The notes under the pieces were generated by a model, which was not told the origin of the DNA, did no database searches, and saw only the letters and a list, made by a program, of their open reading frames with translations. From positions 1 through 64,000 of the IMG/VR virus record IMGVR_UViG_3300048908_000112: a stretch of DNA of 64,000 bases; one strand, written 5' to 3'. The translations under genes were made by a program, and so were the position numbers. Shown one piece after another: positions 1 through 64,000 of this stretch (its first letter is position 1; each line of letters opens with the position of its first letter). This DNA is from a virus.

Positions 1-257
1 GCGTCCAGATTGAGGAGTTCCGCAAGTCGAAGAAAGCGCTTCTGATGCGTGACGCGGAACTGAAGGGCCACAAGTCGGCGGTGTCTCAAGAGCGCGAAGC
101 CTACGCCCATCCGGAATACGTCGCCCTTCTCGACTCCCTGAAAGAGGCTGTCGAGCGCGAAGAGCGGATGCGTTGGCTGATGGTGGCAGCGCAATTAAAA
201 ATCGAGGTCTGGCGCAGCCTGGAGAGTTCACGACGGATCGAGGTGAAAACACTGTGA
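1..257 (+). CDS. Hypothetical coiled-coil protein, C-terminal fragment (ORF open to window edge)
   Basis: Frame 3 is open from nt 3. Its stop TGA 255-257 overlaps the GTG of the next gene (GTGA coupling). Confidence 0.5.
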   Translation, partial: VQIEEFRKSKKALLMRDAELKGHKSAVSQEREAYAHPEYVALLDSLKEAVEREERMRWLMVAAQLKIEVWRSLESSRRIEVKTL

Positions 258-955
258 ACCGTCTCCCCAGAAAAAAGAAGTGCAGATCGTGCGGCGTCAC
301 GTTCGAACCCGCTCGTTCGATGCAACAAGCCTGCTCCGTTCCCTGCGCAATTTCTCTCGCAGCGAAACAGAAGGCCCAGAAGCTGGCACGCGCCAATCGG
401 GAAGAGCGCCGGTCATTGCGTGCTGCGTTGGAGAAGGCGAAGACGCGAGGGGCGCATCTGAAGGAGGCGCAGACCGCGGTGAATGCCTATATCCGCATCC
501 GGGACGCCAATGAGCCGTGCATATCCTGCGACCGGCCAGCTGCGTGGGGCGGTCAATGGCATGCGTCGCACTATAGGGCGGTCGGTTCGAATCCTGGCTG
601 GCGCTTCAATCTTTGGAATATTTCGAAATCTTGTTCCATCTGCAACGCGTGGAAGAGCGGGAATCTCACTGAATATCGTCCGCGGCTCATTGCAAAGATA
701 GGGCTAGAACGCGTGGAGATGCTGGAGCGAGAGTCGCCCGTCCGAAAGTACGACATCGAATACCTGACACGTTTGAAAAGGATTTTTCGTGAGAAAGCTC
801 GTCGAATCAAAAAACTGCAAGATCGAGGGTTGCGATCGGCTCGCGATGTACAGCGCCCAGCAAGTCTGCCAGAAACACTACTTCCGGTTCATGAGGACTG
901 GGACCTACCATCTTTTGCCGAAGCCGCAGAGGACGATGAGGCGTCAGGATTCTAG
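254..955 (+). CDS. ninG: NinG/Rap-like recombination protein
   Basis: Cys/His pattern RKKKCRSCGVTFEP...CSVPC...CISCDR...WHASHY...CSICN and length match lambda NinG-type proteins. GTG 254 follows a GAGGTG SD. The ORF-track start at 173 lies inside the upstream gene. Confidence 0.75.
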   Translation: MNRLPRKKKCRSCGVTFEPARSMQQACSVPCAISLAAKQKAQKLARANREERRSLRAALEKAKTRGAHLKEAQTAVNAYIRIRDANEPCISCDRPAAWGGQWHASHYRAVGSNPGWRFNLWNISKSCSICNAWKSGNLTEYRPRLIAKIGLERVEMLERESPVRKYDIEYLTRLKRIFREKARRIKKLQDRGLRSARDVQRPASLPETLLPVHEDWDLPSFAEAAEDDEASGF

Positions 956-1682
956 GGGCTATTGGCAACTGTACATGCCGGATCATCCGTTGGCGGATAG
1001 CACCGGCCAAGTATGGGAGCACCGCAAGATCGTGTATGACCGAATCGGCGACGTGGTGCCGCCGTGCGAGCTGTGCGGGAAGCCCTTGACTTGGCAAATT
1101 GCGCACATCGACCACATCGACGAGAATCCGTCGAACAACGATCCGAAGAATCTGAGACCGCTTTGCAGTCCGTGCAATACGCGCCGTGGCGCTCGCTTGC
1201 CGCAATATCTCTGCAAAGGGCGCCACGCAATCACATTTGACGGAGAAACGAAGACCGCCAGCGAATGGGCTCGCGACCCGCGAGTCTCAATTGCACACAA
1301 CGTTATATCTCAGCGAAAGCGGCGCGGGATGTCTGACTACGACGCTTTATTTAGCCCGAAGCTTACCCACAACGGCAAGAAGGCCGTAAAGCCGACGCCC
1401 AAAATTAGAATCGCTCACGAGCGCTCAAATGCTGTCGCACTGACGATTAACGGCGTTACGAAAACGGCCATGGAATGGTCGCGCGAGCCTGGATGCACTG
1501 TTACCGATGGAGCGATTCGAATGCGATTCAGGCTTGGATGGGATCACGAGCGAGCCGTCTTTGCGCCCGCGAAGCCAGGTGGTGACCGCGGGATAGTGAG
1601 CCGCGACGCACTTGGCCGAATCGAGAGCGCGAAGGTCCGGGAGATGAAGAAAGTAATAACTAACGAATTGGAGGTCGCTTGA
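789..1682 (+). CDS. HNH homing endonuclease with two C-terminal DNA-binding repeats
   Basis: N-terminal CKIEGC...CQKHY knuckle and HNH core AHIDHIDENPSNNDPKNLRPLCSPCN. Repeats ITFDGETKTASEWARD and LTINGVTKTAMEWSRE. GTG start after an AAGGA SD, lying inside the 3' end of ninG. Confidence 0.8.
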   Translation: MRKLVESKNCKIEGCDRLAMYSAQQVCQKHYFRFMRTGTYHLLPKPQRTMRRQDSRGYWQLYMPDHPLADSTGQVWEHRKIVYDRIGDVVPPCELCGKPLTWQIAHIDHIDENPSNNDPKNLRPLCSPCNTRRGARLPQYLCKGRHAITFDGETKTASEWARDPRVSIAHNVISQRKRRGMSDYDALFSPKLTHNGKKAVKPTPKIRIAHERSNAVALTINGVTKTAMEWSREPGCTVTDGAIRMRFRLGWDHERAVFAPAKPGGDRGIVSRDALGRIESAKVREMKKVITNELEVA

Positions 1683-2500
1683 ATGAGCTTCATCTTTTCG
1701 CGGGCCATGGTGGAGGAATTCTCGCAGGTCAATTGCTCGGGCATCGATGCGTTTGCGCCGTTGAATTTGATCCCTACGCCCAAGCCGTCCTCGTTGCGCG
1801 GCAAAACGATGGAACCATGCCGCCGTTCCCGATTTGGAATGACGTTCGGACTTTCGACGGACGACCTTGGCGAGGAGTTGTTGATGTCGTGGCTGGCGGA
1901 TTTCCCTGTCAGGACATCAGTGCCGCTGGAAACGGAGCCGGTCTCGAAGGCGCGCGAAGCGGTCTCTGGGTCGAAATGGCTCGGATCGTTCGCGAAGTAC
2001 GACCGCGAATCGTCTTCGTGGAAAACAGCCCAATGCTCACTTCTCGGGGACTCGGACGAGTACTTGGAGACTTGGCCGAGATGGGGTTCCATGCGGAATG
2101 GGGAGTGCTTTCCGCGGGCGATTGCGGCGCCGATCACGAGCGAGAAAGGATCTGGATTCTGGCCCACTCCAACCGTCTGTGGGAATCACAACAGGAAGGG
2201 TGCGAGCAAAGCGAGTGGCGACGGACTGGCAACCGCGGTGAAGAAGCGCAGTATTCCGACGCCAACGGCATCCATGCACAAAGCGTCGTCCATCAAAGCA
2301 CTAACCCGCAAAGATGGACGAGACCGAACCTACGACCGGCTGGACCACTTCGTTTTTGCTACGGAAAGTGGCCCGCTGAATCCGGACTGGGTCGAATGGC
2401 TCATGGGGTGGCCTATAGGTCACACAGACTTAAAGGCCTTGGAAACGGGCAAGTATCAAGAGTGGCTGCAGCAGCATTCACCCTACTCTCAAACGGATAA
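1679..2500 (+). CDS. DNA (cytosine-5)-methyltransferase
   Basis: Motif I LFAGHGGG, motif IV GGFPCQDIS, motif VI FVENSP, motif VIII HERERIWILAH, motif X LKGLGNGQV. TTG start overlaps the HNH stop. Confidence 0.85.
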   Translation: MNELHLFAGHGGGILAGQLLGHRCVCAVEFDPYAQAVLVARQNDGTMPPFPIWNDVRTFDGRPWRGVVDVVAGGFPCQDISAAGNGAGLEGARSGLWVEMARIVREVRPRIVFVENSPMLTSRGLGRVLGDLAEMGFHAEWGVLSAGDCGADHERERIWILAHSNRLWESQQEGCEQSEWRRTGNRGEEAQYSDANGIHAQSVVHQSTNPQRWTRPNLRPAGPLRFCYGKWPAESGLGRMAHGVAYRSHRLKGLGNGQVSRVAAAAFTLLSNG

Positions 2501-2513
2501 GGAGGCAGCGTGA
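1683..2513 (+). CDS. Co-extensive +1-frame ORF inside the C5-MTase gene (WPTPT / NPDWVEWLMGWP motif protein)
   Basis: ATG 1683 lies 9-10 nt after GGAGG and there is no stop for 277 codons. GC3 of the first 60 codons is about 73%, versus about 53% in the MTase frame. Motifs: WPRWGSMRNGE, FWPTPT, IPTPTAS, LNPDWVEWLMGWPIGHTDL. Confidence 0.5.
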   Translation: MSFIFSRAMVEEFSQVNCSGIDAFAPLNLIPTPKPSSLRGKTMEPCRRSRFGMTFGLSTDDLGEELLMSWLADFPVRTSVPLETEPVSKAREAVSGSKWLGSFAKYDRESSSWKTAQCSLLGDSDEYLETWPRWGSMRNGECFPRAIAAPITSEKGSGFWPTPTVCGNHNRKGASKASGDGLATAVKKRSIPTPTASMHKASSIKALTRKDGRDRTYDRLDHFVFATESGPLNPDWVEWLMGWPIGHTDLKALETGKYQEWLQQHSPYSQTDKEAA

Positions 2514-2713
2514 AGGAAATGAAAACGGGCGAGATTCTGAAATGCCCGCATTGCGGAAAAGAAGAAGACAGCCCAGTCGAAGACTTCGTCGTGCAAGGGC
2601 CGCTTGCTCGCATCGGCCCAACTTCCCGCGTGGAGGATCAATGCGGCTGGTGCGATGGCGCATTCGCCGTTGAGCGCGTCAATCAAGACACCTATCTCGT
2701 GGAGAAAGCATGA
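2510..2713 (+). CDS. Small zinc-ribbon protein
   Basis: CPHCG...CGWC pairs. GTG 2510 follows a strong AAGGAGG SD and overlaps the upstream stop (GTGA). Confidence 0.55.
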   Translation: MKEMKTGEILKCPHCGKEEDSPVEDFVVQGPLARIGPTSRVEDQCGWCDGAFAVERVNQDTYLVEKA

Positions 2714-3087
2714 CCTTCCTCACCGGCGCCCTATTCGGCGCATCTATAGCGCTAGTCCTGGTGATGATCCTGCGCCGCCCGCCAGGCATCACCAAAAACG
2801 CGCGAAAGGACGATGCGCCATTGCGGAGGAAGTGGCGCGATTTGCCAACGCCTAAAGATCAGCCGCCACATTGGGAGCGGGATGGCCGGTATCGCTGCAT
2901 CGACTGCGAAACGATTACTTCGCGTGATGACTTGAGTTGGGATCTATGTGTTCCATGTCGGGACAAGGCTGCGAAGGAATCGCTGGAGCGCAGGGTGGCC
3001 ACAATCGTGACGGTTCCGACTTGGGATAAGCAAGAGGTCGGCGGAATCGACTATCGGTTTATGGGCGTTGGGAACGAAGAAGTCTGA
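2710..3087 (+). CDS. Membrane-anchored CxxC protein
   Basis: N-terminal hydrophobic helix LTGALFGASIALVLVMIL, then CIDC...CVPC. ATGA overlap with the upstream gene. Confidence 0.55.
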   Translation: MTFLTGALFGASIALVLVMILRRPPGITKNARKDDAPLRRKWRDLPTPKDQPPHWERDGRYRCIDCETITSRDDLSWDLCVPCRDKAAKESLERRVATIVTVPTWDKQEVGGIDYRFMGVGNEEV

Positions 3088-3151
3088 GGGTGCGTCCTCG
3101 CGTGCGTTTATCACACTACAGCCGTGAGGACTACTTAAATTTTGCGATATA

Positions 3152-3685
3152 ATGTACAGATTAATTCACGCGGGGTTAGTGATGTTCAAAGACAAGTACG
3201 CAAGTGATGTCAGAAGCTCTAATCTCGCCTGGAATGAGCGCGAGGTGAAGTCGATCGATCGGCTAACGGCAATGGGTCTTTCTGATCCGCTCGGAGCAGC
3301 CCTATTCCGGTTCAAGTTCGGGTCGGATGCGGCCTCGGGAAAGCGCGCACTACACCTTCTGGCGCACAAGGCGATGTGCAATCTCGGAACCGAACTGAGT
3401 TACGCGCGGAAACTCGCAGCGGCATGCATCCGCGAATGGGTTCTGGACAACTGCATCCACTGCAATGGTTCCGGGCTGATCCTGAATGGCGCGCGATACG
3501 ACAAGTGCGGCAAGTGCGACGGGGCTGGAGTTAAGTGCCATTCGGATTCGGAGCGCGCATTGGCTGCGGGCCTGCCGAGCGAATCGTGGCCGAAGCATGC
3601 CAAAAAGTTCGACCAGGTAATGACGTGCATGATGGGGTCGGTGGCGGCGACGGGCGCCAAGACGCGGGAACTTCTTAAGGATTGA
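3152..3685 (+). CDS. Q: Late-gene antiterminator, Q-like
   Basis: Double zinc motif CIHCNGSG...CGKCDGAG typical of phage antitermination Q proteins. It sits between the nin-type genes and a consensus promoter plus terminator. An alternative start at ATG 3182 is possible. Confidence 0.7.
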   Translation: MYRLIHAGLVMFKDKYASDVRSSNLAWNEREVKSIDRLTAMGLSDPLGAALFRFKFGSDAASGKRALHLLAHKAMCNLGTELSYARKLAAACIREWVLDNCIHCNGSGLILNGARYDKCGKCDGAGVKCHSDSERALAAGLPSESWPKHAKKFDQVMTCMMGSVAATGAKTRELLKD

Positions 3686-3692
3686 GGCGCGC

Positions 3693-4277
3693 ATGCAAAG
3701 AATCAAATGCCCGGCCTGCAAGCACAAAAAGAGCCGAAGCGAGTTCCCCGATAGCGTTAAGCCGGGGCTGTACAAATCGACCGCCAAGCATCCATGCCTA
3801 AGATGCGAGGCGCAAGCCAAGGATGCGGAGGCCGCCTACAATGCCACCGTCGAGAAGCGACTTGACGATGAACGCTGGTGGTCAGAAAACGAAGCAAACA
3901 TAGCGAAGTGGCAGCACGAGTACAGCCTGGAATTCACGCTGGAGAAGTTGCGGGAAATAGGCCGTCAGCGTCAAGCGGCCCAGTTGCGAGCCACACCACC
4001 CTGGGCAGACCCAAGGGCAATCGCCAAGTTTTACGAGGAAGCCGACCGCCTGACCCGCGAGACCGGCATCCCGCACCATGTCGATCACATCGTCCCGCTC
4101 CAAGGACCGGTAGCAGCATACGGGCCATTCCGCGGTCTGAGGCTAGTCTTCGGTTTCCATTGCGAGGCCAACCTGCGGGTAATCGAGGGGTCGGAAAACA
4201 TGTCGAAGGGAAACCGGTACTGGCCGGATATGCCAGATTTCCTGGCGACCGACAAAATGTTGCGCGAAGCTGCTTGA
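3693..4277 (+). CDS. HNH endonuclease
   Basis: PPWADPRAIAKFYEEA...HHVDHIVPLQG...HCEANLRVIEGSENMSKGN is a classic phage HNH core. N-terminal CPAC...CLRC. Confidence 0.8.
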   Translation: MQRIKCPACKHKKSRSEFPDSVKPGLYKSTAKHPCLRCEAQAKDAEAAYNATVEKRLDDERWWSENEANIAKWQHEYSLEFTLEKLREIGRQRQAAQLRATPPWADPRAIAKFYEEADRLTRETGIPHHVDHIVPLQGPVAAYGPFRGLRLVFGFHCEANLRVIEGSENMSKGNRYWPDMPDFLATDKMLREAA

Positions 4278-4301
4278 CACGTACTAGATGCTGTGTATAC
4301 T
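4274..4301 (+). promoter_or_regulatory. Sigma70-type late promoter (PR'-like)
   Basis: TTGACA (4274-4279), 16-nt spacer, TATACT (4296-4301). Lies about 600 nt downstream of the Q-like gene and overlaps the HNH stop codon. Confidence 0.6.
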
Positions 4302-4431
4302 TGCGCTGGGTCATTCGAAAACCGTGCATTACGGAGTAAGTTCGGCGGACAAGCCGCACTGAGAAAGATCGCCGGAAACGGCACTAAGTTTTACACAGCG
4401 ATGCTTTCGCTCGTCTCTAAAATTTCCCGAT

Positions 4432-4458
4432 AAGCCACCCTAATCCGGTGGCTTTTTG
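4432..4458 (+). terminator. Rho-independent terminator closing a ~150-nt leader (tR'-like)
   Basis: AAGCCACC-ctaatcc-GGTGGCTT followed by TTTTT. Confidence 0.7.
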
Positions 4459-4474
4459 CATTTCCAGGTTCGCA

Positions 4475-4747
4475 ATGGCCCGCTCGATCACATTTCAAGG
4501 TTCGTTCGGCGGTGATCCGCTGGGGAATCTGGAGCGTAGCCGCGCCGAAGCATCAGGCAGAAAGCCATCTAAGCGCGAATTGCTTGAGATGGGGAATCGC
4601 CCGCTGTCGGAATCGGGCCGCCGCACGCCGACTGACGACCTCAAGCCAGCTCACAAGCCGCTCGAAGTATTTCTGGCTGAGGAGTCCGCGCCAAAGCAGC
4701 GAAGCGAGGCGTGGAAGAAGTTGGAAGCCCTGTTCAGCAAGCAATAG
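4475..4747 (+). CDS. Hypothetical protein (90 aa)
   Basis: First ATG after the leader terminator. The ORF-track start at 4448 lies inside the terminator stem. Confidence 0.4.
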   Translation: MARSITFQGSFGGDPLGNLERSRAEASGRKPSKRELLEMGNRPLSESGRRTPTDDLKPAHKPLEVFLAEESAPKQRSEAWKKLEALFSKQ

Positions 4748-4847
4748 CGTTCTTAGGCGTGGTGATTGGCCCATTTCCTTGGGTGGGCTGCTCGCTGGGA
4801 AGCGCCAGCCGTACCAGTCACTACGACCTAAGAACGCCTCAAAGACT

Positions 4848-4988
4848 ATGAGCAAATCAAAGAAGCCTGATGCGTTCGCGCGGATCGCGGCGTCGCTGGC
4901 CGGCGAGGTTGTGCCAGTTCCGAAGGCATGGCCGAAGCGCATGACGCGCCGGTTTTGCATCTCCCCCGGAAAACGGTTCGCAGCATGA
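4848..4988 (+). CDS. Hypothetical small protein (46 aa)
   Basis: ATG-initiated MSKSKKPDAF... Its stop overlaps the next ATG (ATGA). Confidence 0.35.
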   Translation: MSKSKKPDAFARIAASLAGEVVPVPKAWPKRMTRRFCISPGKRFAA

Positions 4989-5110
4989 AAGACGCACAGA
5001 AACTGATCGATGACATTGAGCAAGCGCTAGAGCGTCAACGCAATCTCGACCCCGCGCTAAAGGCGTGGTACATCGCCAAACTTGATGAACTCAGGAAGCT
5101 CCAGAAATGA
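4985..5110 (+). CDS. Hypothetical small protein (41 aa)
   Basis: MKDAQKLIDDIEQALERQRNL..., helical. Coupled by ATGA overlaps on both sides. Confidence 0.4.
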   Translation: MKDAQKLIDDIEQALERQRNLDPALKAWYIAKLDELRKLQK

Positions 5111-5211
5111 ATCCGATTGTCGCGATGTACCTCTGGTGGTCGACCATGTTTCTGGGCGCGAGCAAGGTACTGATGGACGCAGCCGAGAAGATGGAGCCGG
5201 ACAATGAATAA
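5107..5211 (+). CDS. Small membrane peptide (34 aa)
   Basis: MNPIVAMYLWWSTMFLGASKVLM... has one hydrophobic helix. Below the ORF-track cutoff; coupled to its neighbours. Confidence 0.35.
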   Translation: MNPIVAMYLWWSTMFLGASKVLMDAAEKMEPDNE

Positions 5212-5428
5212 GCCCGTGACAGTCACGTTTGACCAGATGGTCGAGCACGGCAAGGCAAGCGGCGCTCCGCTCCACAACGGTATGGCGTGGTCCTTTACCT
5301 GGCTCGGTCATCCGGTGACGCATGAAAACGATCAGTGCTACCTCGTCGGAAATGACGGAATGCGACTCACGCCCGGAAACTTCCTCGTCGCGTCCGAGAA
5401 CGGAAACATCGTCGCGTTCGCGAAGTGA
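5204..5428 (+). CDS. Hypothetical protein (74 aa)
   Basis: Clean ORF with balanced composition. Confidence 0.55.
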   Translation: MNKPVTVTFDQMVEHGKASGAPLHNGMAWSFTWLGHPVTHENDQCYLVGNDGMRLTPGNFLVASENGNIVAFAK

Positions 5429-5915
5429 GTTTGTGAGTTATGGGCCGCTTTGTTTTTGGTGCGCGAGGCCGACGAACGGGAAGCAATGCCACAACCCGTG
5501 GACGACTCCCTGATAGCCTCACCTGTACGGCCTTGGTCTCTTGTACGGTTTTCTCGAACAGAGCCTAAACCCCGTACGCCAAATTCCGAGAAAGCCGTAA
5601 GAATGGCTTCTGGTAAGGCGTTTGGGGCGATAGTTCTGATGGAGTAGGAATAAAGAATTGCCGATAGTACTAGGGCTTGGTCCACCCCTGCGGCACAACG
5701 GACCGCTTTCATGAATGGTGATCGGCAACGGTGTGAGTCCGTTTCAAGATATCTGGTGGTCGCCATCCACGAAGGTGAAGCAGAGTCAGCAGCGCGCGCC
5801 GATAGGCGGGTATATGCCCATGCGGGCTGAGCGCGGTAGCCTTCACCCGAATCCCCCTCGTCACTTCACGACGATTTGCCTCCCGCGCGGAGGCGTTTTC
5901 TATTCTGGGCACACG

Positions 5916-6134
5916 ATGGCGACGAGAAAGCGCAAGACGGTCGTTGTCGTGGCTGAGCCGACGAGCACTTGCAAGAGTTGCCGCCACGCTTTCTTCGATG
6001 GCGAGATGTTCATCTGCCGCAGATTGCCGCCTGTTCCGGTGTTTGACATCGGCGAGGCGGAAGTCTGCTCATATCAGCCCGTCGTAGCGCCCGATGGCTG
6101 GTGCGGTGAATTTGGCGCAAAACTAGATTCGTAA
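5916..6134 (+). CDS. Hypothetical Cys-containing protein (72 aa)
   Basis: MATRKRKTVVV...CKSCRH...C...C...WCGEF. The ORF-track start at 5715 lies in an ORF-poor spacer. Confidence 0.5.
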   Translation: MATRKRKTVVVVAEPTSTCKSCRHAFFDGEMFICRRLPPVPVFDIGEAEVCSYQPVVAPDGWCGEFGAKLDS

Positions 6135-6144
6135 AGGGGAAACC

Positions 6145-7317
6145 GTGGCACGACAATACGACCAGCGATTGCGCGAGTTTGCCGATGCCAGGGAAACCGA
6201 ATTCCTCGAAGCGGTTGAGAAGCACGGCAAGCCCACGCACGCAGCCAAGGCGCTAGGCATCCACCACAGTGTGCTGATCCGCGCTCTGGAGAGTCTCGAG
6301 AAGCGGGCAGCAAAGATGGGGTACTCGCCGGCGCATGACATGACGCACACGGTTCCTGATGGATTCCGCGTCAAGGGCACATCGACTGCCTACACGTCTG
6401 ACGGAATCGCCATTCAGTGGGTCAAGACGGAGCGGGACGGTTCGAGGGCTGATGAAATCGCCCGCGAGGCTATCGCTGTACTGTCGGAAAGCGTTCAAGG
6501 GCTTGCGCCACTGACAGAGCCGCCGCAGCATGCACTGATTGATCTGCTGGCGGTCTACCCGTTCGGCGATCCGCACGTCGGCCTGTACACGTGGGCGCGC
6601 GAATGCGGAAAGGATTTTGACCTTGAGATTGGCCGCAAACTGACGCTCGGCGCCGTTGATCGATTGGTCTCCAGTGCGCCGGCCGCCGCAACGGCTATTC
6701 TGCTTCTGCTTGGCGACGTCTTCCATATGGACGATCAGACCAACCAGACGCCTGCGCACCGGCACCAGCTCGACGTCGACTCGCGCTTCGTCAAGGTGCT
6801 GCAGGTAGGCATTGAGACATACAGACACGCAATCCTGCGCGCGCTTGAGAAGCATCAGCGCGTGATAGTCAAGGCGGTTCCGGGCAATCATGACCCGCAC
6901 GCGATCTGGTCGCTGGCCTTTACGCTGGCGGCGTACTTCTCGAATGAGCCGCGCGTCGAAGTGGACTTGAGTCCGTCGAAGTTCTGGTATTACCGCTTCG
7001 ACAAGGTATTCATCGGCTCGACGCACGGCGATACGGTCAAGCATGGCCAACTAGGCTCAATCATGGCCGCCGACTGCCCGGAAGACTGGGGGCAAACGAA
7101 ATTCCGCTATTGGTACACGGGACACATCCACTCTAAGACGGTCACTGAACTGCCTGGCGTGGTCTGCGAATCATTCCGCACACTGGCGGCACAGGATGCC
7201 TACGCATCGGGCCATGGATACCGCGCTGGGCGCGACATGCAGTGCATCGTCCATCATCGACAATTCGGCGAAATCGAACGGCACCGCGCAGACATTGCGC
7301 TATTGGAAGCGGCATGA
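6145..7317 (+). CDS. Metallophosphoesterase-family protein with N-terminal HTH
   Basis: Calcineurin-like motifs YPFGDPHVG, LLGDVFHMDD, VPGNHD, STHGD, TGHIHS. N-terminal HGKPTHAAKALGIHHSVLIRAL is an HTH. Confidence 0.7.
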   Translation: MARQYDQRLREFADARETEFLEAVEKHGKPTHAAKALGIHHSVLIRALESLEKRAAKMGYSPAHDMTHTVPDGFRVKGTSTAYTSDGIAIQWVKTERDGSRADEIAREAIAVLSESVQGLAPLTEPPQHALIDLLAVYPFGDPHVGLYTWARECGKDFDLEIGRKLTLGAVDRLVSSAPAAATAILLLLGDVFHMDDQTNQTPAHRHQLDVDSRFVKVLQVGIETYRHAILRALEKHQRVIVKAVPGNHDPHAIWSLAFTLAAYFSNEPRVEVDLSPSKFWYYRFDKVFIGSTHGDTVKHGQLGSIMAADCPEDWGQTKFRYWYTGHIHSKTVTELPGVVCESFRTLAAQDAYASGHGYRAGRDMQCIVHHRQFGEIERHRADIALLEAA

Positions 7318-7598
7318 ACGCACAAGACTTTTGCTACTGGCTGCACGGTTTCACCGAACTAACCCGCGGCCAGACGCCCGACCCCGATCAATGGAAAGCA
7401 ATCCGCGAGCATCTGGATCTGGTGTTCAAGAAGGTGACGCCGGCTGTCGAAAGCAAAGTGACGGTGAAGGTCGACGCCAAGGATGCGCAGAAGAGCATTT
7501 CGGATCTGGCTGAGGTCATGCGCAAGTATCGAGAATCACTTCCACCGCACGATCCATGGCCGTTCGGCAACTATCCTCCCGGCACAATCATTTGCTGA
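7314..7598 (+). CDS. Hypothetical protein (94 aa)
   Basis: ATG 7314 overlaps the upstream stop (ATGA). Confidence 0.55.
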   Translation: MNAQDFCYWLHGFTELTRGQTPDPDQWKAIREHLDLVFKKVTPAVESKVTVKVDAKDAQKSISDLAEVMRKYRESLPPHDPWPFGNYPPGTIIC

Positions 7599-7719
7599 GG
7601 CCGCATGACACCCGAAACCATCCACACCCTAGGCATTGCATACGCCCCATTCCTCGCGGCTTGTGTGATTGTGGCGGTGAGAGGGTGAGAGCGACCCGTC
7701 AAGCGGGCCGCAGAAATCA

Positions 7720-7920
7720 TTACGGGTGAAGCTTCTTTGCTGCCTCGATCGCAAGATTCTCGAACTGCGCGAAGGTCATCTGCTCGATGTCGTGGTGTGT
7801 TTCGAGCTTCACCTGGACATTGATGAAGTCGCCCTTCCCGTTCGCAAGTGCGCAATGCACCGTATGAACTTTGTTGTCAGGGCCTCGATTCAGATTCACC
7901 GTCGTAAGTTTCATGCTCAT
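7720..7920 (-). CDS. Hypothetical protein (66 aa), antisense to the late operon
   Basis: MSMKLTTVNLNRGPDNK... Possible TTGAAT-17-TATTTG promoter upstream on the minus strand. Confidence 0.5.
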   Translation of the reverse strand: MSMKLTTVNLNRGPDNKVHTVHCALANGKGDFINVQVKLETHHDIEQMTFAQFENLAIEAAKKLHP

Positions 7921-8025
7921 TTTTCTTGTTTCCCTGTAGATGGGGGTTACGCCGCGAGTCGCTGGCGCGCCTAGCAAATAGGGACGGACAATACATGATT
8001 CAATACCAGGGTTTACCAAGACGCT

Positions 8026-8244
8026 ATGGTGCTGAAACTGAAACCTTGGCTTCCGGCCTCGCTCATTGTCAACGGTCAAGCCCTGACAGATGCCGAATCG
8101 GAGTCTTTGCGCTGCGCTGTAACGGCGTTCCATAGCGAGATGTGCGAAGACGACGCGTTAGGCGCCGATGAGCATGGCCGTTTCATGACGCGGGCCTATC
8201 GGCAGCACATGGAGCGGGTTCTGACGCTCATGGGCGTGATCTGA
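8026..8244 (+). CDS. Hypothetical protein (72 aa)
   Basis: Divergent from 7720-7920. Acidic, Cys-containing. Confidence 0.45.
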   Translation: MVLKLKPWLPASLIVNGQALTDAESESLRCAVTAFHSEMCEDDALGADEHGRFMTRAYRQHMERVLTLMGVI

Positions 8245-8320
8245 TTGAGTGAATTCATCCGGTACGCCGCGCCCCTGAGACGAAGGAATTTTCCCGTTTC
8301 TTCGTTCTAGCGAAATAGTC

Positions 8321-8941
8321 ATGTTCAAAATCGACGTCAAGGGTGATCTAAAGCAGCTTGAGCGCGCATTCGCTGGCGTCGCTCGCAAGCAGATACTGTT
8401 CGCCGCATCGCAGGCAATCAACGGCGTTGCAAGAAAGGTCGTCGAAGCCGAGCGCGAGAACATGAAGAAGGTGCTCGATAACCCGACACCCTTCACGCTT
8501 GGTGGCGTAGGCGTCAGGCTTTCCACGAAGGCCAATCTCACCGCAACGGTGTACGTGAAAGACAAGACGGCATCCTACCTGGAGCCGTATGAGATCGGCG
8601 GCGTCAACAAGCTGAACAGCAAGGCGCTGCTCAAGCCGGTAGAACAGAAGGTCAACCAGTACGGCAACTTGCCGGGCAAAGCGCTTGCGCGCCTGAAGGG
8701 CAAGAAACAGGTATTCGTCGGCAAGGTCAAGACGAAGAACGGCGTAGTCGACGGATTCTGGCAGCGCACGAAGAAGACGCGCGGCAAGGCGGCCGGCCTG
8801 AAATTGCTGGTGAAGTTCGCCGATGCGCACCCGGTCAAGCAGCATCTCGACTATCGAGGACTGGCGAAGCGAACCATATCCCGCCAGTTCAGGGCGGAGT
8901 TCTCGAAGGCAATGGCTAAGGCGCTGGCGACAGCGAAATGA
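8321..8941 (+). CDS. Conserved-looking phage protein (206 aa), function unknown
   Basis: Long clean ORF rich in basic residues. Looks morphogenesis-like but I do not recognise the family. Confidence 0.6.
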   Translation: MFKIDVKGDLKQLERAFAGVARKQILFAASQAINGVARKVVEAERENMKKVLDNPTPFTLGGVGVRLSTKANLTATVYVKDKTASYLEPYEIGGVNKLNSKALLKPVEQKVNQYGNLPGKALARLKGKKQVFVGKVKTKNGVVDGFWQRTKKTRGKAAGLKLLVKFADAHPVKQHLDYRGLAKRTISRQFRAEFSKAMAKALATAK

Positions 8942-9135
8942 CAAGGGGAATCCAGATGGAAACGATCACGCTTGACCAACTACGCGCCGCTTTCATTTTG
9001 TGGGAGACGGATGTTCGCGCCAATCGCGATGGATTCGCGTCGGACGATGAGGCTCGCACCGCTCCGCTCGATCAAGCGGCAGATGGATACATCAAGGTCA
9101 TCACGCAGTACATTGCGAAATCACAGGAACTCTAA
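8938..9135 (+). CDS. Hypothetical protein (65 aa)
   Basis: ATGA-coupled. An alternative start at ATG 8956 is possible. Confidence 0.5.
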   Translation: MTRGIQMETITLDQLRAAFILWETDVRANRDGFASDDEARTAPLDQAADGYIKVITQYIAKSQEL

Positions 9136-9464
9136 TGGACAACCAACACTCGCAAGCCGAGATCGACCTGATGAACCGCATCAAGGCGCATGCGGAACTG
9201 ACGCGTCAATTGATTGAAGACGTCATGACCGTTGTCGCGCCTGAGCCGGTGTTGGTTGCCTTGGACGATGACGGCATGGCGACGTTGCTCGCAGAATTGA
9301 ACGAAACGCGATCGCAGCCAATGGAATTGATGCAAGGCGAGGCTTTGCTACGCACAGGCGGTCACCAAGCGGGACCGTCGCGCTGGGTCGACCTCGCCGA
9401 TGACCATCTGCAGCAGGGCTTCATGGCCCTCACGCGCGCGGTGGCGCAGCCGACGACGTATTGA
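9135..9464 (+). CDS. Hypothetical protein (109 aa)
   Basis: Clean ORF directly abutting the upstream stop. Confidence 0.55.
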   Translation: MDNQHSQAEIDLMNRIKAHAELTRQLIEDVMTVVAPEPVLVALDDDGMATLLAELNETRSQPMELMQGEALLRTGGHQAGPSRWVDLADDHLQQGFMALTRAVAQPTTY

Positions 9465-9651
9465 TGCGGGGCGGCGTGCGAGGACGCGTGAGCGGTGCCG
9501 AGGTAGGGGAAACCCTATGCTGAATGCACCATCGCTGTGCATTTAGGATTTTCCTATGATGCGACAGGAGTCGATAGCGGGTCCCTCCCCATCCCTCTGC
9601 ATCAGGGGCAATTGCGCACCGCGATATTTCCCCAGCCACAGGTTCTAAAAA

Positions 9652-10260
9652 GTGTCCGCACCCCACGTTACTCAGCGCGAGTTCGCGAAGCTTGCTGGCT
9701 GCGATGAGAAGCAGGTTCGCCGCGCCATCGCTTCCGGGAAACTCAAGCCGGATGCGGACGGTAAGCTGAATCCCGAACTTGTTTCATCTGGCTGGCGCAG
9801 GCCCATCAGATCGAGCAAGGTTGTTGCGGACACTGCGGACAAATCGAAAGTGTCCGCAACGAATGTCCGCAGCCAAAGTGTCCGCGCCGATCCGGTCGTC
9901 GACGAAAGCGATACGCCGACTGAGGCCGCGGCAAAGATCGTGATGGCGCTTGGCGCCGAGCATGATCTTGCTGAGGCTATTCGGATCAAGGAAAACTTTA
10001 ACGCCCTACTCAAGCAACTTGAGTACGAGCAGAAATCGGGCTCGCTCGTCGACCTGACTGTAGCGCGCACGGTGCTCTTCGATTGCGCTCGTGCAGCGCG
10101 TGACTCGTGGATGAACTGGCCGATGCGTGTCGGCCCAAAAATTGCCGCCGATCTGGGGCTGGAGGCTGATCGAGTAACCGAGGTTCTGATTGAGCATGTC
10201 CACATACAAATCGCTGACCTCGGCGAACCGGATGCTCACTTCGACGGATCCCAAAGCTGA
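9652..10260 (+). CDS. Terminase small subunit
   Basis: N-terminal HTH TQREFAKLAGCDEKQVRRAIASGKL. Lies immediately upstream of, and overlaps, the large terminase gene. Confidence 0.7.
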   Translation: MSAPHVTQREFAKLAGCDEKQVRRAIASGKLKPDADGKLNPELVSSGWRRPIRSSKVVADTADKSKVSATNVRSQSVRADPVVDESDTPTEAAAKIVMALGAEHDLAEAIRIKENFNALLKQLEYEQKSGSLVDLTVARTVLFDCARAARDSWMNWPMRVGPKIAADLGLEADRVTEVLIEHVHIQIADLGEPDAHFDGSQS

Positions 10261-12316
10261 TGGACTAGCGCGCGACTTTCGTCGTGGCTGGACGCCTCCC
10301 CCGCGTATCAGCATTCCCGAGTGGGCGGACCGTTACCGCAAGCTCGCCAAAGAGGCCGGCAGCACTTCCGGCAAGTGGCGCACATCGACGGTAGAGGCTG
10401 CGCGCGGGCCAATGATGGCCGTCACGGAACCAGGCATCCATGTGATCACCGTTATGGTGAGTACGCAGATGCTGAAGACGGCCCTGCTCGAGAACATCTT
10501 CGGGTACTTCGCGCACCTCGACGCCTGCCCTATTCTGCTGATTCAGCCCAAGGACGACGCGGCCGAGGCGTTCTCGAAAGAGCGTATCGCCCCGTTGATC
10601 CGCAGTACACCCGTGCTGCGCGAGATCATGGGTGCAAGCAAGTCTCGCAATAGCGACGACACACTGGGTTACAAGGCCTTTCCCGGCGGCTTTCTTGCGT
10701 TGGTGAGTGCCGGCAGCCCGGACAATCTCGCGCGCCGGCCGATTCGCGTCATCCTCGCCGATGAGATCGACAAATACCCGCCCCTCAAAGAGGGCGACTC
10801 GATCTTTATCGCTGAAGAGCGCACGGCATCGTTCGGCGTCAACTGGCTGTCTGTTCGAGCCTGCTCGCCGACGTACTCAGGCGAGAGTCGTATCGAGAAG
10901 AGCTACAACGACTCCGATCAACGTCGCGGTTCGGTAGCCTGCCCGCACTGCGGGCATCGCCAGTTTCTGGACTTCTTCAAGCACGTCCACTGGGAGAAGG
11001 ACAAGGACGCGCGCGGCAATACGGTCACGCATCGCACGAAGACGGCAAGGATAGTTTGCGAGTGTTGCGGAGTTGCATGGTCTGAAGGCGAGCGGCTTCG
11101 CGCACTCAGTACAACGCGCTGGCACCAAACGCGCCCGTTCGAATGCTGCGGGCATCGCCATGTGCCACAAACCGACTACGACATTGCCTGGCAGGAGAGC
11201 GATGAAGGCTCGATAGAGAAAGTCTGGAGATGGTCGGAAAGCGATCGTCACGCTGTCTACTACGCGCATTGCCCGACATGCGGCAAGCGCGGCGTCGAAG
11301 GTGAGCACGCAGGTTTTCAGGCATCCAAGCTTTACAGTCCGTGGAGCAAGGATAAGCCCTCAGACATCGCGGGCAAGTGGATCGCGGCTCAAGGCGACGA
11401 AGAACAGTTGCAGGCGTGGTGGAACACGCAGATGGGCCTGCCGTATCGACGCCACGTCGGTAAGGGTATCAGCCCAGATGCGTTACTGGCGCGCTGTGAA
11501 GTATGGTCTGGAGAAGTCCCCCGCGGCGTTGGTGTCATTACCGTCGGTGGCGACGTTCAGCCTGACCGGGTGGAACTCGAGACTGTCGGCTGGGGCAGAA
11601 ATGAAGAATCGTGGTCGATCGATCATCACGTGATCGAGGGCGATCCGGAGACGCCCCAAGTATGGGAAAAGGTTGATGCATACCTGAAACGCGTCTGGTA
11701 TCGCTATGACGGGATGCCGTTTGAGGTAATGGCCGCCTGTATCGACTCTGGTGGCCATAACACACAGAAGGTCTACGAGTTCGCGAAGGCTCGCCTGAAC
11801 AGGCGGATCTGGGCGATCAAGGGTGCGTCTGAACGTAGCGGCGCAAGAAGCCCCGTATGGCCGACGAAGCGACCGAGCAATCGGAACAAGTCGTCTTTCA
11901 AGCCGGTGATCATCGGCACGAACTCGGCCAAGGATGTGATTCGAGCCAGGTTGACATACGAAGAACCCGGGCCGGGTTACATGCACTTCCCTTCTGATCG
12001 GGATGTGGGTTACTTCGCGCAGCTCACCGCCGAAGTATCGATGCTCAAAGTATCGGGCGGTCATCAGTATCGCGTCTGGGTGCTTCCAAACGGCAAGGCG
12101 AACGAGGCGCTTGACTGCCGAGTTTATTCCTACGCTGCGCTTTGCGGCCTGGCTCATTTCGGTCTGAAACTAAACCGTCTCGTGGACGAAGTGAGCCCGG
12201 TGCTTGCCGGTGCCCCGCCTTCCAGGGTGGAGTCAACGGCTGCGATCGCGCTGGCTGGCCCGAGCATAAAAACCGAAGGCGAAGCGCCGCGCTCTCGCAC
12301 CAGCAAACTTGCATAA
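10196..12316 (+). CDS. Terminase large subunit, lambda GpA family
   Basis: IPEWADRYRKL...GKWRTS...VITVMVSTQMLKT opening, zinc-finger-like CPHCGH...CECCG, and about 700 aa are all typical of GpA-type TerL. Confidence 0.9.
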   Translation: MSTYKSLTSANRMLTSTDPKADGLARDFRRGWTPPPRISIPEWADRYRKLAKEAGSTSGKWRTSTVEAARGPMMAVTEPGIHVITVMVSTQMLKTALLENIFGYFAHLDACPILLIQPKDDAAEAFSKERIAPLIRSTPVLREIMGASKSRNSDDTLGYKAFPGGFLALVSAGSPDNLARRPIRVILADEIDKYPPLKEGDSIFIAEERTASFGVNWLSVRACSPTYSGESRIEKSYNDSDQRRGSVACPHCGHRQFLDFFKHVHWEKDKDARGNTVTHRTKTARIVCECCGVAWSEGERLRALSTTRWHQTRPFECCGHRHVPQTDYDIAWQESDEGSIEKVWRWSESDRHAVYYAHCPTCGKRGVEGEHAGFQASKLYSPWSKDKPSDIAGKWIAAQGDEEQLQAWWNTQMGLPYRRHVGKGISPDALLARCEVWSGEVPRGVGVITVGGDVQPDRVELETVGWGRNEESWSIDHHVIEGDPETPQVWEKVDAYLKRVWYRYDGMPFEVMAACIDSGGHNTQKVYEFAKARLNRRIWAIKGASERSGARSPVWPTKRPSNRNKSSFKPVIIGTNSAKDVIRARLTYEEPGPGYMHFPSDRDVGYFAQLTAEVSMLKVSGGHQYRVWVLPNGKANEALDCRVYSYAALCGLAHFGLKLNRLVDEVSPVLAGAPPSRVESTAAIALAGPSIKTEGEAPRSRTSKLA

Positions 12317-12328
12317 CTGAGGTTCCCC

Positions 12329-12580
12329 ATGGGCGTCTACGACGGCCGCAGTAACGCGGACTTGCAGGCGCGCTTGACGGCGTTGCTTGCTGCATACGAT
12401 CAACTTGTCTCAGGGGCGCAAATCGCACAGGCCAGTTATTCGCAGGGTGACGGCGCTAAATCCGTCACTTATCGCGAGACTGACCTCGTGCGACTTCAGA
12501 TGGACATCAGCCTGCTTCAGCAGAAGCTGGGAATCATTCATAGGGCGCGTCGGCGCTTGTCGATCGGCAACTTTAACTAA
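12329..12580 (+). CDS. Head-tail joining protein, gpW-like
   Basis: LQARLTALLAAYDQLVSG...SYSQGDG.KSVTYRE.DL..LQ pattern, small size, and position between TerL and portal. Confidence 0.7.
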   Translation: MGVYDGRSNADLQARLTALLAAYDQLVSGAQIAQASYSQGDGAKSVTYRETDLVRLQMDISLLQQKLGIIHRARRRLSIGNFN

Positions 12581-14215
12581 ATGGAAAATCCCGTACAAAT
12601 TCTGGACTCGCGCGGGAAGCCGTTTGAACAAAAGGCGCCCCGGGCGTCAATGCTGACTGGCGGAAGCCATACACCCTACGACGCCGCAGATGTATTCGGC
12701 CCTCACCTCGGAGACTGGCAGCCGTACTTGTGGTCGCCCGACGGCGAGCTCAACATGTATCGCGACCGCATCGTGTCCCGCATTCGGGACGTGGTGCGGA
12801 ACGACGGTTGGGCATCTGCGGCCGTCACGCGCACGCTAGACAACGTTATTGGCGCCGACTTCCATCCTGTTGCAAAACCGGACTGGCAAGCGCTCCGAGC
12901 CATGACGGGAAATAAGGCATTCGATCATGTCTGGGCGGATGAGTTCGGCCAGCAAATCGAAGCGAACTACCGCACGTGGGCATACGATCCCGGCCGATAT
13001 TGCGATACTCAGCGCAATCTGACGATTCCGCAACAGAGCGCGCTCGCGTTTCGGCACAAGTGTATCGACGGCGACGCGCTGGCGATGTCCCACTGGCGCC
13101 CTGAGCGTGTCGGTCCGGGGCGGGCACGATACGCCACTGCTATTCAGATTCTTGACCCGGATCGTCTGTCGAATCCGCAACTGAATTTCGATCAGCAGGT
13201 GCTTCGCGGAGGCGTCGAGGTTGATGAGGACGGTGCGGCTGTTGCATATCACATCCGTCGTGCACACCAGGGCGATTGGTTCAGCGCAGGCAAGAGTATG
13301 GTTTGGGATCGCATTCCCCGCGAGACATCGTGGGGGCGTCCGATCATCATTCATGACTTTGATCATGATCGGGCGGCTCAGCACCGCGGCGGTGCCGGTC
13401 TTCTCGCGCCCGTCCTGCAGCGCCTGAAGATGCTGATCAAGTACGACGGCACCGAACTTGATGCAGCAATCATCAATTCATTCTTTGCGGCGTACATCGA
13501 GAGCCCATTCGACGGCGAGCTCGTCGAGGAAGCCCTGCAGGGCACTGAGAAAGTAAGCAAGTATCAGGAAGAGCGCGCCCTTTATCACAAAGAGCGTGGC
13601 TTGCGGATGGGCCATGTCGGAATCTCGCATCTGTATCCCGGCGAGAAGATGGGCTTTGCCGCACCTAGCCGGCCGAACGGAAATTTCGAAGGCTTCGAAA
13701 ATGCAATGCTGCGCAATGTCGCGGCGGGCACCGGCACATCCGCGCAGATGATCAGCCAGAACTGGTCGGACGTGAATTACTCGTCCTACCGCGCCGCAAT
13801 GCTCGAGGTGTGGAAGACGTTTCATCGGCGCCGCACCAATTTCGCGTACGGTTTCGCGCAGCCGATCTACTGCTGCTTCCTCGAGGAATCGATGGAGGTC
13901 GACGATTACGACATGCCGGCTGGTGCTCCAGACTTCATAGAATGTCGCGTCGCATATGCACGCGCGAAGTTCCAGGGGCCTGGGCGCGGATTCGTCGATC
14001 CTGAAAAGGAAAAGGCTGGCGCCATCCTTGGTATGGATGCGGCGCTGTCGACTCTCGAAGACGAAGTTTCCGAACTGGCGGGCGGCAACTGGCGAGACAA
14101 GGTTGCTCAACGTGCCGTCGAGCGCGCGAAGTTTATTGAGCTCGGCCTTCCGATTCCTCAATGGAATAACGGCGCACCAGCAAAAGAGCAGGCTACACCA
14201 CCGGAGGCCCAATGA
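12581..14215 (+). CDS. Portal protein, lambda family
   Basis: 544 aa, follows gpW. Lambda-type portal sequence character. Confidence 0.9.
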   Translation: MENPVQILDSRGKPFEQKAPRASMLTGGSHTPYDAADVFGPHLGDWQPYLWSPDGELNMYRDRIVSRIRDVVRNDGWASAAVTRTLDNVIGADFHPVAKPDWQALRAMTGNKAFDHVWADEFGQQIEANYRTWAYDPGRYCDTQRNLTIPQQSALAFRHKCIDGDALAMSHWRPERVGPGRARYATAIQILDPDRLSNPQLNFDQQVLRGGVEVDEDGAAVAYHIRRAHQGDWFSAGKSMVWDRIPRETSWGRPIIIHDFDHDRAAQHRGGAGLLAPVLQRLKMLIKYDGTELDAAIINSFFAAYIESPFDGELVEEALQGTEKVSKYQEERALYHKERGLRMGHVGISHLYPGEKMGFAAPSRPNGNFEGFENAMLRNVAAGTGTSAQMISQNWSDVNYSSYRAAMLEVWKTFHRRRTNFAYGFAQPIYCCFLEESMEVDDYDMPAGAPDFIECRVAYARAKFQGPGRGFVDPEKEKAGAILGMDAALSTLEDEVSELAGGNWRDKVAQRAVERAKFIELGLPIPQWNNGAPAKEQATPPEAQ

Positions 14216-15093
14216 GCCACATTTTGTCGCGGCTCGCCCAGCGCGTTTTCAACACGCCTCTGCTTTTGCATGAGCGCAAAGCCGAAGTCATTATTGCTGC
14301 ATTGGCGGATCGTCTCGGCGTCGGCCAGATGGTTCGCCTGAGCGGCGCCCCCATTCCAATGGCGATGGAAGACGACGAGTACGGCTTTGCCGAGCCGGGT
14401 CGAAATCCGAGAACCGGTTACGACATGGCCGGCCCCGTCGCAGTCATCCCAGTCCAAGGGACGCTCGTCCAAAAACTCGGATCGTTGCGCCCGTGGTCGG
14501 GAATGACAGGATATGACGGGATACGACAAAACCTTTTCGCGGCGATTGATGATCCGTCTGTCAAGGCGATCGTGCTGGACATCGATAGTCCAGGCGGCGA
14601 AGTTGCTGGTTGCTTCGATCTGGTCGACACCATCTACAGTCTGCGTGGAACGAAGCCGATCTGGTCAATCTTGAATGAGTCGGCTTATTCGGCCGCTTAC
14701 GCGATTGCCAGCGCTACTGACTACATCACGGTTCCTCGCACCGGCGGAACTGGCAGCATCGGTGTCATCTGCGCGCATTGTGATCTTTCGCAAGCCCTCA
14801 CGGCCGCAGGCGTCAAGGTAACCTTCATCACCTACGGTGATCGCAAAGCCGACGGCCATCCTGAAATCCCACTTTCAGATGAAGCGCTCGCGCGCTTTCA
14901 GGCCGACATCGACCAAATGGGCGAGCTGTTCGTCGAAACAGTCGCCCGCAACCGGAATATCGCAGCCGCCACGGTTGCTGATATGCAAGCCGCGACGTTC
15001 ATGGGCGAAAAAGGTGTTGCCCTCGGACTAGCGGATGAAGTGGCGGCTCCAGATGCCGCGTTTCGGGCTTTGATCGCAAAGATCACGGCCTAA
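14212..15093 (+). CDS. Head maturation protease (S49/ClpP-like, gpC-type)
   Basis: KAIVLDIDSPGGEVAGCFDL...SAAYAIAS is S49-type motif content. Confidence 0.85.
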   Translation: MSHILSRLAQRVFNTPLLLHERKAEVIIAALADRLGVGQMVRLSGAPIPMAMEDDEYGFAEPGRNPRTGYDMAGPVAVIPVQGTLVQKLGSLRPWSGMTGYDGIRQNLFAAIDDPSVKAIVLDIDSPGGEVAGCFDLVDTIYSLRGTKPIWSILNESAYSAAYAIASATDYITVPRTGGTGSIGVICAHCDLSQALTAAGVKVTFITYGDRKADGHPEIPLSDEALARFQADIDQMGELFVETVARNRNIAAATVADMQAATFMGEKGVALGLADEVAAPDAAFRALIAKITA

Positions 15094-15118
15094 ACCAATC
15101 CCCAAAGGAACGTTACAC

Positions 15119-15775
15119 ATGAAGCTCTCGAAGCTCGCGAGCGCGATGCCGTTCGCCCATTACCTCGGTCTCGGCACCTCCGCAGCAGCGGCGGCTGAAG
15201 AGGACGAGGACCGCAAGCAAAAGGAAGGCGAATCCGACGAGGATTACGCCAAGCGCATGGAAGAGATGGACGAAGAAGAATCGGCCCGCAAGGCTGAGGA
15301 AGAAAAGAAGGAAGAGGAAGCCAAGCGCGCCGAGGAAGAAAAGCGCAAGGAAGAAGAGGCGAAGAAGGCAAAGCGTGCTGAAGACGAAAACGACGTCGAC
15401 GGCGATGACGCCGACATGGAAGACGACGAGGAAGAAGGTAAGCGCGCCGGTCGCGCTACTGGTGCCCGTCAGCGTGAGCGCGTTCGTTGCGCCCGCATCG
15501 TCGCCGAAGGCATCAAGACCGGTCGCGTGAAGCAGGCCTGCGTTTTTGCGTTCGACAGCCAGTTGACCTCGGCGCAAGCCATCGCCGCACTGAACGCCGC
15601 AGCACTCGACGAAGCTCCGAAGGCGCGCACCACTGGCCTGCGTGAGCGCATGTCAGCCGTCCAGGTTGCCAACCCCGGCACCAATGCGGGCGCAGCAGCA
15701 TCGTCCAGCGCCGATCCGTCGAAAGCTGCTGCAGACCGCATCATCGCAGCCGGCGAACGCGCTCGCGGCAAGTAA
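15119..15775 (+). CDS. Putative scaffolding protein with acidic K/E-rich low-complexity core
   Basis: EEDEDRKQKEGESDEDYAKRMEEMDEEESARKAEEEKKEEEAKRAEEEKRKEEEAKK. Lies between protease and decoration/capsid genes. Confidence 0.5.
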   Translation: MKLSKLASAMPFAHYLGLGTSAAAAAEEDEDRKQKEGESDEDYAKRMEEMDEEESARKAEEEKKEEEAKRAEEEKRKEEEAKKAKRAEDENDVDGDDADMEDDEEEGKRAGRATGARQRERVRCARIVAEGIKTGRVKQACVFAFDSQLTSAQAIAALNAAALDEAPKARTTGLRERMSAVQVANPGTNAGAAASSSADPSKAAADRIIAAGERARGK

Positions 15776-15802
15776 CCCCTTCCCGATTCCAAGGAGCATT
15801 CC

Positions 15803-16813
15803 ATGACCCTCAACGTCACCAGCTACGGCGAGAACAGCCAGCAACCTGGCATCTTCGCCGAAACGTTCATCCCGGATCAATTGATCGCGGGCAATCTCAA
15901 ACTCGTTACCGACACGGTCACGATCGGTGGCAGCCAGGTCCTCCCGCGCGGCGCTTTGCTCGGCCTGAGCAACCTGGGCACGATCGCGGCCAGCACCGGC
16001 AAAACGTTCGCCAGCGGCACCATCGTCGTAGCTGCAGTTCCGACGGCAGCCGACACGGTTACTATCGCCGGCACGGCAGTTACCTTCGTTGCCGCGAATC
16101 CGGTCGGTAATCAGGTCTTGATTGGCGCGACGGCGGCAGCAACCGCAGTGAACTTCGTAAACTTCCTGATCGGTTCCGGCGACACGAACCTCGTGAAGTG
16201 CACGTATTCGCTCAGCGGCTCCACCATCACGGTGACGGCGGCGGCTATCGGCACTGGCGGCAACGCGCTTACCCTGGCCACATCCGACGTCCCGGCGTTC
16301 ACGCTGTCTGGCGCGACGTTGTCGGGCGGCACGGCGAATGCTGGCACGGCCACGGTCGGCAGCATCTCGGCTGGAGCCTACCTCAAGACTGGCAACTACA
16401 CGGTCGTGCTGACGAGCGCTACGCAGGGCAACGTGTTCGATCCGACCGGCGACCAGCTCGGCGTCGCGACGATGGGTACGGCATTTACCGACTCGCAGAT
16501 CAATTTCACGATCACGACGGGTGGCTCGCCCGCTGCTGGCGACCAGTTCGTGCTGACCGCCGCACGCGGTACTGGTAATTACGTGCTTGCGACCGCTTCG
16601 GCGACGGACGGCAGCCAAATCCCGGTGGCAATCCTGGCCAACACCACGGACCCGACTGGTGGCCCGGTGACGGCAGGCGTGTACCTGATGGGCGAGTTCA
16701 ACGTGAACGCCATGACGTTCGGTGCCGGCATTACGGTCGCCGGCGCCAAAGCTGCGTTGCGTCAGTTCGATATTTTCCTCAAATCCTCGGTCTCCGCGAC
16801 GGACCCGAGCTAA
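15803..16813 (+). CDS. Head decoration protein, gpD-like ends with a large T/A/G-rich insertion
   Basis: N-terminus [33 protein letters not shown] and C-terminus [12 protein letters not shown]...LRQFDIFLK resemble decoration proteins. About 190 aa lie between them. Confidence 0.65.
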
Positions 16814-16833
16814 TCCCTCCCCGCAATGCATGA

Positions 16834-16857
16834 AACCCCGCTTCGGCGGGGTTTTTT
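16834..16857 (+). terminator. Intrinsic terminator or attenuator after the decoration gene
   Basis: AACCCCGC-ttcg-GCGGGGTT then TTTTTG. Confidence 0.7.
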
Positions 16858-16892
16858 GTTTGTGGCGTCGAAATCATCCGGAGATCTAAAAA

Positions 16893-17963
16893 GTGGCTTT
16901 TATTTACGATACCAATACGCTTGTTCAGGTCGTCCCGAACCTGAAGGTGGCACAGCAGTTCCTGCTGGACAAGTTTTTCCCCAACATCGTTACGTCGGAT
17001 ACCGAAAAGGTGTCGATCGACATCGACGTCGGTAAGCGCCGAATGGCTCCGTTCGTTTCGCCGCTGGTCGAAGGCAAGCTCGTCGAGCAACGCCGCTACC
17101 AGACGAACGAATTCACGCCGGCCTACATCAAGGACAAGCGCGCTCCTGACCTTCTCAAGCCTGTTCGCCGGATGATCGGTGAGCGCATCGGCGGTGAATT
17201 CACTGGCGAAGAGCGCGAGCAAGCCAACCTGTACGCGGAAATGGCCGATCAGGTCGACATCGTCAATCGTCGTCTTGAGTGGATGGCCGCACAGGCTCTG
17301 TCGAGCGCAACGTTGACGGTTGCCGGTGACGGATTCGCACAGGTCACGATCGACTATGGTCGCGATCCCTCGCTGACGGTTGCCAAGACTGGCAACGCGC
17401 AATGGACGGTCGCGAACGTGGTTACGTCGAGCGGCGGTCCGGGCACTGCTAGTCCGACGGCTGATATCGACGCATGGCAGCGCCAGATGCTGAAGACGAG
17501 CGGCGCGGTCGCGACCGACATCATCTTCACGACGAGCTCGTGGATCGGCTTCAAGGCAGACCCGGCGCTGAAGGGTGCAATCATTTTCCCGTCGCTGAAC
17601 CCGATGGGCAACGTGATCAACCCGGGCGCGCGCATCGAACAAGGTGCCGTGTACATGGGCCACTGGGGTCAGTATGACCTGTGGGTCTACAACGACTGGT
17701 TCGTTAATGAAAACAACCAGGAAGTCCCGATGCTGGTGGACGGCACAGTGATCATGAGCGGCGCGAACCTGATGGGCACGCGCGCGTTCGGAATGATCAA
17801 GGATCCGACGTTCAACTACAAGGCGATGCCGTACGCGCCGAAGACGTGGGTTGAAAACGATCCGGCGCAGCGCTTCATCATGATGCAGTCGGCGCCGCTG
17901 GTCATTCCGAGCCGGGTTAACGCCTCGCTGGCCGCAACCGTCTGCGCACCGGTGTTCAGCTGA
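16893..17963 (+). CDS. Major capsid protein, lambda gpE family
   Basis: C-terminus KTWVENDPAQRFIMMQSAPLVIP parallels lambda gpE KNWVTTGDPAREFTMIQSAPLML. GTG start. Confidence 0.9.
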   Translation: MAFIYDTNTLVQVVPNLKVAQQFLLDKFFPNIVTSDTEKVSIDIDVGKRRMAPFVSPLVEGKLVEQRRYQTNEFTPAYIKDKRAPDLLKPVRRMIGERIGGEFTGEEREQANLYAEMADQVDIVNRRLEWMAAQALSSATLTVAGDGFAQVTIDYGRDPSLTVAKTGNAQWTVANVVTSSGGPGTASPTADIDAWQRQMLKTSGAVATDIIFTTSSWIGFKADPALKGAIIFPSLNPMGNVINPGARIEQGAVYMGHWGQYDLWVYNDWFVNENNQEVPMLVDGTVIMSGANLMGTRAFGMIKDPTFNYKAMPYAPKTWVENDPAQRFIMMQSAPLVIPSRVNASLAATVCAPVFS

Positions 17964-18214
17964 TGAGCGCGCCCACTGCAAAGCGGGCGCCTGACGCCCT
18001 TGGGTATGTCGTTGCCCAGGGGCGCACTGTCTACGTCGGCAACAAGGCGCTAGGCCCCGGCGAGCCGGTCGAATTCCCCAAAGATGAAATCGAACATCTT
18101 CTCGCTGCGGGGTTTGTAGCCAGAACCGATGCCGAGGCACCTATTGGTGCGGGCGTTCAGGTCGGCGGACTGCAGATCAAAGGCGGTCGTAGACCAGGTG
18201 GTGTTGTCGTATAG
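17963..18214 (+). CDS. Hypothetical protein (83 aa)
   Basis: ATGA-coupled to the capsid gene. Confidence 0.5.
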   Translation: MSAPTAKRAPDALGYVVAQGRTVYVGNKALGPGEPVEFPKDEIEHLLAAGFVARTDAEAPIGAGVQVGGLQIKGGRRPGGVVV

Positions 18215-18222
18215 GGGTTGGC

Positions 18223-18546
18223 ATGGTTAATTGGGATGCGGTAGTCATCGGCCCGTTGATGGGCGTGTTTGGCGAGCCGGTGACCTATACCCCGGTGAGT
18301 GGTGGAGCGATATCCATTACGGGTGTATTCGACGACGCGTATCTCAAGGAAGTCATGTTTGAGGATGCATCGTCGGGCGTTACCGAGGTATCGGCAGTGC
18401 TCGGCGTGCAGCTCTCCCAGTTCCCCGCCCCGCCTACACAAAACGGTCGACTGACCGTGCCTAGAACTGGGGCCTCATATGTGGTGCGCGAAGTCCGACT
18501 CGACAGCCACGGAGCCGCAAAGCTGATGCTTAGCCGAATCTTATGA
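18223..18546 (+). CDS. Putative head-tail connector/neck protein
   Basis: Assigned from position and size only. Confidence 0.5.
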   Translation: MVNWDAVVIGPLMGVFGEPVTYTPVSGGAISITGVFDDAYLKEVMFEDASSGVTEVSAVLGVQLSQFPAPPTQNGRLTVPRTGASYVVREVRLDSHGAAKLMLSRIL

Positions 18547-19106
18547 CGACATCCGCTGATCTTCGATCTCTTTTTGTGACGGCGTTGCAGGGAGAAACCA
18601 GTGCGGGCTTGAATGTCTATTCGCCGTTCGATTGGCCCGCAGCCCCCGATGCATATCCGTTCATTCTGGTTCTCGCACGTAAAGAGCGAAAGGAATCGCT
18701 TGGTCCGAATGTTCCTGAGTTCAATGTCACAACGACGATTGAAATCATCGCGCGCGTGAAGTCATCGGCTTATCAGATGGATGTCGGATCGGTCTATGCG
18801 CTGGCAGCCGCCGAGCAACTGAAGGCGGAAATCGAGACGGCGCTGATCAATAACCCGCTTATCTGGTCCGATCCAAACGGCGGGCAACGCATCGAGCAAT
18901 TTTCGTCTGTGGACTCAGAGATCAACACCAGCTCGGAAGGCGAAATGCCAATCGCCGAGCTGAATATGTCCATCGAAGTGAAGTTCTACCAGGGACCTGA
19001 AGACTTCTTCCCGATCCCGACGATACCGCTCACGCAAGTCACTGCGGCAGTCCAGGAGCCAACCGGCACGACCGAGACTGGCTTCGACATCGTCTTTCCC
19101 CAATAG
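18543..19106 (+). CDS. Putative neck/tail-terminator protein
   Basis: Assigned from position only. ATGA coupling. Confidence 0.5.
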   Translation: MTTSADLRSLFVTALQGETSAGLNVYSPFDWPAAPDAYPFILVLARKERKESLGPNVPEFNVTTTIEIIARVKSSAYQMDVGSVYALAAAEQLKAEIETALINNPLIWSDPNGGQRIEQFSSVDSEINTSSEGEMPIAELNMSIEVKFYQGPEDFFPIPTIPLTQVTAAVQEPTGTTETGFDIVFPQ

Positions 19107-19115
19107 GAGCGCCTC

Positions 19116-19289
19116 ATGCGCATCAAACCAGCACCGGGCCTGTCCGTACGGGATCCGGTGACGAAGCAATTGCTTCCCGCCGATGGCATTGAGGTGCCCG
19201 ACGGTGACATTTTCTGGACCCGTTGCCTGAACGATGGCGACGTGGTTCTCGTGACACCTGAGTCTCCGAAACAAGGCAGCAAGCCATGA
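19116..19289 (+). CDS. DUF2635-like protein (Mu gp38 equivalent, 57 aa)
   Basis: MRIKPAPGLSVRDPVTKQLLPADGIEVPDGDIFWTRCLNDGDVV matches the pattern seen upstream of Mu-type sheath genes. Below the ORF-track cutoff. Confidence 0.6.
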   Translation: MRIKPAPGLSVRDPVTKQLLPADGIEVPDGDIFWTRCLNDGDVVLVTPESPKQGSKP

Positions 19290-19900
19290 AGCTAACTGAG
19301 GCGGATGTCGTCGCGATTCTGAAGGATCGCCGGCCCGAAGCCGAGGTTGCTGCTCAGTATGGTGTCGCCAAAAACACCATTAATCGCATCCGCACGGGTG
19401 CGCGCTGGGCGCATGTGGCACCTGAGATTGAGCGCTGGCACAAATACATCAGGGCGTCGAGTCCTGCTGACGTGGTTGCGCAGCGGTCAACGCGCGATCC
19501 TGTTACTGGCTGCCTCAATTGGGAGGGCGCCATTCAAAGCGAAGGGTATGGTTACTTCTCCTTTGAAGGTCAGATGTATCTGGCGCATCGGGCTGCATAT
19601 GAAGGCGCCAACGGACCGATCCCCGACGGCCTTCTTTTAAGGCACTCGTGCGACAACCGGCGTTGTTGCAATCACGACCATCTGACGCCCGGTACCGATC
19701 AGGACAACAAGGACGACTGCGTTTCCAGGGGTCGCCATTACTTCGGCGAACGTCATCACCGGGCAAAGCTGACCGCATCCCAGGTTCAAGAGATACGGTC
19801 GAGTCTCTCTCGAAACAAAGACATTGCGGCTGAGTTTGGAATCGATCCAAGCGCCGTATCTCACATTAAACGCAGTCGCAATTGGAGAGCTACTCCGTGA
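19286..19900 (+). CDS. HNH homing endonuclease (HNH_3-type) with flanking HTH segments
   Basis: GCLNWEGAIQSEGYGYF...LAHRAAYE...LRHSCDNRRCCNHDHLTPGTDQDN. ATGA and GTGA overlaps with both neighbours. Confidence 0.8.
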   Translation: MKLTEADVVAILKDRRPEAEVAAQYGVAKNTINRIRTGARWAHVAPEIERWHKYIRASSPADVVAQRSTRDPVTGCLNWEGAIQSEGYGYFSFEGQMYLAHRAAYEGANGPIPDGLLLRHSCDNRRCCNHDHLTPGTDQDNKDDCVSRGRHYFGERHHRAKLTASQVQEIRSSLSRNKDIAAEFGIDPSAVSHIKRSRNWRATP

Positions 19901-21375
19901 TTCCTTTCAAGCAGATTCCACAGAATATCCGGGTGCCGTTGTTCTATGCGGAACTCGACAACTCGCACGCGAACACGGCGCTGGCTAACCAGCGTGCACT
20001 GATCATCGGCCAGATCACGTCGACGGGTATTGCGACTCCGAATGTCCCGATCATTTCGTCGGGCGTGTCGGATGCCGCCGTCCAGGGCGGTGTGAATTCG
20101 ATGCTCGCGCTGATGACGTCGGCGTATCGCGCGAACGATACCTTCGGCGAAGTCTGGTATCTGCCGCTGTCCGATGCGGCAGGCGCGACGGCTGCGACTG
20201 GCTCTATCGCGTTCACGGCAGCGCCGACGGCAAACGGCACGCTCTCGCTGTATATCGCCGGTCAACTGGTCACCGTACCGGTCACGTCGTCCATGACGAC
20301 GGCGAATATCGCAACCGCTGTTTCGAATGCGATCAACCTTATTCCGGCCATGCCGGTTACGGCTTCGGTTACGACGAGCACGGTCACGCTGACGGCAGAC
20401 AACAAGGGCCTCGCCGGGAACGACATCGACGTTCGTGTCAACTACCAGGGCACGGCTGGCGGTGAATTCACGCCGACGGGTCTGACGTTTACCATCACGG
20501 CGATGGCGAGCGGTGCAACGAACCCGACTCTGACGACGGCGCTTGGCAACCTGCTCGACATGCCGTTCGACTTTATCGTGTGCCCGTATACCGATACGAC
20601 GTCGCTGGACGCGCTCAAAGGATTCCTGAACGACACGACGGGTCGTTGGAGTTGGCAGCAACAGGTCTATGGCCATGTGTTCACCGCAAACCGCGGCACG
20701 TTCGCAAGCCAGACGACGCTCGGTCTCGCGCGCAACAACCAGCATGAAACCATCATGGGTTTCAACGATTCGCCCACGCCGAACTGGCAATGGGCGGCGG
20801 CTCTCGCTGGCGCCGCTGCGGTATCGCTGCGAGCCGACCCGGCTACGCCGCTTCAGACGGTCGTCCTTAATGGAGTGCTGGCCCCTCCGCTTCAGTCCCG
20901 CTTCAATCTGTCGTCACGCAACACGCTGCTGTTCGATGGCATCTCGACGTTCACGGTCGCGCAGGATGGCACGGTTGCGATCGAGAACCTGATCACGACG
21001 TACCAGACGAACAGTTTCGGCGCGCCGGACAACAGCTATCTCGAAGTCGAGACGATGTTCACGCTGATGTTCGTGCTGCGCGACATGATGACGATGGTCA
21101 CGAGCAAGTATTCGCGCGTGAAGTTGGCTGCTGACGGGACGCGTTTCGCACCCGGTTCGAACATCGTGACGCCGAGCATCATCAAGGCGGACATCATCGC
21201 CGAGTATCAGACGCTCGAGTTCAACGGCTTCGTGCAGAACAGCAAGGCGTTCGCGCAAGGTCTGATCGTGGCGCAAAACGCAAACAATCCCAACCGCATC
21301 GACGTTCTGTGGCCTGGCGTCCTCATCGACCAGCTGCGCATTTTCGCGTTGCTGGCGCAGTTCCGCCTTAGCTAA
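19897..21375 (+). CDS. Contractile tail sheath protein (Mu gpL-like)
   Basis: VIPFKQIPQNIRVPLFYAELDNS... opening and about 490 aa. GTG 19897 is preferred (GTGA overlap); the track start is TTG 19882. Confidence 0.85.
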   Translation: MIPFKQIPQNIRVPLFYAELDNSHANTALANQRALIIGQITSTGIATPNVPIISSGVSDAAVQGGVNSMLALMTSAYRANDTFGEVWYLPLSDAAGATAATGSIAFTAAPTANGTLSLYIAGQLVTVPVTSSMTTANIATAVSNAINLIPAMPVTASVTTSTVTLTADNKGLAGNDIDVRVNYQGTAGGEFTPTGLTFTITAMASGATNPTLTTALGNLLDMPFDFIVCPYTDTTSLDALKGFLNDTTGRWSWQQQVYGHVFTANRGTFASQTTLGLARNNQHETIMGFNDSPTPNWQWAAALAGAAAVSLRADPATPLQTVVLNGVLAPPLQSRFNLSSRNTLLFDGISTFTVAQDGTVAIENLITTYQTNSFGAPDNSYLEVETMFTLMFVLRDMMTMVTSKYSRVKLAADGTRFAPGSNIVTPSIIKADIIAEYQTLEFNGFVQNSKAFAQGLIVAQNANNPNRIDVLWPGVLIDQLRIFALLAQFRLS

Positions 21376-21393
21376 GTCGCAATCGCACCATTG

Positions 21394-21416
21394 AAAGCCG
21401 CCTTCGGGCGGCTTTT
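21394..21416 (+). terminator. Hairpin/attenuator after the sheath gene
   Basis: AAAGCCGCC-ttcg-GGCGGCTTT with a short T tract. Confidence 0.5.
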
Positions 21417-21436
21417 CCATTTCTGGAGAGCCCACG

Positions 21437-21808
21437 ATGGCAAACCCAAACCGCCTCGCCGGCACCGCGACTTTGACGGTGGACGGGCAGAATTACCTGT
21501 TGGTCGGCGATTTCGAATACAACCCCTCGACGGTCACGCGAGAATCGCTCGTCGGCATGGACGACGTGCACGGCTTCAGCGAAAAGAAGCGAGTGGGATC
21601 GATCTCCGGCACGCTGCGTGACACTGGCGGCCTGACGGTTGCCGATCTAAACGCAATGGACAACTCGACTGTCGTCGCGCAACTCGCGAACGGCAAGACG
21701 ATCATCGGCCGCAACATGTGGACCGTCGAAGACCAGACCGTGAAGTCGACTGATGCAACGGTCGAAGTCAAGTTCGAAGGCCCGGCTGTTTCGGAAACGA
21801 CGAGCTAA
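21437..21808 (+). CDS. Tail tube protein
   Basis: 123 aa, directly after the sheath gene as in Mu/P2-type tails. Confidence 0.75.
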   Translation: MANPNRLAGTATLTVDGQNYLLVGDFEYNPSTVTRESLVGMDDVHGFSEKKRVGSISGTLRDTGGLTVADLNAMDNSTVVAQLANGKTIIGRNMWTVEDQTVKSTDATVEVKFEGPAVSETTS

Positions 21809-21811
21809 GTC

Positions 21812-22099
21812 ATGAGCCAACCTGAAGAAAAAACCATCAAGCTTCGCAAGGCGGTCAAGCTCGGATCCGGTGAGACCGAAGTTGTCTACGACTCGCTGAA
21901 TCTTCGCGAGCCGACCGCTGGCGAGCTTGATAAAGCCATGGCTGCGTCGACGAACATCGGCATCGGCATCATGCTAATTCACCTGATTTCCGGCCTTCCG
22001 AAAGCCGCCGTCGAGAAACTGTCGCAACGTGACTTCACGGAGGCGAACGAGTACCTCGGGGGTTTTACGGACGATGGCCCGACGGCTGCGGAAACGTAA
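21812..22099 (+). CDS. Tail assembly chaperone (short form)
   Basis: 95 aa, between tube and tape measure genes. Confidence 0.7.
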   Translation: MSQPEEKTIKLRKAVKLGSGETEVVYDSLNLREPTAGELDKAMAASTNIGIGIMLIHLISGLPKAAVEKLSQRDFTEANEYLGGFTDDGPTAAET

Positions 22100-22227
22100 T
22101 CGCTGACGTCACCCACTTTTTTGGGTGGGGGCCGCACGACGCTGAAGGGCTGAGTCTATCAAAGCTCGCTTGGTGGCTGCGGCAGGCTGAGCGGATCGAT
22201 AAGAAGCAATCTCAAATGGGGCAATGA
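21812..22227 (+). CDS. Tail assembly chaperone, -1 frameshift product (join 21812..22066, 22066..22227)
   Basis: Slippery G GGT TTT at 22060-22066 in the zero frame. The -1 frame is open 22033-22227 and reads ...HFFGWGPHDAEGLSLSKLAWWLRQAERI, which is P2 GpE'-like. Its stop overlaps the tape-measure ATG. Confidence 0.6.
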
Positions 22228-24092
22228 TGGCAGCAGCTAACGCTTTCACCATAACGATTAGCGCTGCGGACAAGGCTTCGGCAGTTGCCAAGAAAATCGA
22301 AGCGGCGCTCGGACGCGTGTCCAGGCCGATTGATCGCGTCACTGCTTCTGCGGCAAAGCTTAACGAAGCTACGGCAAAGATCAAGAAGCCGTTCTCCGAC
22401 TTTGGCTCGTCGCTTAAGAAATTGAGCGACGAGACTGGTCTGACGCGCGTGGCAAGTGGCCTGCGGAGCATTGGATCGTCGGCGGCCGACGCCGGGAAGA
22501 GTCTTTTGAGTGTCGTTGCACCCCTAGCTGGTATTGCGGGACTCGGCTCAGTTGCCGGCATCGCCCTGCTCGCCAACGAGTGGGGGCGCATGGGCGCCGA
22601 AGTCCAGCGTACATCAGCCGTGCTGGGCGTTTCTACGCAGGATTTGCAGGCATATCGCGCGGCGGCGAAGCTTGCCGGATTGTCGGCCGAAGACATGACC
22701 GGCAGCCTCAAGTCGCTGGGCCGCACAATCGAAGATGCCACCTATGGGCGCAATCAGGACGCGCTCGTGATGATGCAGAAGTTCGGCATCACACTGCATC
22801 GCACCAAGGACGGCGCTGTCGACGCGACGCGCGCGATGAAGGATGTCGCGAATGCGATCGTCGCACAGAAGGGCAATGTGCAGGCGCAAGGCCTTATCGC
22901 GGGTGCGTTCGGTGTCGAGTCACTGCTCCCGCTTCTGCAGAAGGGCGAGAAAGGCATCGATGCATTCGTGCAGCAGGCTCGCTCGATGGGCTTGGTCTTC
23001 GATGACAAGCAACTTGCGCAGGGCCAGAAGTTCAACGAGAACATGCTGCGACTCGAGGCGTCGGCGACGCGCCTCAAGTACAAGTTCGGTGACGCGCTCG
23101 CGCCTGCAGTGCAACGCGTGCTCGATGTCGTTAGCCGGCTGGTCGATAAGTATGGCGATGTCGTCGCGACGAAAGTCTCTGAGTATGTTGAAAAGTTCGC
23201 GAACTGGATCGATCACGTCGATTGGGATAAGACGACGAGCCAGATCGGCAAGTTCGTCGACTCGATCGGCGGAGTCAAGGGTATTGCGATCGCTATCGCG
23301 GCGATCTCGTTCGCCGGTCCGATCGCAAGCGTTCTCGGCCTGATTGGCAATCTTGCGCTGCTCACGACGACGACCGTACCGGCTGCCGCCGCAGCGCTCG
23401 CGCGACTCGCGGGTGGCCCGGTCATGGCTGCAGTGCTAGCGCTGCTGCATTCGAAAGACCTGAACACCGGCGAAGACGACTACCTGAAGCAGCATCAGGC
23501 AAAGCCGGGCCAGCAATGGCAAGGAGACGCCATCGGCGACCGTCGTCGATCTGGGGCCGCAAATGACGCTCAGACCGCTGGCGTTGTCGGTCGTCTTCAA
23601 CAAATGGGCTGGACACAAGAGCAGGCTTCCGGGCTGGCGGCTAACTTCTGGAAAGAAAGCCTGTTCGATCCGAAAGCAGTTGGCGATAACGGACATGCTT
23701 ATGGCATTGCGCAGTGGCATGAGGATCGGCAGGCGGATTTCAAGAAACTATTCGGCATTGACATCCAGAAGTCGACACTTGACCAGCAATTGCAGTTCGC
23801 TGATTACGAGTTGCGCCACGGTAAGGAGCAAAAGGCCGGTCAGGCGCTCAGTGCTGCAGCGTCCGCCCAATCTGCGGGCGGTGTAGTGTCGCGCCTTTAT
23901 GAGCGACCCGCAGATCCGCGCGAAGAGTACTCGCGCGGTCAAATGGCGGCTGCGATCGACCAGAAATTGCATGTCGACGTGCATCTTCACAACGCACCAG
24001 CTGGAACCCAGGCAACGGCTAGCGTGCGCAATGGCGCAGGCAAGGCAACCGCCAGAGTAGGCACATCTAACGTAACAGGTCCCCCTGTATGA
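22224..24092 (+). CDS. Tape measure protein with C-terminal tail-lysozyme-like domain
   Basis: Long helical, A-rich protein. C-terminus QQMGWTQEQASGLAANFWKESLFDPKAVGDNGHAYGIAQW resembles phage tail lysozyme domains. Confidence 0.85.
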   Translation: MMAAANAFTITISAADKASAVAKKIEAALGRVSRPIDRVTASAAKLNEATAKIKKPFSDFGSSLKKLSDETGLTRVASGLRSIGSSAADAGKSLLSVVAPLAGIAGLGSVAGIALLANEWGRMGAEVQRTSAVLGVSTQDLQAYRAAAKLAGLSAEDMTGSLKSLGRTIEDATYGRNQDALVMMQKFGITLHRTKDGAVDATRAMKDVANAIVAQKGNVQAQGLIAGAFGVESLLPLLQKGEKGIDAFVQQARSMGLVFDDKQLAQGQKFNENMLRLEASATRLKYKFGDALAPAVQRVLDVVSRLVDKYGDVVATKVSEYVEKFANWIDHVDWDKTTSQIGKFVDSIGGVKGIAIAIAAISFAGPIASVLGLIGNLALLTTTTVPAAAAALARLAGGPVMAAVLALLHSKDLNTGEDDYLKQHQAKPGQQWQGDAIGDRRRSGAANDAQTAGVVGRLQQMGWTQEQASGLAANFWKESLFDPKAVGDNGHAYGIAQWHEDRQADFKKLFGIDIQKSTLDQQLQFADYELRHGKEQKAGQALSAAASAQSAGGVVSRLYERPADPREEYSRGQMAAAIDQKLHVDVHLHNAPAGTQATASVRNGAGKATARVGTSNVTGPPV

Positions 24093-25546
24093 GCATCGCA
24101 AGCATAACCAACGCCGTTGGGAGCATCGGCGGCGTTGCGTCAGCCGCCCAATCGCTCGCGAACCTGTTCAATGGTGGCAGCGGTTACTGGAGTCAGTTAC
24201 GCCCAGCGAGTTACAACGGCGTCCCATTCGCGGTTTTGTCGGAGTCGGTCTCGGCTGGACGTCGCTCGGTCGTGCACGAGTATCCGAACAAGGAAACGAA
24301 GCCTTGGGTCGAGGATCTTGGTCTACAAAGCACCGTCATCCGGATCAACGGGTTTCTCGTCGAGAACAGCCTCGTATATGGCGGTGGCTCGGTTAGCGAT
24401 CAGAAACTGAAGCTTCTGAACGTGATCCGCGGCGGGATGAATGGCAGCACGAAGGCGCCCGGACTCGGCACGCTGATCCACCCGACGTGGGGTCACCTTC
24501 GATCGAACTGCATTTCCGCTGAATTCGGTTCTTCTTGGGACCGCGGTCGCGTCGTCGAAGTGCGCCTGGTGTTCGTGCAGGGCGGCGACCGGCTTTATCC
24601 GAAGGAGCAACAGCCGACCAGTAGTGCCGTGGTCAGCGCGGCGAACGGTTTGTACACGCCGACCTTTCTCGGCATGGTGAAAGCGCTGGCCTCTGCTGTG
24701 GCGAGCGGCGCGGCGATGATCAAGGCGGCGGTATCGACCGTCGTTGGCTGGTATCAGACGGTCAACACGCTGATCCACGACGTCAAACGGTTCTGGAATT
24801 CAATTTCCACGCTTCAGGGTAATTTCGGGCGTCTGTTTGGCGGCGGAAACAATGGCTACGCAGCATCGAACAAAAAAGCCAGTAGCACGGCCACGGTTTC
24901 AAGCCTGATTGCGGCGGACACAGCAAGCAGATCCGCTGTTGCTGCCGCTGGCGCCGCCCTTACTGCAGCAGCACAAAACGTCGGCACCGATCCGCAGACG
25001 TTTGTTACGGCGGCGCAGGGGGTTGTTGCGGCGCTGGCTGCTTCCGCTGCATCGCCATCAGATGCGATCCGGCTGCTGTCCAGCCTGCTCTCGTATGCAC
25101 CCGTGCCGGTTGTCGGCACCTCGCAAAGCGCTATCGCCCAGCAAACGACACAAGGCGCATGCAGTGATGTTCTGCGCCGCGTGACCGTCGCACAGATCGC
25201 TATTTCGTCGACGGACTATCAGCCCTCGTCGGCTGACGACGCATCGACCGTGCGCGACAACATCGCAGCACTGATCGATAGCGAGATTGAGATAGCTGGC
25301 GACCAGGGCGAAGACGATATCTACATGGCTCTCCGCACGCTGCGTCAAGCCGTCGTCGCTGATCTCGATGCGCGCGGTTCCGGGCTCGCCACCGTAGAGA
25401 CATTCACGTTCGGCACGACTTTGCCTTCGCTAATGCTCGCGAATCGGCTGTATCGCGATTCGACTCGGGCGGATGAACTGGTGACGCAGGCAAATCCGAT
25501 TCACCCTGCTTTCGTTGGTCCGACGATATCGGCTCTGTCGAGATGA
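24089..25546 (+). CDS. DNA circulation protein (Mu gpN/gp43-like)
   Basis: LRPASYNGVPFAVLSESVSAGRRSVVHEYPNKETKPWVEDLG is the typical N-terminal domain. Confidence 0.8.
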   Translation: MSIASITNAVGSIGGVASAAQSLANLFNGGSGYWSQLRPASYNGVPFAVLSESVSAGRRSVVHEYPNKETKPWVEDLGLQSTVIRINGFLVENSLVYGGGSVSDQKLKLLNVIRGGMNGSTKAPGLGTLIHPTWGHLRSNCISAEFGSSWDRGRVVEVRLVFVQGGDRLYPKEQQPTSSAVVSAANGLYTPTFLGMVKALASAVASGAAMIKAAVSTVVGWYQTVNTLIHDVKRFWNSISTLQGNFGRLFGGGNNGYAASNKKASSTATVSSLIAADTASRSAVAAAGAALTAAAQNVGTDPQTFVTAAQGVVAALAASAASPSDAIRLLSSLLSYAPVPVVGTSQSAIAQQTTQGACSDVLRRVTVAQIAISSTDYQPSSADDASTVRDNIAALIDSEIEIAGDQGEDDIYMALRTLRQAVVADLDARGSGLATVETFTFGTTLPSLMLANRLYRDSTRADELVTQANPIHPAFVGPTISALSR

Positions 25547-25747
25547 TCATTTGTTGATGGTCTTGCTCTCTACAACGCTGCGGTTTGCGGCGTTTTGAAG
25601 TAGCGACTTGTTCGCGGCGGCGGCCAGTACGACGCCGACAACGAAGTAAGTCCATGTCGGCAGATCATCCATCCAGATGCGGAGGCCAACTCCGCAGGCA
25701 ATGCCAAAAACAAGGCTGAACAGCGTAATCCCATCACTTCGTTTCAT
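25547..25747 (-). CDS. Small two-helix membrane protein, antisense moron
   Basis: ITLFSLVFGIACGVGL and YFVVGVVLAAAA hydrophobic helices. Convergent with, and abutting, the DNA-circulation gene. Confidence 0.5.
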   Translation of the reverse strand: MKRSDGITLFSLVFGIACGVGLRIWMDDLPTWTYFVVGVVLAAAANKSLLQNAANRSVVESKTINK

Positions 25748-25773
25748 TCTTCTTCCCCTTCAGGTTGTGACGC

Positions 25774-26865
25774 ATGGTTGACGACGGAATATTACTCTCC
25801 ATCGGAGACTACATGCTCGCCGGGTGGACGAGCCTACGTTGTACTCGCGGAATTGAAAGATTCCCGAGCGACTTCGAAATCGGTATGACGGAGTTGTTTC
25901 CGGGCCAGGCCAATGATGTTGTCGTGCAGCCTGGCGACCCGTGCATTTTGACGATCGGTCTTGATCCAGTCGTGACAGGATATGTCGACAAGGTGATTCC
26001 GAGCATCAACGCGAACATGCACGAGATTCGCGTGACGGGGCGCGGCAAGTGTCAGGATCTGCTCGATTGCGCCGCTCAGTGGCCGAATGGGCAGATCAGC
26101 AATTGCACGGCGGCTGACATCGCGACGAAGTTAGCTGTCCCCTACAACATTGATGTCGCCTGCGATGTGGCTGGTCTGCCGATCATCCCCCAGCAGAACA
26201 TCATGTTGGGTGAGACTGCGTACGAGATCATCGAACGGTCGGCGCGATTCAGTGCGCTACTCGTCTTCGAAGACCGCGACGGCAAATTGCGGCTCACGCG
26301 CGCGGGCACTGATGTGATGTCGAGCGGCATTCAGGAAGGCGTCAACATGGAAAGCGTGGCCGTCGAACGATCGATGGATCAGCGCTATTCCGAGATCATC
26401 GCTGTGATGATCGGCACGAACAACCTGCTGGACCTGAATGCAGTCAATGCGCCGGTATTTACGGCGACGGATCCGAATGTGACCCGCCATCGTCGCCGAG
26501 TGATCATCGCCGAGGCTGGCGAGCTCGGATGGGACATCGGCAAGCAACGTGCATTGTGGGAAGTCGCGCGGCGTCGTGGCCGGTCTGAAGTTGTACATGT
26601 GACCGTCGATAACTGGCGCGACGTCGACGGCAATCTGTGGGAGCCGAACAAACTCATCGACATTCTCATCCCGTCGATGAAGATTTCAGGTGACCAGTCG
26701 GGCACGATTCCGGTTCGATATCTCATTGTTGAGGTGACATATCACCTTGGCCTTGAGGGAACGCATGCCGAACTGACGCTCATGGCGCCAGAAGCGTTCA
26801 CGCCGCAACCCGTCCTCATCCAGCCGCAGTTCGGCGACGTTATCGGAACAGTACCTCAGCAATGA
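25774..26865 (+). CDS. Baseplate hub protein (Mu gpP/gp44-like)
   Basis: Position and size fit. VTGRGKCQDLLDCAA segment is typical of Mu P-type proteins. Confidence 0.8.
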   Translation: MVDDGILLSIGDYMLAGWTSLRCTRGIERFPSDFEIGMTELFPGQANDVVVQPGDPCILTIGLDPVVTGYVDKVIPSINANMHEIRVTGRGKCQDLLDCAAQWPNGQISNCTAADIATKLAVPYNIDVACDVAGLPIIPQQNIMLGETAYEIIERSARFSALLVFEDRDGKLRLTRAGTDVMSSGIQEGVNMESVAVERSMDQRYSEIIAVMIGTNNLLDLNAVNAPVFTATDPNVTRHRRRVIIAEAGELGWDIGKQRALWEVARRRGRSEVVHVTVDNWRDVDGNLWEPNKLIDILIPSMKISGDQSGTIPVRYLIVEVTYHLGLEGTHAELTLMAPEAFTPQPVLIQPQFGDVIGTVPQQ

Positions 26866-27464
26866 GCGATCAACACGGAATTTTAGAGCGTGTCGCGCGG
26901 CGCGTTCTGCTTTCGCTCGCCCGCGCGCTGGTGACGACGGTCAATGACGCTGGTGGCGTTCAGATGATGCAGGTGAAGCTGAATGCGCTCGAGACGCGAG
27001 ACAACACGCCGCGGCCCGCCGAGTTCGGATTTACTTCGAACCCGCCCATTGGGTCGGATGCGTTTGTCGTGTTTCTCGGCGGCGATCGGTCTAACGGCGT
27101 TGTGTTGGGCACTGTGCATCAGCCGTCTAGACCGAAGAACCTCGCGCCAGGCGAAACGATGGTTTATAGCCAGGACGGCAAATCCGTGTACTTCAGCAAC
27201 AACGGGATCATCGTTGAGGCAAAGGGCGAAAACGTCATCGTCAATGATGCGGCGGACTATACGATCAACTGCTCCGGAAAATTCAAGGTTGTTGCTGGCG
27301 GAGGTGCTGAATTCGACGCGTCGCTCGTGAGTTCAACTGGAGACTTCCAGGACAACTCCGGCTCAAATGCCGCGACCATGAAGACGATGCGGCAGGCATT
27401 CAACCCGCACACGCACGGCGATCCGCAGGGCGGAAACACGCTCGGCCCCAACACTTCGATGTAG
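26862..27464 (+). CDS. Baseplate spike/assembly protein V (Mu gp45-like)
   Basis: IGSDAFVVFLGGDRSNGVVLGTVHQPSRP is a V-type OB-fold motif. Confidence 0.8.
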   Translation: MSDQHGILERVARRVLLSLARALVTTVNDAGGVQMMQVKLNALETRDNTPRPAEFGFTSNPPIGSDAFVVFLGGDRSNGVVLGTVHQPSRPKNLAPGETMVYSQDGKSVYFSNNGIIVEAKGENVIVNDAADYTINCSGKFKVVAGGGAEFDASLVSSTGDFQDNSGSNAATMKTMRQAFNPHTHGDPQGGNTLGPNTSM

Positions 27465-27517
27465 ACCGAACCGAATTGCTTCAACTCGAATAGTTGAAAT
27501 AATTCGCGCCGCCTGCT

Positions 27518-27541
27518 AGCCCGCTCCGCGCGGGCTTTTTT
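27518..27541 (+). terminator. Intrinsic terminator/attenuator inside the baseplate module
   Basis: AGCCCGC-tccgc-GCGGGCT then TTTTTT. Confidence 0.7.
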
Positions 27542-27554
27542 GCGCACTGACGAA

Positions 27555-28001
27555 ATGAGCGATACGAAAACGGTTTGGTCAACGCCGAACGGCTACGGCG
27601 ATTGGCAGATGAATGGCGCGCAACTCGCGACAGGCGATGACTTGGCTGCAGCCATTCTCATCAGTCTCTTCACCGACAGAATCGCCGAGCCAGATGACGT
27701 CATACCGGACGGCTCAAACGATCCGCGCGGCTGGTGGGGCGACGCTGGAGAAGCGACGCCGATCGGGTCCCGGCTCTGGCTTCTGTCTCGTGCGAAACAA
27801 ACGCAGGAAACATTGCAACGGGCCTATGACTACATCGTCGAGGCGCTGCAATGGATGATCGACGATCAGGTCGTCGCGAAGTTCGATGTCCTCGTCGAGT
27901 GGACGAAAACAAGCGAACTCGGCGCGCAGGTCGTCGCATACAAACAAGATGGCTCGACGGTGGCGAATGCCTTTTCGTGGGCTTGGCAAGGGATTAACTA
28001 A
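27555..28001 (+). CDS. Baseplate protein (Mu gp46-like)
   Basis: GDWQMNGAQLATGDDLAAAILISLFTDR...DPRGWWGD...SRLWLLSRAK. Confidence 0.8.
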   Translation: MSDTKTVWSTPNGYGDWQMNGAQLATGDDLAAAILISLFTDRIAEPDDVIPDGSNDPRGWWGDAGEATPIGSRLWLLSRAKQTQETLQRAYDYIVEALQWMIDDQVVAKFDVLVEWTKTSELGAQVVAYKQDGSTVANAFSWAWQGIN

Positions 28002-29108
28002 ATGCCGTTCTCAAGACCGACGTTATCGGCGCTACAGACTGAGGTCGCGTCTGACATTGCATCGAGTGTTCCTGGGTCCGATCCGTTGCTGCGATTTGGG
28101 AACCTGCGAATCACCGGACGAGTGCAGGCTGGGCTTGCGCACCTCCATTACGGCTATATCGACTGGGTGGCGAAACAAGCCGTCCCATTCACATCGACAG
28201 ATGAGTATCTGGCTGGCTGGGGCGCACTGAAGAACACCTTCCTGAAGGAAGCGACACCGGCGACCGGTTCCGCAACGTTTGCGGGTTCTTCGGGAACCAT
28301 TCTGGCTGGCACAGAGGTCGTTCGCGGCGACGGCTTCATCTACACGACGAATGCGGACGCAACCGTGTCCGGGTCGTCTGTCACGGTTTCCGTCACCGCA
28401 AGCACGCCGGGTGCGGCGGGCAATTGCGACGCCGGAACGGTATTGACGCTCGGCACCGCGGTCACGGGTATCCAGTCGGGCGGCACTGCCGCGGCTGCAT
28501 TCACGGGCGGCGCGGACGTCGAGACCCAGGACGCCTTTTATAGCCGCGTGATGGCGGCATTTCAGGCATCGCCACAGGGCGGATCGAAATCCGATTACGT
28601 GACGTGGGCGCTTCAAGTTGCTGGCGTGACGCGCGCATGGGTGAACCCGAACGGCTTCGGTGCAGGGACGGTCGTCGTGTATGTGATGTTCGACAATGCT
28701 GAAGCGGCGCACGGCGGTTTCCCGCAAGGCACGAATGGCGTTGCCGCTACGGAAACGCGGGCGGCAGCAGCGACCGGCGATCAACTGACTGTTGCGAATT
28801 ACATCTATGTAGTGCAGCCGGTGACGGCGCTTGTCTATGCCTGCGCGCCGACGGCGAACTCGGTCAATTTCACGCTCACCGGCACATCGTCATGGAGCAC
28901 GACGACGAAGAACGCGGTGTCGGCTGCAATTTCAGGCGTCTTCCTGCAAAACGGCGTACCTGGCGGGACGATCTACATCTCGGATATTGAGTCGGCCATC
29001 GCAGCAGTGTCGGGCACCGAGGGATTCGTCATCACCGTGCCTACAGGGAACATCACTAGCGCCACAGGTGCCCTGCCTGTTCTCGGCGCTGTGACATTTA
29101 ACGCATGA
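28002..29108 (+). CDS. Baseplate J-like protein (Mu gp47-like)
   Basis: 368 aa, in the order gp46-gp47-gp48. Confidence 0.85.
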   Translation: MPFSRPTLSALQTEVASDIASSVPGSDPLLRFGNLRITGRVQAGLAHLHYGYIDWVAKQAVPFTSTDEYLAGWGALKNTFLKEATPATGSATFAGSSGTILAGTEVVRGDGFIYTTNADATVSGSSVTVSVTASTPGAAGNCDAGTVLTLGTAVTGIQSGGTAAAAFTGGADVETQDAFYSRVMAAFQASPQGGSKSDYVTWALQVAGVTRAWVNPNGFGAGTVVVYVMFDNAEAAHGGFPQGTNGVAATETRAAAATGDQLTVANYIYVVQPVTALVYACAPTANSVNFTLTGTSSWSTTTKNAVSAAISGVFLQNGVPGGTIYISDIESAIAAVSGTEGFVITVPTGNITSATGALPVLGAVTFNA

Positions 29109-29113
29109 GGTGA

Positions 29114-29791
29114 GTGATGCCAGCACCGACACTCACTTCAGCCGACTTTCTTCGCGCGTTTCAGGTTTTGATGCCACGCGGTCGAGTGTGGCCGCGCGAC
29201 TCAGATGCAGTCCAGGCAGAGGTGTTCACTGGTCTGACACAGATCTATGCGCGGAGCACCGCTCGAGCGAATTACCTGCTTGTCGATGCCTTCCCGGCGA
29301 CGACGTACGAACTGCTTCCTGAATGGGAGGCGACGCTCGGCTTGCCTGATCCGTGCGCCGGCACGGCGCCAACGATCCAGCAACGGCGAAATCAGGTCGT
29401 GGCGAGGCTTTCGAATAGCGGCGGCCAGTCGGTCGCTTATTTCGTCAACTTCGCGGCCAATCTTGGCTACCAAATCTCAATCGAGAATTTTGCGCCAGCC
29501 AGGGCGAGTCAGGCCCGATGCGGAGATGCTGATTACGGGAAAGACTGGGCGTTTGCGTGGTCCGTCGGTCTCCCGCTCAGCAGCGTGACATATGCACGTG
29601 CCGGCCAATCGGCCGCGGGCGAGCCGCTGGCCAGTTGGGGAAACGCTGTCTTGCAGTGTGAACTGAATGACGTGAAGCCAGCCCACACCATACTGCTGTT
29701 CAAATACCTCACAGAGATTTTCGATAACTCGGTGGTCGGTGACTTTGGACATCCTGTCCTCACGTCTGATGGCCGCCCGGTAGTGATTTGA
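29114..29791 (+). CDS. Baseplate/tail protein (Mu gp48, DUF2313-like)
   Basis: LMPRGRVWPRD...ELLPEWEATLGLPDPC. Confidence 0.75.
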   Translation: MMPAPTLTSADFLRAFQVLMPRGRVWPRDSDAVQAEVFTGLTQIYARSTARANYLLVDAFPATTYELLPEWEATLGLPDPCAGTAPTIQQRRNQVVARLSNSGGQSVAYFVNFAANLGYQISIENFAPARASQARCGDADYGKDWAFAWSVGLPLSSVTYARAGQSAAGEPLASWGNAVLQCELNDVKPAHTILLFKYLTEIFDNSVVGDFGHPVLTSDGRPVVI

Positions 29792-29810
29792 GACAAGAAA
29801 CAGGACCCAT

Positions 29811-30344
29811 ATGTACCAAATAGATTCGAGTGGCAGTGTCATTGCACAGCCGACTCCTGCGGCTGCTGGAACGCCTGGTTGGTTCACCGGCGGAAATCCT
29901 GCTACCGGTACTCCAGCCACGATCCTAGACGCGGACTGGTTTAACGCCTTGCAGGCGGAGCTGCTAGCGATCCTGTCTGCAGCCAGTATTACGCCAGTAA
30001 AGGGGACGAATAATCAGGTTCTCGCGGCAATTCAGGCGCGCTTCTCCGCACAAAGCCAAACATTCGGCATCGGTCAGACATACACCGATGTGACGGCAAC
30101 GCGTGCCTTAAACACCACGTACACGAACAGCACCGGGAAGCCGATTGTTGTGTATGTGTTCGGCTCTACTACGGCCAACACTAGCGCGATGGGCCTGGTC
30201 ATCAATGGTGCTGAAAGCGCTGTGAGTTTTGGCGCAACGACAGCGATTGCGATCGGTGTGACGGGGGTGGTCCCGGCTGGCGCAACATACAGCATCATCA
30301 CTACCGGCAGCGTGTCCTTTTCCTCTTGGAAAGAACTGCGTTAA
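29811..30344 (+). CDS. Tail fibre protein (short)
   Basis: N-terminus GTPGWFTGGNPATGTPATILDADWFNALQAELL is a conserved fibre-attachment motif. Confidence 0.7.
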   Translation: MYQIDSSGSVIAQPTPAAAGTPGWFTGGNPATGTPATILDADWFNALQAELLAILSAASITPVKGTNNQVLAAIQARFSAQSQTFGIGQTYTDVTATRALNTTYTNSTGKPIVVYVFGSTTANTSAMGLVINGAESAVSFGATTAIAIGVTGVVPAGATYSIITTGSVSFSSWKELR

Positions 30345-30356
30345 TAGGAAATCGGA

Positions 30357-30743
30357 ATGCAATATTTTATTGATAGCGCGACCGGCAATGCGTGGGCATT
30401 CGACGATGATGTCACCGTCTCCGCAGGCGTTGCTTCTTCGCCATCGGGATCTGCCGATGTGCCAAAAACCTTGTCTCCGTGCACGAAGGCGCAGGCCGAT
30501 GAGGCCGCTGCACCAAAGCCATTGACAGGCGATGCGCTGATGCAGGCAAACACATCTCAGCGCGACGCGCTCTTGAGCACTGCTGCTCTCGCGATCGGGC
30601 CGCTGCAGGATGCCTCAGATCTGGGCGAATCGACCGACGCTGAAACCGCGTCGCTCAGGCAGTGGAAGCAGTACCGCATTGCTGTTAATCGCATCGACCT
30701 TACGCAAGCATTACCCAACTGGCCCGTTGCGCCGACTGTATAA
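30357..30743 (+). CDS. Tail fibre assembly protein
   Basis: C-terminus QWKQYRIAVNRIDLTQ..NWPVAP is typical of fibre assembly chaperones. Confidence 0.7.
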   Translation: MQYFIDSATGNAWAFDDDVTVSAGVASSPSGSADVPKTLSPCTKAQADEAAAPKPLTGDALMQANTSQRDALLSTAALAIGPLQDASDLGESTDAETASLRQWKQYRIAVNRIDLTQALPNWPVAPTV

Positions 30744-30767
30744 ATAAATCAATCGATGCGCAACCAG

Positions 30768-30788
30768 CCGCCTTTGGGCGGATTTTTT
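30768..30788 (+). terminator. Intrinsic terminator/attenuator
   Basis: CCGCC-tttg-GGCGG then ATTTTTTG. Confidence 0.65.
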
Positions 30789-30808
30789 GTTTCTGAGAGA
30801 CCAATTCC

Positions 30809-32467
30809 ATGCCAACAGGCGCAGGCGTTCGCCTTCCCGACTTTCCGGATGCTACTGGCTTCACGGATGCCGATCTGGTTTTCATGACCCAGAATGGGGC
30901 GACCGTCAAAGGGACAGTCGCACAATTGAAGACTGCCGTTGCAATTAGTGCGACAGCAGAAGCATTTGTTCCAGGTGATGGCGTAACGGCAGGCACATTT
31001 CTGCCCGGCGGAATGTCCATCACATTGACTGGAAACTATGCGTCGATCAATGACCTTGATGTTTATGCTGACGCCGTGCCGCAGCTTGACTGCACTCTGA
31101 CCGGTCAGGTGCTAGGGTTCAGCCCGACCATTCCCACCGGGATCTCTAAGATCATCGTGCGTGGGAAGCAGGCTCGGTCGATCGGATCGCCCTCAGACGC
31201 GACCGTCACCGATGCGAAGCTCGCGCCGGGCAGCAACATCTATTTCGTCGTCAAGCGCACGGCGGACCCGCGCGCATACGGCGCGGCTGGTGATGGTGTA
31301 ACTGATGACATGCCAGCGCTTTTGCGTGCCATTGCGGCAAATCCAGAGGTCGAGTTCACGGCGGGCACATACGCGCTCAACCCTGGCACGTTGCCTTCAA
31401 CGCTCAGGCTGCTCACTGCGCGGCCGGGAGTAACGATTGTGCCGGGGCCGTCGGTTCCTACGGGCGCTGGCTTCTCGACTTGGCTAACTGCGGCCGGGCT
31501 CACCAACGCCGAAATTAGCGGCCTGCAGTTCCAGGCGCCATCCGTCACCTACGGCGGACTGACTGTGCTGCTCGGCGCGTCCTGCGTATCGACCAAGATT
31601 ACCGATCTGGTCCTTCAGGGCGCTGGATATAACGGGATTTCCCTTGCGCTCGGTAGCCGTAATAAGGTTCTCGGTTGCGATGTGATCGACTACAAGGGTG
31701 GCGGCATCATTGCCTCCGGAAGCTCTCTTGCTGTTCTCGATATTGGGACCGAAATCGCTGGCTGCTACACCCAAGGGAATGGCGCGTCCAGCATCGCTCA
31801 CGGCGTTGCGTTTAACTTCTGCCAAGACTTCAACGGGCACGATAACAGAAGCATTTCTGCCGGTACATTCGGTTTTAGCGCAAATCAATGCGAAGGCGGA
31901 ATTCTGCATAACAACATCAGCTCCGAAAGCATTCATGAAGGTCTCAATGTCGAAGACAGCAACTTCATCAAAGTCATTGGGAATAGAGCGCTATGGGCTG
32001 TTGGCGGTGGAAGTAGCTTTGACTACGGCATGAGTTTCTTTGCCAACTCTAGGAATTGCTTTGGACTAGAAGTGCTCGACAATAGTGTCGTGAATTCAGG
32101 TAGTTGCGGCATTGCCTATGCTGGTTCATCTACGTTCGGCGTACAGCACTCGCCTCTGCGCGGGAACCTCGTTTTTAACTGCAACCAAAAGAAAGCTGCT
32201 ACCGCTAGCGGCACAGACAACTTAGCCGGGATCATGCTTTCTGCGACGCAGACGCAAGCCAATCCAGTTGCTGGGAATACAGTTGTAGATGTGGGGATTA
32301 ATGCGCTGACATACGGTATCGCCGAGTTGGACTTCGGCACCGGCGCACCGACAAGCAACGAAATTACTTCTAACCGCACCTTTGCTCAAAACAATTTCTC
32401 AGGTGGATCGGCAATCCACACAGCAGGACCATCGACCAAGACGGCACTTAACACTTCGCAGCTTTGA
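30809..32467 (+). CDS. Tailspike/fibre with pectate-lyase-like beta-helix (putative depolymerase)
   Basis: DPRAYGAAGDGVTDDMPALLRAIAA is the hallmark start of Pectate_lyase_3-type beta-helix domains. Repetitive G/N/S-rich coils follow. Confidence 0.75.
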   Translation: MPTGAGVRLPDFPDATGFTDADLVFMTQNGATVKGTVAQLKTAVAISATAEAFVPGDGVTAGTFLPGGMSITLTGNYASINDLDVYADAVPQLDCTLTGQVLGFSPTIPTGISKIIVRGKQARSIGSPSDATVTDAKLAPGSNIYFVVKRTADPRAYGAAGDGVTDDMPALLRAIAANPEVEFTAGTYALNPGTLPSTLRLLTARPGVTIVPGPSVPTGAGFSTWLTAAGLTNAEISGLQFQAPSVTYGGLTVLLGASCVSTKITDLVLQGAGYNGISLALGSRNKVLGCDVIDYKGGGIIASGSSLAVLDIGTEIAGCYTQGNGASSIAHGVAFNFCQDFNGHDNRSISAGTFGFSANQCEGGILHNNISSESIHEGLNVEDSNFIKVIGNRALWAVGGGSSFDYGMSFFANSRNCFGLEVLDNSVVNSGSCGIAYAGSSTFGVQHSPLRGNLVFNCNQKKAATASGTDNLAGIMLSATQTQANPVAGNTVVDVGINALTYGIAELDFGTGAPTSNEITSNRTFAQNNFSGGSAIHTAGPSTKTALNTSQL

Positions 32468-32478
32468 GGACATTAACA

Positions 32479-33426
32479 ATGAAACGAATTTTCGCTGGCG
32501 CATTGGCCGCGCTTTTATCGTTTTCTGCGATCGCCGCGACGACTGTTCCCGTACAGCTGCTTAATCCGACTGGCTCAACCTCTGGTCAGGTCATCCGGTC
32601 GACCGGCCCGACGTCGGCGCCCGCATGGGGCAATGTCGCAGTCACGGCGCTCGCTGCGCAGGCCTCAAACACGGTGGTGGCGAACGTAACAGGCTCGGGA
32701 GCCAGTCCTACGGCGTTCGCCATGCCGAGCTGCAGCACGTCATCGAGTTCGCTGAATTGGACCGCCGGCACCGGATTTACCTGCAATACGTCAGTCAACG
32801 CGGCACAACTCGGCGGCGCCACGTTCGCAGCGCCCGGCCCGATTGGATCAACGACGGCATCGACCGGCGCCTTCACAACGTTGTCCGCCAGCAGCACCGT
32901 GAGCGGCACGGGGTTCAGCACGTATTTGGCTTCGCCGCCCGCCATTGGTGGAACCACGCCCGCTGCCGGCACCTTTACGACCCTGAAGGGGAACTCGCTT
33001 GCGAAGGTGTTCGCAACCAACACCAGCGCCCAAAGCATCCCGAGCGCAGCGAACACAGCCGTTACTGGCTGGACTGCCGGAATCGACGTCAACAGCAATT
33101 TCACGACGTCGACCGGCACTTTCACCGCGCCCACCACTGGCTATTATGTTGTAACCGCGCAACTGACATGGGGGGCGATTGCAGGAGCAGGTGCATCCGG
33201 CCAGTTAAAGGCAACCGTATATGTGAACGGGTCGCCGACGACGCTTCAGGGCTTCGCGCCAATGTCCAACACGACTCAGCAGACCAACGTTGTCCAAGTG
33301 AGCGGGATCGTCAACGTCACGTCAGGTCAGACGATCGTGCTGAATGCCTTCCAGAACAGCGGCAGCGCCGTCGCCTTGTCGAACTCGGTCGGTGCTGTCT
33401 GGATGAACGTCTACCAGCTTCCGTGA
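32479..33426 (+). CDS. Secreted fibre-like protein with C-terminal C1q/TNF-like head
   Basis: Sec signal MKRIFAGALAALLSFSAIA|AT after a GAGGA SD. Fibre repeats IGSTTASTGAFTTLSA and IGGTTPAAGTFTTLKG. C-terminus TGTFTAPTTGYYVVTAQL...VLNAFQ is C1q-like. Confidence 0.6.
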   Translation: MKRIFAGALAALLSFSAIAATTVPVQLLNPTGSTSGQVIRSTGPTSAPAWGNVAVTALAAQASNTVVANVTGSGASPTAFAMPSCSTSSSSLNWTAGTGFTCNTSVNAAQLGGATFAAPGPIGSTTASTGAFTTLSASSTVSGTGFSTYLASPPAIGGTTPAAGTFTTLKGNSLAKVFATNTSAQSIPSAANTAVTGWTAGIDVNSNFTTSTGTFTAPTTGYYVVTAQLTWGAIAGAGASGQLKATVYVNGSPTTLQGFAPMSNTTQQTNVVQVSGIVNVTSGQTIVLNAFQNSGSAVALSNSVGAVWMNVYQLP

Positions 33427-34422
33427 CGGCATGCGCCGCAACGCGCCTTTGATGACGGTCGAGTGAAACACGAACTCGGCCGCACCGAATGTCAGACCAG
33501 CGGCCAGGGCGACACCAATCGCTGCAATGAAGTAAGCGGCGAGCGGTGCGCCGTGTGCGAAACGCACCATCAGGTACATCGCTGCGGCAATGAAGATGGT
33601 GTGCGAAAGGTACAGGCCGTATGAGTAATCGCCCGCGCGCTCAAGAAATTTCGGCACGCGCAATCCCTGCACGAGATGCAGAAGCAACGAGAACGACAGA
33701 CCCCAAAGCACATAGCGCACGTAGTAGGGCATCGGGCCGACCGTCTGCGCAATGATGAGCAGGATCAGCGCCTGAATCGCGAGTGTCAGGGGATTCGCAG
33801 TCTTCAGCGCGTCGCGACCCACCAGCCCATACAACGCCCCCGCGATGAACTCGAAGTTAGCCGGCGACACAAGAATCCATTTTCCGACGAGCATAACCTC
33901 ATGATCTGACGGAAACGGATGAACGCCCAACTGGCAGGCTAGCGCAATGATGGCCGCCCAAATGCCGAGCGCCACTGCGATGTGTTGACGCGACATCCGA
34001 AGCAGGACGAAGGCGTACATGATGGCGTAGAACACCATCTCGTAGACCAGCGTCCAGTACGGAACGGCGTAGCTCTCGTTGAATGCCGACGCCGGAAGCA
34101 GGCTCAGCGAGTACCAGCCAAACTGCCATTCCCGACCGAGTAGCGGGAGCAGCAGCCCGCCGAGCGCGACGGCCGCCCAGTAGGACGGGTATATCCGCGC
34201 GATGCGCTGCGGCATGAAGATAGCGCCTTGCGACAGGCAGAGCGTCATGACATAGCCGGATATCACGAAGAAGATGCTGACGCCCATCTGGCCGAAGCCG
34301 ATCGGCAGGAACGGGGTGAAGTCAACGCCTTTGGCTTGGCAGGCGAAGAAAATGCTGTGCTGTAGCACGACCAGGCAAGCCGCTATCGCGCGAAGCCCTT
34401 GGAGGCCGCTGTTCTTGTTCAT
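33322..34422 (-). CDS. Acyltransferase family 3 (O-antigen/polysaccharide O-acetylase-like)
   Basis: LQGLRAIAACLVVLQHS opening and about 10 hydrophobic helices. The last ~35 codons run antisense into the fibre-like gene. Confidence 0.85.
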   Translation of the reverse strand: MNKNSGLQGLRAIAACLVVLQHSIFFACQAKGVDFTPFLPIGFGQMGVSIFFVISGYVMTLCLSQGAIFMPQRIARIYPSYWAAVALGGLLLPLLGREWQFGWYSLSLLPASAFNESYAVPYWTLVYEMVFYAIMYAFVLLRMSRQHIAVALGIWAAIIALACQLGVHPFPSDHEVMLVGKWILVSPANFEFIAGALYGLVGRDALKTANPLTLAIQALILLIIAQTVGPMPYYVRYVLWGLSFSLLLHLVQGLRVPKFLERAGDYSYGLYLSHTIFIAAAMYLMVRFAHGAPLAAYFIAAIGVALAAGLTFGAAEFVFHSTVIKGALRRMPSRKLVDVHPDSTDRVRQGDGAAAVLEGIQHDRLT

Positions 34423-34487
34423 TCACCCTCTCAAAGGCTCGAAAAGTTCCCGAATCTTACCGGATTCCGGGAACCTAGCGGGAGTCG

Positions 34488-35597
34488 CTATTTTTTGACC
34501 GCAGCCTTAACCAGCGGCGCAAGAATTGCAGCCTGGCGTTGAGCCTTTATGCTGAGCAGATAATCATCCGGATAGAGGCATCCCGACATGTGCGCCTGCC
34601 AGTTTGGGAGCGCAAGAATCTCGTTGTACTGCCTCACCAGCGGAACGTTGTAAGCGATGGCGATGTTATCCATCGTCGTGACGTAGTTCTGCAGGTACGG
34701 GTGATTGTCGTCACAGACCGGGTTCGGCTCCTCGATGACCGGAACCTTGCCGGCGTTGCGGACATCCTGAACCCACTGAATCAGCGCATCGGCGTATGGC
34801 CCAAGAGACTGCACGAGATCATCGTTGATCGCGTGGTTGTCGAGCACGATCACGGACTTCGATCCGACAATTCTCTGCGCGAACGGCGGCCCTCCTCCGT
34901 CCACACCCGCCATCATGTTGACCAGCGTCGACGCAGTTCCGCCGGAGGCGTGATTTGCGATCGTGACACCCGGAAACTGCGCACGCAGAATCATCTGCGA
35001 GACATTCGGCTCGGAGTTCTGCGTGATCGTGGGCATGCTGTAGTTCATGCCAGTCAATCCCATCATCGAATCATCACCATAGACGTCGATGAGGATGGGC
35101 TTGACTGGCGCTGAATCGCTGGCTGGCGATGGAGCAGATGTCGCGACCGGCGATGATGCCTCGGATGCTGCGACGATCGGCGTGGCCGTGACTACCGGCT
35201 TAGCCGATGTGGTCGTGACCGGTTGGTCGTTGCCACCACAAGCGGCCAAGCATGCCGTCAGCGCAATTACTGCCCCTCTTCTCCATCGGCTACCTGCCGA
35301 ACCCGCGCGCCGAACGTCTCCATGAACTGAAGAACGCGGTTGAATTCCTCGTCCGTCAGCGCCATTCGAGCGGCACCCACAAATGCCACGTGCGGACCCA
35401 TCTTCCGCGGCGTGTGACCTCCGGTGTACTTCCGGAACTGCTGATCGCCGCCCAGCCAGAATATCTCGGCCATCTCCTTGCCGGTCGCATTGCGACGGCG
35501 CTTGAGCTCCGCCAGATCTTCTGTCGATGGTTCGCTGAATTGGATTGGCATGTCTTCTGGGTGCGCGGTCAAGGCGCGTGCGAAAGCTGATTTTCAT
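34488..35597 (-). CDS. SGNH/GDSL hydrolase lipoprotein (start unresolved; functional part ~34488-35290)
   Basis: Lipobox ALTACLAAC|GG, T/P/S linker, block I VYGDDSMMG, HASGG, and DNHAINDD near the C-terminus. No ATG/GTG/TTG lies within more than 100 codons upstream of the signal peptide. Confidence 0.65.
   Translation of the reverse strand: MKISFRTRLDRAPRRHANPIQRTIDRRSGGAQAPSQCDRQGDGRDILAGRRSAVPEVHRRSHAAEDGSARGICGCRSNGADGRGIQPRSSVHGDVRRAGSAGSRWRRGAVIALTACLAACGGNDQPVTTTSAKPVVTATPIVAASEASSPVATSAPSPASDSAPVKPILIDVYGDDSMMGLTGMNYSMPTITQNSEPNVSQMILRAQFPGVTIANHASGGTASTLVNMMAGVDGGGPPFAQRIVGSKSVIVLDNHAINDDLVQSLGPYADALIQWVQDVRNAGKVPVIEEPNPVCDDNHPYLQNYVTTMDNIAIAYNVPLVRQYNEILALPNWQAHMSGCLYPDDYLLSIKAQRQAAILAPLVKAAVKK
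35267..35572 (-). CDS. Xre/MqsA-like HTH protein (101 aa)
   Basis: LAELKRRRNATGKEMAEIFWLGGDQQFRKYTGGHTPRKMGPH resembles HTH_XRE regulators. High GC3. Embedded in another frame of the long 34488-35597 ORF. Confidence 0.55.
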   Translation of the reverse strand: MTAHPEDMPIQFSEPSTEDLAELKRRRNATGKEMAEIFWLGGDQQFRKYTGGHTPRKMGPHVAFVGAARMALTDEEFNRVLQFMETFGARVRQVADGEEGQ

Positions 35598-35623
35598 GGT
35601 TCATCCTGTCGGGTTGTCGGGCC

Positions 35624-35679
35624 GCGCAATTGCGCTACCTCTGAGGCGGATATTAGACCCGTAGGGGCTAACTCGTCAA
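35624..35679 (-). promoter_or_regulatory. Promoter plus palindromic operator of the conversion island
   Basis: Minus strand TTGACG (35679-35674), 18-nt spacer, TAATAT (35655-35650), followed by the perfect palindrome GCGCAATTGCGC (35624-35635). Confidence 0.55.
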
Positions 35680-35701
35680 GCATAAATTTAATGACCAACT
35701 A

Positions 35702-35727
35702 GCCCGCCACGCGCGGGCGTTTCTTTT
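35702..35727 (+). terminator. Intrinsic terminator immediately upstream of the holin gene
   Basis: GCCCGC-cacgc-GCGGGC then GTTTCTTTT. Confidence 0.6.
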
Positions 35728-35797
35728 CCGGGGCACTCCTTTGAACCATCCACATCCGCACAGCCGCGATCCCGCGATCGCCGCCCTGGAGCAACGC

Positions 35798-36046
35798 ATG
35801 TCAACCCTTGAGCAGCAGGTAGGCGATTGGCGAACTGAGTTATCGGCCAACACAGACGCGACTTTACGAGTCGAGTCGAACACGAAAGAGTTGGTCGAGT
35901 TGCTCAAGCTCGCCAAGGGCGGTATCGGGTTCTTCACCGCGACGGGTCGAATTCTGCGGAAGCTGGTTGTGTGGTTCGGGCCGTTCATCGCGTTCGCGTC
36001 CGCAGTCTGGGCGCTATCTCACGGCAAGTGGCCCGGTCAAGGATAG
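35798..36046 (+). CDS. Putative holin
   Basis: ATG after a GGAG SD. C-terminal hydrophobic segments GGIGFFTATG and LVVWFGPFIAFASAVWAL. Lies directly upstream of the endolysin. The track start is TTG 35741. Confidence 0.5.
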   Translation: MSTLEQQVGDWRTELSANTDATLRVESNTKELVELLKLAKGGIGFFTATGRILRKLVVWFGPFIAFASAVWALSHGKWPGQG

Positions 36047-36059
36047 AAGGGAGTGAGCC

Positions 36060-36674
36060 ATGCAGTTGAACTCGAACATCGTTGCGGCAGGATGCGGGTC
36101 TTCGATTTTGAGGGCTGCGCAATGGGTCGCCCCGCTCCAAGCCACGTGCGACAAGTACCACATCAACACGCCCCTCCGCATCGCTGCATTCCTCGCGACG
36201 ATCGGCGTCGAATCCGCCCGCCTAACCGCCGTCGTCGAGAACCTGAACTACAGCGCGGAAGGTCTGCTATCGACCTTCCCGAAGTACTTCAACGCCGTCG
36301 AAGCTGCGCAGTACGAACGCCAGCCGCAACGCATCGCGAATCGGGTCTATGCGAACCGGTATGGCAACGGGAACGAGGCAAGCGGTGACGGCTGGAAGTA
36401 TCGCGGGCGCTCGCTGATCTGCGTCACCTTTCGCGACAACTACGCCTCATGCGGCAAGGCGATTTCGCTGCCTCTCGACTCACATCCGGAGTTGCTTGAA
36501 CAGCCGTGCAATGCGGCGCTTGCTGCGGGCTGGTTCTGGGATGCACACAACCTGAATCCGCTGGCCGATGCCGGGAAGTTTGAGGGCATCACCCGCGCGA
36601 TCAATGGTGGATTGAACGGCTACTCCGAACGCCTCGCTTTGTATGCCGCAGCAAAGAAAGCCTTAGCTGTTTGA
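36060..36674 (+). CDS. Endolysin, glycoside hydrolase family 19 (chitinase-like)
   Basis: RIAAFLATIGVESARL...ENLNYS...ANRVYANRYGNGNEASGDGWKYRGR...INGGLNGYSERL. Confidence 0.9.
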   Translation: MQLNSNIVAAGCGSSILRAAQWVAPLQATCDKYHINTPLRIAAFLATIGVESARLTAVVENLNYSAEGLLSTFPKYFNAVEAAQYERQPQRIANRVYANRYGNGNEASGDGWKYRGRSLICVTFRDNYASCGKAISLPLDSHPELLEQPCNAALAAGWFWDAHNLNPLADAGKFEGITRAINGGLNGYSERLALYAAAKKALAV

Positions 36675-36782
36675 AGCGTAAGCACTGGTTTACCTCTCAC
36701 ACACATAAAACGCCGACAACGCATCGGCTATCCAAACACGCCCGTAGGCCGGACGGGCCATTAAACCTTAGCAAGGAATTAC

Positions 36783-37196
36783 ATGGCCTCAAATTTGAAA
36801 TACAGCGCATCGCTGAAGAACGCTCAACAGGATGCGATAACAACGAAACTCGGCGCCAGTGCCGTGCTCAACATCTACAGCGGCACGCAACCGGCAAGTC
36901 CCGATACGGCTATCACGTCGCAAGTCCTGCTCGCGGCGCTTACGTGTAACGCCACGTTTGCCCCCGCCTCGTCGGGTGGCGTCCTCACGCTGAACAGCAT
37001 TTCGAATGGAACCGGAACGGCTGGCGCCGCAGGCGGGACGACTGCGACATGGTATCGACTGACGACCTCCGGTGCCGTTGCGCATATCGACGGCACGGTT
37101 GGCATTTCGGGCGCCGACCTGAATCTGACGAACACCAGCATCGCGCAAAATCAGACGGTTTCTGTCACGTCCTTTACGTTGACCAACTCGAACTGA
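36783..37196 (+). CDS. Hypothetical beta-rich protein (137 aa)
   Basis: S/T/G/A/N-rich sequence of structural type. Clean ORF. Confidence 0.6.
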   Translation: MASNLKYSASLKNAQQDAITTKLGASAVLNIYSGTQPASPDTAITSQVLLAALTCNATFAPASSGGVLTLNSISNGTGTAGAAGGTTATWYRLTTSGAVAHIDGTVGISGADLNLTNTSIAQNQTVSVTSFTLTNSN

Positions 37197-37208
37197 TGAG
37201 GTCCGCAC

Positions 37209-38603
37209 GTGGCCTCTCTAACCGCCTCATCGCTACATCAGGATAGCGGGACATTTTCGCTGGTCGGCGCTGACTGGGCTGTCGCAAATAGTTCGTGGAC
37301 GCTCACCCGCAAAGCATCTGGTGGCTCGACCATCTCGCTGACCAACATCGGCACCGCAGTTCAGCACACGGCGCCGGCTGGATCGGGAAACTTCGTCCTC
37401 AACTACACGGACGGCCCAAGCGGTGCGGGAAGCGCAACCGGCATCGTCTACGTTACTGCGTCGACGTTCGCGACTGGCAACGGTATCCAGATCACGCTGC
37501 CAGCGGACACCAGCGTCCGCACAGCAACGATTTACTGGGGCGAGAGCGGCACCACTGGCAGGCTGAATGCAACTCTGTCGGACGGCAGCGCATCGGCAGC
37601 CACGCATACAGTTGCGGCTGCGACGGACGCCCAGAATTTCGGGTTCATCTCGACGATCCAATGGCAAGCGGGATCGGCCAGTCAAACACTGACGGTCAAG
37701 CTCACCACCGATGCGACCGTTGATGGTCAGGACGAGATAGCGTTCCAGGGTGTCGCGTGGAACTTTCTCATCACAGGAACCGGCGCGTCAACGCAAGCAG
37801 CCAATACCTCGTCAGCATCGGGTGCCGTTGGTATTTCAGGTAGTGGCGCAAGCACGCAGGCAAAGAACACGAGCGCGGCATCTGGTGCCGCGATCGTTGG
37901 CGCGGTTGGCTCGTCGACTCAGGCGGCTAACACGGCAGCGGCTTCGGGCCTTGTGCTGATTTCCGGGTCGGGCGCCTCAACGCAGCAGAAGAACGCCAGC
38001 GCTGCGAGCGGATCGGCCAGTATCACGGGCACCGCGGCAAGCACGCAAGCGAAGAACGTCTCGAGCGCTTCCGGTTCCATCGGCAATGTATCGCAAGGAA
38101 GCGGCGCGAGCACGCAGGCGGCTAACGTTTCGGCTGCATCTGGCGGCGTCGTAGTTGCTGGATCGTCCGCGGTGACGCAGGGCAAGAACACTGCCGCGGC
38201 ATCGGGCGTGTCCGTCGTCTCCGGTAGTGCATCGTCAAGCCAGTCTGCCAACGTCTCCGCAGCATCGGGAAGCGTTGGCTTTGCGGCCATTTCAGGTGCG
38301 GGCGCATCGTCACAGAGCCGCAATGTATCGCTGTCGATTGGCGCCGTTGCCGTCTCCGGTTCGTCGGCTTCGGTGCAAGCGGCCAATAGCGATTCCGCTG
38401 CCGGAATCGTTTCGGTGTCGGGCTCCGCATCATCGGCCCAGCAATCGAACGTGAGCACTGGCACAGGTCACATAGGAGCCGCCATCACCGCCCCGCCCGT
38501 CACCTTCCCTGTCTACGGTGAGCGACGAGTTTTCAGCGTTCCATCTGAGAGCCGATTCTCAACTGTGCCCGCCGAAAGGCGAATCGTAAAAGTCGCAGCA
38601 TGA
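37209..38603 (+). CDS. Repeat protein: N-terminal beta-sandwich-like domain plus 11 tandem ~21-aa GSGASTQAxNxSAASG repeats
   Basis: The repeats are visible directly in translation. GTG start. Confidence 0.7.
   Translation: MASLTASSLHQDSGTFSLVGADWAVANSSWTLTRKASGGSTISLTNIGTAVQHTAPAGSGNFVLNYTDGPSGAGSATGIVYVTASTFATGNGIQITLPADTSVRTATIYWGESGTTGRLNATLSDGSASAATHTVAAATDAQNFGFISTIQWQAGSASQTLTVKLTTDATVDGQDEIAFQGVAWNFLITGTGASTQAANTSSASGAVGISGSGASTQAKNTSAASGAAIVGAVGSSTQAANTAAASGLVLISGSGASTQQKNASAASGSASITGTAASTQAKNVSSASGSIGNVSQGSGASTQAANVSAASGGVVVAGSSAVTQGKNTAAASGVSVVSGSASSSQSANVSAASGSVGFAAISGAGASSQSRNVSLSIGAVAVSGSSASVQAANSDSAAGIVSVSGSASSAQQSNVSTGTGHIGAAITAPPVTFPVYGERRVFSVPSESRFSTVPAERRIVKVAA
37773..38489 (+). 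repeat. In-frame tandem repeat array (~11 units of 57-72 bp)
   Basis: Recurrent ggcgc(g/c)tc(a/g)acgca(a/g)gc(a/g)(g/a)ccaa(t/c)ac... units encode GSGASTQA(A/K)N(T/V)S(A/S)ASG. Confidence 0.8.
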
Positions 38604-38604
38604 G

Positions 38605-38630
38605 CCCCGCCGAGTGCGGGGTTTTCTTTT
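38605..38630 (+). terminator. Intrinsic terminator/attenuator
   Basis: CCCCGC-cgagt-GCGGGG then TTTTCTTTT. Confidence 0.65.
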
Positions 38631-38639
38631 GGAGCGCCT

Positions 38640-38972
38640 ATGGCAGTTCCCGTAATCACGCCGACGATTGAGAAGCGGGCCGCCGCCGTTCTCGACTACG
38701 GCTTCGATCTCAGCTCACAACCCAATCAGATTTATCAGCCTTGGCTGGCTCCCGGCGAGCAAGTTGTGTCGCTCACCGTCAGTGCTGATTCCGGGCTGAC
38801 AGTTTCTTCGTCAAGCATCAGCACGAACGCAAGCGGCGTCGCTGGCGCGCTGCTTATCGCCTGGCTGTCTGGCGGCGTCGCCGGAACCAGCTATGCAGTG
38901 AGATACCAGTTCACAACCAATTCGACTCCGCCGCGCACCGATGTTCGTACGCTGCAGATTCAATGCGTATAG
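38640..38972 (+). CDS. Hypothetical phage protein (110 aa)
   Basis: EKRAAAVLDYGFDLS...WLAPGEQVVSLTV...AWLSGGVAGTSYAVRYQFTT. The pattern recalls small Ig-like virion proteins, but I cannot name the family. Confidence 0.6.
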   Translation: MAVPVITPTIEKRAAAVLDYGFDLSSQPNQIYQPWLAPGEQVVSLTVSADSGLTVSSSSISTNASGVAGALLIAWLSGGVAGTSYAVRYQFTTNSTPPRTDVRTLQIQCV

Positions 38973-38979
38973 GCAAACC

Positions 38980-39432
38980 ATGACGCAATCACCGCAAGTG
39001 CCGCATGAGCACTTCCAGCACGAGTCAATCGAGATCGCGGTGTATTACCCCGATCACCCGCCCCGCACCGAATCCGCGCTGTTCCGCAAGACCAAGCATC
39101 ACCTTGTCGCGGTTCTCGATACACCGTGCTGGGTCTGTGGCTCGAAGGAGTCGCGCGAGGTGCATCACTTCCACGCGGAATGGGCCGACGCAGACGGGAT
39201 CGACTGGGACAAGATGCGCGCGCTGCATCCGAACTTCCCTTGGTCGACGTTCTCGGAAGCATCCGACTTCATCGACTCCGAATACAACATGCTCGTTCTG
39301 TGCGAGCGTCACCACCGCGGCAAGAATCACGGCATCCATCTATTGCCGTATCCAATCTGGATCATGCAGCGCAATCAACGCGCTGATTTCATTTTCTCGC
39401 CCGACGAGATTCCAACCAAGGAGCAATCATGA
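38980..39432 (+). CDS. HNH-like nuclease (150 aa)
   Basis: CWVCGSKESREVHHFHAEW...NMLVLCERHHRGKNHGIH gives a CxxC...HH...CxxHH metal-finger arrangement. Confidence 0.6.
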   Translation: MTQSPQVPHEHFQHESIEIAVYYPDHPPRTESALFRKTKHHLVAVLDTPCWVCGSKESREVHHFHAEWADADGIDWDKMRALHPNFPWSTFSEASDFIDSEYNMLVLCERHHRGKNHGIHLLPYPIWIMQRNQRADFIFSPDEIPTKEQS

Positions 39433-39626
39433 CCTTTGGCAACCTATCGCCCAACACGCAAAAGATGCTCATCGGCGCAGTGCTGTTCGGCGCTTGGGCC
39501 TATCTGGTGTACACCGGCAAAACCGATGCGTCGTCGTTTGTCGACTACATCAAAGACGGCCTGATTGGGCTCGGTCTGTACCACACGCTGAAGCCGACAC
39601 AGCCCCCTGCGCCTCCCGCAGCATGA
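39429..39626 (+). CDS. Small membrane protein (65 aa)
   Basis: MLIGAVLFGAWAYLVY helix. ATGA couplings on both sides. Confidence 0.5.
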   Translation: MTFGNLSPNTQKMLIGAVLFGAWAYLVYTGKTDASSFVDYIKDGLIGLGLYHTLKPTQPPAPPAA

Positions 39627-39739
39627 TCCGCCTAACCCTCATCGCCGCCCTGCTTCTCTCCGGCTGCGTCTCTGTCTGCACTGGTAGTGCTAGTTCGATG
39701 AACTGTCGCGTTGTGCCGGTTCATTTCTACACCGATTAA
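39623..39739 (+). CDS. Small lipoprotein (38 aa), o-spanin-like at best
   Basis: MIRLTLIAALLLSGC lipobox. Below the ORF-track cutoff. Confidence 0.4.
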   Translation: MIRLTLIAALLLSGCVSVCTGSASSMNCRVVPVHFYTD

Positions 39740-39795
39740 ACCTCCGGACCTATCTCAAAGGTCCAGACCTCCCGCATCAAACCTCTGGAGTTCCC

Positions 39796-40203
39796 ATGTT
39801 CAAGAAACTAGTCGTTGTCTTGGCGGGCATAGTCGCGCTCGCTGCCTGCAACTCCCTTCCGACCGTTCAGCAGCAGTTCCAGACGGGCTGCACGATCGTG
39901 AATGGCGACCTCGCGATCATCGCCACTTCGCCCTTGCTAAACGCAGATCAGCAAGCCACGATCACAAAAACGATCCTTCCCGCCAATCAGGCAATCTGCA
40001 AGGCAGGCGCAACGCTGAATGTCGCCGACCTCAAGGCGTTCCATGATTCGCTGTTGCCGGCTGCAGTTGCAATCGTTCAAGGCGTTCCGGCGCTTCCGAA
40101 TCAGGCGGCTATCCTGCTTGGCTTGCAGACGTTCGGACCGATGGTTCAGGCGATCATCGATCAGGTCATCACGGCTTCGGCTCCGGTTGCAGCGAGTCAA
40201 TAA
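39796..40203 (+). CDS. Lipoprotein (135 aa)
   Basis: MFKKLVVVLAGIVALAAC signal peptide with lipobox. Confidence 0.7.
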   Translation: MFKKLVVVLAGIVALAACNSLPTVQQQFQTGCTIVNGDLAIIATSPLLNADQQATITKTILPANQAICKAGATLNVADLKAFHDSLLPAAVAIVQGVPALPNQAAILLGLQTFGPMVQAIIDQVITASAPVAASQ

Positions 40204-40605
40204 ATGAGCAAGTTCCTCACCGAGCTTCAGGTGGAGAACGCAACCGGTATGGATGATGGCAAGTGGCGCTTGACCGCGCCGCTCGTCTATCAGTCCGATG
40301 TTGCCGGGATGACGTTCACGGCCCCCGCTGGCATGGTCACGGATTTCGCCTCAGTGCCAAGGGCTCCGCTCGCCTACATGCTGTTTGGCGACCGGGCAAG
40401 CGAAGCGTCTGTGATCCATGACTACATCTATGGTTCGCACATCGTGCCGCGAGCCGTGGCCGATCAAGTGCTTCGCGAAGCGTCTGCGGTAACGGGCGTT
40501 TCGTGGTTCGCGCGTAATTCGATGTGGCTCGGGGTGCGGCTGTTCGGCGGCTCGCACTGGAACCCGGAACCGGCTTCGCCCGCTGTAGAGCACGAGCACC
40601 ACTGA
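40204..40605 (+). CDS. DUF1353-like protein
   Basis: W.L...LVYQS......FTAPAGMVTDFASVPR......ASVIHDYIY....PR..AD.V..EA pattern. Confidence 0.7.
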   Translation: MSKFLTELQVENATGMDDGKWRLTAPLVYQSDVAGMTFTAPAGMVTDFASVPRAPLAYMLFGDRASEASVIHDYIYGSHIVPRAVADQVLREASAVTGVSWFARNSMWLGVRLFGGSHWNPEPASPAVEHEHH

Positions 40606-40666
40606 AGCCCGCCGCATAATATCCGCTCAGTATCTGTTCAAAATCCGCCTGGTGAGCAGATACCAA

Positions 40667-40739
40667 AAGTCGGTACTGTTTTACCCATAAGCAGTACCGA
40701 CTTAACAGCCTGTAATGCGTAAAAGTAAAAAACAGGCTG
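40667..40739. terminator. Twin hairpins between convergent operons
   Basis: Perfect 12-bp stem AAGTCGGTACTG(13 nt)CAGTACCGACTT at 40667-40703, then CAGCCTGT(18 nt)ACAGGCTG at 40706-40739. The flanks are A/T-rich. Confidence 0.55.
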
Positions 40740-40840
40740 GAAACGATATTCTGCTTAAAATCAAAGCAAACGCAGCTTAATCGCAATCTATAGCGATCCG
40801 GCCTTGTGCCGCACCCCTCTACTCTCGCCATTGGCGACGA

Positions 40841-41077
40841 TCAATCAGCCGGCGGCATTAACGGCCCAAGCCACAACGCGCCCTTGAACCATGGCGCGCG
40901 CAAATCGATGGTATCGATCTTGCCGAATTGTGCGGCATCCCATCTCGGTTTGTCGGGCCCGTAGAAGCGCGGCCAGCACCGTACAAACACAAGTTCCTGC
41001 TTGGCTTCCTCGCGCTTCACCCAGTACGCGCCCTCCGTATTCGGTTGTTCACTGGTCCAATTTTCCGGTAACCCCAT
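40841..41077 (-). CDS. Hypothetical protein (78 aa)
   Basis: Internal ATG 41077 follows a GGGAGG SD. The upstream part of the track ORF looks non-coding. Confidence 0.5.
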   Translation of the reverse strand: MGLPENWTSEQPNTEGAYWVKREEAKQELVFVRCWPRFYGPDKPRWDAAQFGKIDTIDLRAPWFKGALWLGPLMPPAD

Positions 41078-41114
41078 CCCGCCTCCCGCGCCTAAGCGCA
41101 CGTCAATCCCGATC

Positions 41115-41348
41115 TCACGGACAGCAGCGCGGACTTCCTCCGCACCAGTATTTGTCGCCCCGCTGCTGCATCGATTCAACGATATCTTCGTCGATCTCGC
41201 AATCCTGTTCGCAGCAACAGCAGTTTGTCCAGAGGACGCCTCGCGGACTTTCCCATACCCCATTCGGCAGAGGCTTCTCTGGCGGCCCATGTGGGATATA
41301 CCTCACACGCTGAATGAGGTCTAGCATTCGCGCACGCGCACTATTCAT
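41115..41348 (-). CDS. Hypothetical Cys-rich protein (77 aa)
   Basis: WTNCCCCEQDCEIDED...YWCGGSPRCCP gives 10 Cys in the last 45 residues. Confidence 0.45.
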   Translation of the reverse strand: MNSARARMLDLIQRVRYIPHGPPEKPLPNGVWESPRGVLWTNCCCCEQDCEIDEDIVESMQQRGDKYWCGGSPRCCP

Positions 41349-41380
41349 CACTCTCCCCCGCGCCCTTGAGCGCACATCAA

Positions 41381-41566
41381 TCAGCCAACCGATTCCGGTT
41401 GCGCGTCAATCATCCCCTCAAGCATCTCCCGCACGTCATCGAACCGCACGAACTCGCCGGGTTCTCCGTCTTCGCACGGAACCAGCCAGTTCGATCCGCT
41501 GTAGTCGCCTCGTTCTTCATAGCGCTTCAGGGTGGCCAACAGTGCTTCGACTTGTTCTCGCGTCAT
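41381..41566 (-). CDS. Hypothetical protein (61 aa)
   Basis: MTREQVEALLATLKRYEERGDY... ATGA-coupled. Confidence 0.5.
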   Translation of the reverse strand: MTREQVEALLATLKRYEERGDYSGSNWLVPCEDGEPGEFVRFDDVREMLEGMIDAQPESVG

Positions 41567-41835
41567 ATCTGCCCCGCCAAATCCGGATAGTCCTCGGTAA
41601 AGCAAAACCACCGCAGCCATGCGAGCACCCGTCCGCGATTGGCTTCGTGGAACTCGGCCATTTCCATGTCTTGCATGTAAGCCGCACCATCCCATCCGAC
41701 GCATGGCGACATGATTGGTTGCACATTCTGAAGCATCATCACTGGACCATGCCTGAAATTTCGGTTGATGACTTGCAGCCTGTCGCCGCGATTCCATCCT
41801 GTCGGCAACCATCCCGGTACAAACGATTCGCTCAT
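41563..41835 (-). CDS. Hypothetical protein (90 aa)
   Basis: ATG after a GGGAGA SD. ATGA-coupled on both sides. Confidence 0.5.
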   Translation of the reverse strand: MSESFVPGWLPTGWNRGDRLQVINRNFRHGPVMMLQNVQPIMSPCVGWDGAAYMQDMEMAEFHEANRGRVLAWLRWFCFTEDYPDLAGQI

Positions 41836-42014
41836 CGCGTCTCCCTTGATTGTGTCGCCCAAACCATCGCCAGCTTCGCCCACGCATTGTCTCGCGGGCA
41901 TCCTGTTGTACTGCAGAAGTAATCGAAGTCCTCCAGCGGCGTATGCCCAAGATCGTTCGGGACGATGGGCAGCTCAGCCAGGATAGCTTCAGGGTTTCCG
42001 TATTCGAACGTCAT
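41832..42014 (-). CDS. Hypothetical protein (60 aa)
   Basis: ATG after a GGGAGGGG SD. ATGA-coupled. Confidence 0.5.
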   Translation of the reverse strand: MTFEYGNPEAILAELPIVPNDLGHTPLEDFDYFCSTTGCPRDNAWAKLAMVWATQSRETR

Positions 42015-42262
42015 AATCCCCTCCCACGATAGTCCGGAATCAACGGCTCGCGCTTCATCACTGGTTTGCCTTCGGCGTCCGACCACTCTGCCCTTGGCAT
42101 TGATTTCATCCAGTGATCGCTCGGTTCGTCGATGCCCATGCGGGCGCAGTAGCGCCGAGTCAAGATCACAGCGTAATACTCCGCGTCGGGCCTGCTGAGG
42201 TTCGCCTCGAACTGCAGGATCGCGGCGCGTTCGGCGAAGAATTCGAGGGCGGATTCGGACAT
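42011..42262 (-). CDS. Hypothetical protein (83 aa)
   Basis: First gene of the leftward b-region operon. Confidence 0.55.
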   Translation of the reverse strand: MSESALEFFAERAAILQFEANLSRPDAEYYAVILTRRYCARMGIDEPSDHWMKSMPRAEWSDAEGKPVMKREPLIPDYRGRGL

Positions 42263-42493
42263 ATCTTTGGATCGCGGTGCCTAAAAATTAATCGTCGCTA
42301 ATGGCGCTGTAACCGATTGATTCCATTAGTCGTCGATGTGCGTTTTTATGCGCACCATAACGACCGGATAATCGCCATTTTACCTCTAAATATCAGTCAC
42401 TTAGTATCAATATCCGGCTTTACGCGGGAGGTAATGATCCGCCTTGCTGGATAAGGCTCTCCGCTTATTCGTTGCTGATTCGTCTGGAATTTT
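42263..42493. other. attP-like region (AT-rich spacer next to int)
   Basis: 231-bp ORF-free, AT-rich spacer. Inverted ATCGTCGCTAATGG / CCATTAGTCGTCGAT (42290-42335), related TAATCGCCATT, and small palindrome GTGCG-N7-CGCAC. Confidence 0.5.
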
Positions 42494-43609
42494 TCATCCA
42501 GTAAGCTTCACTTCCGTCCACTCTGCACCCCGCGTGTCGCGGTACATGGCGGTCATCTTGGCCGACTTGTGACCAAGAATCGCCTGGGCGAAATCCTCGC
42601 CATACTGGTCGGTATAGAGTCGCGCAGACAGGCTCCGCAACTCATGGAACGTTGGTGCCGTCTTGCCCTCATCCCATGTGATCTGCGACTTCTCGCGGGC
42701 GAACCGGAAATATTTCGTGAGCGACGCAGCGGTAACCGGATCGCCGGCATCACGCCCGTTTGCTTTCTTGTTGTAATGCAGCATGGAGCGTGATACGAAA
42801 CGGTCTCGGCATCGCTTGATGACGTCTTCCAGCGACAGGCCGATGACATCAAGTCGGACCGCTACCGGGATACGAATCTTCACCTTGGTCTTTTTCTGCG
42901 TCACGAACAAGAACCCGTCCTTGACGTCCGAAAACAGCATACTCGCGACGTCCTCACGACGCTGGGCCGATAGCAGGGCAAGTTCGAAGCTCCGCGCAAC
43001 CCAGGGATCGAATTCTTCGGCGGCCTTGTAGACTTCCAGGAAGTTTTCCCATGTGAGGCGCGATCGCTCAACTTCGAATTGCGGGACGCGTGTCACCGTG
43101 ACGGGGTTCTTGCCGGTCTCAATCAACCCTTTGACCTCGGCTTCGCGGAACATATCCAGCAAGGTCTTGCGCATCAACGCGGCCATTTGTGCGCCCCGCT
43201 TCGTCGCTGCTTCCTCGATGAATGTCGACACCTCGTCGGTCTTGATTGACCGAAGGTGCTTCCTGAGAAACGGCGCCGTGCGGATTGCGCGGATGCCGGC
43301 CTTAACCGTCTTGATTGTGGCCTCCGTCCCTTTCCGCGTGTCGATGTAAATCTGCTCGTACTCGCCCGTCCAGTCGTCCAGCGTCTTCCCGGCTGGCTCC
43401 AGAAGCTTCTGTGCCAGATTGATGGGGCCGCGACGCTGCTCGACCGCCAGATTGGCGGCCCGCGCCTCGGCGAACGCCTTCCCTTGGTCACGTCCGAGAC
43501 CGTGACTTTTCTTCGTGTCCGGGTCGCGCCAATAAAAATAGCCGGCACCGTTCTGATTCAGATGTGCCGGCCAGTTCCTTCGCTTGGCTTCCCTTCGCCT
43601 AGCTGCCAT
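42494..43609 (-). CDS. int: Tyrosine integrase
   Basis: SAQRREDV (Arg), FHELRSLSARLY (HxxR), ILGHKSAKMTAMYRD (His...Tyr). Confidence 0.9.
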   Translation of the reverse strand: MAARRREAKRRNWPAHLNQNGAGYFYWRDPDTKKSHGLGRDQGKAFAEARAANLAVEQRRGPINLAQKLLEPAGKTLDDWTGEYEQIYIDTRKGTEATIKTVKAGIRAIRTAPFLRKHLRSIKTDEVSTFIEEAATKRGAQMAALMRKTLLDMFREAEVKGLIETGKNPVTVTRVPQFEVERSRLTWENFLEVYKAAEEFDPWVARSFELALLSAQRREDVASMLFSDVKDGFLFVTQKKTKVKIRIPVAVRLDVIGLSLEDVIKRCRDRFVSRSMLHYNKKANGRDAGDPVTAASLTKYFRFAREKSQITWDEGKTAPTFHELRSLSARLYTDQYGEDFAQAILGHKSAKMTAMYRDTRGAEWTEVKLTG

Positions 43610-43820
43610 TCCCTATCCTTCGGGCCATTTCCCCGTCTAGATCAGCATATACCGCGTTCGGCTCGACAAAGTATCGACGCCCGATCTTGATGGGCGCCGG
43701 CACGATCCAGCCGTACTGGCGCCAATTGTAGAGCGTGTTTCTGTGTGGCTTGGCTGCGCCGAATATGCGCTCAGACCAAGCCTCCAGCGTTATCAGCTTC
43801 GGCATTTCCGCAACTTCCAT
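43599..43820 (-). CDS. xis: Excisionase, lambda Xis-like
   Basis: LITLEAW...NTLYNWRQYGWIVPAPIKIGRRYFVEPNA...RRIGNG parallels lambda Xis LTLQEW...RRWVRECRIFPPPVKDGREYLF...KRIRNG. ATG 43820 follows a GGAGGG SD. 11-nt overlap with int. Confidence 0.75.
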   Translation of the reverse strand: MEVAEMPKLITLEAWSERIFGAAKPHRNTLYNWRQYGWIVPAPIKIGRRYFVEPNAVYADLDGEMARRIGNGS

Positions 43821-43830
43821 AATCCCTCCG

Positions 43831-45015
43831 CTATGCGCCTTTGACACACAAAACCTGTTTCAACACATGAACGACTTCGACCAGATCGCGCTGATTTTCC
43901 ATCACGACGTCGATGTCTTTGTACGATGCCGGAATCTCGTCGAGCACAGCATCATCCTTCCGGCACTCGACGCCTTCCGTCTGGGCGGCAAGATCGGCGA
44001 TAGTGAATGTGCGACGAGCCTGCGCGCGGCTCATTTTCCGGCCGGCACCGTGCGAGCATGAGCAGTACGATTCCAGATTGCCCTTGCCGCGGACGATGTA
44101 GCTACGTTGGCCCATCGATCCGGGGATAATGCCTAGATCGCCTTCGCGTGCCCGAATTGCGCCCTTGCGAGTTACCCAAAGGTTGCGCCCGAAGTGGTTC
44201 TCGCGCTCGACATAGTTGTGGTGACAATTCACCGCCTCGTGCGTTATCGTGAACTCGATCGGGATATGCCGGCGCAACGCAGCAATAACCGCATCCATCA
44301 TCACCCGGCGATTCTCAAGCGCGTAGTCCTGCGCCCAGTTGACTGCCTCGACGTAATCGTTGAAGTCGTCCGTGTCTTCCGGGAAGTAGGCCAGATCGCC
44401 ATCAGGCAGGCTGATGAAATACTGCTCCATCCGCTTCTTCGCCTTCTCGATGAAGTAACGCCCGATCAGGTTGCCGACACCACGCGAGCCACTGTGCAGC
44501 ATCACCCACACGTCCTGCGCCTCATCGATGCACAGTTCGATGAAGTGATTACCGGAGCCAAGGGAGCCGAGTTGGCGCGCGGCATTCTTGTTGAAAATTC
44601 CCGTATGCTTGTCGGTGATGAATCCATACCGCACAACGAGTTCAGCGGGCATCGTCGGCATCCGGTCAGGGTCATGCGCACCGCCAGCGCCAAGCGGCAC
44701 ATCACGCTCAATCTGATGACGGATTGCGGCGAGACTATCCGGGAGGTCGGACGCCTTCAGCGACAAGCGAACCGCGTTCATCCCGCACCCGATGTCGACG
44801 CCGACCGCTGCGGGCACGATAGCCTTGTCCGTCGCGATCACTGTGCCGACCGTTGCACCGATGCCAGCGTGAACGTCGGGCATGCATGCAACGCCATTGC
44901 CAGCGATAAACGGCAGGCGTGCGATGTTCTTCAGTTGCTGGAGCGCTGAGTCTTCGACTTCGTCGGTCCAGATTTTGATGGGCCGCGCGCCTTCTTCGTT
45001 GATGACTTTCTTCAT
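43831..45015 (-). CDS. rtcB: RtcB-family RNA ligase
   Basis: MPDVHAGIG, VGVDIGCGM, GSGNHFIE, HSGSRGVGN, NCHHNY, PGSMG, SCSHGAGR cover the full RtcB motif set. The start at ATG 45015 is preferred over the track start 45210. Confidence 0.9.
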   Translation of the reverse strand: MKKVINEEGARPIKIWTDEVEDSALQQLKNIARLPFIAGNGVACMPDVHAGIGATVGTVIATDKAIVPAAVGVDIGCGMNAVRLSLKASDLPDSLAAIRHQIERDVPLGAGGAHDPDRMPTMPAELVVRYGFITDKHTGIFNKNAARQLGSLGSGNHFIELCIDEAQDVWVMLHSGSRGVGNLIGRYFIEKAKKRMEQYFISLPDGDLAYFPEDTDDFNDYVEAVNWAQDYALENRRVMMDAVIAALRRHIPIEFTITHEAVNCHHNYVERENHFGRNLWVTRKGAIRAREGDLGIIPGSMGQRSYIVRGKGNLESYCSCSHGAGRKMSRAQARRTFTIADLAAQTEGVECRKDDAVLDEIPASYKDIDVVMENQRDLVEVVHVLKQVLCVKGA

Positions 45016-45071
45016 TTGATTTTCCATTCCCTCGCGGTCACCCGCAAAATTCGTTGCAACGCTGCTTCCAT

Positions 45072-45194
45072 CTATCCCGCTAACCATTTGATCTTTGCCT
45101 TGCCGCACTTGCAGCAATAGCCGGGTTGGAAATATTGGCCGGTTCCGTTGCTCTGGACGGAATGCCATCGCCATTTGTGCCAGCAGAAAGTCAC
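45072..45194 (-). CDS. Possible zinc-ribbon micro-protein (40 aa)
   Basis: VTFCWHKWRWH...YCCKCGKAKIKW. GTGA overlap with the upstream stop and a GGGAGAGAAGGG SD. Below the track cutoff. Confidence 0.3.
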   Translation of the reverse strand: MTFCWHKWRWHSVQSNGTGQYFQPGYCCKCGKAKIKWLAG

Positions 45195-45376
45195 CCCTTC
45201 TCTCCCTCAAGTTCCAACGCTTCGATCAGCAATTCCGCCTCTTCGACAACGGGTTTCCATCGCCTGACCAGCTCGCGCGCAGATATCAGATCGCACTCGC
45301 GGCACTGGCACGCCCACTTCACGCCGTGGCTGCATTGGTCGCCGATCATCGCTTCGACCTCTCGTAATTCGCCCAT
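45191..45376 (-). CDS. Hypothetical Cys-containing protein (61 aa)
   Basis: CSHGVKWACQCREC. Confidence 0.45.
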   Translation of the reverse strand: MGELREVEAMIGDQCSHGVKWACQCRECDLISARELVRRWKPVVEEAELLIEALELEGEKG

Positions 45377-45516
45377 GCTTGTATAGCCTCGTTTGCGGTT
45401 TGTTCGGTCCAGCCGCGTTGCAGTAGCGCAGATTTGAGCGCGCCGATGTGCCGGATGCTCTGGAAACGCGCCAGATTCACGGCGTCTCGGAGCGCTTGAT
45501 AGACGTCTTCAGTCAT
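45346..45516 (-). CDS. Hypothetical protein (56 aa)
   Basis: Internal ATG with ATGA coupling. The upstream track extension is Arg-rich and looks out of frame. Confidence 0.5.
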   Translation of the reverse strand: MTEDVYQALRDAVNLARFQSIRHIGALKSALLQRGWTEQTANEAIQAWANYERSKR

Positions 45517-45707
45517 GACGCCTGACTCGCAAACATATCTATGGTCTTGGTGTCGCGCTCGGGTTCTGGCTCGACGCGAAGCGCAAACCGCGATGGCGAC
45601 CAATCGCACGATGTGTTGGTGTCCGGGCAGCCAAACAGCCGCGTGCAGTAGTGGTAGTGCTGGCAATCGCTGCAAGTCTTGCCGGCTGGAAGTTGCATGT
45701 CGTTCAT
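45513..45707 (-). CDS. Hypothetical Cys-rich protein (64 aa)
   Basis: ATG after a GGGAGGTG SD. CSDCQHYHYC...C...C. Confidence 0.5.
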   Translation of the reverse strand: MNDMQLPAGKTCSDCQHYHYCTRLFGCPDTNTSCDWSPSRFALRVEPEPERDTKTIDMFASQAS

Positions 45708-45708
45708 T

Positions 45709-46005
45709 TCACCTCCCGGACTCATCGATATACTCCTCTGCATCCTTGGCGCGCGTCTTCCAATACGCCACATCCGATTTCAGCTTGCGAATATTCGCGT
45801 GAATATTCCCGACATCCGGTTCGCCGTCTGCGTTTAGCGGGAACTCGGAGGCGTAGGCGATGCGGGCGGCTTCGAGTTCGGCAATGCGAGCCAACAACGG
45901 CGCTTCTGCTGCTTGCCATACTTCAAGCCTGCCAGGGAATGCGTGACCTTCTCGCTCCTCGTACTCGTCGCGCCATGCTTCGAAGCGTTGTTCTTGTTCC
46001 GTCAT
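45709..46005 (-). CDS. Hypothetical protein (98 aa)
   Basis: Clean acidic, helical ORF. Confidence 0.6.
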   Translation of the reverse strand: MTEQEQRFEAWRDEYEEREGHAFPGRLEVWQAAEAPLLARIAELEAARIAYASEFPLNADGEPDVGNIHANIRKLKSDVAYWKTRAKDAEEYIDESGR

Positions 46006-46448
46006 GCCTTATCTCCCTTCTCTGCGGAGGCCGCGATAGCGTTCAAGGCGGCGTCCCATTCCTTTTGCATCTGCGCGAGTTTCTCGCAGAGATGATTGTC
46101 GAGTTCCTCGCCGCTTCGCTGCGCCATGTTGAACATCGTGTTCGCCATGCGCGCGCCAGCCCGTTTCAAAGCGTCAAACCTCGCATCCTTCACCATTGCG
46201 CTGTCAGCGACGGGGGCGCGGTATAACGGAAACACATCCGGATTGCTCGCGAACTGTTCGTCGATCTGCGCGTAGTGAGGCTTCATGCCGTCCGGCGCGT
46301 CGTTGATGAAGTGCGCAACCGGCTCCGCGCTTCGCGCCTCCAACTCCGCAATCCGCGCGTTCGCCGCCTCAAGCTCAGACCGCAGCACATACGAGCCTTC
46401 AGGGTCGCGCCGCATTCCATCAACGGCCCATGAGTAGTGGTAAGTCAT
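46002..46448 (-). CDS. Hypothetical protein (148 aa)
   Basis: Clean ORF with ATGA coupling. Confidence 0.6.
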   Translation of the reverse strand: MTYHYSWAVDGMRRDPEGSYVLRSELEAANARIAELEARSAEPVAHFINDAPDGMKPHYAQIDEQFASNPDVFPLYRAPVADSAMVKDARFDALKRAGARMANTMFNMAQRSGEELDNHLCEKLAQMQKEWDAALNAIAASAEKGDKA

Positions 46449-46530
46449 TCCGCTTGCTCCCTATTGGCGTACTTCCGCTGCGGGCCATAAACAACTACCG
46501 TAGCTATGAGGATGGCTGCGAGGAAAGACA

Positions 46531-46935
46531 TCACGCACCTCCTTCAGCGCTGTCGCTGGCTGCGATCGGTTCCCACAGCGACATCAGGTGGGCGAGTCGT
46601 GGCTTGAGGTATTCGATCACCGCGGGTTCGTCGGCTCGGCAAACGTCGATGATCGAGCACGAGTGAAATCCCTTGCGCTGAACCATGAAGAACAACTTCA
46701 ACTTGCCGTTTCGGTAGTACGCGTCACCTTTGAACGTCGGGTTGCCATCCTCGTCTTCTTCGCTCCAGTCCCAGCGAAACAGCATGTTGTAATCCATGTC
46801 TGCATCGCCCATCTCGGCGAAGAAATCAGCCCATGACTTGAATTCCAAGATCGTTTGATGCTGATCCTGATTGACGAAATACTGACCCTCGGTGCAGTAA
46901 TACGCGTGCCGTCCTTCCCAAAGGTGCTTAGCCAT
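46531..46935 (-). CDS. Hypothetical protein (134 aa)
   Basis: MAKHLWEGRHAYYCTEG... from an internal ATG. Confidence 0.6.
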   Translation of the reverse strand: MAKHLWEGRHAYYCTEGQYFVNQDQHQTILEFKSWADFFAEMGDADMDYNMLFRWDWSEEDEDGNPTFKGDAYYRNGKLKLFFMVQRKGFHSCSIIDVCRADEPAVIEYLKPRLAHLMSLWEPIAASDSAEGGA

Positions 46936-47617
46936 TGCTGGACTCCTTGTCGCTGGCTGTGGCGCTATCCGAGGCACATATGGCCAACAGAGCTCGTGCA
47001 TCTTCCGCTGAGAGGTAAGCGGCGAATCGACCGCTGTACATTTTTGCGATGCGTTCAAGCTGATTCCGAACGTCACCCGTCAGCTTCTTCCCACTAGCGG
47101 CTGGACTGGCGGTGAACGATGCATTACGTTCGGCTGCGGCGCGTTCAAGACGCTGCTTGTGTGCGGTCAACGAACGAACGACCGGCACCTTGTCGAGAAA
47201 CTTTCCGGGTGCGCGCTCGGCGATCAAGTCGAGTTGTCGGGCTAGCGTGTCGATCGTCAATTCGACCGCCTCCATCAAATGCACTTCCCATAGCGCATCA
47301 TTCCCGCCCGGCTCTGCCGCCGCGTCAGACGGTTGGGAGAGAGCAGCGCGGGCTTGCCATGCGCGCCATGCGACAGCACCTTCTAGGTAGAGATAGCCAC
47401 TGTCTTTGTAGGGACCGAGCCGCACGTCAACGCCATTTTCGTTTGCCCACGCCTCAAACGCTTCCCGCTCGTCCTGCTCCCCCTCTGTCACCACAATGGG
47501 TGCGGGAGCGGATAGTGCGGAGGTGGAAGCGATAGCAACAGCCAATGCGTGCACGTCGAGAGAGCCGCCGTAGTCAATGTGCTCGCGGATGAGTTCGTCT
47601 GCTTCTTCGTAGGTCAT
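46928..47617 (-). CDS. Hypothetical protein (229 aa)
   Basis: ATG 47617 after a GAGGAAAA SD. Confidence 0.6.
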   Translation of the reverse strand: MTYEEADELIREHIDYGGSLDVHALAVAIASTSALSAPAPIVVTEGEQDEREAFEAWANENGVDVRLGPYKDSGYLYLEGAVAWRAWQARAALSQPSDAAAEPGGNDALWEVHLMEAVELTIDTLARQLDLIAERAPGKFLDKVPVVRSLTAHKQRLERAAAERNASFTASPAASGKKLTGDVRNQLERIAKMYSGRFAAYLSAEDARALLAICASDSATASDKESSNG

Positions 47618-47624
47618 ATTTTCC

Positions 47625-47957
47625 TCACTTCGTCGGCTGCTTGACGAGCCGATAGCCGAGTTTGTTTGCCGCGCTCTTGAGTAGGCGCACTGCCGCCTCA
47701 TCATCGCTCTCATCCTGCATCCACGATTGGCCGTCGATTGACCTGAACGTGGTGTAGAAGCCGAGCATGGCGAGCGTCTGGTTATCAGCGTGTACGCACT
47801 CGACGACCCGGCCATAGCTACCAATCCGCGCCATGTCCTGACGCTTTGGGTCACTCGCGTAGTTCATCGCCAGGCTGATCTTCTCGCCGAGCCGAGTATC
47901 GGATTCCCACTGATGGGCCATGTCGTTACTGAGCATCACAACGGTTCGAAATCCCAT
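47625..47957 (-). CDS. Hypothetical protein (110 aa)
   Basis: ATG 47957 after a GAGGAA SD. Confidence 0.55.
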   Translation of the reverse strand: MGFRTVVMLSNDMAHQWESDTRLGEKISLAMNYASDPKRQDMARIGSYGRVVECVHADNQTLAMLGFYTTFRSIDGQSWMQDESDDEAAVRLLKSAANKLGYRLVKQPTK

Positions 47958-48049
47958 TGAGTTCCTCGGAATAAAAAGCGCCCCTATACAAGCGGGCGAA
48001 AGCGCATGGCGGGGATCAGCCAGCCATGGATGGAGAAAATTCCCAGCGA

Positions 48050-48901
48050 TTAATCCGTAACGTCCGGACACGGCTCGCTGGGGGTGCCTCGATCGGCTAG
48101 GCGTAGACCTCGCTGGATGCGTCCGATATACGGGCGTGACAAGCAAAATCGTTCCGCAAGAGCTTTCGTCGTGACCACTCCGCGAAGACTTCGTATTTCG
48201 GCAATCTGCTCATCAGTTAGAGCCGATGGAGTCGGGCCGAAAGCGCGAGCAAAGCTTTTCACCTTGATTTCAGATCCAGATGACAGATCGAGCCGTCCGT
48301 CATGGAACGCCCGCCGCACCCTGTCGTATGGAATTCCTGTTCGCTTAGAAACCTCCCTGAGGCCAAGCTTCTCTCCATTGAATTCGAGTTGATATCCGAA
48401 ATCTCGATTCAGAAGCTGCTCTCTTGTGGTCGCCCAACGGCAATTCCCCGGTTCGTAGTTGCCTTTGCGATTCGGCCATCGGTCCAGCGTTTTTCCTTCT
48501 GGCCTCTCTCCCATGTGCGCCAAGAACGTGGCGAAAGAGTTCCGCCACTCGTCGCAAACTGAAATTCCCTTCCCTCCGTAATCCGGGTAGTTACAGTTTT
48601 TCGGGTTGTGGCATCGTTGTATCGCGGATGTCCATGACTTGTATGTCCTTGTTTGCCTTCGCTTCCCGCTTTGATCTTTCACGGTGGTTAAAGAGCCCGG
48701 CGAAATGACGACACGAGAACAGCCGCATGACGGGTTGGCCTGTTTTGCCCTCAAGGATTTGGCTGTTCGCTCGACTTCCTTTCCGCAGTCGCAACGGCAT
48801 AACCATTTCTTGTTTCCGGCTTTTGTTCTGCCGATCTCTCTAACCGTTACCAACTTACCGAACCGATGTCCTGCTTTGACAATTGAATATCCCATTTCCA
48901 C
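48050..48901 (-). CDS. Homing-endonuclease-like DNA-binding protein (degenerate HNH/NUMOD type)
   Basis: YKSWTSAIQRCHNPKNCNYPDYGGKGISVCDEWRNSFATFLAHMGERPEGKTLDRWPNRKGNYEPGNCRWATTREQLLN is a common phage HEG-like module. C-terminal HTH segments. Confidence 0.65.
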   Translation of the reverse strand: MEMGYSIVKAGHRFGKLVTVREIGRTKAGNKKWLCRCDCGKEVERTAKSLRAKQANPSCGCSRVVISPGSLTTVKDQSGKRRQTRTYKSWTSAIQRCHNPKNCNYPDYGGKGISVCDEWRNSFATFLAHMGERPEGKTLDRWPNRKGNYEPGNCRWATTREQLLNRDFGYQLEFNGEKLGLREVSKRTGIPYDRVRRAFHDGRLDLSSGSEIKVKSFARAFGPTPSALTDEQIAEIRSLRGVVTTKALAERFCLSRPYIGRIQRGLRLADRGTPSEPCPDVTD

Positions 48902-48937
48902 TCCTCAAGGGCCAATCCGTGCGCGCTGCGGCGGTAG

Positions 48938-49570
48938 TCAGGCGGCATGCTCCAGTCCGATCGTTTCCACGACCTGATTGAAGAACGCGCGGGCGGCTTC
49001 GACCTTTTCTTTGATCTTTTCCTCAAGCGCCTTGTCGCGCTCGTACGGGACGCGCGTGATCCGAAGCGACGGGTCGATGTGGTCGACGTAGTGGACGCTA
49101 GGGTCTTCGAACCGGATCAGTTCGTCCGGCGTGTTGACCATGCAGTAATTGATTTCGAACTGGTCGACGTCCCACAGCATCATGTACCCGCGGCCCTGCC
49201 ATTCGTAATCTTTGTCCTGACCAGCAAAAACCGTCGCCGGGAACGTCGCGAGCGACCATGGCGATTTGACGTCGATAATCTTCGTGTTCGGCACGTAGAT
49301 ATCGCACTCGCCCGTCAGCCATTCGTTTTCGCGCCGCTCCGTGTTCTTCACATAGCTGGTGAAAAACACATCGTTGATAAGGTCAATGGAGTGTTGCTCG
49401 GCCAGCGTACCCTTCTCCATTTCCTTCGACGATATGACCCTCTGATACCCGTAGACAAATTCCTTGGCTAGGTCTTCAATGTACGTTTTCGCGCCAACCG
49501 AGAGCGTTTCCGATTTCGCTTTCGGCTCAGTCATGATTTTGCTCAGCGACGAGCAGCGAATCTTAAGCAT
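48938..49570 (-). CDS. YqaJ/lambda-Exo-like recombination exonuclease
   Basis: PD-(D/E)XK-type GECDIYVPNTKIIDVKSPW. N-terminus IRCSSLSKIM is typical of YqaJ proteins. Confidence 0.75.
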   Translation of the reverse strand: MLKIRCSSLSKIMTEPKAKSETLSVGAKTYIEDLAKEFVYGYQRVISSKEMEKGTLAEQHSIDLINDVFFTSYVKNTERRENEWLTGECDIYVPNTKIIDVKSPWSLATFPATVFAGQDKDYEWQGRGYMMLWDVDQFEINYCMVNTPDELIRFEDPSVHYVDHIDPSLRITRVPYERDKALEEKIKEKVEAARAFFNQVVETIGLEHAA

Positions 49571-50072
49571 CTTGGGTTCCCTCCACGGCGGCCTTGATGG
49601 CATCGCTAACTTGCTTCTCTTGATCCTCGGTCAGGTCGAACTGAACGCGAAGTTTTTCGGTCGTGTACTGACCCGCGACGATTGAGGCAATGGCCTTTTT
49701 AAGCCTATCCTCAGTGATCGCTGGTTTTTGCTTCTTCGGGACTTGCGGCCGGATTCGAAGGCATTCAACGATTTCGCCGCCCATCTTCGTCGTGCTGGCG
49801 TAAAGCGTGATGTCCTTTCCCTCCCAGTCCTCGATGTAGGCGCCGTACAACTTGGCGATTGATTTCGAATTCGTCACGTTGAGGATCAGCGGCTTTTGGT
49901 TGGCAAGGTAGACGATCGTGTGATCTTCCTTCTTGCCGCCCATCATCGTCACTTCTTCCTTCTGGACTCGCGAGATGGTCACGGTCATATCGTTGCCGTT
50001 TGGCAGTGCATATGCGCCGATAAAGCGGGGGTCTTGCAGTTGCTTCCAGTGCGTCTTGGTTTGGTTGTCCAT
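49563..50072 (-). CDS. Conserved phage protein (169 aa) next to the exonuclease, function unknown
   Basis: THWKQLQDPRFIGAYAL...MGGKKEDHTIVYL..QKPLILNVTN...ECLRIRP. Its position suggests a recombination or ssDNA role, but this is unproven. Confidence 0.6.
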   Translation of the reverse strand: MDNQTKTHWKQLQDPRFIGAYALPNGNDMTVTISRVQKEEVTMMGGKKEDHTIVYLANQKPLILNVTNSKSIAKLYGAYIEDWEGKDITLYASTTKMGGEIVECLRIRPQVPKKQKPAITEDRLKKAIASIVAGQYTTEKLRVQFDLTEDQEKQVSDAIKAAVEGTQDA

Positions 50073-50118
50073 TTCCGGCTCCTTCGCCGCGATTCCGACA
50101 GTTGATGTTGTGCTGCTA

Positions 50119-50406
50119 TTAGGCCGTGGCTGGTTGATGTTCAATTGCCAACAGGTTCTGAATCTTGTTCTCGATCACCATCACCTCGGCGTGGCACTTT
50201 GCTTCGACGGCGCGTTTCTGTTCGCGCAGGTTCGCCAGCATTCCGGGGCGCGGGTCGAAGTTATCGGGAATCTCGACCTCTAGCGTGTAGTCCATCACCT
50301 TGACCGTCTCTGCATCGCTCGCTTCAAAGGCGAAGAAACAATAGAACGGTTTATCGAAGTACATCGGCTGGCGGCGGTAGATTCCGCCCTGGATCTCAAC
50401 TTTCAT
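50119..50406 (-). CDS. Hypothetical protein (95 aa)
   Basis: Internal ATG 50406, adjacent to the upstream stop. Confidence 0.55.
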   Translation of the reverse strand: MKVEIQGGIYRRQPMYFDKPFYCFFAFEASDAETVKVMDYTLEVEIPDNFDPRPGMLANLREQKRAVEAKCHAEVMVIENKIQNLLAIEHQPATA

Positions 50407-50407
50407 C

Positions 50408-50839
50408 TCATTCCCCTTCGCGCACCGTTTGCGCCGAGTTTTGCAGTTGTTCAAACAGTCGATCCGCGTCGCAGAACACCTCGTACGCATCCAGTGGCGT
50501 CGCGTAGTGCGTGAATCGCTCGTCGTGGAGATGGTGGTAATCCGCCCCCACCTTCACGCTTGTAACGTTGCCTTCGTACATCGGGTATTCGACCAACGAG
50601 GCACCGGCGTGCAAATGCAGAACCTGCGTTGCGTCCTGCCATAGCGATGGGCCATCGAACTTGCTGAAGTGCGGATGCTTTGGGTAGATGTAGGCGTAGA
50701 CACACCAGCGATGCGGACCTTCGTATTCGTCCGGCGTCGCGTTATGGCGCGTTACCTCAATCAAGAAATCCTTTCCCCTGCGTCGCCACACGTCCTTGTG
50801 GTCCCATGCGTCAAGCGGGCTTTTCTCATCCACGCTCAT
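50408..50839 (-). CDS. Hypothetical His-rich protein (143 aa)
   Basis: ATG 50839 after an AAGGGGA SD. HLHAG...DYHHLHDERFTH. Confidence 0.55.
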   Translation of the reverse strand: MSVDEKSPLDAWDHKDVWRRRGKDFLIEVTRHNATPDEYEGPHRWCVYAYIYPKHPHFSKFDGPSLWQDATQVLHLHAGASLVEYPMYEGNVTSVKVGADYHHLHDERFTHYATPLDAYEVFCDADRLFEQLQNSAQTVREGE

Positions 50840-51030
50840 TCCCCTTTCGGTGTACCGCGTCGCACCCATTCGGCAACGAGTTGGTTGTATGCGGCCTTGC
50901 AAGCCTCGCGCGCCTGCCGCTCTTCGTACCAGGCTTGCCCATCTGCCCGCTCGAAGCATTCGAGGGCGCGACCTTTACGGGCTAGCTGGGCTAGTAGTTC
51001 GTCGTTGCTGAGTGCCTGTAGATCGCTCAT
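50836..51030 (-). CDS. Hypothetical protein (64 aa)
   Basis: ATGA-coupled on both sides. Confidence 0.5.
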   Translation of the reverse strand: MSDLQALSNDELLAQLARKGRALECFERADGQAWYEERQAREACKAAYNQLVAEWVRRGTPKGE

Positions 51031-51218
51031 GCCGCCCCCGCCCGAATAGCCACGCCCAGCCACCAGATAACGCCGATCACAACGCCCGTTCCGATCGCAT
51101 ATGCCCATTGCTTGGCTTGGCTGTCGCGCTTCACATTCCACTGGCTGTACGGGCCGAAAGCGTCGTTCAGCGAGCGTGGCGTCCGGTACTGGTAATGCTT
51201 GATATCGCGTGAGAACAT
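51027..51218 (-). CDS. Small membrane protein (63 aa)
   Basis: C-terminal helix GTGVVIGVIWWLGVAI. Confidence 0.5.
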   Translation of the reverse strand: MFSRDIKHYQYRTPRSLNDAFGPYSQWNVKRDSQAKQWAYAIGTGVVIGVIWWLGVAIRAGAA

Positions 51219-51220
51219 GG

Positions 51221-51412
51221 TCAGGCTCCCAATAGTTGTTTTGCGACCAGCCCAGCAATCACGATCACAGCACCTGCTGCGGCCCCAAGCCTGATCTCGA
51301 CGTACAGGCGGTCTACGCGGTTCATGCGCTGCTCGTCGGCGAGGCGCTGGCGGCCCTCGTCGCTGATGGAGACTTGCACTCCCGAGTTGTCAACGACTTC
51401 CCAAGTAATCAT
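51221..51412 (-). CDS. Small membrane protein (63 aa)
   Basis: C-terminal helix AAGAVIVIAGLVA. Confidence 0.5.
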   Translation of the reverse strand: MITWEVVDNSGVQVSISDEGRQRLADEQRMNRVDRLYVEIRLGAAAGAVIVIAGLVAKQLLGA

Positions 51413-51597
51413 CGCGACCTCGAAAAGTAATTGACCTCGGCTTCGAGGCGAAGATAGTGTTCGTCGTTGTGCGCCAGTTCGCGCTCGTCATAACTCGGCG
51501 CCTCATACTCGCCAAACGATTCGTCTGCCGCCCTTTCCTGCAGGAACTCATTTTCCCGTTGCTGCTGCTTAAACTTGCGAAGGCTTCGGTATGCCAT
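51409..51597 (-). CDS. Hypothetical protein (62 aa)
   Basis: ATGA-coupled and highly charged. Confidence 0.5.
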   Translation of the reverse strand: MAYRSLRKFKQQQRENEFLQERAADESFGEYEAPSYDERELAHNDEHYLRLEAEVNYFSRSR

Positions 51598-51720
51598 GAT
51601 GTGTACTCCTATTCGATAAGTGGAGAACCCTGGCGGATCAAACGATTCACGCTGGATTCGTCAGGGTGCCGAGCTTCCCACTCGACTTGACCCTGCTAGA
51701 GCCGGGCTGGCTTCGGGGAA

Positions 51721-51945
51721 TCAGTCCTCTTCCTCTTCTTCGTACCACTCGGGATGCTTTGCCATCAGGGCCGCGTCGAATGCCGGGTCGATGTCCTCAC
51801 ACTCGTTCTGCGTATCCCAATCCATATCCTCGAAGGCATCGATCAGAATTTCATAGATACCTTGGCGAGTGGCTTCATCCGGGATAGCCGGTTGCATTGC
51901 CAGGATGACTGTCTCCATAACGCTTGAACCGCCAGACCAGCCCAT
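51721..51945 (-). CDS. Hypothetical acidic protein (74 aa)
   Basis: Ends in EEEEED. Strongly acidic overall. Confidence 0.55.
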   Translation of the reverse strand: MGWSGGSSVMETVILAMQPAIPDEATRQGIYEILIDAFEDMDWDTQNECEDIDPAFDAALMAKHPEWYEEEEED

Positions 51946-52162
51946 ATCTGCTCCTCAGTGGTGAATTAGGTTGAGGGCCGCTAGTTCCCTCGGTTCGGCG
52001 TTGTGCTGCAGACACGCGGCGCCAGCGGTAGAACTCAGTTCGATTCCAATGCTTCCGCCCGCCTTACTTCGCGAGACGATGGAATGCTGGTGGCACCGCG
52101 AATGAACAAGATCGCAGCGATGGCGACTAGCGCCCAGATAGCGCCTATCGATTGGATGGTGG

Positions 52163-52747
52163 TCATTTGGCGGCCTCCAGAATGGCGCGGGCGAATGCGA
52201 CTGCATCAAAATCATCGACCGTCACGCCGCATGCCATGCTTGTGCTCTTGAAGTCGCAGGCAAGCACAATGATTTCTGCATCTGTCATCGGTTCCGGCCC
52301 GCTGGCATGGCACGCATCACACTGATGCAGATGCTTCCGCGTCGAGTCGCTGGTGTGCCAGGGATCATCAACCTGCACGCCGCAAAAGTCACAGGTAAGC
52401 GGTGCATCTTGCGCCGCCTTCGGCTCGCTGGCGGGGTGGGCAGGTAACGGAACTTCCCACTGTCCTTTCAAGAAGGGGCCGTCCGGATCAGCCCACAGCT
52501 TTTCCATAATCTTCTTGCCTTCCTCCAGCGCATCGACGGCTGGCTTTGGCGAGGGGGCGGGCATCGTCAGGACCGTTCCAACCGTGAAATACTCGTCTGG
52601 AAGCATGTCCGCGAACTCCGGGTTGCACGCGAGAATGTGCCGCCATTCAGCCTCGTTGCCACACTGGCGCAGCGCGATACCCATCACCGAGTCGCCGTCC
52701 TGCGTCACATAAGTCGGTGCTTCGATTCCTGCGAGGTTCATGTTCAT
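52163..52747 (-). CDS. LysM-like domain protein (194 aa)
   Basis: YVTQDGDSVMGIALRQCGNEAEWRHILACNP...GTVLTMP resembles LysM. C-terminal half has CDFC...CDAC. Confidence 0.55.
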   Translation of the reverse strand: MNMNLAGIEAPTYVTQDGDSVMGIALRQCGNEAEWRHILACNPEFADMLPDEYFTVGTVLTMPAPSPKPAVDALEEGKKIMEKLWADPDGPFLKGQWEVPLPAHPASEPKAAQDAPLTCDFCGVQVDDPWHTSDSTRKHLHQCDACHASGPEPMTDAEIIVLACDFKSTSMACGVTVDDFDAVAFARAILEAAK

Positions 52748-52929
52748 GATGATTTCCTTTCTCCACGTTCAAATTTTTCACGTCCGTCGAAAGCATCGTG
52801 AACGTGAGCCTGTGCTTCTTCGTGCCAGTACACACCGCATTTGCAGTCGAAGGGAAAATGAATTTCCACTTCGTCTTCGGGCATGATGTGCCGCCCCGCG
52901 AAATCTGTGTCGACAATTACCCAGGTCAT
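52744..52929 (-). CDS. Hypothetical protein (61 aa)
   Basis: ATG 52929 after a GGGAAG SD. The track start at 52947 is also possible. Confidence 0.5.
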   Translation of the reverse strand: MTWVIVDTDFAGRHIMPEDEVEIHFPFDCKCGVYWHEEAQAHVHDAFDGREKFERGERKSS

Positions 52930-52930
52930 C

Positions 52931-53050
52931 TCAGTACTTCCCTGCAATCAGTTGCGATGCGAGAAAGCGCATCGAGAGCTTCGTCTGTGCGTCGCTGAAG
53001 TACGGCGTGTTCCTGACGTAGGAAATAAGGCGGCGGGCGGTTTGGCTCAT
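52931..53050 (-). CDS. Possible micro-protein (39 aa)
   Basis: MSQTARRLISYVRNTPYF... fills the gap in a tightly packed operon. Confidence 0.3.
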   Translation of the reverse strand: MSQTARRLISYVRNTPYFSDAQTKLSMRFLASQLIAGKY

Positions 53051-53092
53051 GGTTTCTCGCGATAGAACCGGTTATCTGTCTTGTCGGTCATG

Positions 53093-53209
53093 TCAGTCCC
53101 TCCAGAAGCCTTCTTCCCAAGGCTCGCGCATGAACTCATCGAGGAAATCCTTGTAGGCCGCAATCCCGCCCCAAGCCCGGTACTCCATGTATTCGATTAG
53201 CATGCACAT
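53093..53209 (-). CDS. Possible micro-protein (38 aa)
   Basis: MCMLIEYMEYRAWGGIAAYKDFLDEFMREPWEEGFWRD. Confidence 0.3.
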   Translation of the reverse strand: MCMLIEYMEYRAWGGIAAYKDFLDEFMREPWEEGFWRD

Positions 53210-53211
53210 AG

Positions 53212-53337
53212 TCAGCACCCCGCCAGATTCGCGACGCCAGCTATCCCCTGCTCGCGCCACGACATGATCGTCTGCGCGTTCGGGCGGTTCAGTTCGATTA
53301 GCCAGAATGTGTAAAGGCAGCGGTAGAGTTCGATCAT
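53212..53337 (-). CDS. Possible micro-protein (41 aa)
   Basis: MIELYRCLYTFWLIELNRPNAQTIMSWREQG... Confidence 0.3.
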   Translation of the reverse strand: MIELYRCLYTFWLIELNRPNAQTIMSWREQGIAGVANLAGC

Positions 53338-53345
53338 GGCTAGCC

Positions 53346-53561
53346 TCACGCGATCAGGTTGTATGTGCGCTTCCGAGTCAGCGTGCAGTGCGTGTTCTCG
53401 AAGTAGCTGTAGAGGACGGCTTCCTCATGGATCGGCGATTCGAACAGGAACAGGTTGCCGCGACGCTCAAGCACCTTCGCTTCCGGTATCAGATGCGGCA
53501 GATCGTCGACCATCTCGACGGCGTTCTCGTCTCTCGCGATCAGGACGTATTCTTGGTTCAT
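53346..53561 (-). CDS. Hypothetical protein (71 aa)
   Basis: Clean ORF. Confidence 0.5.
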   Translation of the reverse strand: MNQEYVLIARDENAVEMVDDLPHLIPEAKVLERRGNLFLFESPIHEEAVLYSYFENTHCTLTRKRTYNLIA

Positions 53562-53562
53562 G

Positions 53563-53703
53563 TCAGCACCAGGTTATCTCTGAGTAGTCAACCGAACGAA
53601 CCAGCGTCGAGTTGACGTACTGGTCGAAGTGGCGGGCGAACCGGAGAATGTAGTTGCTGATCTTCGGTGCGAAGGCTCTGACACCGTAATCGGAATAGAA
53701 CAT
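53563..53703 (-). CDS. Hypothetical protein (46 aa)
   Basis: ATG after an AGGAGA SD. GC3 about 74% by eye. Confidence 0.45.
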   Translation of the reverse strand: MFYSDYGVRAFAPKISNYILRFARHFDQYVNSTLVRSVDYSEITWC

Positions 53704-54358
53704 GGTGGTCTCCTGTAGGAGTACTGAAAGCGCTGGCTAAAGCAGCGCGTTAGGTAATCTGTGCAGTGTTCAGGTCGTGGCGACTGGAAACCGTTCGCTA
53801 CCAGCACTTTCGATATGGTCATTGCCCAGGGGTTGAACCCGGCAATCGCCACGCCTGAAAACTGCTCACGTGCGAGACCAGTTTCCCGGTCCCGCACGGA
53901 TTAATGCGGTAACTTTTCATCCATTACCTCGCCATGGAATGACCTTCTAGGGGCGCCGCTTTCACGGTCAATCAACGGGCCAGCCGCTGATGTTTTCGGT
54001 ATTTTGTGAAACTCTCAGCCTACCGGACGGGGCTGGGCGCGCTCTTTCGAGGGCATTCCGTTTATCCATGTTGCAGTCTCGAATGTCGTCAGGGCTGGCG
54101 GCTGATCCATCGCTCAGTGGGCAGATGAATTCCACCTATTGCCTGCCGGACTCGAACCGGCACAGCCACCAGCACTGACTAACACTCGAAACCACGTTGT
54201 TAATGAACATTCGCGACCCCGACTCTGTCAGGCGCGATTTGCTGCTACTGCTTTGGTGGAATCGGGCCGGTGCTGATCTCCGGCTTGACGGTTGCATTGG
54301 GACCGACAACTACGGGCACGCGCGCATCAGCCTGCGCATTCCGATTCCATCAAAACAG

Positions 54359-54652
54359 TTACTGCGCTTGCTGCCGCATCACGTTGCGACGAACGTCAGC
54401 GCAGCTACGAAGATCAAGGCCGCCGTACTGCGACTGAATCCATTCGACCGCGGCACGGTTCGCAGCGGCACGAGCGCGATTCGCTTTGACGTGATGCGCG
54501 CGGACAGCGGCGTCGGTCGAGGGCAAAACTTCGATCGAAGCGAACATGCCGAAGTTGTCATAGCCGTACTGGACTTGCGAAGCGTCGGTCGGCAGTTCAG
54601 CCTTTACCCAGGAACCATCGTGAAACGTGATCTTGCAGATTGCCGTGCTCAT
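54359..54652 (-). CDS. First gene of the PL-type operon (98 aa), function unknown
   Basis: ATG 54652 after an AAGGAG SD. Contains an Arg/Ala-rich stretch KANRARAAANRAA. Occupies the position of lambda N, but I recognise no homology. Confidence 0.55.
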   Translation of the reverse strand: MSTAICKITFHDGSWVKAELPTDASQVQYGYDNFGMFASIEVLPSTDAAVRAHHVKANRARAAANRAAVEWIQSQYGGLDLRSCADVRRNVMRQQAQ

Positions 54653-54696
54653 CTCGATCTCCTTGGCTGGTGTGCGTTGTTTGCTGCGATGGATGA

Positions 54697-54746
54697 AGCA
54701 TAGCACAAGCTAAAACTGTGTTGCAAGTGCTACTTGTGCGCACAAG
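54697..54746 (-). promoter_or_regulatory. PL-type promoter with operators
   Basis: Minus strand TTGCAA (54726-54721), 18-nt spacer, TATGCT (54702-54697). CTTGTGC abuts the -10. Perfect palindrome CTTGTGCGCACAAG at 54733-54746. Confidence 0.5.
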
Positions 54747-54747
54747 C

Positions 54748-54770
54748 AAAAAAATCCCGCCGAAGCGGGA
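54748..54770 (-). terminator. Rho-independent terminator of the repressor transcript
   Basis: Minus strand TCCCGC-ttcg-GCGGGA followed by TTTTTTT. Confidence 0.75.
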
Positions 54771-54916
54771 ACGTTGTCTAGTGTGGGAGTTTCTTTACAG
54801 CCTGGATGGCTTTTAGTAGGTGATATGCAATCTCGTTTATTAGCTGCTTCGCATCACTGTCCGATTCCTCGTGTTCGTTGCTCTCAGGCGTGCGGCGTTG
54901 TCTATAGGCGTTTAAG

Positions 54917-55432
54917 TCAACTACCGCGTCGTTTTGGAACTGCATGTTTTACCCCGGATGGTTGGTCGCGGGCCAATACTTCACGTGCATGTTGCTCGGC
55001 CTCATCCAGCTTCGGCGCCGGGTGGTCGGTCAAAGAAGGCATATCAAGTCCCGCTTGTGCATATTCGGGGTGTTCGGCCTCGAACGCAAGTAGCAGTAGA
55101 GCCGTGTGAAGCGCAAACGTTTTACGTGCCAGTTCGCCAGCCTTGTCAAAACGTATGACGCACTGAATTAGCTCATCCGCTTCGTCGGACAGAGGGGGTA
55201 AACCGCCTTTGATCGGGGCTTCGCCACCTGCATGAATTCCAAAAAGCAGATACCACGGTGTGGTTTTTAGCACGCCCGCAAGGGGCTCGAGGTTTTCTAT
55301 CTTCGGATACGTGCCGTCATCCTTCGCCCACTGCTGGACGCTCTGGTATGTCACCGAGCATGCGTCGGCTACGGCCTTATTTGTAAGGCCGGAATCGGAA
55401 ATCAGCTTCCTCAGTCGTTTGTGAAAGTTCAT
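54917..55432 (-). CDS. Immunity repressor (CI analogue) with XRE-type HTH and no S24 peptidase domain
   Basis: LRKLISDSGLTNKAVADACSVTYQSVQQWAKD is the HTH. Divergent from the Cro-like gene. The C-terminal half lacks the Ser/Lys autoprotease signature. Confidence 0.8.
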   Translation of the reverse strand: MNFHKRLRKLISDSGLTNKAVADACSVTYQSVQQWAKDDGTYPKIENLEPLAGVLKTTPWYLLFGIHAGGEAPIKGGLPPLSDEADELIQCVIRFDKAGELARKTFALHTALLLLAFEAEHPEYAQAGLDMPSLTDHPAPKLDEAEQHAREVLARDQPSGVKHAVPKRRGS

Positions 55433-55442
55433 AGATTAAATG

Positions 55443-55510
55443 TTGCCCACAAGGAAAGCCTGTGGCAACGTAACTTTTGCTTGTGTTACAAGCGGCACTT
55501 GTGCTAGGAT
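55443..55510. promoter_or_regulatory. PR/PRM operator-promoter region
   Basis: GCTTGT-gtt-ACAAGC palindrome (55479-55493), GCACTTGTGC (55495-55504) abutting -10 TAGGAT (55505-55510), -35 TTGTGT (55481-55486), and imperfect inverted repeat TTGCCCACAAGG/CCTGTGGCAA (55443-55468). Confidence 0.5.
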
Positions 55511-55540
55511 GACTTCAGACTCATTAAACGCACACGAGCC

Positions 55541-55831
55541 ATGAACCAAGCACTCGAAGACGCTATCGCCAAGTTTGATTCCATCGCCGACATGGCGCGG
55601 CAAATGGGCGTCACTTACCAGGCGATTCAAGATTGGCGTAAGCGGGGCCGGGTTCCGGCTGACCGCTGCATCAAGCTCGCCGAACTGACGGGGATAAGCC
55701 GCGAAGCACTCGTCGGGTGGCCTCCTGAGGATACTACCGATCGGTCCGCAGCCAGCGATGACACGCAAGGACTCGGCGGCACGCCGGATCGCAAACTCAA
55801 AGAATCGCAGATGCCGAGGGCGGTGGCGTAA
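55541..55831 (+). CDS. Cro-like HTH regulator
   Basis: SIADMARQMGVTYQAIQDWRKRGRVPADRCIKLAELTGISRE is YdaS/Cro-type. Confidence 0.75.
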   Translation: MNQALEDAIAKFDSIADMARQMGVTYQAIQDWRKRGRVPADRCIKLAELTGISREALVGWPPEDTTDRSAASDDTQGLGGTPDRKLKESQMPRAVA

Positions 55832-56518
55832 ATGTCGAGGCTCGATCCGAAACTCGATCCCAAAAAGGTGCGCATGGGCGAACTTTACGTCAGCGGCGAA
55901 TCGCTTTCGTCCATCGCGATGAAATTTGATATCTCCGCGCAATACGTTCAGCGGTGCCTTGAGCAGATCGGCATCCCGCGTCGCCCTAAGGGTGCCCAAA
56001 AGGACGTCGCTATCCACGACAAGCGGAAAGAGGAAATTGCATCCCTTTTTCGCAGCGGGGTCACTCCGGAGCAAATCGGACGTCATTTCGGGTTCTCGCG
56101 AACAATCGTTTGGCGATATCTCGTCGAAATACGTAAATCGCCCGATGTCGATGAATCGCTCAAATACGACTTTGATTGCGCTCAGTACGCTCGTCGCACC
56201 GGTCTCAGCGTGGATCAGTTTCCGTCCTTGGCCGATGCGCGCAAGGCGTGGATCGGATTTCGCGACCAGCGAAATAGCGCGGTTGGTGCGCGCGGTATCG
56301 CGTGGGAGATGACCTTCGCGGAATGGTGGCAAATATGGAAAGAGTCCGGCCACTGGCATGCGCGAGGGCACACGGGCGATGGATATGTTATGGGCCGGCT
56401 CGGTGATATTGGCCCATACAAGGTCGGGAACGTTCACATCATCACCAGTTCGCAAAATCTTTCTGACGCATGGTCTTACTGCAGAACGAGACCAGTAGGA
56501 CGCAAAAAGAAGAAATAA
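55832..56518 (+). CDS. HTH protein with C-terminal homing-endonuclease-like module
   Basis: Two HTH segments (SLSSIAMKFDISAQYVQRCL and PEQIGRHFGFSRTIVWRYL). C-terminus MTFAEWWQIWKESGHWHARGHTGDGYVMGRLGDIGPYKVGNVHIITSSQN resembles the 48050-48901 module. Confidence 0.55.
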   Translation: MSRLDPKLDPKKVRMGELYVSGESLSSIAMKFDISAQYVQRCLEQIGIPRRPKGAQKDVAIHDKRKEEIASLFRSGVTPEQIGRHFGFSRTIVWRYLVEIRKSPDVDESLKYDFDCAQYARRTGLSVDQFPSLADARKAWIGFRDQRNSAVGARGIAWEMTFAEWWQIWKESGHWHARGHTGDGYVMGRLGDIGPYKVGNVHIITSSQNLSDAWSYCRTRPVGRKKKK

Positions 56519-56599
56519 CAATCAGCCCGACGTACCGGGCAAACATAAAAAGGTCTTCGCCAGGAACTTGGGGGCGGTAGTTCATATGTTGAAACCTTG

Positions 56600-56629
56600 A
56601 ATGGCGGCATTGATTGTTGCCATTTTTTC
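56600..56629 (+). terminator. tR1-like intrinsic terminator
   Basis: AATGGCGGCA-ttgat-TGTTGCCATT (with G-U pairs) then TTTTTT. Confidence 0.65.
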
Positions 56630-56687
56630 AGAAAAGGTCAGTCAACTGGAATTCAACTGTCTGCAACATCCTGCAAGGAGCTTTGAT

Positions 56688-57068
56688 ATGCAACAGCGCG
56701 AAATGGGAATCTTTGGGGAACTCCGTCCGATCACGGACGCGCCGGTTGAGTTGGTGAAGATGTGTGATGACGAGCTGGAGGCGATTCACTTGTGCATCCA
56801 GCTTGGATCACACACGCACGACTACATCGGGAAGAAGTTGGGTATCGACCGCGGCCACTTTAGCCGCATGTTGAGCGGCGCGGCCGGCTTCCCAACGACG
56901 AAACGCCTGGCGCTCATGCGCTTATGTGGGAACCGGGCGCCAGTGCAGTACGAGGTGATGAATATCGGGATGGATGGCTGCGTAGACGAAAACGCGGCTC
57001 TCCGGGGCAAGGTCGCTGCCCTTGAAGCGGCTCTGGCAGCAATGCTGCATTCGCCGAGGGCCGCATGA
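56688..57068 (+). CDS. HTH DNA-binding protein at the cII position
   Basis: ATG after an AAGGAG SD. HDYIGKKLGIDRGHFSRMLSG is the HTH. Confidence 0.55.
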   Translation: MQQREMGIFGELRPITDAPVELVKMCDDELEAIHLCIQLGSHTHDYIGKKLGIDRGHFSRMLSGAAGFPTTKRLALMRLCGNRAPVQYEVMNIGMDGCVDENAALRGKVAALEAALAAMLHSPRAA

Positions 57069-57238
57069 CGCTACACAAACGCAACGAACTCGAACGCGCC
57101 CAATGGGACGCGTATCTGGCCCGTCAGGACGCGTCCGTAGTCGAGCGTGTCTTGCGGTCTCCGGTGACGCTCGTTCTGTGCCTCATTGGCATCGGCGCGT
57201 TCGCGGTCGGGACTGTGGTCCTTTTGCTGAGGGGTTGA
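57065..57238 (+). CDS. Small membrane protein (57 aa)
   Basis: C-terminal helix VTLVLCLIGIGAFAVGTVVLLL. ATGA coupling. Below the track cutoff. Confidence 0.4.
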   Translation: MTLHKRNELERAQWDAYLARQDASVVERVLRSPVTLVLCLIGIGAFAVGTVVLLLRG

Positions 57239-57239
57239 G

Positions 57240-57410
57240 ATGAAACGTGACTTGCTGAATCAGGCGCCGACCAAATGGCGCGATCAGGCCGCACTGGCAC
57301 AGAAGATCGGCCAGACGCGCAAGAAGGCTGAGAAACACCAGCTCGTCACGCTTCTGTGCGACTCGCTGGCGCGCATGACTGAAAAGCCGAAGCATCGGAG
57401 GCCGCTGTGA
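57240..57410 (+). CDS. Hypothetical basic protein (56 aa)
   Basis: MKRDLLNQAPTKWRDQ... fills the gap. Confidence 0.4.
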   Translation: MKRDLLNQAPTKWRDQAALAQKIGQTRKKAEKHQLVTLLCDSLARMTEKPKHRRPL

Positions 57411-57577
57411 ATGTCAGAACGCCAATTCATATCGATCCGCTGATCGGCGAGGTATTCGAGCTCCTTTATCGCATGCAGGAGTGCAAGACGCGTGAGCCGT
57501 TCGTCTGGATGGCGTCCGATGCGATCCGGAAGCTGGGGCAGTACGAAGAGCAACAGAAACTGAATAAGGAACATTGA
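57407..57577 (+). CDS. Hypothetical protein (56 aa)
   Basis: GTGA-coupled GTG start. Confidence 0.4.
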   Translation: MNVRTPIHIDPLIGEVFELLYRMQECKTREPFVWMASDAIRKLGQYEEQQKLNKEH

Positions 57578-57578
57578 A

Positions 57579-58004
57579 ATGAGCTACGGGTTTGTGTACG
57601 TCCTCGGGCATCACTGCATGCCCGGGGTTTATAAGGTTGGTTTCACCGAGCGCAGCCCGCGTGCGCGCTTGGAGGAGCTTAGCAAAAGCACGTCCGTTCC
57701 CGGTGACTTTGACCTGATCTGCTACGCGGAATATGAGAACCCGCGCCAGCGTGAACAGGAAATCCATAGTCTGCTTGAGAAATTCAGAGTCACGCCTGAT
57801 CGCGAGTTCTTTAAATGCGACCTCATGCACATCACCAACTTGGTGATGGATGAAGAAGAGGCGGTTTCTCTTTGCGAGCACCAGAAGGACGCATTTCTGT
57901 ATAGCGATAGCCCGCTTTTCCGCGAACGGCTTCGCGCAGCAGAGCAAATGGCTCGCGATGTTGGAATTGAGCCGGCACAGAATCGCGCCGCAGCGGGAGC
58001 ATAA
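57579..58004 (+). CDS. T5orf172/GIY-YIG-superfamily domain protein
   Basis: GFVYVLGHHCMPGVYKVGFTERSPRARLEELS...EQEIHSLL...REFFKC. Confidence 0.7.
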   Translation: MSYGFVYVLGHHCMPGVYKVGFTERSPRARLEELSKSTSVPGDFDLICYAEYENPRQREQEIHSLLEKFRVTPDREFFKCDLMHITNLVMDEEEAVSLCEHQKDAFLYSDSPLFRERLRAAEQMARDVGIEPAQNRAAAGA

Positions 58005-58913
58005 ATGGATTGGTTCCGCTGGTGGCATGGCACGGTGACCGACCCGAAGTTTCAATGGGTCGCGCGTCGTTGCAAGCAGCCTGCCGCAAACGTCGTTTCA
58101 GTTTGGGCGTGTCTGCTTGAGTGCGCTAGCAATGCAACGCAATGCAACGCGGACGCAACGAGAGGCAACGTTGCATCGTTCGACTGCAACGTCATCGATG
58201 TTTTGCTCGGTCTGGATGATGGGTCTGTGAAGGCGATTTTCGACGCGATGACTGAGAAAGGCCTGATCGAAAACGGAAGGCTGACGATGTGGGATGCGAG
58301 ACAGCCGAAGCGTGAAGATTCTGGCAATCCCAATACTGGCGCGCTTTCTAGCACTGAGCGGAGTCGTCTGCACAGAGAAAAGGTGAAACGCGAAGCGACG
58401 CATGCAACGGAAATGCAACGCAATGCAACGCACGGCAACGACAGAGAAGATAAGAGTAGAGAAGAGATTAAAGAGGCTAACGCCTCTGTCGACAGCAACG
58501 CTAACGCGTCGTCTGTCGACCTGCTTGGCGATGGCATCCAGGAAGAGATCGATAGAACCGAAGGCGCATTGCACTGCCCAGTTGCTCGCATCGTAAGCGC
58601 GTATCACGAACTCATGCCGAAGAACCCGCGCGTCAAGGTTCTGAGTGACAAGCGCAAGAGATCGATAGCGGCGCGTTGGCGGGATGCTGCATCGCTTGAT
58701 TGCGAGCCGTTCGGATATTCGACGGTCGCGGACGGGCTGAAGGCATGGAAGGAATTCTTCGTGGTCTGCTCGGAATCGGATTTCTTGACAGGCAGGGGGC
58801 GTCCCAGACCAGGACAACCACCGTTTCTCGCTGACATCGACTTTTTAATGTCGCCGGATGGTTTTGCGAAGTGCATTGAAAACAAGTATCACCGCGAGGT
58901 TAATGAACAATGA
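58005..58913 (+). CDS. Replication initiator/replisome organiser (O-like) carrying internal iterons
   Basis: N-terminus WFRWWHGTVTDPKF...VWACLLECAS. C-terminus resembles the conserved phage C-terminal domain (...DFLTGRGR...FLADIDFLMSPDGFAKCIEN). Lies directly upstream of DnaB. Confidence 0.75.
   Translation: MDWFRWWHGTVTDPKFQWVARRCKQPAANVVSVWACLLECASNATQCNADATRGNVASFDCNVIDVLLGLDDGSVKAIFDAMTEKGLIENGRLTMWDARQPKREDSGNPNTGALSSTERSRLHREKVKREATHATEMQRNATHGNDREDKSREEIKEANASVDSNANASSVDLLGDGIQEEIDRTEGALHCPVARIVSAYHELMPKNPRVKVLSDKRKRSIAARWRDAASLDCEPFGYSTVADGLKAWKEFFVVCSESDFLTGRGRPRPGQPPFLADIDFLMSPDGFAKCIENKYHREVNEQ
58131..58191 (+). repeat. Iteron cluster 1 (GCAACG x5, ~10-bp phasing)
   Basis: aATGCAACGC aATGCAACGC ggacGCAACG agagGCAACG ...ctGCAACG. 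Confidence 0.65.
58401..58500 (+). repeat. Iteron cluster 2 (GCAACG x4 at 10-11 bp) plus purine-rich tract and a fifth copy
   Basis: catGCAACGg aaatGCAACG caatGCAACG cacgGCAACG, then acagagaagataagagtagagaagagattaaagagg, then ...gacaGCAACG. Confidence 0.65.
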
Positions 58914-60304
58914 ACGCACCCGACAGATTTACCGAACAACCGCGAGAACTGCCTGTCTCCGTTGAGGCTGAGCAATCCGTTCTCGGCGCCCTGCTGCTCG
59001 ACAACGACGCTTTCGACCGCATCGGCCATGTGCGCCCGGAGCACTTCTATCGCCACGATCACCGGATCATCTTCGAGACGATCCAGAAACTCATCGTGTC
59101 GAACCGCAACGCCGACGTCATTACGGTTCTCGAGGCGCTTGGCGAACAAGCCGCTAACGTTGGTGGCCTGCCGTACTTGAATTCTCTCGCAAGCAACACG
59201 CCGGGATCGGCCGGAATCAAGCGCTGGGCGGACATCGTTGTCGAGCGCTGGAAACTGCGCGGCGTCCTGTCGGCAACGAATGAAATTGTCGAACTCGTGC
59301 ATAACCGCGCCGGCAAGACGGTCGCGGAGATCATCGGCGAGGCGCAATCGAAGTTCGAACCGCTCGTCGTGAGCACGGCCAAAGAGCCGCAACTCATCAA
59401 GAATTTCCTGACGAACGTCATTGAGCGGATCGACGCGCAATACAACGGCACGCCCACGACCGTTAAAACGCTCTCTACGGGCTTGCGCGATCTGGACGCC
59501 AAGTTGGGTGGAGGAATGCGACCGGGCCAACTGATCGTCATTGCGGGCCGTCCAGCGATGGGAAAAACGGCAATCGCTCTCGGCGTTGCGGAGTCGGCAG
59601 CGCACAAAGGCGGCGCTACCCTCTTCTTCTCGCAGGAAATGCCTGGCGAAGAACTGGCTAACCGCTCCCTGTCTCGCGCGTCTGGCTTGTCGCTTGACAA
59701 GATTCTCGACGGTCGCAAGTTCGAGAGCGACGAGGATTTCAGTCGGCTGACTGCTGGCACGTTGAAGGTTTCGGATTTGGAACTGCTCGTCGACGAACAG
59801 CCGCAAATGAGCCTGCAGGAGATTCGCGCTCGCGCCCGCACCGCGAAGCGTCGCCATGGCCTCGGCCTGATCGTTATCGACTACCTCGGCCTGATGGCTG
59901 ACGGCGAAGGCAACACGCGCAATGAGAAGGTCGGCGCCAACAGTCGCGGGCTGAAGGCTCTGGCGAAACAGATGGAAGTGCCCGTCGTCCTTCTGGCACA
60001 GCTTAACCGGAAACTCGAGGAGCGCCACGACAAGCGCCCCATGCTCTCGGATCTGCGCGACTCCGGCGAAATCGAACAGGACGCGGACATCGTTCTCTTT
60101 CTGTACCGCGACGAGGTGTACAACCCGAACACGCGTGATCGTGGAATCGGCGAGATAAACATTGCCAAGCAGCGCAACGGCCCTACTGGCACCGTCGCTG
60201 CGGCCTACATCGGCGAGCGCACCCTGTTCGCGGACCTGATGCCGGGAACGGTGTTCGGTCAGCGTGACGAGGCGGAATCGCGCCCGAGACGGGGATTCCA
60301 ATGA
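58910..60304 (+). CDS. dnaB: Replicative DNA helicase DnaB
   Basis: PVSVEAEQSVLGALLLDN, Walker A AGRPAMGKT, FSQEMPGEEL, IVIDYLGLM, LAQLNRKLEER.DKRPMLSDLRDSGEIEQDAD. Confidence 0.92.
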   Translation: MNAPDRFTEQPRELPVSVEAEQSVLGALLLDNDAFDRIGHVRPEHFYRHDHRIIFETIQKLIVSNRNADVITVLEALGEQAANVGGLPYLNSLASNTPGSAGIKRWADIVVERWKLRGVLSATNEIVELVHNRAGKTVAEIIGEAQSKFEPLVVSTAKEPQLIKNFLTNVIERIDAQYNGTPTTVKTLSTGLRDLDAKLGGGMRPGQLIVIAGRPAMGKTAIALGVAESAAHKGGATLFFSQEMPGEELANRSLSRASGLSLDKILDGRKFESDEDFSRLTAGTLKVSDLELLVDEQPQMSLQEIRARARTAKRRHGLGLIVIDYLGLMADGEGNTRNEKVGANSRGLKALAKQMEVPVVLLAQLNRKLEERHDKRPMLSDLRDSGEIEQDADIVLFLYRDEVYNPNTRDRGIGEINIAKQRNGPTGTVAAAYIGERTLFADLMPGTVFGQRDEAESRPRRGFQ

Positions 60305-60459
60305 CCCCCGCCGAAGCAAAAGACGTCGCCGAAGAACTCGCCACTTTGCCGCTAGCCGCCAGACGCGCTTATCTCGCCGATCTGGCAAAGACGGATGAAG
60401 CGGCAGAACGGATGGTACGGGAAGCGCTACTGGCGCTGTGGGAAGGGCGGAAAGGATAA
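60301..60459 (+). CDS. Hypothetical protein (52 aa)
   Basis: ATGA-coupled to dnaB. Below the track cutoff. Confidence 0.4.
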   Translation: MTPAEAKDVAEELATLPLAARRAYLADLAKTDEAAERMVREALLALWEGRKG

Positions 60460-60470
60460 GGGAAGCGGAA

Positions 60471-61904
60471 ATGACTGGATTTAGAGCAGGTATAGCGGTG
60501 AGGACTGCTTACAAGAATTACGAGTCGTTCATCGCGAGCAAGCAGTTCGCTGACGTGCCCACGGGGTTTGATTGCGATGTTCCGGTCGGACCGCTGTTCG
60601 ACTTTCAGGCCGCTTGCGTCAAATGGGCGCTCAAGCGTGGCCGTGCCGCGCTGTTCGAGGATACCGGCCTCGGCAAGACGGTCCAGCAAGTTACGTGGGC
60701 GAACGAGGTCTGCAAGCACACGGGCGGAAACGTCATCATCGCCGCGCCGCTTTGTGTGGCGCAACAGACAATCGAGGAAGCTGCAAAGATCGGCATCGAG
60801 ATCAAGTATTGCCGGCACGAGTCGGAAGTGGTCGACGGCATCACGATCACGAACTACGAAATGCTTGACCAGTTCGAGCTCGATTCGTTCGTGGGCGTCG
60901 TGCTGGACGAGTCGAGCGTCATCAAGGCCGTCAACGGCAAGACTCGCCAGTTCATCACGGACGCGTTTCGCCGCACGCCCTACAAGCTTTCGTGCACTGC
61001 AACGCCCAGCCCGAATGACTGGATGGAGCTCGGCAACCAGGCGGAATTTCTCGGCGTCATGTCGTCGGTCGAAATGCTTTCGACGTTCTTCACGCACGAC
61101 GGCGGCGATACAGGTAACTGGCGCCTGAAGGGTCACGGCAAAGTCAAGTTTTGGGAATGGATGGCGACGTGGGCGATCTGCATCCGCAGCCCCGCCGACC
61201 TCGGATTCGACGGCTCGCGCTACTTGCTGCCGCCGCTTGAGCTCGTCGAGCACGTTGTCGAAAGCGACGCAGCCCCGGAAGGCCAGCTTTTCACGGTCAT
61301 TGCCCAAAGCCTGACGGAACGCCGCCAAGCCAAGAAAAGCACGATCGACCAACGCATCGAGCTCGCCGCAGGCATCGCCAACAGCACGGATGAGCCGGTC
61401 ATCGTCTGGTGCCACCTGAACGAGGAAAGCGAACGCCTGACGAAGGCGATTCCCGGCGCGGTCGAAGTGACTGGCTCCATGAAGCCCGAACAGAAGGAAG
61501 CAAACATCATGGCCTTCGCCCATGGCGAAGCGCGCGTGATCGTCAGTAAGCCATCGATCATGGGTTACGGGCTGAACCTGCAGCACGTCTGCCGGCGCAT
61601 GGTGTTCGCCAGCATGGATGACAGCTTCGAATCCTATTACCAGGCTGTTCGCCGCTGCTATCGGTTCGGCCAGTCGCGCCGCGTCATCGCTCACATCATC
61701 ACCGCCGATACGGAAGGCGCAGTTAAAGCCAACATCGCCCGCAAGCAGGCGCAGAGCGACGCCATGGCGGCTGAAATGGTGGGTTACATGCGTGAACTGA
61801 CGCAGAGGCAGATTCAGGGCGCGTCGAGCGGGACGGAGGTATATCGCCCGACGATGCCAATCACCATTCCCGCATGGCTGCTCGCCAATTCGGAGGCCGC
61901 ATGA
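60471..61904 (+). CDS. SNF2/DEAD-like helicase
   Basis: FDFQAACVKWAL...EDTGLGKT (motif I), VVLDESSVIK (motif II), SCTATPSPN (motif III), and C-terminal helicase motifs ...SKPSIMGYGLNLQ...QAVRRCYRFGQ. Confidence 0.85.
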   Translation: MTGFRAGIAVRTAYKNYESFIASKQFADVPTGFDCDVPVGPLFDFQAACVKWALKRGRAALFEDTGLGKTVQQVTWANEVCKHTGGNVIIAAPLCVAQQTIEEAAKIGIEIKYCRHESEVVDGITITNYEMLDQFELDSFVGVVLDESSVIKAVNGKTRQFITDAFRRTPYKLSCTATPSPNDWMELGNQAEFLGVMSSVEMLSTFFTHDGGDTGNWRLKGHGKVKFWEWMATWAICIRSPADLGFDGSRYLLPPLELVEHVVESDAAPEGQLFTVIAQSLTERRQAKKSTIDQRIELAAGIANSTDEPVIVWCHLNEESERLTKAIPGAVEVTGSMKPEQKEANIMAFAHGEARVIVSKPSIMGYGLNLQHVCRRMVFASMDDSFESYYQAVRRCYRFGQSRRVIAHIITADTEGAVKANIARKQAQSDAMAAEMVGYMRELTQRQIQGASSGTEVYRPTMPITIPAWLLANSEAA

Positions 61905-62596
61905 CGCCCAGCGAGTTCCGCGAGTTTGAGTCGGCCATTGGCCCGACATTCTCTGGCAAGCCGGCCGTCTATATCTACGGGCTGATCGATCCTGAGTCGG
62001 GTCTGATCCGATACATCGGCAAGAGCATCCGCCCCGCCGAACGGTTGCAGAACCACATGAACGAGGTTTCGAACTGCCACCGATCGCACTGGCTGCAGTC
62101 CCTCAAGGCGCGTGGTCTCCGTGCGGACATGGTGATTCTTGAGCGAATCGACGGCGCGTGGCCGTGGCAACACTCGGAGCGCTTCTGGATTGCCTATGCG
62201 CGCCGGAGTGGTTGGCCCATAACGAATAACACGGACGGTGGCGATGGTGTGCCGGGATTGAGCGGCCCATCAAAAGAGCGCATGGCCGCCACATGGAAAG
62301 GTCGAAAGCATAAGCCGGAGTCGATCGCAAAGATGGTGGCGACGAAGCAGGCGACCTATCGATGCAGCGACGAAACGCGCGCCCGCATGAGTGCAGCCCA
62401 CATAGGGCGAGATATCACTTGGGGCGACAAGCTGAGTGTCGCATTGAGGAAGTTGACGGAGCAACAGGTTGAGGAAATAAAGCGGCGATTCGCGGCAGGC
62501 GAGCGGACCACCGATCTAGCAAAAGAGTACGGCGTTCACAGAACGACCATGAGCAAAATCAAGATGGGAACCTACCATGACAAGTACCGTGATTGA
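61901..62596 (+). CDS. GIY-YIG homing endonuclease with NUMOD3-like repeats and C-terminal HTH
   Basis: VYIYGLIDPESGLIRYIGKS...R...H...W...E. Repeats GRKHKPESIAKM and CSDETRARMSAAHIGR. TTDLAKEYGVHRTTMSKI is the HTH. ATGA overlap upstream and 20-nt overlap downstream. Confidence 0.85.
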   Translation: MTPSEFREFESAIGPTFSGKPAVYIYGLIDPESGLIRYIGKSIRPAERLQNHMNEVSNCHRSHWLQSLKARGLRADMVILERIDGAWPWQHSERFWIAYARRSGWPITNNTDGGDGVPGLSGPSKERMAATWKGRKHKPESIAKMVATKQATYRCSDETRARMSAAHIGRDITWGDKLSVALRKLTEQQVEEIKRRFAAGERTTDLAKEYGVHRTTMSKIKMGTYHDKYRD

Positions 62597-63506
62597 CCAA
62601 TTCATCGCAGACCGCTTCTCCCTGTTCAACGGGGATTGTGTCGAGGTCATGCGATCCCTGCCGGATGAATCGATCGATATGTCGATCTTTTCGCCGCCAT
62701 ATCTCTCGCTCTATGTTTATTCCAATTCCGAGCGCGATATGGGGAATGCCAAAACCGACGAAGAGTTCTATGAGCACTTCCGTTTCGTCATTGCGGAACT
62801 GAAGCGTATCGTCAAACCGGGTCGCATGGTCGTAGTCGACTGCATGAACGTGCCGGCCATGAAGCAGCGTGACGGCTATATCGGTTTAAAGGACTTCCGG
62901 GGTGCTCTGATTCGTGATTTCACGGCGCAAGGCTTCATTTTCCACGCCGAATTTTGCATGCACAAGGACCCGCTGATTGAGGCAACACGGACCAAGGCGC
63001 TGGGCCTGATGCACAAGCAACTGTGCAAGGACTCGACCATGAGCCGCGCGGGCATTCCCCAATACCTTCTTGCTTTCCGTAAGCCGGGGGATAACGCCGA
63101 GCCAGTGGCCCACCCGGATGGCGTCGACTACTTCGTCGGTGAGAACCCGCCAACTGACGGGAACCTTTCGCACGAGCGGTGGCGTCGTTATGCGTCGCCT
63201 GTCTGGATGGATATCAATTTCTCGAACACGCTGAATGTCGTTGCGGCGCGAGAAAACGAAGACGAGCGGCACATCGCACCCTTGGCTCTCGACGCGATCG
63301 AGCGCGCCCTATGGCTCTACTCCAATCCCAATGACGTGATCTTCACCCCTTTCCTGGGGATAGGAAGTGAGATTTACATGGCCTTGAAGATGGGCCGACG
63401 CGGTATCGGCTCCGAGCTCAAGCCCAGCTATTTCAAATTGGCTGCGGAGAACTGCAAGAGCGCGGTAGCGGATACGCAGGCAGACATGTTCGCGGAGGTT
63501 GCGTAA
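62577..63506 (+). CDS. DNA N4-cytosine/N6-adenine methyltransferase (beta class, SPPY)
   Basis: Motif IV IFSPPY near the N-terminus and motif I FTPFLGIGSE near the C-terminus. Confidence 0.85.
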   Translation: MTSTVIDQFIADRFSLFNGDCVEVMRSLPDESIDMSIFSPPYLSLYVYSNSERDMGNAKTDEEFYEHFRFVIAELKRIVKPGRMVVVDCMNVPAMKQRDGYIGLKDFRGALIRDFTAQGFIFHAEFCMHKDPLIEATRTKALGLMHKQLCKDSTMSRAGIPQYLLAFRKPGDNAEPVAHPDGVDYFVGENPPTDGNLSHERWRRYASPVWMDINFSNTLNVVAARENEDERHIAPLALDAIERALWLYSNPNDVIFTPFLGIGSEIYMALKMGRRGIGSELKPSYFKLAAENCKSAVADTQADMFAEVA

Positions 63507-64000
63507 TGGCCGGCAACAAGAAACAAAGACGGAAGTACGACCCGGACAAATCCGCCCGCCGCATTGAAGCATGGGCCGAACGCAAGGCCGGTGAGCGCCC
63601 GATCAAAGCCGACGCCCAGCGGGACATTGGCATTGCCGCACACATCGCTTTCGAGCGTTTGCGCAATGGTGGCGACAAGGAATCGCTTTTCATCCTCGCC
63701 ACGACGTTTGATGTCGCTCACGAACTGGCCGTCAAGGGCTGCGGCGCGGATTACCTCGCCGAGATCAAGAGCGGCATGGCCGCCCTGGTCCGCGCGAAGA
63801 AGGCGGCGAATCTGACGGGCAAGTGGATCGTGACTGGCGATGACGCCGAGGCCGTGCGCGCCACACTGGAAATCCACGATGCGCAGATTGAGGCAGCCGC
63901 CCGCGCTGTCGTCGTCAAGGCGCTTAAGGACGTGATGGACCGGGTTGCAACGGGATCGCAAGAGACTGAGTTTGAAACTTTGATGCTGGAGGCTGCTTAA
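63506..64000 (+). CDS. Hypothetical protein (164 aa)
   Basis: ATG overlaps the MTase stop. The ORF ends exactly at the window edge (TAA 63998-64000). Confidence 0.6.
   Translation: MAGNKKQRRKYDPDKSARRIEAWAERKAGERPIKADAQRDIGIAAHIAFERLRNGGDKESLFILATTFDVAHELAVKGCGADYLAEIKSGMAALVRAKKAANLTGKWIVTGDDAEAVRATLEIHDAQIEAAARAVVVKALKDVMDRVATGSQETEFETLMLEAA

Follow-up and report, generated by a model that had tools for sequence, protein, structure and literature searches.

The heterodimer M.EcoHK31I is said to have been described by Lee, Kam and Shaw in 1995, and the two genes of M.AquI were reportedly found by Karreman and de Waard in 1990 to overlap in different frames. M.EcoHK31I (E. coli HK31, YGGCCR) is a C5 methyltransferase of two different chains, with the β chain read from a second frame inside the α gene (PMC2836561, PMC3404938). 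The literature places its target-recognition domain in the α chain. The removal of at least 42 N-terminal residues from its β chain led to a weaker association of the chains, and the plasmid names pET3a-M38 and pET3a-C23 hint at chains of ~38 and ~23 kDa (PMC2836561). M.AquI (CYCGRG), a second two-chain C5 methyltransferase, contains motifs I-VIII in the α chain followed by the distal variable region and motifs IX-X in the β chain (PMC3404938). The two-frame layout has so far been proven in one enzyme, M.EcoHK31I. In bacteria and phages, long overlaps between genes of the same strand are uncommon and often met with doubt.

The window analysed here comprises 64,000 nucleotides of a virus (IMG/VR record IMGVR_UViG_3300048908_000112, positions 1 to 64,000). 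Two co-extensive ORFs, A and B, were found at the coordinates that the earlier note had given, B was found in the +1 frame of A and ending 13 nt past the A stop, and no stop codon was present inside either (Table 1). The gene is likely to encode a two-subunit phage C5-cytosine DNA methyltransferase made from these overlapping frames, with A as the proposed α chain and B as the proposed β chain.

Table 1. Coordinates of the overlapping gene, its segments and motifs, and of other alternate-frame overlaps in the window
Feature	Position	Strand	Remarks
Shine-Dalgarno GGAGG	1670..1674	+	apparently common to both starts; read from sequence
ORF A, proposed α	1679..2500	+	TTG start, TAA stop, 273 aa
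Dual start TTGAATG	1679..1685	+	A TTG 1679-1681; B ATG 1683-1685
ORF B, proposed β	1683..2513	+	ATG start, TGA stop, 276 aa, +1 of A
B leader, ~residues 1-99	1683..1980	+	stop-free, without amino-acid selection beyond the shadow of A
Large-domain coding, frame A	1694..2167	+	motifs I-VIII
Motif I, LFAGHGGG	1694-1717	+	frame A
Motif IV, GGFPCQDIS	1895-1921	+	frame A
First dual-constraint zone, patchy	1995..2164	+	A motifs VI-VIII over B core start YD...SSWKT...WPRWGSMRNG
Motif VI, FVENSP	2015-2032	+	frame A
Motif VIII, HERERIWILAH	2135-2167	+	frame A
FWPTPT	2157-2174	+	frame B WPTP repeat
Middle segment, motif VIII to motif IX-like segment	2165..2374	+	B variable region with WPTP repeats; A open linker
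IPTPTAS	2253-2273	+	frame B WPTP repeat
Second dual-constraint zone	2376..2440	+	B LNPDWVEWLMGWPIGHTDLK (motif IX-like); A ESGLGRMAHGVAYRSHRLK (pre-X segment)
Putative motif X, frame A	2429..2497	+	LKGLGNGQVSRVAAAAF; overlaps B tail (F/Y..W..QH)
Gene end	2500..2513	+	A stop TAA 2498-2500; B stop TGA 2511-2513
AGGAGG	2500-2505	+	ahead of the start of the next ORF
Next ORF start GTG	2510-2512	+	overlaps B stop TGA 2511-2513
Other overlap	32464-33426 / 32625-33452		alternate frames
Other overlap	antisense to 58910-60304

All of the C5 methyltransferase motifs quoted for frame A in the earlier note were found. In the Pfam search, PF00145 matched A residues 3-169 (E = 6e-33), and this match ended at profile position 167 of 324 (from position 3), a full-length C5 methyltransferase on one chain being absent. 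The TIGR00675 score of A was 84, which is under the cut-off of 100.65 because the small domain is absent from A. The family profile of A could be aligned with residues 15-175 of M.HhaI, and in Foldseek the large domain of M.HhaI and M.HaeIII was matched by the A model (E = 1e-13). The AlphaFold2 pLDDT of A was high at residues 1-170 and at residues 255-273, which formed a confident C-terminal helix, and was below 50 at residues 172-254. These linker residues were unconserved, the conserved middle of the gene being in frame B, and the predicted structure thus fits the proposed domain split. The LGNGQV(P) stretch of A (2429-2455), a putative motif X, was almost invariant across the family, but neither the library models nor the PDB sequence searches gave an alignment over it. 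In motifs I-VIII and in the large-domain fold, A resembles the monomeric PF00145 enzymes M.HhaI and M.HaeIII, and differs from them in that the C-terminal half would lie on the other chain and in the other frame.

No Pfam match was found for B, so that the Pfam check proposed earlier for both translations supported A and left B without a domain. The homologues of B numbered 6678, every one named 'hypothetical' and none with a Pfam domain. The B core (residues 100-252) matched at least 12,934 clusters at 50% identity, and these matches nearly always began near target residue 101. B was also found to match PHROG phrog_1008, 'DNA methyltransferase' (E = 7e-30). The AlphaFold2 model of B alone was poor (mean pLDDT 48.9), and no structural match was found for this model. 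In Pfam, NCBIfam and PDB sequence searches, neither B nor an A-B-A hybrid was recognised as a C-terminal C5 methyltransferase half. The motif IX-like stretch of B was LNPxWVEWLMGWPxGWT. Because the library searches were negative, the assignment of motif IX rests on this pattern, on the gene context and on hhalign to annotated phage proteins. In hhalign the stretch was aligned to Chaph gp78 with a probability of 95.5%, which gives indirect support to the earlier likening of EWLMGWP to the motif IX region. The variable region of B in the middle segment is a putative target-recognition region.

Compared by published description, the window gene resembles M.EcoHK31I in having motifs I-VIII and a putative motif X in the α frame and a motif IX-like stretch in the β frame, in a β chain read from the alternative frame of the same DNA, and in a non-catalytic N-terminal part of β that would matter for α association. 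The ~38 and ~23 kDa of M.EcoHK31I may be comparable to an α of 273-340 aa and a β core of ~165 aa. Unlike in M.EcoHK31I, B is co-extensive with A and not nested, conserved internal starts are lacking 5′ of the constrained core, and the target-recognition region would lie in the β frame, the middle of α being an unconstrained linker. The split between large-domain motifs and small domain is shared with M.AquI, and the M.AquI layout is matched exactly by the relatives L034, L040, Chaph gp79/gp78 and Vash gp32/gp33. The window gene differs from M.AquI in containing the putative motif X in the α frame, so that α must span the whole gene, and in an overlap of ~820 nt instead of a short junction. 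As in overprinted phage and virus genes, two proteins would be derived from one stretch of DNA with selection shared out between the frames; unlike in those genes, the second frame would encode a domain inherited from the ancestral enzyme and not a de novo protein, and about one third of each ORF is selected only for openness.

Openness by itself is not exceptional in the window (58% GC), and it is the comparative evidence that counts. The earlier note gave ~166-186 codons for other same-strand +1 ORFs in the window; two further overlaps in alternate frames, each of 800 nt or more, were found (Table 1). Since +1 ORFs of such length are not rare in the window, the significance rests on codon shuffles, on openness in relatives and on the switch of frame. 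Synonymous-codon shuffles of the window gene predicted 4.0 B stops given A and 8.0 A stops given B, and the other frame was left open in at most 1%. The corresponding predictions were also obtained as 4.1 B stops, with B open in 1% of the shuffles, and 8.4 A stops, with A open in 0.1%. The openness of either frame is thus not a by-product of the protein sequence of the other. The 84 loci found via frame B came from many phyla, with GC contents of 49-68%, and in 77 of them both frames stayed open for 700 nt or more. Among 76 viral loci chosen via frame A alone, 73 contained a co-extensive +1 ORF, and 67 of these ORFs started exactly 4 nt after A. Frame B, which the earlier note had proposed to follow in homologues, was therefore not interrupted in most of them. 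In the relatives B was invariably +1 of A, and the third frame averaged ~15 stops.

Purifying selection was found on A in 1679-2164 (motifs I-VIII), followed by B in 2165-2434 and again A in 2435-2497 (motif X). The least conserved codon position was A3 in 1685-2164, B3 (= A1) in 2165-2434 and A3 from 2435 onward. This A to B to A pattern was repeated in 34 independent close pairs and in the comparison with the closest relative (22 differences). In the close pairs, A3 was found to take 644 of the 993 substitutions in the first 285 nt. The 1606 substitutions of the middle segment were distributed as 898 in B3, 397 in B1 and 311 in B2, and 800 of them were synonymous in B and non-synonymous in A. 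In the closest relative, all eight substitutions in 2165-2390 changed A and seven of the eight were silent in B. The identity of A in the middle segment was 0.19 vs 0.17-0.19 for the third frame, and no A stops were seen there vs 2.1 expected per sequence. Taken along the gene, the constrained stretches were A residues 1-163 and ~232-270, and B from ~residue 100 to 266. The GC content at codon positions 1/2/3 was 0.68/0.51/0.53 in A and 0.52/0.53/0.69 in B. The GC3 figures cited earlier in favour of B are therefore sound, but the conclusion drawn from them is misleading because the third position of B is the first position of A, which is GC-rich here; the substitution patterns of the first 480 nt show selection on A and not on B.

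That only A works, as a compact stand-alone methyltransferase, with B as an untranslated shadow frame, is very improbable. In the middle segment A was no better conserved than the non-coding frame whereas B was conserved, with its substitutions gathered in B3, and the synonymous sites of A were frozen exactly where B requires given residues. B was left open in ~1% of the synonymous shuffles vs ~95% of the relatives. The annotation of A alone as 'DNA cytosine methyltransferase' (PGAP, IMG), which its homologues carry, and the long shadow ORFs elsewhere in the window agree with a shadow frame, and the first third of B behaves exactly as one. The conserved shadow frame considered earlier thus fits the first ~95 codons of B; for 2165-2434 it is refuted by the selection pattern, B being the sole selected frame in the middle segment of its second half.

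Constraint on both frames together was strong in 2376-2480 and patchy in ~2000-2164. In the first dual-constraint zone, the four-fold sites of A were frozen for B in CGA at 2000 (66/66, D107), GCC at 2075 (73/73, P132) and GGG at 2084 (76/76, G135), whereas most other four-fold sites of A varied freely (mean entropy 1.25 bits vs 1.37 upstream). The A3 share of substitutions dropped from 65% to 49% in this zone, and the identity of B exceeded that of the third frame from ~2045 onward. In the second zone, the four-fold sites of A had a mean entropy of 0.16 bit and were frozen throughout 2381-2411. Reciprocally, the four-fold sites of B in 2376-2436 used only bases that keep the Glu, Arg, Val and Leu of A. 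B V237 was encoded by GTC (71) or GTA (6), giving Arg in A in 77/77, followed by T248 as AC[C/A] giving Arg in A in 74/76; L232 was CTG, giving Glu in A in 47/49. Over motif X, the A sites frozen for B were GTG at 2462 (64/66, W261) and GCA at 2474 (67/75, H265). True dual coding, as first put forward, is supported in the form of a mosaic in which each frame is under amino-acid selection over part of its length.

Because both frames are constrained at once and no conserved slippery site was found, two polypeptides are preferred over one chain made by programmed recoding. In the latter, ribosomes would begin in A, slip by +1 into B near 2160 and return to A by a -1 slip near 2435, which is improbable here even though the frame under selection switches in just that order and the product would have the canonical motif order (I-VIII, variable region, IX, X). 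The A-AAG sequence is a slip motif known in E. coli, and TTA AAG at 2429-2434, present in most loci, resembles it; however, ~20% of the loci contained AGG, GGG, GAG or CAG in place of AAG, and neither junction had a conserved heptamer. A contained no stop after the first junction, and hundreds of codons that would never be needed stay open in both frames. B-specific constraint was found 5′ of junction 1 and 3′ of junction 2, and A-specific constraint 5′ of junction 2; this counts against a single chain, because one chain cannot use both readings of the same nucleotides. The pairs of L034, L040 and the actinophages are also split differently. The A to B to A recoding offered by the earlier note was thus not upheld as the principal route.

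The GGAGG that the earlier note had placed ahead of the B start was present, with a spacing of 4 nt to the TTG of A and 8 nt to the ATG of B. Among 179 distinct start contexts, a Shine-Dalgarno-like motif was found in 140, its 3′ end mostly 4-5 nt ahead of the A start and hence 8-9 nt ahead of the B start. The stop of the upstream gene (TGA 1680-1682), which is in the frame of B, was located inside the dual start, and the family norm was NTGA-ATG. In 157 of the contexts the A and B starts were both canonical codons, separated by 4 nt; ATG was the B start in 164, and a stop codon lay immediately 5′ of the B start in 153. The B ATG is possible because the second codon of A is AAT (Asn) and, as this ATG at +4 is conserved, the Asn codon of A must be AAT. 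At the other end of the gene, coupling of the downstream start to the A stop (29 NTGA overlaps) was about as frequent across 162 loci as coupling to the B stop (23 NTGA overlaps and 24 stop-then-start adjacencies).

The identity of the B leader was close to that of the third, non-coding frame in each interval along it, and 597 of its 981 substitutions in the 34 close pairs were synonymous in A and non-synonymous in B. The AlphaFold2 pLDDT of the leader was below 50. No B stops were seen over the A-selected 1685-2164 vs 2.2 expected per sequence (77/77 loci). The β chain probably begins at the 5′ ATG, and this would be the reason that the leader is open though its amino acids are unconserved. 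An unselected leader of ~95 residues is odd to translate and counts against the two-chain reading.

It is possible, though unlikely, that two chains are made with β starting internally (Met 136/137, or near residue 100) or with ribosomes entering B from A, in which case the stop-free 5′ third of B has another cause. The β chain of M.EcoHK31I starts within α and has alternative internal Met starts (PMC2836561). The ATG at B residue 136/137 encodes a conserved Met kept by frozen synonymous sites in A, but B-specific constraint at D107, P132 and G135 lies upstream of it, and no conserved start codon was found between B residues 69 and 135. Some database proteins begin at the core (e.g. P0272, 'MKYD...'), the β frames of actinophages are open for just ~30 codons ahead of the SGM motif, and the leader is without amino-acid selection; against this, the leader was stop-free in all 77 loci and the +1 ORF was co-extensive in nearly all A-chosen loci, and the conserved +4 ATG is accompanied by a stop directly 5′ and by a Shine-Dalgarno spacing of 8-9 nt. 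A start of β at the 5′ ATG is thus preferred.

In the relatives L034 and L040, A was found to end after motif VIII, and B contained the variable region, motif IX, the pre-X segment and motif X. Chaph gp79/gp78 (mycobacteriophage) and Vash gp32/gp33 (Streptomyces phage) were annotated as two 'DNA methylase' genes, with β in the +1 frame. These natural variants place the same modules differently, which counts for the two-chain reading. The metagenome-assembled L033, L007 and L039 contained one stop in the A linker, parting motifs I-VIII from motif X, and these stops count against it. The actinophage relatives lacked the long leader, which counts against two chains with β from the 5′ ATG. In the closest relatives of the window gene only frame B was called, without a domain match, and the methyltransferase is therefore invisible in them.

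If a methyltransferase formerly read in a single frame had acquired two indels that offset each other, an A-B-A mosaic would also be the result, and a gene in decay or wrongly assembled, without present function, would agree with the broken-looking relatives Llama, AlpineSix, the P0322 chimera and the three metagenome-assembled loci with a stop in the A linker. Such decay is hardly credible for the window gene, since the same intact layout was found in well over 150 independent loci of various phyla, drawn from isolates, metagenome-assembled genomes and viral contigs, each segment was under strong purifying selection, and the best and the longest matches included no relative with a single frame. 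The decay reading is refuted for the window locus, and the indel scenario is plausible as an account of the ancient origin of the family.

Frame-switching selection, dual constraint, conserved ORFs and starts and the absence of conserved frameshift signals were all observed, and translation of both frames may be inferred from these sequences. In the proposed two-chain enzyme, both chains would start from one Shine-Dalgarno, α at the TTG and β at the ATG. The α chain would contain the catalytic, AdoMet-binding large domain (motifs I-VIII) and, further on, the pre-X segment with the motif X helix, the latter as another part of the large domain; an unconstrained mid-gene linker of ~70 residues, predicted to be disordered, would join the two. 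The β chain would contain the small DNA-recognition domain (~residue 100 to 266), with a segment likely needed for α association, the variable WPTP-repeat region and the motif IX-like stretch. The first ~95 residues of β would be a passenger leader, its sequence dictated by the catalytic codons of α and kept only stop-free. The two chains may assemble into an active methyltransferase of phage DNA, whose role would most plausibly be protection of this DNA from host restriction.

The comparative evidence is unusually clean for a long same-strand overlap, with frame-switching selection and reciprocally frozen synonymous sites. The overlapping two-frame layout appears, from database matches, to be present in thousands of phage and prophage genes, which would extend M.EcoHK31I, treated since 1995 as a single-enzyme curiosity. 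There is an even chance that these genes form a large unannotated family of obligate α/β heterodimers of phages and prophages, encoded by co-extensive ORFs of ~830 nt with one ribosome-binding site and starts 4 nt apart, the recognition domain being in the missed or hypothetical chain and about one third of each ORF (β leader, α linker) being open 'transit' sequence. Naturally split methyltransferases have served as scaffolds for targeted methylation (PMC2836561). Annotation pipelines call one frame only, and where only A is called the DNA-recognition subunit would be missed. The prediction of methylation specificity in this family should use the variable region of B because no other reading of that stretch is conserved. 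The dual start, together with the open but unconstrained leader and linker, would offer a tractable system for the expression of overlapping genes in fixed proportion.

Both open frames of the segment that the earlier note had described as co-extensive were found to be stop-free throughout (see table). Frame A contained the C5-methyltransferase motifs I-VIII together with X, and it is the proposed alpha chain, and frame B is the proposed beta chain. Most relatives contained an NTGA-ATG start region. Among 179 distinct contexts, canonical starts 4 nt apart were present in both frames in 157, the start codon of B was ATG in 164 and a stop stood immediately 5' of it in 153, the 3' end of the Shine-Dalgarno sequence lying 4-5 nt from the A start and hence 8-9 nt from the B start. 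The ATG of frame B exists because the second codon of frame A is AAT and not AAC.

Features of the two frames, their neighbours and the compared loci (window coordinates unless a locus is named)
Feature	Position	Strand	Remark
Frame A	TTG 1679 to TAA 2500	+	273 aa, stop-free
Frame B	ATG 1683 to TGA 2513	+	276 aa, stop-free, +1 relative to A
Shine-Dalgarno GGAGG	1670-1674	+	4 nt ahead of TTG, 8 nt ahead of ATG
Upstream-gene stop TGA	1680-1682	+	in B's frame, ends the 297-aa ORF
Peptide unique to B's leader			example: FGMTFGLSTDDLGEELLMSWLADFPVR
Peptide unique to A's linker			example: LWESQQEGCEQSEWR
WPTP-type repeats of B	2157-2273		two
Cys-rich ORF	173-955		260 aa
Upstream ORF	789-1682		297 aa
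AGGAGG	2500-2505		precedes GTG start of the next ORF
Next ORF	2510-2713		67 aa, CxxC...CxxC
Second +1 pair	32464-33426 and 32625-33452	+	320 aa and 275 aa
Antisense ORFs	58889-60388 and 59059-59841	-	499 and 260 aa
ORF opposite the antisense ORFs	58910-60304	+	DnaB-like helicase (putative)
Phage Llama locus (L003)	1501-2260		compared locus
Phage AlpineSix locus (L164)	568-1164		compared locus
Phage SG4 locus (L165)	601-1359		compared locus
Spirochaetia assembly locus (L034)	3001-4170		WPTP-repeat comparison
Closest relatives (L248/L249)	2827-3657		JGI 3300028024, ENA ERZ27250357

The upstream ORF, HNH-like as read from an HxxH...CN motif, contributes its stop to the dual-start motif and is partly overlapped by a Cys-rich ORF read from the sequence. 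At the 3' end, the GTG start of the next ORF overlaps the stop of B (GTGA), and the gene that follows in L248, the closest relative, also starts on the stop of B. Over 162 loci the downstream start was coupled about equally to the stops of A and B, so that this coupling does not discriminate between them.

In tblastn searches of phage genomes, the A and B queries were found to match the same loci at full length and in single pieces, including Salmonella phage S9-5, in which both frames are open and offset by 4 nt as in the window, and phages of Acinetobacter, Pseudomonas, Vibrio, Ralstonia and Microcystis. The B-selected set contained 84 loci (80 from a B-seeded genome scan, three phage records and the window). 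Both frames were open over at least 700 nt in 77 of them, with B in the +1 frame of A in 77/77 of these and in 83/84 overall, and the third, non-coding frame averaged 15 stops. As this set had been chosen via B, the count was repeated on viral contigs picked by the motifs of A only, where a co-extensive +1 ORF was found in 73 of 76 full-length homologues, beginning exactly 4 nt after A in 67 and with ATG as first codon in 72. Frame B is thus not interrupted in most homologues, the point on which the earlier note had proposed to test it. Neither the best 150 representatives nor the ten of greatest length included a single-chain relative.

The openness of frame B is by itself unremarkable in a window of 58% GC, which contained two further overlaps of 800 nt or more between alternate frames, both with the look of ordinary shadow ORFs. 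One is a second +1 pair, overlapping by 800 nt between called ORFs and by 862 nt from stop to stop, in which a tail-fibre-like ORF rich in Ala/Thr/Gly/Ser is accompanied by an Arg/His-rich ORF; this has the appearance of a GC-rich shadow frame. The other comprises two antisense ORFs, probably shadow ORFs, opposite an ORF that reads as a DnaB-like helicase, and it indicates that chance long alternate-frame ORFs do arise in the window. Synonymous-codon shuffling of the window gene gave 4.0 expected stops in B when the protein of A was kept and 8.0 in A when that of B was kept, so the openness of either frame does not follow from the protein sequence of the other. The third-position GC values in the earlier note were correct (0.53 for A, 0.69 for B and 0.59-0.77 for other genes of the window), but its use of them in favour of B was rejected, because the third position of B coincides with the first position of A.

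Selection was assessed by per-column conservation, codon-position variability and substitutions in 34 independent close pairs, all of which were concordant. Frame A was conserved in 1685-2164 (identity 0.73), with substitutions on its third position, followed by conservation of B in 2165-2434 with substitutions on the third position of B, and from 2435 onwards A was again the selected frame. In 2165-2374, 898 of 1606 substitutions were at the third position of B, and the identity of A was 0.19 against 0.17-0.19 in the non-coding frame. The closest relative, 97% identical in B, contained six differences in 1679-2164, all silent in A (6/6), and eight in 2165-2390, of which 8/8 change A and 7/8 are silent in B. 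The first ~95 codons of B were found to be no more conserved than the third frame and B-nonsynonymous changes accumulate freely in them, yet they never acquire a stop; the middle 70 codons of A are the mirror image, open and not conserved. For the middle of the gene, where selection is on B, the proposal that B is a conserved shadow frame, untranslated but open, is therefore refuted. Dual coding is supported, in a mosaic form and not with both frames selected throughout.

The four-fold degenerate sites of A were free to vary across most of 1715-2044, where their mean entropy was 1.37 bits, but were frozen at B-invariant residues, as CGA in 66/66 (B D107), GCC in 73/73 (P132) and GGG in 76/76 (G135), followed by the freezing of all such sites within 2381-2411 and, further 3', of GTG in 64/66 (B W261) and GCA in 67/75 (B H265). 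Reciprocally, the four-fold sites of B in 2376-2436 were restricted to bases that preserve the residues of A: V237 was GTC or GTA, either giving Arg in A, in 77/77, T248 was ACC or ACA, giving Arg in A, in 74/76, and L232 was CTG, giving Glu in A. This reciprocal freezing places the A motif E..GR(V/M)AxG(V/M)AxRxxR(L/I)K-ALGNGQVP and the B motif LNPxWVEWLMGWPxGWTDLK...W..QH under simultaneous selection across ~100 nt. A weaker dual zone with a few frozen sites was found at ~2000-2164. Recoding, in which frameshifting from A to B and back to A would assemble one chain, had also been suggested and is disfavoured, chiefly because one chain cannot hold both readings of the dual-constrained nucleotides. 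Moreover, A contains no stop after the first junction, and no slippery heptamer was conserved at either junction, the TTA AAG at 2429-2434 being replaced by AGG, GGG, GAG or CAG in about one fifth of the loci.

The core of B (residues 100-252) matched 12,934 clusters at 50% identity, and for almost every one of the best 150 of these the match begins near residue 101, so that the called ORFs carry a leader of equal length. From the conserved dual start and this same-length leader in relatives, we infer that beta would initiate at the 5' ATG, its leader being translated as a passenger. The long leader is missing in actinophage relatives, and beta could instead start internally at the conserved Met of residue 136/137, but B-specific constraint was found upstream of this Met.

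Pfam PF00145 matched A, and within it only residues 3-169 (E = 6e-33; positions 3-167 of the 324-position profile), and no Pfam match was found for B. With an A-B-A hybrid and with the motif-X-bearing B-frame proteins of L034 and L040 (Paraburkholderia), the match ended by profile position 163, so motifs IX and X cannot be confirmed with the library models. Neither the B profile nor the IX-to-X fragment gave a match in sequence searches of the PDB. The AlphaFold2 model of A (83-sequence alignment) was confident for a large domain (1-170) and for a helix at the C-terminus (255-273), with pLDDT below 50 in residues 172-254, and its confident part matched M.HhaI and M.HaeIII over ~171 columns in a fold search. 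For B alone the mean pLDDT was 48.9 (leader below 50, C-terminal half 55-67), and Foldseek on this low-confidence model gave no meaningful match, the best being DNMT3A (E = 1.2). In M.HhaI the large domain comprises motifs I-VIII together with X, and the small domain the target-recognition region and motif IX. The frame switch coincides with this domain boundary; alpha would thus represent the large domain in full, a disordered linker replacing the small domain, and the constrained part of beta would correspond to the small domain with an N-terminal extension.

In L034 and L040, frame A ends shortly after motif VIII, followed by the presence of the WPTP-repeat region, motif IX, the pre-X segment and motif X, all in frame B. 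The same layout was found in mycobacteriophage Chaph (gp79/gp78) and Streptomyces phage Vash (gp32/gp33), each gene being annotated 'DNA methylase', and the motif IX-like stretch of B aligned with Chaph gp78 at a probability of 95.5%. These variants indicate that frame B encodes a genuine C-terminal half of the enzyme and that the motif-X module can occupy either frame. Mycobacteriophage SG4 gp64 has the layout of the window, its +1 frame opening near codon 30. By comparison with it, the frame of the Llama-type mycobacteriophages changes between motifs VI and VII, so that a leader of B type is fused with motifs VII-X of A type; records differ in whether they annotate one or two 'DNA methylase' genes at the locus, and these phages look like frameshift mutants. 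The protein P0322, a chimera of A (I-IV) and B, is probably another frameshift mutant. Three metagenome-assembled loci (L033 ~3575, L007 ~3509 and L039 ~3437) contained a single stop in the linker of A that separates motifs I-VIII from motif X, with B intact and, in L033, a Met directly after the stop; they may be pseudogenes of recent origin, products of faulty assembly or variants in three pieces.

Frame A homologues are annotated 'DNA cytosine methyltransferase', and the 6678 database homologues of B are all named 'hypothetical', none with a Pfam domain. Some genomes annotate both frames, apparently on one contig (P0003 and P0236 on a 4.5-Mb Paraburkholderia youngii contig). With the S9-5 homologue (MW722521) as query, a relative was found in only four E. 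coli genomes, each annotating frame A only. For the closest relatives (L248, L249 and L250, 97% identical in B), gene callers report frame B only, without a Pfam match, and the methyltransferase is thus missing from those annotations; the genes around it are reminiscent of a lambdoid nin region (NinB, NinX, HNH_3).

Two natural heterodimeric C5 methyltransferases, M.EcoHK31I and M.AquI, have been named as exceptions (PMC3404938). In M.EcoHK31I, alpha has motifs I-VIII as well as X, whereas motif IX is on beta, whose coding sequence lies wholly within the alpha gene in a different frame; both chains are required, and deletion of at least 42 N-terminal beta residues weakens association (PMC2836561). 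In M.AquI, alpha contains motifs I-VIII and beta motifs IX-X (PMC3404938). Going by the published descriptions, the gene in the window would operate in the manner of M.EcoHK31I, and its L034/L040-type variants in that of M.AquI. Unlike in M.EcoHK31I, the two ORFs in the window span the same stretch behind a single ribosome-binding site, the conserved variable region lies in the frame of beta and the family is very large. No description of this family-wide arrangement was found in literature on overlapping methyltransferase genes in phages, searched also by motif strings, and methyltransferases are not mentioned in PMC8788219. The variable region of B contained at least four WPTP-type repeats in proteins of 390-480 aa (compared in L034, P0246, P0322 and P0343), and their number could track differences in target specificity. 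Judged from sequence comparison, the best explanation of the locus is quite likely a two-subunit methyltransferase read from overlapping frames.
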